A DNA stretch of 38,210 bases, taken from contig FLMG01000032.1 in the NCBI GenBank assembly GCA_900088475.1, positions 1-38,210 on the forward strand. Reading direction: 5' to 3'. Source of the DNA: Hyphochytrium catenoides (lineage: Eukaryota > Protista > Hyphochytriomycota). Below the pieces are notes generated by a model. The model made no database searches, had not been told where the DNA came from, and worked only from the letters and a program-made list of their open reading frames with translations. A program made the position numbers and the translations under genes. Positions 1-38,210 of this stretch are shown here, in pieces. The first letter of the stretch is position 1. Each line of letters begins with the position of its first letter.

Positions 1-3000
1 TGGCGTCAGTCCGATCTATTCTTTAAGGAGGAAAAGGATATTCGAGCCCCTTGGGAAGGCCCGTCGCCTCGAATCCTGTTAGAGAAGGAGGTGTTCGCCC
101 TTACCTGGACGAAAAATTTGATGGTTGTGGCCGACAGAGAGTGGAAGGTCTTCCTGCGCAACCGCGTTTTCGTCTTTATGGAGCTATTCTTAGTTGTTTT
201 TGCTGGACTTCTGTACGGCATTGGCCCGTCGTCATTGTTGGGGTGCTCTTCCTTGGGCTGATGTTTGCCTCTATGGGACAGGCCTCTCAACTGGCAAACA
301 TGTTTGACCAACGGGAGGTGTTTTACAAGCAGCGGCAGATGAACATGATGCGCTCGAGCAACTACGTCTTTGCATGCATGTCAGTAACCCAGATTCCGAT
401 GGCCATGCTGAAGGCTCTAGTCTTTGGGAACATTCTCTATTGGCTAGTGGGCTTTCAAGCAGACGTGGCGTGCTATCTCTACTTTATAGCGATGCTGCTG
501 GTGATGAATGTGACACTGTCACAGTACTTCTTTTTCATATCGTGCGCTTTTCCCAGCCTCACGGCTGCTATGCCTCTGGTGTTCCTGTCAATCCTACTCT
601 TCGTCATGTTCAGTGGCTTTACCATGGCCAAGAACCTGGTACCGGATGGGTGGATCTGGATGTACTACCTGTCACCGATTCAGTGGAGCACTACAGGCCT
701 TGTCTTAAGTCAGTACAAGTCTGAGGGAATGCAACTTTGTGAGCTGGACGGCATTGACTATTGTGCCGCCTTTCACGACTACGCAGGAAATGTCTTTCTG
801 AGACGCATGGGCTTCCCGACAGACGCCAAACTGCGATGGATCGCCTTCATCGTTTTGCTGGGACTGTACCTCTTGTTCGGCACTTTAGCAACACTGGCTC
901 TAGAGTATCTACGACACGCGCCACCCATCTCTCTTAGTGAGGACGCTGAAGGGCTGGAAGAGGCTGAGAAGCAGAAGCAGACCAAGCGCTTTGTGGTAGC
1001 TCCGCAAGTGACGCCTATAAGTTCTGCATTTAGCGCACCAAGCAAAAGCGGAACAACCCAAGACGCCAAGAGGACTGACGATATTATGATCAAGGAGGAC
1101 GAGATAGACCCCAATAAACGGAACAGGCAGGCCATGTTTACGCCCGCGACGCTTAGCTTCAAGGACCTCTGGTACACTGTTAAGGTCAAGACTTCTGCCG
1201 GCCGTTTCTCGGAGGTGGATTTACTTAAGGGCGTGAGTGGGTGCATGAAGCCAGGCACAATGACAGCGCTTATGGGCTCAAGTGGAGCTGGAAAAACTAC
1301 TCTGCTCGACGTCATCGCCTCACGTAAGACTTCCGGGATCATTCGGGGTGATATCTTGATAAACGGCATCCGAGCAGACAGCAAAACCATTCGAAGATGT
1401 ACAGGTTATTGTGAGCAGACGGATATCCACGCCCCAACCATGACTATCCATGAAGCCCTCATCTTCAGTGCCAAGCTTCGGCAAGACAGGTATCTTCGAC
1501 TTGAGGAAAAAATGCGCTCGGTGCAGGAAGCCATCGTACTGCTAGAGTTCCAGGATATCCTGGACTTTGAAGTACGCGCCCTCTCTCCTGAGCAGTCTAA
1601 GCGCCTTACCATTGGCGTTGAGCTGGTAGCAAACCCTGCTATATTGTTCTTGGATGAACCAACGAGTGGACTGGATGCCCGTGCTGCATTTACCATCATG
1701 AAAGGGGTCCGTAATGTTGCTTCAGCGAACCGGACGGTGGTCTGTACTATCCATCAGCCCAGCAGCAATGTCTTCTTCCTATTTGACAGTCTCTTACTGT
1801 TGCGCCGCGGAGGCTCAATGGTATACTTCGGGGCCATTGGAGAGAATGGAAGGTGCTTGATTGACTACCTTGAGGGAATCCCAGGGACTCCTAGCATAAA
1901 GCCTGGCTACAACCCTGCCACTTACATGCTCGAAGTAATTGGGGCAGGCGTGGGCGGTGGCGACAACTCTGGACGACCGGACTACGCGGTTGAATGGACC
2001 AAAAGTCCTGAGAAGCACGAACTGGATGAGGAGCTACGGAGAACTGAGTCCAGGTCATCAGCATCGACAGCAACTGGATCTTCTGGTCATGAAAGCTCCA
2101 AGAAGATCGAGATTAGGGTGAATGCAGCAGCTGCCCCTTCTACCCAGTTCATAGAGCTGTTGAAGAGATTCCTTCGCCTGCACTGGCGAAGTCCACAGTA
2201 TCACTTGCCGCGCTTTTTCGTCTCCGCAATTTTTGCAGCCATCTTTGCAAGCCTGTACGGAGGAACGAACTATCGCAGCTATCAAGGCGCTCTGTCTGGC
2301 AATGGGATGATATATCTTACCTTTTACTTCCTTGCACTGACAATGTTCAACAGCGCTAAGCCTATCATCTATGCAGAAAGGGCCGCTTTCTATCGGGAGC
2401 AGGCATCACGGAGCTATTCCTCGTTCTACTGGTGGCTCTGTCTCTTCGTTACTGAGATCCCTGGATTGTTTGTCTACAACCTGGTCTACCTCGTGATCTT
2501 CTTCCCCAGCGTCGGATTTGTTGGGGTTGAGAACTTCTTCCTCTATTGGTTAACTCAGAGCCTCTTCTCTGTGGCGATGGTGGCCTTTGCGCAGTTACTC
2601 ATCGGGATATTGCCCAATATTGCGGTTGCGGCCGTCTGTGGCACCTTGATTAACATGTTTTTGGGGACCTTTTCTGGCTTCAACCCACCAACAGAGAACA
2701 TCCCTCGTTACCTGCGGTGGCTGATGACCATCATGCCCTCTCGCTATGCCTTTTCGGGCCTTGTTGCTGTCACATTGACCTATTGCTCTCCGGAAGGGGA
2801 AGGAGTTGGATGCTTGGAAGTATGTACAAAGGCGCAGATTGATGCCAAAGAGTGCGTGGCACAACCGCTTCTGATCGACGGACAGCTAACAATGGAATAC
2901 AAGGTGCATCAACTGATGGAGGTCTCCTATGGAATCTATTACGCCGATAGGTTAGTCCTGCAACTGTTGCTTTGCTTGCAAGCTCGTCTCAGCTAGCGAT

Positions 3001-3147
3001 GATTGCTTCTCTTTTTGTTTTTGACCAAAAAGCTAACAATTTCCTGTCAACAGGTATGTCTATGCTTGTTACTTGCTGATCTTTGTTGGAGCGTATGGCC
3101 TCGCAAGCGCCCTTGTCTATCGCTATATCAACTGGACCGTAAGGTAG
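1..3147 (+). CDS. PDR-type (full-size ABCG) transporter, 5'-truncated by the window edge (TMD1-NBD2-TMD2 present), with an apparent frameshift near nt 222
   Basis: NBD2 has Walker A GSSGAGKTT, the PDR-type degenerate signature EQSKRLTIGVEL, Walker B ILFLDEPTSGLD and the H-loop CTIHQP. Both TMDs carry the expected motifs (REVFYKQR, ERAAFYREQ). One intron at 2951-3053 (GTTAGT..CAG) gives the C-terminus ...YRYINWTVR*, stop 3145-3147. Nt 1-222 read as TMD1 in frame 1, and the rest reads in frame 3. Confidence 0.93.
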
Positions 3148-3929
3148 CCTGTGGAGCCAAGACCTTACAAACATATAAGCAGGAAAGGATCTAAGCTAAG
3201 CAGTTCAGACTCAGTAGAGATTGACCGGTCGTAGTACACCAGCGAGGCAATGTAGACTCACAAAGGAAAGCATTGTCCGTCAGAAGGTCTAACTATGATA
3301 TTAACAGACAAGCTCATCTTGCCGTCTATCCTTTTATCCTCGTGGTCTCTGACGGCGGTCAAGCAGAAGCCATAAAGTTGTGCATCTGGGGACCCGCCGT
3401 CTTCAGTATAGGGAAGGATAACAAATATTATTCGCCACAGAAAGAGTAAATGTAGTCTAACTTTTCGGTCCCGAGGTGCATGATCAGACCAATGACTCTA
3501 GTCTTTCGGGACTCGTGGTCACGAGCCTTATACTATTTCTCCTGCTGCTTCGGCTTTTCTTTTTTGAGTAATGAGGTGCAGGGCACGTTCTTCCAGCTCC
3601 GTTCCAAACTGCTACCACTACTTTCACCATCTTTCTATCCCTTTCATGCTGCGTAGCAATGAGTTAGTTTCGGGAAGAGGGTCTAGGGCATAATTGAGCA
3701 GCGCAATGCCCTGTCTTCCCCCGTTAAAATGACTGGATTAGACCCAAATAGACCAGCTGCTTTGGGAGAGGAAAGACATCGTCCCGGATTGAATCTTTGA
3801 ATCAGAGGAGCGACCTGAGACCTTGTACGTGGTATACTTCTTCTTCGCTACTCAAGGGCTGGAACAACCGGTGATGATGATAGCAGAGAGAGGTCCGACA
3901 CAGGAGGGCCATCTTCGGCACAACTTTTT

Positions 3930-6900
3930 CTATTGATCGCCTTGATCTCCCTCTGCAAAAGCCCAAGACTTCTTGAGTTTCCCGTAGACCTTGATCAGCT
4001 CCACCTTCATGACCAGCGTGGCCATAGCAGGTATTCGAGGGGGAAAGCCCATGGCACCATATCCCAACGCTGGCAGCACGAACCAGAGCGATAATTATGA
4101 AAGATTGGAAGGAGAGAAAAGAGAGAGGGGAAAAACCGAAGGTGGGAAGAGAGAGAGAGAGGGAGACGTGGAGTCGGAAGCAGTAAGCTGACAGTAAGTG
4201 CACCACGAAAAGCAACAACTTCGACCCAATGTCTCTGTAGGAAAAGGTAAGAACAAACACTCAAGAGAAGCACGCCTCTTGTTCGGGTTAAGGCTACCCG
4301 TTTACCTGGACTGCACCGAATCTTGGCTGTTTCTCCTTCTGTCATACGCAGAAGACCACGCTCAAAGCCTGGGATGGTGAAGGCCTCGCCCAGCTCAAGA
4401 TCAAACGCTCTCCCTCTTTGCCGCGTAGACTCTATGACAGTTCCGTTCTCCAGCTGCGGCGGGAGGATGGACAGAGAAGACAAAGATAGACACTGAGATG
4501 GCAGACAGTGGCAGCTCAATAGAGCTATTAGGAAGCCTGTTCGGCAGTAAAAGAACGTGGGAAGAATGATGCTAAGTTTATCAAACAACAGTAGAGCTTG
4601 CAAGGAATGTGAAGATGAAGAATCGTTAGGCTGATAGCTAGGGCTGCATACACTGATCTCATAGTGGACTCGAATGTGATCTCCTTTGTTGACGAAGGTC
4701 TTTCCATCCCTAAAGCGGCAGGCCCGAGAGAAGATACGGAGTGCGAGGGAGGACCCAGTATTAGGGGATATTCAGCAAAGCAGCATTCTCTTGATGTACC
4801 ACGAAGATCGTCATAGGAAAGGGGATGGATACCGAAGAGAAAGAGACTCAGAGACAGACAAAACGACTATCAGAAGAAGAATAGGATAAGCTCAGTAGCC
4901 CGTACCCTGGGTGTAGGGTGGTGACCTCGAGTCCTTCTATCTCTCTATAGCGCTCCTGTTTCACCACTTGAGCTTCTTTCTCTCTCTCATTTAAGAGGCG
5001 CAAGTCGTCTTGGAGCTGCTTTTCCCTCATTTCCTGCTGCCTTCGCTGAAGCTGTTGTTGCTTTTCAAACCGCTCTTTGGCAGCCAGCTCTGCCTGTTTC
5101 CACCACCTTTCCATAATGGGAAAGAGAGAGAGAAAACATATGAGAGAGAAATGATATGGTACAAAGAGAGATGGAACCCCTATTAGATTCATCTTTCTTT
5201 TTGTCATCTACGGCTTTTTATCACCAAGACCACAATAGACCCGGCCTACGTACTTTAGAGCGCTCTCGCCGAGGTTTTTGAGCACGTCTCCTATTCCCGA
5301 CAATAGGCCCATTAGGATCGCCTTGCTCATTAGGGCAGCTAGGGCTAGGGGAGAGGTAGATGGTTAGGCGTGCGAAGAGGAGAGGAACGGAAAGATAGCA
5401 AGAAGAGACAGGTGTCAAGAGGCAAGAAGAGAAAGAGGGGTAGATCAAAGGAGTGCAGGGAAGAGAAAGAAGAGAGAGAGAGAGAGAGAGAGAGAGTGCA
5501 ACAGAAACTAGAGAAGGAGTAAGTAGAATTTCAAAAAGAGCATTGGTCTTACCCCCACCGCTATTGGACTTCATGCTGATGATGATTCTCAGAAACTAGG
5601 GAAATAGGATGCGTCATGGCTCGTTCATATGGCTCCACTGGCTAGCCTCTTCTCATCATCTCATTGATTCTCTGACCCTAATAAGCCCTTCTTCCTCCCT
5701 ACTCTATGCGCTCTCCCTTGCCTGACCTCGGTAAAGTCGATGCTTCCATTGCCGTCATCGTCTGCTTCGGCGATCATCTGCTTCAACTCCTCTTCTGAAG
5801 CCTTCAGGCCCATCATCTGGACCAGCTTGCTCAGCTCTGGGAGATCAATTTCTCCACTGCCATCTTCATCCAGCTGACCAAAGCGAGACACGACGATTAA
5901 AGATAGATATGGAAAAATAAGAGAGAGGGGAGAGAAAGAGAGGGATAGAAAGAGGACTGACCCCTAAGTGTGAAATAGAAAAACGGCCGCAAAGTGAAGC
6001 TAAGATAGGTAGGAGGAAGCATGGATAGAAGTAACAGACAACAGACCTAGGACGCACGAGGGGAGGAGACTTCGAGATGTTGCTGGAGGAAACAGAACGT
6101 TCTGCTAGAGAAATAAGCAGCAGCAGCTTGTTGTGCAAAGCGGATCTGGGATCAAACCTGCTTAAATTGCTTCTGTATATTCAGTGCCTCGTCAGGCTTC
6201 ATCAACGCGAGCAGCTCCAGGCGTGGCTTGATCGCGTCATAGCTCGCCTCTACTTCTTGACAGAATCTGCTGAACTCAACCACACGACGGTTCTCCTCGA
6301 AGGATGTTGAGTCTAAGTAATAGCCATATCAGTGCATCGTAGAGGAGGTACGCGGTGGGGAACAGCGAGAGAGGTAAGCAACATCATAAAAGGGGTGATA
6401 TAGTCTAAAGAGGCAAGAGAGACGATGTCAAAGAAGGAGGAAGAAGAGCATTTAGGGCTGAAGAGAGAGAAGAAAGAACGGCCAGGTAGACTGAACCCAC
6501 CAAGCGCTGAAAATGTGTCCTCTTCGCAGAGAAGGAGGAGTGCAGCCTTAAGATCTGCGCCAGAGATATATCCCTTAGCTTTCCCGTCCATCTGATGACC
6601 CAAACGACAACGGATTTGAATGCAGCAACAATAATAATAGAAGAAAGCAATGAGATGGATGCACATCGGAGAGGAAGAAGAGTGACAAAGCCATGTACAG
6701 GTTAGTGACGGCAGAAGAAACAGAGAGAGACGCTGGAGAGAGGTGCGAGAAAAAGGATTGAAATGCAAAGTAAGAAACTCCTTGAGGAGAAGAGAAATGC
6801 GTTCGGATGGAGAATTCTGACAGGCCGACCTAACTGCCCGAACCAGCGGTGTAGAGACATGAACGACATAGCTAAGTGTTAGAGCAATTACCAGGGTAAA

Positions 6901-8840
6901 GAGTCCCTTGAGGAAAGCACGCTCCTCTGCCGGCATTTGGGAAGGACCTTGATTCACAAAGGACGTTAGTTGGATGATTAGAGAGTTTGCAGCAGCCCGG
7001 CGAACACTCCTGAGAATGGTCAGTCTTGTCGAACGCTCTAAGAAAGTAGAAGAACCATGCATCACATGCCAAGGGACCAAAGCCGAGACGAAGATTGAGG
7101 GAAAGAAAGAGGAGGGATGAAGAGAGACAAGCGAGAGAGGCCCCTGAAGCAGAAGTAATTGTAGTGATTGAACAATAGGAGCAAGCAAGCACTCTCGAAG
7201 CGGAAGGCCAAAAGTTGAGGGAAGAGAAGAGAAGTATGAGGTTTGAGGAGCAGACAGCTGTGATGTTGGCATGATCATGCTGTGTAGAGATAGACTGAGG
7301 CATGCAGAGAAGAGGATCGAGGGTGGCGCAGCGCAGAAGATCTGACGCCAGGGTTCAGGGCGGAGACAACCTGGGAAACCTTCCAAGACAGAGAGACTGA
7401 CCTTTCTTTTGATTTCGCCGAAGGTTTTCCCATACAAGCACAATTTCTCCAAATGACAGCCCTCCATCTACTTCTCTTGGCCTTATCCTGAGCTCACTCT
7501 CAGCCTCGATGAGCTGGGAGAGAGAGCAGGGGCACTCCAGCCTCTGGAACAGCTCTATGACTTTATTCTCACTGAGATGGCCAGCCTTGAGGACGTCAAG
7601 GGTATCATACACTTCTCGGCAGCGCTGTAACATTGCCTTGTTCTTCACAAGATCCTCCTCTTCTTCATCTTCTTCCTCGAACTGAGGAGTCTCGCTTCTA
7701 TCATGTCCCGCTTCTGGTTCTGTCTCGTCCTTGATATGATCCTCTTCCTCCTCCAATCCCACGACTCGTCCCTCCTCGTCCTGGCCTTCCTCCGCATGAG
7801 CGAGAGAGGCTGCCCTCTTCTCACTCTTGCTCTTGCTTTTTTCATTGTTCCGTTCGTCTGCTGAGCCTCTGGTGCTGCTGTGTGACCTTCTTGATTGAGA
7901 GCCACGTTCCGCGAGGCTGCTGACCCCCTTGGACACCTCATCACCCTCCTCGGCGCCTTCCTTCTCGCCCTTACTTGGCTCTTCTGATGGTCGGGGCATC
8001 GCTGTGGCTCCTCCTCCTGAAGAAGGAGAAGCAGTCTCTCCTCCTAAAGGGTGAGAAGAAGAGGAATGCACTGACTGCTTATCCTTTGCTGGAGGGCGCA
8101 CATCTATAGACTCTGCCACTTGTTGTTCTTCGGCAGCTCCTTTTCGGTCCTCCTTCTCACTCTGGCTCACGATGGCCAGACTATCATCCGGTCTTTGAGC
8201 AGCGGAAGGAGAAGATAGCAACAAGGAGGAGGAGGAGGAGGAGGAGGAGGAAGGAGGTAGAGAAGAAGGAGGAGGAGGATGCCGAGGACGTCCTTTAGGA
8301 TCCTGGTTCTCTCTATACTGCTGCGCTCGCATAAAGCTTTTGGGAGCTTCCCAGCTCGATACCCCTGTCCTCCTATTATAATAGTAGTATACGCCTTCGC
8401 GGACACCAAACAGTGTTAGCACAATGGATAGAGAGCAAAGGAAACAATTGAAGATGGAGGGCGAGACGACCAACAGGAGAGACGAACACGGTGAAGCTCG
8501 CTTTCGTGGCAGAGGAGGCAACGGAAGGAGAATGAGTTAGGAGGGTAGCAGCGAATCAAGGACCTATCCGCCTCAGTCTCGGAAGAAAGAGAGACAACCC
8601 GTTGGAAGCGAGAGACTAGTAGCTGTAACATGTTTAGGGATACGATGGCCAAATTGGATGCCCAGCGAGGGGCTCTCTTATACCTGAATCTTCATCAAAG
8701 GCCTGCTGATAGACCTCAGAGGACAAGGCAAAGAGCTGCTTCTTGGCAATGACACCCCTCCAGCGCGCTTGAATCTTCGTAGCTGCAGTCCGCCGCCAGG
8801 TATTATTCGCCTGGTCGGTACCGAGGCCAGTCGTCTCCAT
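3930..8840 (-). CDS. IQ + WW + multi-EF-hand + C-terminal FKBP-type PPIase fusion protein (12 exons, about 789 aa)
   Basis: Exons are 8840-8684, 8394-7402, 7037-6892, 6591-6501, 6312-6158, 5873-5727, 5595-5553, 5344-5254, 5106-4906, 4709-4652, 4453-4306 and 4069-3930. All introns are GT-AG and phase-compatible. Domains: IQ AATKIQARWRG; WW QQAFDEDSG|VYYYYNRRTGVSSWEAP; EF loops DEDGSGEIDLPE and DDDGNGSIDFTE; FKBP GLEVTTLHPGDGKTF..GDHIRVHY..IPGFERGL..LGYG..IPAMATLVMKVELI. Confidence 0.88.
5471..5496. repeat. (AG)n microsatellite in intron 7 of the FKBP-fusion gene
   Basis: A perfect AG dinucleotide run is visible in the sequence. Confidence 0.9.
8225..8280. repeat. (GGA)n-rich repeat encoding a poly-Pro/Ser linker on the minus strand
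   Basis: The ggaggagg... run translates to PPPPSSLPPSSSSSSSS in exon 2. Confidence 0.85.
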
Positions 8841-9185
8841 TCTTATCTCTCCCAGTGCTACTTATGCACGTACGGAAGGGTAAAACTGTCTCTTTGCTTT
8901 GTCACGTTTCGGGAAGAGAGCGCGCATCATGGTACTGGTTGCTTGGCGGCTTGTTGTTGACAAGAAGAGGAAGTGCTGGATAAAGAAAGACTGCGAACAC
9001 TGTGATAATCTCCTTCTTCGTCGCTATGTCACGAACGAGAGGAGGAAGAGGGCCGAGAAACAAAGGATGTAAGACCCGCTTCCTTCCTCGGCACCTTGTC
9101 TTCCTCTTCTTCGTCCTCCTGTTTGCTCGTGGTCCTCCTTTGAGTCCACTGGCTACCGCCAGGGGCCTACCACCAACATCCAGGT

Positions 9186-9420
9186 CTTCTCTCTGCCTCT
9201 GTCTTTCGCTCTGTTTCTGTCGGTGGCGTCTCTGTGTCTGTCTGTCTTCCTTCCTTCTGTCTCTGGCTGCCTTCTTCCGTGTCCCGTCCGGTCTGCCCGT
9301 CTTCCTCCTTGTCTGGAACTCTGTGCGTCTGTCTGTCTCTCTGTGTTCTCTGTCTTGGTGTTTCTCTTCTCCTGTCTAGCTTTGCCTATATCTCTATCTC
9401 GCTCTGTCTCCTGTCATCCT
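9186..9420. repeat. CT/CTGT-rich low-complexity pyrimidine tract in the divergent intergenic region
   Basis: Degenerate tctgtc/tctctc repeats. The overlapping ORFs here are low-complexity artefacts. Confidence 0.75.
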
Positions 9421-9472
9421 CGGTGCATGATGTCAGATGGCCCCCACTAGGGAAGCGAAACGCTCAATTGAG

Positions 9473-9480
9473 CCGCTAAC
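9473..9480 (+). promoter_or_regulatory. CCGCTAAC motif in the divergent FKBP-fusion/LRR intergenic region
   Basis: Exact copy of an 8-mer that recurs upstream of most genes in the window. Confidence 0.4.
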
Positions 9481-10219
9481 ACCTAGAGGTGGATGGGCGT
9501 CCCAACATAAGCAAGGCGTATACCCATTTGTAGCCTCTTCAATGGTGTGGGTGGGTTGCAATAACTTTAGTATCAAAGACCATTTATGGATAACTAATCA
9601 GAGCTCGTCTGGTAGTTATCATATTCGTCCCGTAACTACTGTTTTAGCTGATCACCGGCCGCCCAGCAGCAGCAGCAGCAGCAGCGGCAGCAATGCCGCG
9701 AGGACGTGGTGAGCAGCAGTGAGCCATCAGCATCAGGGCGCTGTTGGTTCAAAGCTATCAATAGCAGAGGCTCTCGGTTTCGAGGCAGCTGGTCAGGCTG
9801 CCCTAGGCTTAGTGCTCCAGCCCTAAACACCCTCAAGAAAGCTCACTTACGACCGTCCCATCTAAGTGTGACCGACGTTGCACTCTTCTTTCTCTCTGAT
9901 TGACCATAGAGACCGTTGCTGACGTGCTACAGGCTGCAGCTGTTGCTGACCGGATGACTTCGAGTGACCGCTACAAGGTCCATGCACTGCGAACCTTAGC
10001 TCCTCTGCCATCACGCAGTGGACACGTGCGATAATAGCCTCCCATAGACGGAAGAAGGAAGAGGACACTCTCTATAATGGCGAGTGCTTGTTTCCTCTTG
10101 CTAGGCCGCGTCAGCAGCGCATCACTTCAGAGCCTAGCAGTGCAAGAAGCAGCCAGAGACTACACCTCTCTCCATAACAAGAATCTGTCCTTCCAGCCGA
10201 CAGACGGCAAAGAAGGCTG

Positions 10220-13200
10220 ATGACAAAAGACAGCATGCCAACGCGAAAAAGGAGGCGGTCGCAAAGTGGCCAAAGACTTCCAAAGTTCCAAAGCACCGTT
10301 GAGAGTGCGCACTGGACCTGGTACTCTGACTGGCAGCAGCGGGCCTGGGAGACATTAGACTACCAATGCAGTTACTCCCGCCTTCCTCTCTCTCTGTTCT
10401 TCTCCGATCTCCTCCTCAAAGAACCAAGATTAGAGCCTTTAGATCTCAGCTTCTGGCACTGCGGCGACTTAGAGTTATTGCAGCTGCTGAGCCTCCGTGG
10501 GCTGAACAAGAATCGTGTCCGAAACATTATCTTCCACGGCTCGTTTACAACGTTATCCGACGCTGGCTTAGCACATCTCAGTAACTTCTCTAACCTACAG
10601 ACTCTTCGCCTCCCATACTGCAGGCAGCTGACAGATGCAGCCATCATCTCTCTTCGGAATGTACTCTCTCATCTCACCCTCTTAGACCTCTCATATTTGT
10701 CGATAGGCGATGAAGGGTTAGAGTCCATAGCCCGGTACTGCCATCATCTTCGTCATCTAAATGTAAGCGGTACCGCCGTTAGTAGCCTCGGTCTGGGGAA
10801 ATTAGCTGCCGGGCAGAAGAAATTTAACTCTCTGCAAAGTCTATCCCTCAAGTATTGCAAAGGACTGAGTGATGAGGGAGTGGCCGAGCTCTTCGAGGGT
10901 GGGAAATTTCATAGCTTGACAGAGCTGAGTCTGGCACACTGTCCTCAACTCTCCGACCTCAGCTTCATAAGCGTTCCACCCAGAGCATCGGCTTCTCTCT
11001 CCCCGCGCCTTGGAAGCCAGCGCATTCATCAGCTGGTGTCTCTGGAGCTTCAGGGTCTGACCATCAACAGCTTGGGCATCGAGCCGCTTCTTAGGGCTTG
11101 CAGGTAAGCACCTCTAGTAGGGCTTTTCCACTAAGATGGTTAGCTCCAGTCGTCATCTATTCATGCTTTCATCTTTCTGCCCCAGCACCATTTCCTCACA
11201 ATAGTTTCTCCCTTCCGCAGTGCTCTCAATTTCCCGGTCTCCTGCGCTATCGCTTTGTCTCCCTTCTGTCCTACCGGCTTATCTCTCTCCTCCTCACACT
11301 CCCCGTCTGACTGGCACTCTGTTCCAAGGTCTCTGGTCCGATTAGATCTTTCATCCTGTCAAACTCTGGGAGACGAAGCACTGCACGCACTGGCTCAAGG
11401 CTGTGGAGCCCTAGAAGAATTTGATATCTCTAATAATGGGGAGATAACAGATGAAGGGTTTCTTTGCTTCCTCTCTCTGCCTTCATCTAAGACAGCGCTT
11501 AGAGTCTTGAACATCAGCTGCTGTTTTCTCTTAGGGGAGAAGTGCTTCACTGGACTGGGGCGCCACACTCCATCTCTTACTGAGATCTGCGCTCGAGGTC
11601 TGCCGCGGCTGAGTAACGCAGCCATTGAAGCTCTGACAGAAGGATGTAGACGGCTGGAGAAATGTGATATCGGAGGCGTACTTGAGGCGGTCGGAGGAAG
11701 CGCTTCAGCTTCCCTCTTGGAAGATGTGTATCTTTCAATGATTCCCGCTCGCTGTTCTCTCTTGCGCTCTGTCTCGTTCGACCTTATAAAGGTGAACCAA
11801 AGAACCATGACGAGCATAGCGAGACACCTTAGCTGTAAGTGTCTCTTGATTTGTGAGCTGCTTCACTGTCGTCAAACACACACGCACTCTCTCTGTCTCC
11901 CTGTCTTTCAGTCTCATCGGTTCGCCGTTCCTTGCTTTCCAACTATTCCGTGTCGCGCTGCTAGAACCCTGACCATCCTTGATGATTGCCCTTGGTGTTT
12001 TTCTAGGTCTCCAAGAACTCTCTCTTGCAGGGTGCTCACACGTGTTAGACTCTACGCTGCTGCTCCTAGTAAAGAACAGATCACTCCGGACAGAGAGTGA
12101 CCCAGAGAAAGGGCATGTTGCTTGCTCTCTCTCTTCTCTCACGAAGGTGGATCTTTCTCGATGCAAGAAGCTTACGAATGACGCCATTTCCATCTTCGTC
12201 GGGGCTCTTCCGAACCTGCGCACGCTACTTCTCAACGGTTGTACTTCTCTTGGAGACAAGGCATTGGAGGCGATAGCTCGGTCATGTCCTCGCCTCACGG
12301 CCCTAGGCATCTCGCGATGCGTCGAGATCAGCGACGACGGCGTGCTTAAGCTCCTTCTGACTCTTCCGGGTCTGAAACATCTCAATCTCAGCCACTGCTG
12401 TCGCATTAGCAGTGTCTTGGTTGAAGGGCTACGGAAGCGCTTTCCTCCTCCTGGTAGCTTCAGAGCAGGTAGCCCTGTGTGCCCTCTGAAGACGCTGCAG
12501 CTCGCGGGAACAGGGGTTATGGCGTCAGACGTGGCTCTCCTGGCTCCTTCTCTTCCGTATGCAAAGATAGAGGTGGCCACTGGAGGCGGGGGCTCCGTGA
12601 GCGCGGGCTGCAAGGTTTGTCCCCTCTCCAAAGAGGAGAAAAGACAAAGTCAATTCCTACTCCTTCGCCTGAGAGAGAGCCAGGCAGCCAGAACTATTCA
12701 GTGTGGCTACCGATGGCATAGAACAAGGCTGCGGATAGAAATTAGACGTCTCAAGAGAGAGAAAGAGCGAAAGGAAGCGCAGGAGCTAGCGCTAAGAAGA
12801 GAGACAGCAGCCATCCTCTTTCAAAATATTTATAGAGGTTGGAGAGAGCGAAGAGCATTTCGTCTAGCAGTGATGGAAAAGCGAGCAAGAGACCACCAAA
12901 AGACCGTGGAAGCTAGCCTTCGCCTGGTAGAGCTCGCAAGTCGGCTGTGGATTCGGTGGAGACGACAGCGTGAACGGGTTCTGGCATTCGAAAGGGAGCA
13001 GTTGGCCCAAGAGGTTAGACGACAAGAGTTAGCAGCGAGAGTTATACAGGCGCAGTGGAGGAGAAAAGCCTTTCTCCTTCTCATTGAAAATTCCATGGCG
13101 GTTCTGAAGAGAGGGTTAGGAGGAATCATCGCCTCACGCCGCGAAGTAAAACTCCATGAACTAGCGCAGCGTAGAGACAGCGCCGCTATAATACACAGAG

Positions 13201-16200
13201 CTTTGGCGGCTTATCATGGAAGAAAGGAGAAGGAAAGAAAAGAAGAGAGAGTTAAGCGCTTCCTGCGCCTCCAAATCTCTAACAAGCGCTTGAAGAAGTC
13301 TCTTTACCGTTTCAACGTATCTGCGACGAAAGTTCAGAGAGCTTTCCTGGCTTATCGCTGCAGGAAGACGATAGACCTTAGAGTTGAGAGACGCAGGGCT
13401 GGCAGCGTCATCCAGAGAGCAATCAGAGCGCAGCAGGAGAGGAAGAAGACGGCACAGGAAGTTCAAAGAAGGAGGAAGAAGATTACCGCTTGCATTATTA
13501 TCCAGCGGACTTTCAGGTGCAGGATATGGCTCCGCGCACTGAGAGAGAGAATCGAGAGTAAGAAGAGAAAGAGAGAAAGCGACGCTTCCAAAAGGCTGCA
13601 AGCGCTCTTCCGCGGCCATCGCACTCGTCAGGACTTCTACCTCCGCCGGGCTTATGCTCGCCGCACCGCAGCAGCTATAGCAGAAGAGAGAGAAAGGACT
13701 GTGAGGCGCGAAGAAGGAGCTAGAAGCATTCAGCGGTGGTTCCGCTCGACAAAGGAGCTGAAGAAGCTTCGCTGGGTGCTCCGCTACCGACGGGAGATGA
13801 GTGCAACAATGATCCAGCGCGTCTACAGAGGTTATCTGGCCCGTCGGTACGTTAAAGAGCTTCGAAGCTATTGGAACTACTGGGCCAGCAAGATCCAAGC
13901 GTTATACCGGAGAGGACAGGCACGAAAGAAGTTCCGCTCCCTCCTTAGAGAGGCAAGAGCGCAGCAGCGGGAAAAGGAAGGGCAGGAGAAGGCGGAGAAG
14001 CTCCAGAAGCTGCGCGAGGCAAAGATTCTGGCCTTGTTTGCGAGATCGGAGGAGAGAGCGGCGCGCCGTCTCCAGGTCATTTGGAGGGCAAGACAGATGG
14101 CTAAGAAGAACGACGAAACGCGAAGTACAAGCCTGCCCTCAGCCAAGCCAGGAGGAGAAAGAGATATGTCAGGCAAAGAAAGCGATCTCCTCTCCTTCAG
14201 CTTGCAGGGGCTTGCATTTGGAAAGACCCTTCTCTCCTCTGTCAAAGGTGCGATGAAGTCCCTGAGCCAGACAGCGAAGCCAAAAAGAGACAAGGAAGAT
14301 ATCAAGTCAGAGCGGGATGCTGTGCAGTACGCGCTTCTCTGCTGGCAGCTGAGGACCATGCCCATCAGTACGCCCCCCTCTCTTTCCTCTTTCCCAAGGA
14401 ACCTTTCCCCAGCTTCTTAGCCAGCTTCTTAAGCATTGTGGCGCAATCCGCGTTCTGCATACATCTACATCCCGCGGTCTGCTAGTGTCTCTCGCTATCT
14501 CGTGCTGTGATGCTTTGGTCCTCTGCTAACTGTGGAGCGCTAGAAGCTCCCTGAAGACCCGCTCCTGCGGCTTCTGCCATCTTTCATTCTGCCTAAGAAA
14601 TATGCCCGTCTTTCCCCGTTAACCACCTTACGCCTCGCATCATCCTCTCCTAACATGTTGATGTTCAGAGGGCATTCTGGCCCTAGCTGTGACCGTTGGA
14701 ATGGAAGAGACGGAGCGCTTCAGGCGGCATCTTGCTATTGAAAAAGCCACGAATAGCTGGGTCCAGTACGAGAAGGACTTAGATACTGGGCCACGGAACA
14801 GACCAAAAGAGGCCATGGGAGTCTTCTTATGGCTCAAGTACGGCGCAGGTCCGCCGCTCTTTCTCAATTCTCTCTCTCGCCCCCGTCCTAATAGCCCGTA
14901 CCTTGGTCAATAGGTCACATTTGGGGGATTTGAGACCCCAACATCAGCGCTGCATATTTGTTCCTCTGCCCGTCATCCCATTCTCCTCACTTTGTCTTTC
15001 TTTCTCTCTCTTCTCTGTCTCCTTCTTGTCTTCTCTCTTGTTTCGCCGCCCATCATCTTTTTCTGCTTTTGTCCTAATATCTTCCGCCTTGTTATTGCTA
15101 TGGCGTCTCTCTCCCTCTCTTCCTCGTCGCCTCGAAACCTTTAATCATCCTATCTTTGTAGGCGGTACCCAGCTCTTCACAAGCATTCAATTCGTCCGAA
15201 GACCTCACGTTAAGCTTAAGAAGGAGGAGGCAGCGCGCATGGATGCTCTCACAGCCGCGGGCTTTAGAGTCATTCAGCACGAGAAGCTGCCTTGGGAGAT
15301 CCACTGCCGCTCAGACGGAAGAATTCCGATCACTGATCTTCAGCTAGCCCTCACAGAAGAGGAAGAGGACCATCTAGTGGCTCTCTCGTATGTGCAGCCT
15401 GAAGGCCAAACGGAGCCTTTAGACGAAATCGGACTCCCATGCACGGTGTGGATCTACAGACTGACCTTTGAGAAGAGTTGGGCTTTGAAGAGACGAGAGA
15501 CGGAGCTCCAGAAAAAGCCATACTTCTCTCCAGCGCTCTTGCAAGTTGTTGAGTCTGCTGCACTTACAGAGTTCCAGGTGGAGGAAGTTGTCGAGCTCTT
15601 CCACAAGCTAGATGCGGACGGGAGCGGTGCCATCTCAAAGGAAGAGTTCTTACACTATCTGGTGCGTGACACACGCTGTGTTCTCTCCGTCACTCCTGGC
15701 GAGGCCAATGTTTACGTCCTCTTGCCAATGCATTCACGTACAGAGCGTGCAAGCTCTTCACAGTTCATCTCACCGTCAGTCCACTTTCCCATGGGCCGGG
15801 TTCCTCACTCTAAGCTGTTAATTTGCAGGAGCTGAAGTCTTCTCCAATCATCGATGGCATCTTCGGGATCCTGGATGACGATGGAAACGCGTCTGTCGAC
15901 TTGGTAGAGTTTGTCCGGGCGGTGCCTACCATCTGCATGCTTGGCCGCCAAGCGTTGCTGTCTCTCTGCTTCAACCTTCTCGACCTAAAGAAGAGGGGCT
16001 ACATCGATATGGGTCAATTCGAGCAGCTGATGCTGATCCTCTGCGATGGAAACTCTGTCTTCACTGCCAAGCAGGTTGAGGAGACTAAGGCTTTCATAGA
16101 GTCGTTGGACCGGCAGAAGCTGGGGAAGTATCCATTTGAGACGGTACGTTGGATTAGCCCGTGTGTACATAGGAAAGGAATGGGATGAAGGGAGACAAGG

Positions 16201-16741
16201 AGGAGCGGACACTGGACTATATTGTTATTTCTGTGAACGTGGTGATTTCTTAGCTCTTGGACTCGTGCTATCACTTCTCTTGGGGCTCCCGCCTCTGAGG
16301 GACTCTTCCTCTTTAGTCCTTGGTCTGGATGCATCGCGGCACATGTACTCAGCACTGTTCTCCTTCATGAGTGCGCTCTTATGTCGCTGGCGCTGCCTCT
16401 CGTCTTCTTGACCTCTAACCGTGGTTCTTATGTCGTCCCTAGTTCAACAAAGTAGTCGAGAAAATTCCAGCCCTGTGCTTCCCTATCTTCAGAGTCCAGG
16501 TAAGACTACCTCGACTGGAAACTTCAGCCTGCAGCAGACTTTGAGGTTCACCCCCGCTGTCGTTCCCGCTGTAAGTGAACCTCACTGGCTGCCCCGTGTG
16601 CCATAGGAGGTGATGCGTAACAAACTGTTGGGTATGGAGTTCTGGACCAAGAAGCTCAAGCTCTTCGAGCAAGTGCGCAAAGATATGATCAAAACCATGG
16701 ATGTCTTTGAGAAGACACCGCAAGATCACAGCGCACCGTAG
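10220..16741 (+). CDS. Large protein with cysteine-containing LRRs, a multi-IQ coiled coil, MABP-like repeats and calcineurin-B-like EF-hands (at least 8 exons, about 1,645 aa; 5' end uncertain)
   Basis: Exons 10220-11103, 11329-11834, 12007-14367, 14669-14848, 15162-15661, 15829-16143, 16443-16499 and 16607-16741 are all phase-compatible. LRR_CC repeats: LQTLRLPYCRQLTD, LTKVDLSRCKKLTN. About 10 IQ-like motifs, e.g. ATMIQRVYRGYLARR. MABP-like segments: GILALAVTVG..EKDLDTG..GVFLWLKYG and PITDLQL..CTVWIYR. EF loops DADGSGAISKEE and DDDGNASVDLVE. Confidence 0.85.
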
Positions 16742-16757
16742 TTTTCCCTCTCAAATA

Positions 16758-19570
16758 CTACTCTTGGCCAAAGAGGAGACATTGCAAGAGTGGAAGGACC
16801 TGATGATATGAGGGAGGACATTCAGAGGTGCTTTAGTCTAATGTCCTAGGACAGGAGAAGAAGAGATCAAGTGCACAAGGGCTATTGTTGAAGAGAAGGC
16901 CCTCCTAGGACAGGAGAAGAAGAGATCAAATGCACAAGGGCTAGTGTTGAAGAGAAGGCCCTACAGAGATGTCTGCACTCACTCTAATCCTGCTGAGGTC
17001 ACTAAAGATGACATCCAAGTAGCTGGCATCGGAAGCTTCCAAGATTGAGTGAGAGCGGAACACTATCAGCGCTGCAGCCGTTAGAGGAATGGGAAGCAAT
17101 GACTGATAGCCTATCACTAAGTCCCATAGCGTCAGGACCTTACGCGAGATTAGTAACAGATAACCGCAAGCCTTAGGATGACAATATCTAACCTCTTCCA
17201 CCTCCAAGAAGCCTGAGAAGGCCGAATGTATCCAGGGAAACGCAATGTCCAGGGGTTGAAGATCAATCTGTCCGCGTATGATCGGGAAAAGGGAGGAAGG
17301 ACACAACTAGCATTTAAATGATCAAGTAGAAGAAGGATGACCCTGCTATTAGGCACACAATGTTGAGTTTACCTGAGAAAGGTGAAAGCACACGTCTGGT
17401 GCTAACCTAATCGTTCATTCAAAGACGAGCATCAGATGTCGCGCTGAAGCGAATTGAGGGACATAGGCAGACTTCAGGAAAGGGGAAGAGAGGGAGGGAA
17501 GAGTAGCTAGCTGGTTCGGTGGATAATTACCGGAGAAGGATCTCCTCGAAAGTCCTGCACAGGTAGTGGACTCCTTCCTCCCTCGATGACATAAAGCACA
17601 GCTTGCACCAGGCGCATGCAAACAGCTCTCGGAACGTCCAGTAGATCTCGGCCTCCTCCTCAAACAGGTAACACACTGGAGCGGCAAAGCGACAGAGACC
17701 ACTGAACGGTATAACTCCGTTCTTTGGGATCGGTTCTATAAAGGGAATCCACGACGGAGAAAGGAGAGCAAGGAAGGGTTAAAGTCGTTCGTAAGCCTCG
17801 CTCAGGTCGCAAGGACAGCATCATATTTGTTTGCATTTCAACCTGCGCCATCCTCGTCATACAGCTGGGTCAGCGGCTCAACCTGATAATTGAAAGTGAG
17901 ATCATGAAGGAGCCTGCTAGGTAGACTAAGCATATTCCAAAGAATGACGAGCCTCCTTGTACCGAAAGGAGCAAGCTCGAAGAGCTACGTAGACCGTGGC
18001 AAAGACAGAAAGAGAGGATGTGGAGCACGACTTGTAGCACTTTTACCTCTAAAAGCCCCTTCAGCTCCTTGTCCCTGGAGAAGGCAATCATGATCCTCTC
18101 AAGCGTCTCTTCAAAGGGAAAGTAGTTATCATCGTCCGCTAATTGCGTGGCATCCAAACAGTATCTTAGACAAAAGCAATGGTGAGGTCGTCCAATTAGC
18201 ATGGGAGCAAAGGAAGACTTTCCTTACAGGTGATCTGTGACATACAGCGAGTTCTTTGCATCGACTAGGAGGCTATTATAGTGGCTTTGGCTCTCAGGTA
18301 ACCCTGGAAGCTTGAGCGCAGCTATCCATAGCTAGCGGCGAGTAGTAGTCAGAGCAATTATCCCCATTGGCAAATAAGAGAGAGAATATAGCGTACCGCA
18401 GGCCGTCTGGATGGTGCCGCTCCACGTCGGAGTTCAGCTACATCTGTAGCACTTCGGGGGCATAATGGCGTTAGAAGACAATGACAAAACTGGTTTAGTG
18501 GAGCTCATAACGGGGGTTCCTCACCTTCCGTTGCTGCGTCCGCCAGCTTGCTTGAGCTCCTGTCAAATGGTAGATGTGAGAAGAGGGAAGATCTTATGGA
18601 GCTGAAGCATACTAGGGAAAACCGCCTAACGTGTCAAGGCAGAGTGCCATAGAGGACTACCAGGATGGCGTCATGCATAAGAAAGCGATTAGGAGCCAGT
18701 GAAGCGTTCAGGAGAGAGGTGATGTCTAACAATGACTAGCTATCTTTCTTGCCTGGAACAGCTCCCGCAGCTCAGTGAGAGATGGGCAAGCGATCATCAC
18801 CTTGATCCTTCCTACATAGGGCGGAACAGGGTTCTCAGTTTGGAGAGACTACGACGTGGGCCGAAAGAGTTACCTAGCATGCCTGCATCTGCCAGCAGTT
18901 TGGAGTTCAGATTTGGCGACTGAACGCTGCTAATCGCTTCTAGGAAGTCCTCGCTGCCGATGATCAAGCGGAAGTCTTACGGCCAGGTAAACGTATAGTG
19001 TGTCTCAATAGGTACACTTACCTGTCGAAGAGCAGCTGGTCCGATGATGCCGCTGCTTCATCGTGGTCGAGTTTCTAGATAAGAAATAATCAGCGATGGC
19101 AGCAAGGCTATTGCGCCTAGTCCCTAGAGGAGTTCTTGTCCTCTTACCAGCAACTCCTGACCACTAGCAGCTTCATATAGAGGAATTGTCAAGCGCTGGC
19201 TGAGCACTTGTAGCTCCTCGTGAAGCTTGTCTACGTTCAAACACATCAGCACTGAACTCTGTTACGTTGCTACTTAGACTTTGTACCTTCCCATTCTATC
19301 TGTGCCTGTCGGATATAGTCCAACGGCTCTCCGACATCGTGCTTCTTTCTCAGATAGAACGCTTCAGCTGCAGCGGGGACTAGCTCTTTCTCCATGGCTG
19401 CCCACAATCAAGAGAGTAGGTCTACATATACGTTTTATAAAATAGACTAGTCTCTTCTGAACAAACTATACGCTAGCTTTTTGCCTGCATGTCTTCCCAC
19501 GAAGACCTTTCTGGACATGGACAGCAGAAGCCGCCGCTGTTGGCTCTGACGGATTGCGACAATGCATTCT
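16758..19570 (-). CDS. TBC1D19: TBC1D19-like Rab-GAP (TBC) domain protein, many short introns; 5' end unresolved
   Basis: Exon peptides follow TBC1D19 motifs in order: EPLDYIRQAQIEWE, EDFLEAISSVQSPN, LDATQLADDDNYFPFEETLERIMIAFSRD, IAFPWIHSAFSGFL, LWDLVIGYQSL, DLSRIR|VLPLLQCLLFGQE*. The last intron is 16800-16982. Confidence 0.82.
16845..16962. repeat. Two-copy 59-bp tandem duplication in the last intron of the TBC1D19-like gene
   Basis: The unit cctaggacaggagaagaagagatcaaRtgcacaagggctaKtgttgaagagaaggccct occurs at 16845-16903 and 16904-16962 with 2 mismatches. Confidence 0.95.
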
Positions 19571-20011
19571 TGGCGCTTCACTTACTAGGTACTCCGGAGT
19601 AATAAATAAGTAAGCAGAGACTGCATCAAACTTCAAAACTCTTCAACATCGGCCGCTCCCGCCATCCGATAAGGACGTTAGCGGCTCTGTTAGAAAATTC
19701 CTTATAGTAGCTGAGCTCCGTAGGATACCTCTGCATTGATGATGATGACAATGCTCTTAATGAGCCTTGGTGCCTGTGGCCTGGGGCTGACCTCCGCGCG
19801 GCAGGGGCAAGAGCAGGAGAAGCGACAAGAGGTAATAATAAGAAGGAAGTAGTAGCGCCGGTTCAGACTCCGCCAGGAATCCATAGTGATCTAGCACAAT
19901 GTACGGCACCAATGAATTCAGTCTTGAGATTCCTCCACAACCCACAGATAAGAGCAACAAAGTCCCAGCCGAGGCCATGCAAGTGTTACCGATGTTTCCG
20001 TCAGCCCTTCG

Positions 20012-21073
20012 TTATTGCCTCGTCTGCGGGGGGTCTTCGATGATTTGCAGAGGGTAGCTTCTTCCATGCCAATGAAAGGTGTGCTGGTGGGACCTAGTCT
20101 CCGTTCCAGCACCCTCTTCATCAGCAGAGAATTCAATGTGCTGACTGAGCTCTATTGCCAGATGCGACTTGACCAATCCTAGGCCTGTAAGACTGGGGTG
20201 CGAGTCGCACTGGTGGTACAGTCGGCCTGTAGTCATGGAAAGACAGAGCCTTTCCGGACTAAAGTGTTGCATCAGCGTCGCCCCATAGATAAGGTTGTCT
20301 CTGTCCAATGTATGGAAGACTATAGGTCGATCTGCAACCTGCTTAGTGAGGGCAGCACGTCAGGGATTGTGACAGAGACTGGAAGGCGTCTAGCTCCATC
20401 GTAGTACCTTGATAAAGTTCATCTCTTTACCGCAGGGTGAAGCGAAAGGGTAATCCATGTGCATTGAGGTCTGGTTGTGCCGTAAACGCTTCCAGAAGAA
20501 GTCTAGAAACTTGGGACTCTTGAGACTGGTTGCTATGTTCTTAGGGACAACATCTTCTAAGAAAAGGCGGCCCTAATACCATCAGTGCTTAGTGCTTGAG
20601 ACCATCATCTGTGGCAAGCCGCACGCCGTTCCCTTACTTGAAGGTCAATATAGTAGAAATACTGCCGAAGCTTTGCTTGTTCATCATAGAATTCTGGACT
20701 GAAGAGCCCGATCAAGCTGGTCGAAATGCTGAGGAGAGGTCAAGGCTACTTACCTCTTGATGTCCTTTAACTGCCGGAGCTCCAGATATTTGTCTGCCTC
20801 GTCCTCTCTGGCCCAACCCTCGTCAATGGACATACCCAGAGAAGGCGTCGGTCTATAATTCCTTCTCTGAAATATCATCAGGCAGGGTGGGTACATTTGC
20901 CAAGTCCGCCTCAGGCCGGTAATAGTTCCAGCGGAGATCGTAGGGGCGCAGGATGATGCGAACACCTGTTTCCTACCTCCTGAGGGCGACAGAAGCCACA
21001 TGAGAGGAAGATGCCTGTTGCGCTTCCACCGAGCGCGCCATCCCATCACTACTTCTGCTCTGGCACGCTTCAT
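20012..21073 (-). CDS. UPF0598 / C8orf82-like (DUF4505) protein, 4 exons, with an Arg-rich N-terminal extension (possible mitochondrial presequence)
   Basis: Exons are 21073-20754, 20698-20638, 20572-20408 and 20338-20012. Motifs read RQYFYYIDLQGRLFLEDV..KNIATSLK..FLDFF..YPFASPCGKEMNFIKVADRPIVF..GRLYH..GLVKSHLAIELS. The exact start ATG is uncertain. Confidence 0.85.
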
Positions 21074-21241
21074 GAGAGCTTAGGAATTCTCTATTGTCTC
21101 CTCCCTGGCCTTTGTCCTTGCTAGCAATAGCTGCCTGCAAGAATTGAACGCCTATTAGGAAGACCTCTCTTTGACATCAACTGCCCACAGTTCATTCACA
21201 TCATCGCCGCCAGATCTTGACTACTTTTCATCGCCAAACGG

Positions 21242-21249
21242 CCGCTAAC
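21242..21249 (+). promoter_or_regulatory. CCGCTAAC motif, with two nearby AACGG cores, in the divergent C8orf82/YEATS4 promoter
   Basis: The local sequence is aaacggccgctaacggcc at 21236-21253. Confidence 0.45.
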
Positions 21250-21615
21250 GGCCTTACGTTGTGCTGTCAAGGATCTCCAGTCTAACGAGTTGGATGAACG
21301 CTTGTGTCATCAATCGAAGGCTCATTCTCGTCTTCACTGTCGACCTTGATCCGTCTGCTGATCTATCTACTGCTGCTGTGTGTGCAGCACTCGTCTGTTG
21401 CCCGTCTCTGGCACGTAAGGCTGAGCATTCAGGTATTGGAGCTCCGTATGGAAGCAATTCTGCTGTTATTGGGAAGCAACAGTTGTCGCTTGGGCCAGGC
21501 TTGACATAACCGACACCAAGCTCACTGCGGTCCCCGATCGTAGCCTTTGTTACCTTTGGTGGTGAGTCTACTACCGAGAGGACTCCTGCAGAAAAGCTAC
21601 GTTGAGCTGCGCCGC

Positions 21616-22705
21616 ATGGCGTCAACAGAGCCACAAGCTTCCCCAAGGGGACCAAGCGACAATGTGAATAGAAAGAAGAACGTCGTGGTAAGTGCTGGCA
21701 GCGCTAGCGTAGATGTACAAGTTCCCTTTACGTCACCACCACCCTGTGTGCAGGTGAGTCGACCCATTGTCTACGGATCGATCGCTTTCTTCTTGGGTCG
21801 GAAGGCAGATGAATATAACACTCACCGATGGAGCAGTAAGGCCGAGCACATATGTCGTTTGAATTTTTATCTGTGCCCTTACCGTGCTCTCAAGTCTTTG
21901 TCAGGGGTTTACATTGTGAAGATCTGTCTTACTTTGTCAAGAAAGTGGTCATTGGGCTTCATCCTAGCTTTCCAAACCCCGTCCGAGGTGAGACAAGACC
22001 CCCGTCCGATATTGAGTGTGTGCCTTTGACCAAACAGTGACTCCCAGTGATTGAGGAGCCTCCTTTTGAGATCACAGAGAGTGGCTGGGGAGAGTTTGAG
22101 GTGAGCATCACCATCCACTTTCAGGACCCAAGTGTTCCTGCGGTGCAGGTGATGCATCCCTTGCGTCTCTATCCTCCTGGTAACCAGCCTCCAAGTATGA
22201 AGAAGGTAACCCTTCTCAGGACCATCCCCTGCTGATCTGAGACTGACAAATACTGCTAGCCGGTTCTCCATGAATTCTATGACGAGCTGCTGTTCGTGGA
22301 GCCCAGCGAGTCATTCTATAAGAAACTTATTGGAGGTACGCTAAGTAAGGAAGTGTGATTATGGGGCGATTGGCATAACTGGAGGCGTCTGCGACAGGGC
22401 CAGAGAAGGAGGCACCACGGCATCCACATGCTGAATGGTTCACCAAGTTCTCAGAAGACGAAGATATGGAAAAACTCAAAGCCGCCCAAGGGTTCATTGA
22501 CAAAGAGATACTCGGTATGCTAATCTGACGACATTACTCGGAATGCAACTCCTGGTGTCAATGCCTTGACTGATACTATCACCTTTATCTCTACGCTGTA
22601 GGACTGAGAGACCGTTTATTAGCTGCAGAGATGAAGCAGAAAAGTCTGAAAGAAGAGATTCAAGGTATCATAGAAACCAGAAAGGGCAAAGGTGGTGCGC
22701 ACTAG
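21616..22705 (+). CDS. YEATS4: YEATS-domain protein (YEATS4/GAS41/Yaf9; NuA4/SWR1 subunit), 7 exons
   Basis: Introns are 21688-21753, 21836-21894, 21988-22047, 22206-22259, 22336-22397 and 22515-22601. Spliced motifs: [62 protein letters not shown], plus a C-terminal coiled coil. Confidence 0.93.
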
Positions 22706-23811
22706 CTCATATGGAGATATCTTGCGAGCAGAAGACTTTGGCACCTTCGGCTGATTCCTACGCTAGCAGCCCAAAGGAGCACTTTGCTTCGACCTGCGGT
22801 CGTTCTCAACCTTGAGGGTATTGTGGCAACGCCCATGGCGGCCCCATCAAAGGCTGAATCTCTGGCGTCATCTCTGCACCACCTTTGGTTCATTCTCCTC
22901 TGTACACTAGCACCCGGTGACCTATGTCTGGCTCGCCTTCTACCTTATGTACTGGCATATCTACCGATATTTTTATGAGGAAACATGGCAGTTTCGTCAC
23001 CGCGCAGGCACAATAAGCCTTTAGGCCCGTGGGTCCAAATGCTGGGGGAAGACCACAATCGTTCGGGCGAGCTGTAAGGGTCGCACTAGTTATTCTCATT
23101 GCTGGACAAGCGCTTGATAGCAGGTTAAACGACTCTCTCAACACCTCATTCTAGGTCACTAGTGTCATTAATCTTCAAATCAAAAAAAGACATTGTGGCA
23201 GATCACTCGACGAGCTGCACAATTATTAAGGAGAGAGAGAGTTATTAGCTTGTAATAGAGGAACGGGCGGCCTCGACGAAGATGGTTCTCCAACTAACTC
23301 ACACCACGCCATTGTGGAGGGTAATGCCTGACGAGAAGCTTGCACATCAAGATGAAGAGATGGCGCTTTGACCTCCAGACATTCGATCTCTGATGATCTC
23401 TAGTGTTCCTGCCTCTTGCCTTCCATCTGATGACTGATGATAAACCTACAGATGGTCGCAGCGCAGCCTCGCACCGATGGTTTATCTGGAAAGTGCGCCA
23501 ATAGATCAAATCAGACGGAGCTCTCCAATTGATAACTACGTGTAACAAATACTAAACGGAACACCGGTTTTCTGTGGCTGAGACATTTACTCAACACCCA
23601 CGTTATAAGCTCAGGTGGGGTCTAGCAGTGTAGAAGCCACCTACGTTATATCGGAGTTCCTTTCATTGGAAGCGATGGTAAGTGTTTCCTTACCAATCAG
23701 AAGCACCAAATGAAGAGTTTTTCTGTTCTGACGCTCCACAGCACTTTGGTGGGCCTGCGAGCAAGGCAGACGGAGATTTCTGCAGACCAGATTCCAGAGC
23801 TTCAGCTTCCA

Positions 23812-23819
23812 CCGCTAAC
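23812..23819 (+). promoter_or_regulatory. CCGCTAAC motif about 75 nt upstream of the NSA2 ATG
   Basis: Exact 8-mer copy. Confidence 0.45.
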
Positions 23820-23890
23820 AGCGGCTTTCTGACGCTAAATATTTATTGGTTCGCTTTGTACGCAAGTGACCCGCCTTACTTTCCACAACC

Positions 23891-24861
23891 ATGCCGCAGC
23901 ATGAATATATGGAGCTTCATAAGAAGCGCCATGGTGTTCGCATGGACCATGCCGAGAGAATGTAAGCCCTAAACGATGCGAAACCCTCATGACTGCCCCG
24001 ATATTCATGCTTCTCTTCTATCAGGCGTAAGAAGGAGGCACGTATGGCTCATAAGAGATCTGAATTTGCTCAGAAGGTCCATGGTCTTAGAGCAAAGTTG
24101 TACAATAAGCAACGCTTCAAGGAAAAGGCAGCTATGAAAAAGACGTACGTTCCTGTTCCGAGGCGGTTGCACAACTGGTCTCTTATTCTTGTTCTCTCGC
24201 TACAGCATCAACATGCATCAAGAGCGGACCAACAAGCATGGCAATGAAGATGTGATCCCAGACGGCGCCGTTCCCGCTTACTTGCTCGATAGAGAAGGTG
24301 TTTCCAGGGCAAAAGTTCTCAGTAATACTGTCAAGCAGAAGAGGAAGGAGAAGGCTGGCAAATGGGATGTACCTATCCCTAAGGTAGATCAAGTTATAGG
24401 GAGCAGCACTTACAAGCAGCACTAATACCTTCTGGTCGATGATGCAGGTACGGCCAATAGCGGATGATGAGATGTTCAAGGTTCTGCGCTCGGGCAAGCG
24501 GAAACAGAAGTCCTGGAAGAGGATGGTGACTAAGGCAACATTCGTTGGCGAGGGTTTTACTCGTAAACCACCCAAGTACGAGCGGTTCATCCGGCCCACG
24601 GGTCTGCGCTTCAAGAAGGCACATGTGACACATCCGGAGCTTCAGACGACCTTCCACCTCGACATGTTGGGCGTGAAGAAGAACCCACAATCACCTCTGT
24701 ACACACAGCTAGGCGTGATTACTAAGGGAACCGTTATTGAAGTCAACGTCAGCGAGCTGGGTCTGGTAACAACCTCTGGCAAAGTCGTATGGGGCAAGTA
24801 TGCGCAAGTAACCAACAACCCTGAGCTGGACGGGTGCATCAATGCGGTTCTGCTTGTTTAA
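23891..24861 (+). CDS. NSA2: Ribosome biogenesis protein NSA2, 4 exons
   Basis: The protein runs [74 protein letters not shown]. Introns are 23962-24024, 24145-24205 and 24384-24447. Confidence 0.97.
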
Positions 24862-24995
24862 GTGTGAACAGTTTGCCTCACAGCTATGTACATTATTGAG
24901 CCTGCGCCTTGCGGCAGGCCTGTAATTGGCCGCCTGGTGCATCTCATACCGTTACTTGATAAGAAGAGTCCAATATGCACTGGACGTTGTAGGAC

Positions 24996-26128
24996 TCACT
25001 GTTCTACCTCAAGAGTGACTTCCATCTTCGTTCCTCCCACGCCCAATATATCGCCATTCTTTAGTGGCATAGGGACCTGCGCCTCCACTGTCTTGCTGTT
25101 GTCGGCGAGGAGCGGAAGGCAGGAGGGGGGTGGACAAGAGAGCCGGCAGTGAGTTATAGATTCCAAGCAGTTCACAAGTGCGGCAATCTATGAGGTTTCG
25201 GCCCCGCAGACAGCTTACCCGTTAATTGAAGAGCCGTTAGTGCTCCCCACATCGGTATAATAAACTTGGTTGTCCAGCATCTCGATCTGTCGGCACTAGG
25301 TGCTTAGTAACAAAAGCAAGAGAGATGCACCAACAGATGTAACACCTTCGAGTGAGCTGTGGAAACCTCAGGATCATCCTTCAGACTGAGGCCATGGGGG
25401 CCCTGGTACTTCTTGCCTGACGACCTTCCCACCAGGCATGCCACCTGTCGCAGGCACGGTTAGCTGTGGATCTATTTGGGAGCAATGGCAAAGAGACCTA
25501 CCCCTTCTTCCAGCGCGAGCTCATATGTCTTTCCAGCGTAAATACCCGCCAACACCTGCAGGACCAGCTTTCCCTTTCTTATCACTGGCTCTGGATCACT
25601 CTTTGCACTGTCTGCATTCATCGAAACATAAATTCCTCGGTTAGCTCTGAAGAGCATGTAGTTTTTTCTCAGCCACACCGTCACTTGTCTTGCCAGCCTC
25701 TTCAATCTCCTTGATTCCTTGCTCAGCCTGGCTTCGCAAATCCTCTAGCGCCGATTGCCCTCGGTCCTGGATGAACTGACACGAAGGACATTAGACATAA
25801 AGGGGCGAGTATAAAGCAAGGTCTACGCTTGTAATACCTTGATGAGGACATCACACTGGCTTTGAAGATGACCTTCTAAGGTTAGATTGTCTGGTGCCAT
25901 CTCAGTCAGACGGCAGGAAGCTCTACGACGGCGCACAGTCATGAACGGGAGCTCCTACCGGCGTCCAGGTTTTCCTTATTAGCATCCTCTAGTTTCCTTT
26001 GCTTCGATTCGTCCACAACCTTCACCTCATTGGACCTCTTTCGCGACTCCTGGAATAAAGCTTGCTTGGCGTCCAGCACATCACGCAGTTCTCCTTAGGT
26101 CATTTCTTACCTTCGCCACACGCGGCAT
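24996..26128 (-). CDS. Helix + C-terminal FHA protein, probable Survivin/BORI-type chromosomal passenger complex subunit (8 exons)
   Basis: Spliced product: MPRVAK|ESRKR..ANKENLDA|DNLTLEGHLQSQCDVLIK|FIQDRGQSALEDLRSQAEQGIKEIEE..|..LVLQVLAGIYAGKTYEL..|VACLVGRSSG..EVSTAHSK|IEM..YTDVGSTNGSSING|..LKNGDILGVGGTKMEV. The FHA motifs GR, SxxH and GSxNG are intact. The FHA call is firm; the BORI call is an inference. Confidence 0.8.
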
Positions 26129-26464
26129 CGTTGGGTACAATCCGTCGTTATAGCAGGCGCTTTCAGAGCACAGTGTGAAAGGCAACAGAGGAGCACTTAT
26201 GGCTCTGTTACGATAGACTTATACCTGCGCTTAGCGCAACCCCTTGAGCCCTTGAGTCTACGAGCGCTGATGGCAATCAGAGCACATGATAGGGAGACTC
26301 TCTGGCGGTCTCACAGTCCAGACTCTGCTGATGATGGGAGGTTAGCATCTACTAGAGACCGCTCCGATTCTCTCTCCGCCCGGGTGCGCAACATGCGGGC
26401 AACTCTCAGACTTTTTGTATTTTCAACTTTGGTACCAAAGCCCTCACACCAAAATTGGGATAAT

Positions 26465-26472
26465 CCGCTAAC
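26465..26472 (+). promoter_or_regulatory. CCGCTAAC motif upstream of the FHA/BORI-like gene
   Basis: Exact 8-mer copy about 340 nt from the ATG. Confidence 0.4.
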
Positions 26473-27062
26473 GCCGAGCCATCAGCCGCTACCGGCTAGC
26501 CAACCGCGGTTTTAGGGCAAAGATGGGCTTCTCATCACTCAGAAGGTGGTCCCTTGCGACCTTGCCTCCTCGGGGCCTCAGGGCTCATTCAGTGCCCAGG
26601 CCTGACCTTCTCCAACTCTTCTGCCGCCACATCATCTCACATCATCACTCGTTAGCTTCCCCCTCGTCACCCAGGTCAAGTGCTTTATACGACGTGGCTG
26701 CTTGGCTTTAGAAAGTATCCTCCTTTTCCTCTGATTGAGTCTTCGTTCGACAGCTGGTGTCCAGCTTGCGACGAAAGCGAAGGGAACGAGGTAGCGAGCC
26801 AATCTAGTAAGGGAGTTGTCGAAGAGCAGGAGAAATGTAAGGATGGTAGAGACGCGAAGTCCAGCGGCGTCACTTGAAGGGGAGACGGCAGCAGCCCAAT
26901 GGCACAGCCGTCGTCAAGCCGTCGATCGCGGACCGACTAGAGCAGCTCCGCAGGAGCAGCAGCAGCAGTGCAAACAGGAACACCCTGACCGCGTACGAAG
27001 AAGCAAGAGTAATAAATAACTAATATCTATTTGACACATAAGAGTACAGGCATTGGGTCGCC

Positions 27063-29592
27063 TTATCTTCGTGGACGGCGTGCTCTGACAATCTTTCGCC
27101 CACCAGCGCCCTGCTGATTTGAAGAGGTGGTGCCGAGAGAGAGCGTGAGAGGAGTCGGAGCATTACCAGCAAAGGAGGATGTGGAGCCCATACTTGGCCC
27201 AGAGGCGCCGAAGGTGAAGGTAGAGGGCGGTGCGTTGCCTCCTCCAACAGATGCCTTACCAAACTCAAATACTCCACTGCCAGTACTAGATGGTCCTGGA
27301 GTGACTGCGGCTCCAGAGCCAAAGAAAGAAGGCTGACTGGGCGTTGAAGAAGGGATTGTCGGAGCTGGCTCAGGCATTAGACTGCTCTGGGATGCGTTAG
27401 GGATCTTATTACTTCCACCACCGAAGGTGAAAGCAGGAGCTGGGGTTTGCGGTGGCCGTGAATCAGCTTCTGCCACTTTTGGGGCGGTATCATTGACTGA
27501 GGATCCCTTCTTATCCGCTCCACCACGTTTGCTTGGTGACTCGGACTTGGAAAGAGAGTCAAAGGGAAAAAGGCGTAGCGGAGAATCAAAAGTGAGCACA
27601 TTCTCAGCAACGCGAGAGTTCAGATTGAGGCCTACCTTCTGTTCATTAGTTTGCGGACCCGATAGCGTGATAGCGGTCGACTGGCTGGGGGGGTTTGCTA
27701 AAAAGCAGGAGTGCAGTGAGAGCCAGACCTCAGGCAGGTTACGAGCGGTAAATTACCTATCATAACAGAGGGTTCATCTCGAGAGTTGCTTACGCCTTGA
27801 GAGGGTTGAGCTCCTGCGTCCTATGCGTTGACAACAAATTAGAACAGGAACATCGTAGCAGCACCATGCTTTCTAGAGAATGCTCGGGCCAACTTGGGAC
27901 AGACCTTGCGCATTGAGCACCGTTCATCCATTGCCTTTAGGAAGTTGTGTACCATTTGGTCTGCGGCTTTGGTTCGCAAGAGCAGCACCGTTGTTGCGGA
28001 TGGACCCTGATAACGCTGGGTACCGGCCAGTTAGCCATACTCAAGTTCGTTCCGAAAAGATGATTCTGCTTACCTGTCGCGCAGTGACTCTCTGTCTCTT
28101 GATAGCTGGGCGTCTTTGATGCGCGATCTTGGTAACCGCAGATGCCCAAGCGACTTTGGAGGGCGACAGGGATGACGGCAGGTTGTCTGCTGAGAAGTCG
28201 TCCTTCTTCCCTATCCCGCTGCTGGGATCGGAAGAATGTCGAGCGGTTTCCACCTGCGAGGTGCAGCCCCAATGGACAAAAGACAGTTGGTTCCCCAATT
28301 GCTTGCTTTAGATGTACCTCTCTTCTTCCAGGAAGATGAGGCACACGAGGAGAATGCAGTTCGCACCTTTGCAGCGGTGTGGAGGAAGTGAAGGAGAGAG
28401 AGGAGGACTCGGCTCCCCTGCGCCCTCGGATAGGGAATCTTCCTGCTGAGCCTCCTGATTTCTGAGTTGACGATGTCGAACGCAGAACTTGCCGACCGTA
28501 GCGCTGGTGGCAGTTTGGTTGTCGAATACATGGAACGCTTCCCTCTTCCCTTTTCCTCTCCCCCTAGAGTGAGCTCTGGTCAGCGGGGTACGCATCACCG
28601 ACCACGCATGTCAGTCACCCGTTTTCCTCACCTTTGATCTTTCTTTTTCTTGAGGCTTTCTCAGTGAGGATTCGCTGGGGTGAAACATCTTGGGACGTTG
28701 ATTGCTTAGCATCCGAGGTCCTACGGCAAAAGCTTAATGACGATACCCTAGCAGTCTCTGGAAGAAGAGGAAAGAGTAGAGGACACACATAACAGCGCTA
28801 CATCAAGGGCTCATATACCTGGGACGCATGCGAGGGCGATGTGATGATGTCTCAGTTCTGCTCTCAGCGATAGGGAACAACCTATCCAAGATCACGCGAT
28901 CAGGCTCCTCCTCAAGGGACATGGGGTCTCCGGCCTAGGATAAGGGAATAATCAAGGCCAGACGATCTATCACTGCATGGCCACAAGCTCCCGTTCCCAA
29001 GGCAAGAAGGGAGACACACCTCAAAGATCGTGAGCTTCTTTCGGCTGCGAGGGCGAGAGCTCTCCAGAGAGGCTTCTAGCTGACCTTCAAGCTCTCCTAG
29101 TTTGCGCTTGGTGCCTCTTCGAGCTGAGATCGTCCGGTCTCCCGACAGAGCTTGGTCTCCTTTGGCCTTGACCGTGCTGAGAAGCTCTGGTTCTCGACTC
29201 CGTTCTGCGGGCACGAGCATGGGGAAGGTGACACGTCTCCCTTGCCTGCCTTCAGCAGTATAAGCGGCAGAGGGCTCCGCAAGTAGCATGTGCTTCTCTT
29301 CCATGGTGGACGGCCTGCGCGATGGTTTGACCATGGTCCTCGATGGAGGGAGAGGAGGTTGGACCTGTCGCTGGCGCAGGAAGGAGGAGACGGGTCTCAA
29401 TGGCGAGAGGTACGACCTGTTGGCGGATTGACTTTGCACCCGGCGGAGGGCATCGTGGGAGCATAAACCTGGATAGTCGCTTGTGACGTCCCACTTCACT
29501 GTTCTCTGCCTCATCATGCGACGGAAATAAGGTATAAAGGTCACGCCAATGAGGATGAAACCAAGTAGAATAGCTTGGAAGAGTAGCTCCAT
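27063..29592 (-). CDS. FG-repeat nucleoporin with N-terminal transmembrane helix (POM121-like architecture, Nup153/Nup1-like C-terminus), 9 exons, about 630 aa
   Basis: Hydrophobic N-terminus MELLFQAILLGFILIGVTFIPYFRR. Basic NLS-like clusters RRGTKRK, RPRSRKK and SRKRKIK. The last exon has FTFG, SFFG, FEFG, FTFG and the tail LSLG..GGRKIVRARRPRR*. A phase-consistent GT-AG path links the first and last exons. Confidence 0.72.
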
Positions 29593-30625
29593 TGTCAAGC
29601 ATTGACTGGACCTCTGCCGTGGCCGTTCCCTTTGCCAATCAGAGCTCTAAAGCCTAACACGCTGACTTCTGTGAGGAGTACATACCCCGCTGTTGCCCTG
29701 GGGACACATTCACACTAGAGACCACCATCGAGAACGATGTCTTGTCTGCAGATGAGATGATGAAGTCAAAGAGCTCCAAAAGCCGATAACAAGCTCCAAA
29801 GGGACGTTAACAGCTCCATAGCCGTTCACAGTTTTTGCATCACTGCATTCTTCATCTCAGTCTTCAGACCATCAAAGGTCAGATGGTCAGCAGGTCTGAT
29901 TGAGCCTTCGTCTAATAAAGAGACGATGGTCTTGATACGCATTAATCTTGTCGCCTCTATTCAAGAGTCTCATCTATTCTCTATCGCCTCCTCTTCGTCC
30001 AGCTCTGGAGCTTCCTATGACCACTCCTTCTCGTGGCATCTTCTTTGGATTGTCCGAAAGGACAGATAGTTGTTCTGCGAGCCCTTGAGACGTACCTCAA
30101 ACGAGAAGGGAGATGGTCGCAGCGGAAGGGACGCGGGAGCCAAAAATAGAAGAAGATAAACGAGGGCCAATCGTGTAACTACCTCTGGGCTCAAGCAATA
30201 CTTCAGCTGTCACTGCAGAGACTGATGACGGAAGGAGAGTGCCCAAGTTCGGCATCATCGAGTCTTCCTTGCCATGGTCCCTGACCATTTCTTTCGCTGG
30301 CTCTCATCGTCTTGCTCGCTTTTCTAAAGCAACATCGTACATGAAAGGGAGGATGCGCCTTAATGGTCATCATGGGTCAGGGTATAAGGAAGATTGCCTG
30401 ATTGACAGCGTTGACCACCTCAAGCGCTAGGTTTATGTCACATTGTCATGTGCCCATTAGTAGTCTTATACTGAGAGAGTGCAGCACACATAGGCGACGA
30501 TGGCCGTGACACAGTGCTGGAGCTGTGTCATGTGCTGGTGCAAAACTATGGGGAGAGTTCATCGCCATAGGGATATGTGACAACCCCTTCTCTGGTCCTT
30601 TGTGCTGGCAAGCACAGCCATCAGC

Positions 30626-32034
30626 CTAGCTCTTCTTTTTGAAGAAACTCTGAATGCTGCCCTTTTGTGGAGTGGCCTTTCTCTGCGATGGAGGCTGCTT
30701 GGCGTTGGGACCCAGCTTCTTGGCCCCATCGTCAGCACTGGTAAGACCAGGCAGCCCCTTATGAGCTTCGAACGCTTTCCCCGCATCGACGACAGATACT
30801 TCGGCCTCCGCATTCTGTGGTGCAGTTGTTCTGACGTGAAGATGGTGAAGATTTGACAAAAGAAGTGAGCACGTAGGTCACCAGCTTCAATGATCAAACG
30901 ACAGGAGTTCTCACCTGGACTTCTTCGGAACTGGACCTGGCTGTGTCGGACGTGATGGGGTCACCTCTCCTTGGATCCCCGCCTGCTTCTTTTGGAAGAA
31001 GTTATTGATAGGTTGTGTTCCTTCCTTGGTTGTCTCATAGTCAAAATCACGAACGAGGTTTTCTTTGCCGCCCATCCGCTTCGCAATCATGTCGGTGAGT
31101 GTTCGCGCATTCTTCGGGCTCATGCCCTCCGAGTCATTGAGGAAGTAGATGTACTCGTCTCCTTGGCGGCTACATACACGATCGGCAAAGTCCAATAACA
31201 CCTCATCACTATAGTAGGCGTACCAGTTGGTGCTCTCGGTACCGTGCATGAAACGTGTATAGTGCCAAGACGCTGTTGACTCCTTGCATCTGATGAACTC
31301 TGGGTGGTTGCTGATAACCTCTACGATTGGAATGTCATACTGCCGCAGAAGAGCGTATACATCCGCGCAAAACCAATCGATATGTCTGAACTCTATAGCA
31401 ACGCTGTGTCTTGCTGTCATCGTCCCCCTTACAATCTCACAAAAACGGCGAAGCAATTCGTCATCTCTCCCGAGGGATGGTGGCAGTTGCACCAGGATGG
31501 GTCCGAGTTTCTCTTTTAGGCCGTCGGCAGCTCTCTGGGCAAAGAACTTGAAGCTTTCTGCAACATTCAATAGCCGTGCTTCATGGGTGATGTTTCGATT
31601 TAGCTTTAACGAGAAGATGAAGCCCTTCCTAGATTCTTTGTGCCACTTCGCGTAGGTCTGCTCACTCGGCGTCCCATGAAAGCTGTTGTTGATCTCAACG
31701 GTGGGGAAGGACGCTGAAAAGGTTCTGTCATGAGATAAAGGAGGGAGAACGTGGGCGTAAGGCCTTTCCGCATCCAAAACGTGCCATTCAAAGAACCCGG
31801 TGACGAGGCTTACTTGAGCTCTTCGTTCTGTTTAACAGTTTTGGGGTAGAAGACTCCATTTCTCCAATGGGGATAGGTAAACCCTGCTGTTCCGATGTAT
31901 ATCGCCCTTTCACTGACATCTCTCTCTACTCCAAGCTCTGCTGCATTCCTCTCTGAATCAGTGGTGTGTGCCTCCCGCCGGTTCACATTCTCATGGCCAT
32001 CATCTTCAACCTGTTCCGAACCTCGTTTAGCCAT
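30626..32034 (-). CDS. DUF72 (UPF0759, YecE/YunF-like) TIM-barrel protein with a C-terminal tail carrying two PIP-box-like motifs, 3 exons, 411 aa
   Basis: Exons are 32034-31814, 31724-30915 and 30830-30626. DUF72 motifs: IGTAGFTYPHW..FYP, VEINNSFH..P, FSLK..ITHEARL, LGPILVQLPP, AIEFRH..W, YTRFMHG, YIYFLND..PKNA. Tail motifs: TQPINNFFQKK and KGSIQSFFKKKS*. Confidence 0.9.
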
Positions 32035-32316
32035 AGCTCAATCCCAACTCAATGAGACTAATAGTGGGATAAAGGGTTAGGGTTGGGTTAGAGCGTAGCC
32101 TTTAAACGGCCCTCCTTACGGCCCATTGAACAATCTTCAAAGATCTCTGAAGTCTGGAGGACTGAGGGCTGCTGGAGACGCTGTAGCAGGAGGATGAAGT
32201 GCAGATTCTGATGAGTTCGCGCGGGTGAGAGAATCCAAAAGGCAGCGCGGGAATTGCGGTATGATCGGGCCGTATTCTGTATCTGACTGTGCTGATAGAG
32301 GAGAGGAAACATACCC

Positions 32317-32345
32317 GTTAGCGGTAATAGTTAATGATAGAGAGC
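32317..32345 (-). promoter_or_regulatory. Extended upstream element of DUF72 (contains CCGCTAAC), similar to 35245-35275
   Basis: ttagcggtaatagttaatgatagagagc aligns with ttagcgggtaatatcaacgatagtgaaagc. Confidence 0.45.
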
Positions 32346-32554
32346 ATTGGAAAGAAAAGTCTTCTGATGACTTTTTGCAGAGGCGATAGTAATAGCCCCA
32401 GCATTATAAGAGGAAGGGAAATTATCTATAAAAGCGGCAGAATATCGATAACTCTGTCCCTAAAAATAGAGAAGAAATAAATCTGCAGATGCACATCCAC
32501 GACCCATGCCGATCTCCGAAGACTGATCAAAGCGAAGAGCTTCTCCTAGAATAG

Positions 32555-32692
32555 AGAGAGCGAGCTGATGATGGCGCCCCACTAATAAGAGCAAGTAGTA
32601 GCGATGTGTTCAAATTAGAGAATAGCTGCAAATGGATTGATGCGAAGGTAGTAGCTACTACTTGCTCTTAGGGGCGCCATCAAGCAACTCTC
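32555..32692. repeat. Long imperfect inverted repeat (fold-back hairpin)
   Basis: tgatggcgcccc[actaa]taagagcaagtagtagc (32569-32602) is the reverse complement of gctactacttgctcttaggggcgccatca (32654-32682). That gives 29 paired bases with one 5-nt bulge, and looser pairing continues outward. Confidence 0.85.
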
Positions 32693-33759
32693 TTCGAAGA
32701 AGAAATCGCTTTTCAAACCTTCCAGATTATAGAGCGGATGGTACTCCAGAACACGTAGGTAAGAAAGATATAGATAGCTTCCTGCTGCTTTCTAACACAA
32801 AGGAGTGAACTATTTGTCATCTCTGTTACTAATAAAGAGATGGTGGAGCGAGACAACAACAGAAGACGAGCCCGACGAAGAAATCCAACAAGATTTATCC
32901 TAGGGCAGTCTTATTGATTTAAGGATAATAGAAGTATGGCTGACTAATGGTGATTGTCATTCGGGAGGAGCGGTGTACTGGATGTCCTCAGAGATCTGCC
33001 CTCTTCTAGTAATAATCCTACCTTATTGGTCGCACCCAACCTCCTTGAACTTGCCGGAGCGACAGAAGTAGAAAAAGTAAGACAGCAGCTTTTCGAAAGA
33101 GAATATTATTGTGACTTCAGTAATGACTAGAAGTACTTGAAGCGAATGGATGGAAACAAACGAGTCAGAAGAGACGATGCCAAAAGACATGCAGGAAAGC
33201 CAAACGGTAGCTTAAGCTAATCTTCAGCATAGGAACAAGGACTGACAGATTGTCAGACTCAGTGGGTCCTAATAAAAGTCTAGTACTACCATCTTGTCCG
33301 CAAGCAACCTCCTTAAGTTAAAGAGGACGAGAAAAATAGAAGAAGACCGCTGGCTTTCATTTCAGGTGTCAGAGCTTCGTTTCTTGTTGTTAGGGTCAAG
33401 TTCCAGACAGCGCAGCCCAGTGAGGGCAGAAGAGAGTGTGTCAGTTGATTGTAGAGATGAGTTGTAAGGTATAAGCCTCTGAAAGAAGCACATGATGAAG
33501 TGTTTGTTGCAGAAGCCGCTGAGTCCCACCACCACAAATCTGCATCCGACAACTACACGCTTGGCTCAAGTGACCCCGCCAAAAAGAGGCGGCTCTGCTG
33601 CTGACTAGGGCTGAGATAGTGCGGGGCAGAGGCTGGTCAGCGACCTCTTTCTAGGTAGTAGTAGTAATAGACAGCGGAGTTGTTGCTGACTTCTCGTATG
33701 ATGTTCATCACCATTTTTGGAAGAACAACTGTCATGTATGGAGGACGTTCTGCCTTCCC

Positions 33760-35139
33760 TCAATAGTAGTGACATTTATGCACAGCTTTACAATGATCCA
33801 ATAAGCCGTTGATCTGGAATAGCCTTGATGATCTGCCGCTTCTGATGATGATACACCTCAAACAATGGACCCTGTCCGATGAGAGTTCATTATAGCATAG
33901 GCATTCATTTTCCCACAGAAACGGACGTCCGTAGCAGCTCCTCTGTGCTACTTGTTTACTGGGAGGGGTATGACGAGCCAAGTAGTGCTGATATATGTCG
34001 TGAACGGTCGGATATATCTCTTGTACTTCAGGCCAGGGTCTACATAGACGGCAGGATAGTGTGACATCACCGCTCATGAGAACCCCTTGCTGAACCAAAA
34101 GGGACCTTTTCTCAGTTGCAGCTATGGCTCGGTGCCTTGCACTTCGATAATCCTCCTCTTCCATCAGATCTTCTTCAACAACCCTTGTTTCCTCTAATAT
34201 TTTGGGAAGAAGTCTCTTGAAAGCAGATTTCTGAAGCTCACTTGCCAGCTTCATCACGTTGCGTTCAAACGTTTTAGTGCCTGCTAGACGCTCTGCAGTC
34301 AGCCGTTTATTAGCTGCTAGACAGAAAGATAGCAGGATAGTGCGACGCATCTTTCGACGCTCATCAGCGTCAATTTTCAGAAACTCTTCCCTCTTGCGCT
34401 TTTTCTCTGCCATTTTCGCTTCATGAAGTCTCTGCTTTCGTTCCAACTCCATTTGCTCTTGTTTTCGCCGATATATAACCTTGGCTTCTTCAATTGAACG
34501 ACCATCAAAGAAAAGTGTCTCGATCATTCTTCGCCAGTAGAATTGGAGATAGTTGCCTTTGACATCAGCTTCTGTTGATGGATACATCTCCAGATCATGC
34601 TTCTGCAAGCCGCATTCGTTCACCAACCGCCAATCCGAGATGGTTTCTCGGCAAAGACAATCCATGCAATAGCGCACAAGAAATTCCCAAGTGACTTTAC
34701 GAATAGCTTTCTTTCCACATGACATACATCCTGTGGTACCCAGCAAACGGAGCAGATCCCGGGGAGCCGCCAACCCTTCGGCCAAAACAAATTCCGCTGT
34801 TCGGACTTGATTGTGCCAGTAATCGGACTTCCCAGTGGAGTTCTGTTTGTAACAGTTCCATGCTAGAGACCAGAGTTCCGTTGCGCGCTCGTCCTCCAAG
34901 AGAAAGGAGAAATACTTGCAAACACAGCTCAATGAATGGAGACTGTGCGGATCCCGATGACTGAGTGAAGCACAGAAGCTAAAGATCAGCCTCCAGACGT
35001 CCTCCGAACACAGCAAGATTCCTTTTGCCCGTATCTTTATGAGGTCTTCTTCCTGGAACTTCGGCTTCGGTCGAAAATACGGTAACAAGCTCGCACGAAA
35101 CTGCTGGCGCTGTAGTCTGGTCGCGGCGTTGATGATCAT
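33760..35139 (-). CDS. Intronless F-box-like protein with an XPA-like C4 zinc module, a charged helix and two C2H2-like zinc fingers (459 aa)
   Basis: F-box-like segment LLCSEDVWRLIFSFC..SLHSLSCVCKYF. XPA-like segment CMSC-x16-CMDC..ISDWRL..GL..DL..LQFYWRRMIE. Fingers CRLC..HYLARH and CLRC..GLLDHCKAVH. The 1,380-nt ORF is uninterrupted. Confidence 0.75.
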   Translation of the reverse strand: MIINAATRLQRQQFRASLLPYFRPKPKFQEEDLIKIRAKGILLCSEDVWRLIFSFCASLSHRDPHSLHSLSCVCKYFSFLLEDERATELWSLAWNCYKQNSTGKSDYWHNQVRTAEFVLAEGLAAPRDLLRLLGTTGCMSCGKKAIRKVTWEFLVRYCMDCLCRETISDWRLVNECGLQKHDLEMYPSTEADVKGNYLQFYWRRMIETLFFDGRSIEEAKVIYRRKQEQMELERKQRLHEAKMAEKKRKREEFLKIDADERRKMRRTILLSFCLAANKRLTAERLAGTKTFERNVMKLASELQKSAFKRLLPKILEETRVVEEDLMEEEDYRSARHRAIAATEKRSLLVQQGVLMSGDVTLSCRLCRPWPEVQEIYPTVHDIYQHYLARHTPPSKQVAQRSCYGRPFLWENECLCYNELSSDRVHCLRCIIIRSGRSSRLFQINGLLDHCKAVHKCHYY

Positions 35140-35244
35140 AGTTCGCGCTTCTGTACAGATAGTAGTCGTTCTATGGGTGCGTTTTTGATAGTGACTTCAT
35201 CTGTCCAACTGTACAGCAACGAACTTGCAGAGAACTGAGCTGCA

Positions 35245-35275
35245 ATTAGCGGGTAATATCAACGATAGTGAAAGC
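35245..35275 (-). promoter_or_regulatory. Extended upstream element of the F-box/XPA-like gene (CCGCTAAT variant)
   Basis: Similar to 32317-32345 and in the same orientation relative to its gene. Confidence 0.4.
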
Positions 35276-36632
35276 TCTGAAATGTAATATCCGGAATATA
35301 GAGAAATGGAATATTGAAAATTGAAGTTGTGCAGGAAGCAATTACAGGACAACCAAGGCATCCTACAGAGTACAGGTACTTTCTACAGGGACTCCTAGAA
35401 CTACTACTCGTACTACCCTTATTACTACCTTGTGTGGGCTAAATAACAGTATTTTGCGGTGTAGTTCTACAGTGCTTTGCTGGTTCTTCTTCTCCGCCCT
35501 GCCGCCGACCGATGGAGGTGAAGGCTTTAGATAGGGAAGTTGCGGACATCCTCCGCCCCCTGACGACCGCCGCCTCCTTTCTCATCTATCAGGGCTGGCC
35601 GTCTCCTGGAGCTCTCTGAGCCACAAGTGCTTCATCATAGCGTTGGTGGCACTACGCAGCCGCTCCTCCTCCTCCTCCTCCTCCTGCTGCCATGCCACAA
35701 ACACAGCAGCTGCAGCAGCAGCGGAGGCTCAAGCCCCTACCACGTACTTAGCAAGCAAGCGCCAGGAGGAATAGTTGTGTTTGACGCTTGACCCTGACGC
35801 GACAGCTGCCTCCTTCCTCTACTCTCCTCCTCCTTCGCTGCAACTTCAACAAGGAGCTTGGCTTGGGCCCAGTCATAATGAGACACTTGAGACGCCACAT
35901 TGGACCGCAACGCTGACGACATCCAGGAGCCAGCAGCCATGTTGCAGCCGGCAGCTGCCGCGCTTCTTCAGAGGACGACACATGCTTTCGTTCTCCTCAG
36001 CAAAAGCTCCTCCCAATTCTCATCAAAGGCAACAGCCTATCTTCTAAAGCCGTCCGACTTGGTCGGCCCTAATCTGTGGCTAGCAGAACTTTTAATAAGA
36101 ACAGTCAGGAGTAACTTGATTGAGTCTTTTCTACATTGTAAACAGCACTCTTCTTCCTTCTAACAGAAGTCTATGATCATGAGTCTTTTCTTCTTTTCTC
36201 TGTGTAAAACAACGGTCGAGTCTCCTTTATGAGGGTACAGATACTCGCTCTGAACTTTTCTGGAAGAAGTGGATCATCTCTCAAGTTTGTTGCCAGAGGA
36301 GGGCGTGGTCGCGACGACGACCACCAGTAAACAAGGATCACGGCAGTCAGGGCACATCCTCCTTGTTCGGGAGAAAGCAGGAGAAGGCCTGAACAATAAG
36401 GGTTGCTCCTTTCTCGAGCTGTACACGATTCCTTGTTCCTTCTCGACAAAACCCAGGACAGGCACGAAGCAGCCAGACCATCTACTAGCTGTACTGGCGT
36501 CAAACCTAGGAACGTTTGGAGGACTAGTTCTTGTTCACGGAAAAAGTGCGAAGAGGAGTTTGTCCATGCCATCTGTGCCCGGCAATATCCTTGCCATAAG
36601 CGATAACACCGACAGTAACGTCGTGCTGGCAA

Positions 36633-37115
36633 CTATCCCAGCAAAAGCATCCCATCACAATATTCTTTGTTAGTAGACGACGCTGACAACAGTGTACACA
36701 CACACTGGCCCTTCTTAACGAACAGTTCGACTGACGCTGAGTAATGTCTAACCCCATGAAACGAGCTACTAGTATACCTGGTTAGATCTTGGAAGAAGGA
36801 GCTACGTCTTATATATAAGCACGACAGGAGACTGTCCACATTCTCCAGGACGCAAAAAACTCTTCGGTGCAGTAGTCGTGCAATGATGATCACATGGAAC
36901 GCCATCACTAGGCAAGTACTGAGACTGAGACTGGTAGTCGGACTCACCTCCTCGGTCGAAGCACTTGATGATGCTTTAGAGCTCTGGATGACAGACCTGT
37001 TGCCGTCGTCGCCCATCTGACCGTAGCCTAAGCAGTAAGAGATCGGCGTCATCGTCATTATAAAGAAGCCGATTGCGAACGCCACAATAAAGCAAACTGC
37101 TTCCTCAGCCCTCAC
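36633..37115 (-). other. Possible hypothetical ORF (160 codons, two hydrophobic segments, GTG-opened)
   Basis: Supported only by ORF length and hydrophobic stretches. No recognisable family. Confidence 0.2.
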
Positions 37116-38210
37116 GAGGCGACGGACTGCCGCTTCTGGTAGCAGTTATAACGCAGGCAATCGCCTGCTATGTTTAGAGAAATAATAGCGAGGGGCGCAG
37201 CCGCAAGAAGTTTATTGCGGGTTAGAGGGAGAGGCCAACGACCTGCTGTTAATTTGATTCACTAGCTTCGTTATACTCTACAGCTCAGGTGACGACGCTC
37301 TTTGAGGAACGCCTGCGTCGCGTCCACATTCTTACAAACGGCTTGGCATTGGCAATGATGCACCTTAAAGAAGCTTAGGGATTCATGCAATGATAGGAGG
37401 GAGATAAGGAGATAGTAGTGAAGTTAAAGATTTGATTTCTTGGTTCGTTTTAGGGACATCCTCCCAAGAGCTCTCCTGGTGACTTTGGCTCCCTGGCACT
37501 GGAAGAAGTAGATTGCAAGCCCAGCGGGTAAGTACCTTAAGGGTCGACGATGCATAAGAGTGTAAGGAAGAACTCCCATCGAACATTCTCCTATTAATGG
37601 GGCTGCTTTTCATCTCGACATCACCTCTACGACGTCTCGAACAAGTCGTCCCAGGGCTTTACTACTACTATAGTATGAGGAATGACAACATTTGCCTTAG
37701 CTTTCGTGCAACCTCATCGCTGGAACCAAGCCCCTAGCAAGAAGCAAGTTGCCTCCTCAGCCGCTGGAATGCGAGGAAGAAAAGGTTCTGAAAGGGGAAA
37801 ACCCTGATAGAAGACGAGCTGAAGAGGAGATGTTGGTAGGTATGGGTCAGACGGTAAATATCCTATCTGCTCCTTATCAGTAAGTGTTACTGGTGAATAA
37901 TCACGCCATTGTCGAAGTGACTGCGACATGCTGTGGAACGTGGGTGGTCGTCATTCTCTCAATTTTCTAGGAAGTGATTGGTGATGCCTATCGACAGCTC
38001 TCGCCATGTGGACAGTGTCTCATCAGGGATCTTGTCCGCAATGCTATGGTCACACTTTTTGTCCGTGGCTAAATCTATCACAGACACGTACGACGGAGGT
38101 GGCAGTCCCTGTGTATAGCCACAATCTACTACAGTTGATGACCAGGTTAGTGATGACACTTGCCTCGGTAGGAGATAGACAATTCAACTGCGGTGCCGTT
38201 CGTCTAGGCA

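What the first reader, a model, noticed from the sequence alone, without database searches (positions are those of the whole stretch)
30626..32034. Bacterial-type DUF72 TIM-barrel domesticated in a eukaryote, with two PCNA-interaction (PIP-like) motifs: candidate undescribed replication-coupled DNA-repair enzyme
Seen in sequence: a complete DUF72 domain interrupted by two spliceosomal introns (31725-31813 and 30831-30914), so this is a genuine nuclear gene rather than contamination. A low-complexity tail follows the domain, with TQPINNFFQKK (about 30985-31020) and a terminal QKGSIQSFFKKKS* on its own exon, which the ORF track splits off. Both fit the hydrophobic-x-x-F-F core of PIP boxes followed by basic residues, although the canonical Q is shifted by one position in each. 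Established: DUF72 is a mainly prokaryotic TIM-barrel family with proposed kinship to endonuclease IV-type AP endonucleases, and it occurs in DNA-repair/SOS gene neighbourhoods. C-terminal PIP boxes tether repair enzymes to PCNA. Inference: a probably horizontally acquired enzyme has been wired to PCNA, which would also give a functional handle on an uncharacterised family.
Basis: partly seen in the sequence, partly recalled or inferred. Interest (0 to 1): 0.82.

Follow-up and report, generated by a model that had tools for sequence, protein, structure and literature searches.

The report
Eukaryotic DUF72 enzyme with clamp-docking tail
This is a real three-exon nuclear gene for an enzyme of unknown function (DUF72), and it belongs to a previously undescribed, widespread eukaryotic branch whose floppy tails all keep short "FF" motifs that look like docking sites for the DNA sliding clamp PCNA, which points to a role at replicating or damaged DNA.

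Summary
On the minus strand, three exons (32034-31814, 31724-30915, 30830-30626) joined by two GT-AG introns encode a 411-aa protein. It has a complete DUF72 domain (Pfam E 1.6e-46) and a 122-aa low-complexity tail with TQPINNFFQKK and a terminal QKGSIQSFFKKKS*.

An exhaustive HMMER search found 26 tailed relatives, including choanoflagellates, red and green algae, a diatom, a xanthophyte and Thecamonas.
- All 26 carry an FF-type motif in the tail.
- 25 have a proximal one (13-54 aa after the domain).
- 20 have one 2-12 aa from the C-terminus, consensus K-G-[ST]-[IL]-x-x-F-F-x-K-K.
- Similar motifs occur in 7 of 243 non-clade proteins.

With the window protein they form one clade (bootstrap 99-100). 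So this is an old eukaryotic lineage, not a recent bacterial import.

A third, SUMO-interaction-like acidic/V-rich motif recurs in 8 of 27.

PCNA binding is inferred only. The fold sits in the xylose-isomerase-like TIM-barrel superfamily, no nearer to endonuclease IV than to sugar epimerases. The proximal motif may dock onto the domain in cis. No RNA run was listed, so intron 2 rests on homology.

I found no paper linking eukaryotic DUF72 to PCNA. The scan had already noted this same stretch as s1-357107; I found no note of it on other DNA.

The parts
31814..32034 (-). Exon 1: ATG at 32034, a 42-aa acidic non-conserved N-terminal extension, then the first strand of the DUF72 domain (AIYIGTAGFTYPHWRNGVFYP...EEL, split codon K74)
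   Evidence: colinear with the N-termini of bacterial DUF72 proteins
31725..31813 (-). Intron 1, 89 nt, GTAAGC...ACAG, phase 2, inside the DUF72 domain
   Evidence: Retention gives a stop directly after ELK. Removal restores a gap-free alignment to homologues
30915..31724 (-). Exon 2: the rest of the DUF72 TIM barrel plus the first 55 residues of the tail
   Evidence: Pfam PF01904 E 1.6e-46; PDB 1VPQ E 2e-7; AF2 model pLDDT >90 over the domain
31079..31908 (-). DUF72 domain, residues 43-289 (interrupted by intron 1). It keeps the family-invariant residues E84, N86, K114, H121, Q153, E185, R187, W191, R231, N270, D271
   Evidence: These match the TM1631 site residues listed in PMC3828134. Structural match to 1VPY/1VPQ at Z 21.5/19.8
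30986..31018 (-). Proximal FF motif TQPINNFFQKK (residues 310-320; I313 lies 23 residues after the domain end)
   Evidence: A positionally equivalent motif sits 13-54 aa after the domain end in 25 of 26 relatives. There is a short low-confidence helix in the window model. The equivalent segment in orthologue P0122 has pLDDT 72-84
30831..30914 (-). Intron 2, 84 nt, GTGAGA...GTCAG, phase 2, in the tail
   Evidence: It is the only in-phase GT..AG pair. Retention ends the protein at ..KKSR*. No RNA evidence is available
30626..30830 (-). Exon 3: the last 67 residues of the tail plus stop TAG (30626-30628)
   Evidence: It encodes two motifs shared with orthologues
30785..30808 (-). SIM-like element EAEVSVVD (residues 352-359): a V-rich core with acidic flanks
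   Evidence: Similar elements occur in 8 of 27 clade members against 0.4 expected from shuffled tails
30629..30667 (-). Distal, C-terminal FF motif QKGSIQSFFKKKS (residues 399-411)
   Evidence: 20 of 26 relatives have [ILMV]xx[FY][FYL] 2-12 residues from their C-terminus, with consensus K-G-[ST]-[IL]-x-x-F-F-x-K-K

Best explanation
The locus is an intact three-exon nuclear gene for a 411-aa protein. It is a catalytically intact-looking DUF72 TIM barrel followed by a disordered, Lys-rich tail.

The gene belongs to an old, monophyletic eukaryotic DUF72 lineage. The tails of that lineage are unconserved except for short motifs:
- a proximal [ST]-[IL]-x-x-[FM]-F, usually about 20-35 residues after the domain;
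- a distal K-G-[ST]-[IL]-x-x-F-F-x-K-K at the very C-terminus;
- in a subset (the window protein included), an acidic V/I-rich SIM-like element.

The most likely working model: the terminal FF motif, and perhaps the proximal one, inserts into the hydrophobic pocket of PCNA in the manner of Pol32/POLD3-, RNase H2B- or Pol kappa-type PIP-like boxes. This would bring the DUF72 enzyme to replication forks or repair patches, where it would act on a nucleic-acid substrate. SUMO may add to recruitment.

Shown: the gene model (intron 1 by homology, intron 2 by phase and motif conservation), the domain, retention of the active-site residues, motif conservation, and clade monophyly.

Inferred: PCNA as the partner, DNA as the substrate, nuclear location.
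For: Gene model.

Domain and fold: DUF72 at E 1.6e-46; model matches DUF72 crystal structures at Z 21.5 and 19.8.

Active site: the invariant family residues and all TM1631 site equivalents are kept.

Relatives: exhaustive HMMER found tailed relatives at 35-44% identity. Named members are Salpingoeca urceolata, Savillea parva, Gracilaria changii, Agarophyton chilense, Coscinodiscus wailesii, Thecamonas trahens, Pycnococcus/Pseudoscourfieldia and Tribonema minus.

Motifs: present in 27 of 27 clade members, terminal in 21 counting the window, against 7 of 243 non-clade proteins. Position counts for the distal motif: pos 4 I/L/M/V 21 of 21, pos 7 F/Y 21 of 21, pos 8 F 20 of 21, pos 10-11 K. Flank net charge is positive in 19 of 21 (distal) and 24 of 26 (proximal).

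Phylogeny: the clade is one side of a branch with UFBoot/SH-aLRT 99-100/99.

Literature: 34% of 77 validated PCNA motifs lack Q at position 1; position 1 tolerates K, G and P; positive flanks raise affinity (PMC6881253). Pol iota and Pol kappa use Q-less PIP-like motifs in the same cleft (PMC7145657). Prokaryotic DUF72 genes are enriched next to polB2 damage-response operons (PMC11791011).

SIM-like element: 8 of 27 members against 0.4 expected.
Against: - No binding data and no complex model could be made here.
- Neither motif has the canonical Q at position 1.
- PIP-like FF motifs are known to cross-react with Rev1 and Mlh1, so the partner is not determined.
- The fold does not favour DNA. 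Sugar epimerases and isomerases score the same as endonuclease IV (Z 11-12.8), and DUF72 crystals lack the EndoIV metal cluster (PMC3828134).
- The proximal motif sits at a near-constant distance from the domain. It is modelled with pLDDT 72-84 in orthologue P0122, which suggests an ordered or cis-docked segment.
- There is no RNA evidence for intron 2.
- Some clade members come from transcriptomes or metagenomes whose taxonomic purity I could not check.
Confidence: 0.58

Rival explanations
1. The FF motifs are real docking motifs, but for another hub that reads PIP-like FF peptides (Rev1 C-terminal domain, Mlh1 C-terminal domain, or an unknown partner) rather than PCNA. The protein would still be part of DNA damage tolerance or repair.
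For: ELM groups PIP, RIR and MIP as related FF-centred motifs with documented cross-binding (PMC7145657). An S-F-F core followed by K/A occurs in both motifs. The canonical Q is absent.
Against: In most relatives only 2-5 residues follow the terminal FF. From my knowledge of RIR structures, that is short for the helix that follows FF in RIR peptides. An extreme C-terminal position with basic residues is typical of Pol32/POLD3-type PIP boxes (my knowledge). The residue before S-F-F is not the basic one of the MIP box.
Confidence: 0.15
2. The proximal motif is not a free docking motif. It is part of a clade-specific ordered C-terminal extension that packs onto the TIM barrel, either structurally or as an autoinhibitory lid. 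Only the terminal motif would then be a true short linear motif.
For: The spacing from the domain end is nearly constant (13-39 aa in most relatives), with an aromatic residue (mostly W; F/Y in the window) about 10-14 residues upstream in many members. In the AF2 model of orthologue P0122, built with a clade-only alignment, residues 312-348 have pLDDT 72-84 while the rest of the tail is below 50. An earlier scan note on another gene of this genome (s1-333891) found that a supposed PIP box was a structural strand.
Against: In the window model the same segment has pLDDT 51-62. The motif has the same I/L-x-x-F/M-F pattern and basic flanks as the terminal one. No coordinates or PAE were available to show a contact.
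Confidence: 0.35
3. DUF72 is a small-molecule (sugar or sugar-phosphate) enzyme. The basic tail serves nuclear import or some unrelated interaction, with no link to DNA metabolism.
For: The nearest non-DUF72 structures are mostly sugar epimerases and isomerases. No DUF72 activity has been shown experimentally in the papers found.
Against: Selective conservation of FF motifs of PIP type, with a SIM-like element, in otherwise free-drifting tails. Prokaryotic gene-neighbourhood links to damage-response operons. Computational DNA-binding predictions for TM1631.
Confidence: 0.15
4. A recent horizontal transfer from bacteria into this organism, or bacterial contamination of the assembly.
For: The family is overwhelmingly prokaryotic: 5154 hits, mostly proteins of about 245 aa.
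Against: Two spliceosomal introns and eukaryotic neighbours (ABCG/PDR transporter, LRR-IQ, EF-hand). The protein nests inside a 27-member eukaryotic clade with 99-100% support, and its best identity (45%) is to a choanoflagellate protein.
Confidence: 0.03

Closest known systems
DUF72 / YecE / UPF0759 family (Pfam PF01904; structures 1VPQ TM1631, 1VPY and 1ZTV EF0366)
   Same: Full-length domain match, the same TIM-barrel fold (Z about 20-21.5), and all family-invariant polar residues kept.
   Different: Prokaryotic members are proteins of about 245 aa without tails. This protein and its eukaryotic clade add a 90-260-aa disordered tail with conserved FF motifs and have clade-specific sequence signatures (FHG.P, WFC, VEN..PD.S). 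The function of the family is unknown.
C-terminal PIP-box enzymes and subunits (Pol32/POLD3, RNase H2B, FEN1, Pol eta/kappa/iota PIP-like boxes)
   Same: [ST]-[IL]-x-x-F-F in a disordered, basic, extreme C-terminal tail. K or G instead of Q at position 1, as in Pol kappa and Pol iota. More than one motif per protein, as in TLS polymerases.
   Different: No canonical Q. Binding is untested. The attached catalytic domain is an uncharacterised TIM barrel rather than a known nuclease or polymerase.
Endonuclease IV / UVDE (AP endonuclease 2, xylose-isomerase-like TIM barrels)
   Same: The same superfamily fold (EndoIV Z 11.3-12.1; SacUVDE Foldseek E 4e-3). Both have been proposed to work on damaged DNA.
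   Different: No sequence-level membership (no Pfam hit). No closer than sugar epimerases. DUF72 crystals lack the three-metal site (PMC3828134).
Srs2-type tandem PIP-like + SIM receptors for SUMO-PCNA
   Same: A PIP-like motif and an acidic-flanked hydrophobic SIM-like element lie together in a disordered C-terminal tail (window protein and 7 relatives).
   Different: Here the SIM-like element lies 40-50 residues upstream of the terminal FF motif, or at the very C-terminus in some relatives. It is present in only about a third of the clade and is untested.

Membership tests
DUF72 (PF01904) | Pfam HMM score above the gathering cut-off over the full profile | tested here: met
   159.5 bits against a cut-off of 25.3, profile positions 15-217 on exon 2. 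Exon 1 supplies positions 1-14.
DUF72 (PF01904) | Conserved polar site residues (TM1631 Glu42/Asn44/Lys72/Gln114/Glu143/Arg145/Arg191/Asn239 equivalents) | tested here: met
   E84, N86, K114, Q153, E185, R187, R231, N270 are present.
DUF72 (PF01904) | TIM-barrel fold matching the solved DUF72 structures | tested here: met
   AF2 model pLDDT 88. 1VPY: Z 21.5, rmsd 2.6 over 211 residues. 1VPQ: Z 19.8.
Canonical PIP box (Q-x-x-[ILM]-x-x-[FY]-[FY]) | Gln at position 1 | tested here: not met
   Position 1 is T (proximal) and K (distal) in the window protein. Across the clade it is K/Q/V (distal) and K/P/A (proximal).
PIP-like motifs (broad sense, PMC6881253) | Aliphatic residue at position 4 and an aromatic pair at positions 7-8 | tested here: met
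   I313..F316 F317 and I403..F406 F407. The clade keeps these in 21 of 21 distal motifs.
PIP-like motifs (broad sense, PMC6881253) | Lies in a disordered region with positively charged flanks | tested here: met
   The tail is low-complexity with pLDDT 51-62. Mean flank net charge is +2.0 (proximal) and +2.6 (distal).
PIP-like motifs (broad sense, PMC6881253) | Physical binding to the PCNA interdomain-connector pocket | not testable with these tools
   No multimer modelling or wet assay was available.
Endonuclease IV / AP_endonuc_2 | Sequence membership (Pfam AP_endonuc_2) and a metal-binding His/Asp/Glu cluster | tested here: not met
   No such Pfam hit at E<=1. There is only a superfamily-level structural tie. 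DUF72 crystals are metal-free per PMC3828134.
SUMO-interacting motif | Core of 3-4 V/I/L residues flanked by acidic residues, in a disordered region | tested here: met
   EAEVSVVD, residues 352-359. Recurs in 8 of 27 clade members against 0.4 expected. Binding is untested.

The most novel reading that the evidence does not exclude
Eukaryotic DUF72 proteins are an ancient, so far unrecognised class of PCNA-tethered (and in part SUMO-PCNA-tethered) DNA-repair enzymes. Their conserved twin FF motifs would give the first experimental handle on what the whole DUF72/YecE family does, 20 years after its structures were solved.
Probability: 0.35. Interest if true: 0.8.

Novelty: new variant of a known kind. 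Interest (0 to 1): 0.66.

Why it matters
DUF72/YecE is a large family. This search found 5154 relatives at E<=0.001, and crystal structures have existed since 2004, yet no function has been demonstrated. Hints so far are computational (EndoIV-like DNA binding) or come from gene neighbourhood (polB2 and SOS-type operons).

A monophyletic eukaryotic branch has fixed PIP-like FF motifs, and often a SIM-like element, on otherwise free-drifting tails. That is independent, evolution-based evidence that the enzyme works at PCNA-marked DNA. It also turns the question into simple experiments: peptide-PCNA binding, FF>AA mutants, damage sensitivity, and nuclease assays. Several culturable protists and algae carry the gene.

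For annotation, these genes should be modelled with their terminal exon.

Tried and rejected
- RNA evidence: the look-up of sequencing runs listed no run, so read laying could not be used.
- Exact-protein look-up of a neighbouring ORF, to identify the genome, found nothing.
- The organism remains unidentified. Its ABCG transporter is closest to oomycete PDR transporters, but only at 40-45% identity.
- The word-index search with exon 2 found only prokaryote-like short forms. The exhaustive search was needed to see the eukaryotic clade.
- The profile word search was capped at 8000 candidates and added only two further tailed members (P0427, P0428).
- The contig of the nearest relative, P0273, gave no DNA.
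- Fold searches could not separate a DNA enzyme from a sugar enzyme.
- The bacterial promoter/terminator scan was uninformative.
- I looked for clamp-binding motifs on the prokaryote-like relatives and found essentially none (7 of 243 loose matches).
- Literature searches for YecE, TM1631, UPF0759, YunF, PF01904 and DUF72+PCNA found no functional study and no prior note of the eukaryotic tail motifs.
- The full spliced protein could not be handed to the fold or search tools by reference, so exon 2 and orthologue P0122 were modelled instead.
- Recent HGT and contamination were considered and rejected on introns, neighbours and the tree.

Full report
**1. What is in the sequence**

Reading 32300-30400 on the minus strand, together with the ORF list and a splice reconstruction, gives a three-exon gene.
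- Exon 1 is 32034-31814, with the ATG at 32034.
- Intron 1 is 31813-31725 (89 nt, GTAAGC..ACAG).
- Exon 2 is 31724-30915.
- Intron 2 is 30914-30831 (84 nt, GTGAGA..GTCAG).
- Exon 3 is 30830-30626, with stop TAG at 30628-30626.

The joined CDS is 1236 nt and encodes 411 aa. Both junction codons are split 2+1 (AA|A = K74, AG|A = R344). Retaining either intron gives a stop at once.

The only correction is that intron 1 alone interrupts the domain; intron 2 lies in the tail.

**2. The domain**

Exon 2 alone scores E 1.6e-46 on Pfam DUF72, covering profile positions 15-217 of 217. It matches the solved DUF72 protein TM1631 (1VPQ) at E 2e-7.

Exon 1 supplies the missing first strand. In an alignment of the spliced protein with 22 prokaryote-like homologues, the exon 1/2 junction is colinear without a gap. 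Intron 1 is therefore confirmed by homology.

The family-invariant and near-invariant positions are all present: E84, N86, K114, H121, Q153, E185, R187, W191, R231, N270, D271. They correspond to the TM1631 site residues listed by Konc et al. (PMC3828134).

An AF2 model of exon 2 has pLDDT above 90 over the barrel. It superposes on DUF72 crystal structures at Z 21.5 (1VPY) and 19.8 (1VPQ).

**3. How close to DNA-repair TIM barrels?**

Below the DUF72 structures there is a plateau at Z 11-12.8. It mixes sugar epimerases and isomerases, MbnB, endonuclease IV (5ZHZ 12.1, 3AAM 11.3) and the ASFV AP endonuclease (11.7). Foldseek ranks SacUVDE only 28th. There is no Pfam AP_endonuc_2 hit.

The protein is therefore in the xylose-isomerase-like superfamily, but the fold does not say whether the substrate is DNA. 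The papers found contain no experimental function for DUF72. They offer only computational DNA-binding proposals (PMC3828134, PMC4939058) and an enrichment next to polB2 damage-response operons (PMC11791011).

**4. The tail and its relatives**

The word-index search found only short (about 245 aa) prokaryote-like proteins at 35-41% identity, and none covered the tail.

The exhaustive HMMER search changed the picture. Its top hits are proteins of 270-520 aa, each a DUF72 domain followed by a long low-complexity tail. Cluster look-ups name:
- the choanoflagellates Salpingoeca urceolata and Savillea parva;
- the red algae Gracilaria changii and Agarophyton chilense;
- the diatom Coscinodiscus wailesii;
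- the apusomonad Thecamonas trahens (XP_013755465.1);
- the green algae Pycnococcus and Pseudoscourfieldia;
- the xanthophyte Tribonema minus.

In all 26 relatives the tail carries at least one [ILMV]xx[FYML][FYL] motif.
- A proximal copy sits 13-54 residues after the domain end in 25 of them (the window protein: +23).
- In 20 a copy lies 2-12 residues from the C-terminus.
- The terminal consensus is K-G-[ST]-[IL]-x-x-F-F-x-K-K, for example PQKGSIAAFFKK*, KKGSITDFFSKKT* and GKGSILSFFSKK*. The window protein ends PQKGSIQSFFKKKS*.
- Distal position counts: aliphatic at position 4 in 21 of 21, F/Y at position 7 in 21 of 21, F at position 8 in 20 of 21.
- Flanks are net positive in 19 of 21 (distal) and 24 of 26 (proximal).
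- Between the motifs the tails are unalignable, and their length varies from about 90 to 260 residues.
- Only 7 of 243 non-clade proteins have anything similar after the domain.
- Shuffling the window tail gives two motifs in 0.05% of trials.

It also gives strong indirect support for exon 3 and intron 2.

**5. Phylogeny**

A careful IQ-TREE analysis (89 rows, 250 columns, LG+C20+F+G4 PMSF) puts the 27 tailed proteins, the window protein included, on one side of a branch with UFBoot/SH-aLRT 99-100/99. The window protein lies in a six-member subclade with P0186 and the red-algal group (97/88). Its best identity is 45%, to the Salpingoeca protein.

A fern protein (Adiantum) and its relatives have an N-terminal Lys/Arg-rich extension instead of the FF tail. 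They nest among bacterial sequences, so they are a separate eukaryotic lineage.

The tree is unrooted and no bacterial sister group is resolved. It shows a single origin of the tailed architecture and a wide spread across eukaryotic supergroups. It does not show a recent transfer into this organism. The branching inside the clade does not follow organismal phylogeny everywhere (the two choanoflagellates are apart). I do not interpret that, because several members come from transcriptomes and metagenomes.

**6. What the motifs most likely do**

The motifs fit PIP-like boxes in every respect except the canonical Gln. According to Prestel et al. (PMC6881253):
- 34% of 77 validated PCNA-binding motifs lack that Gln;
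- position 1 is the most permissive and accepts K, G and P;
- positive charge within +/-5 residues raises affinity.

ELM notes that Pol iota and Pol kappa use Q-less PIP-like motifs in the same PCNA cleft, and that PIP, RIR and MIP motifs are related and can cross-bind (PMC7145657).

From my own knowledge, the extreme C-terminal placement with a basic end resembles Pol32/POLD3 and RNase H2B.

I therefore rate PCNA as the most likely partner (about 0.55-0.6), with another FF-reading repair hub as the main alternative.

**7. A caveat on the proximal motif**

The proximal motif keeps a near-constant distance from the domain, with an aromatic residue (mostly W) upstream. In the AF2 model of orthologue P0122, built from a clade-only alignment, residues 312-348 have pLDDT 72-84 while the rest of the tail is below 50. 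In the window model the equivalent segment scores 51-62.

Coordinates and PAE were not available. I cannot tell whether this segment docks on the barrel in cis. That prompted this check.

**8. A third motif**

Eight of 27 clade members, the window protein included (EAEVSVVD, residues 352-359, exon 3), have an acidic-flanked V/I/L run of SUMO-interaction type. Shuffled tails predict 0.4. In several relatives it is the very C-terminus (EVIILD*, EVVVLD*).

PIP-like plus SIM recalls the recruitment of Srs2 by SUMO-PCNA (PMC3594751, PMC3439891; titles and abstracts only). This is a lead, not a finding.

**9. Context and limits**

The neighbours are eukaryotic: an ABCG/PDR transporter, LRR-IQ and EF-hand proteins. 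The transporter is nearest to oomycete PDRs, but only at 40-45% identity. The organism is an unsampled protist, possibly a stramenopile.

No RNA run was listed. No look-up found the genome's own proteins.

The scan had already noted this same stretch as s1-357107; I found no note of it on other DNA.

No paper in the library links DUF72 with PCNA in eukaryotes. Absence from that library is not proof of novelty.

**10. Verdict**

The PIP-like reading is strengthened by strong conservation. The 'recent bacterial domestication' reading is replaced by membership of an old eukaryotic clade. The EndoIV kinship holds only at superfamily level.

The finding is a new variant of known kinds (the DUF72 family; PIP-tethered enzymes) and gives a concrete, testable handle on an uncharacterised family.

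Noticed in passing
window 30785-30808 (minus), and relatives P0122, P0123, P0127, P0128, P0181, P0253, P0275: An acidic-flanked V/I/L run resembling a SUMO-interacting motif recurs in the tails of about a third of the tailed DUF72 clade (8 of 27 against 0.4 expected). In some relatives it is the very C-terminus.
   Followed up: partly
P0195 (Adiantum nelumboides) and the P0209 cluster: A second eukaryotic DUF72 lineage (fern/plant type) has an N-terminal Lys/Arg-rich, NLS-like extension and no FF tail. It nests among bacterial sequences in the tree, apart from the tailed clade.
   Followed up: partly
window 32074-32090 (minus strand, about 40-55 nt upstream of the ATG): A telomere-repeat-like element TAACCCAACCCTAACCC sits just upstream of the DUF72 start codon. 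It occurs only once in the window. It resembles plant 'telo-box' promoter elements (my recollection, untested).
   Followed up: partly
window 51-2996 (+): A long intron-free ORF runs off the window start and encodes a full-size ABCG/PDR-type transporter. Its closest named relatives are oomycete PDR transporters, at only 40-45% identity. This hints that the genome is from a poorly sampled protist.
   Followed up: partly
window 33760-35139 (-): A 459-aa ATG-started ORF lies directly upstream of the DUF72 gene on the same strand. It has no Pfam hit at E<=0.01 and no exact match in the protein collection. Another scan note calls it F-box/XPA-like. The two genes are in tandem, not divergent.
   Followed up: no
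tree: Inside the tailed clade the two choanoflagellate sequences do not group together (Savillea sits with a diatom). This could reflect paralogy, eukaryote-to-eukaryote transfer or transcriptome cross-contamination.
   Followed up: no
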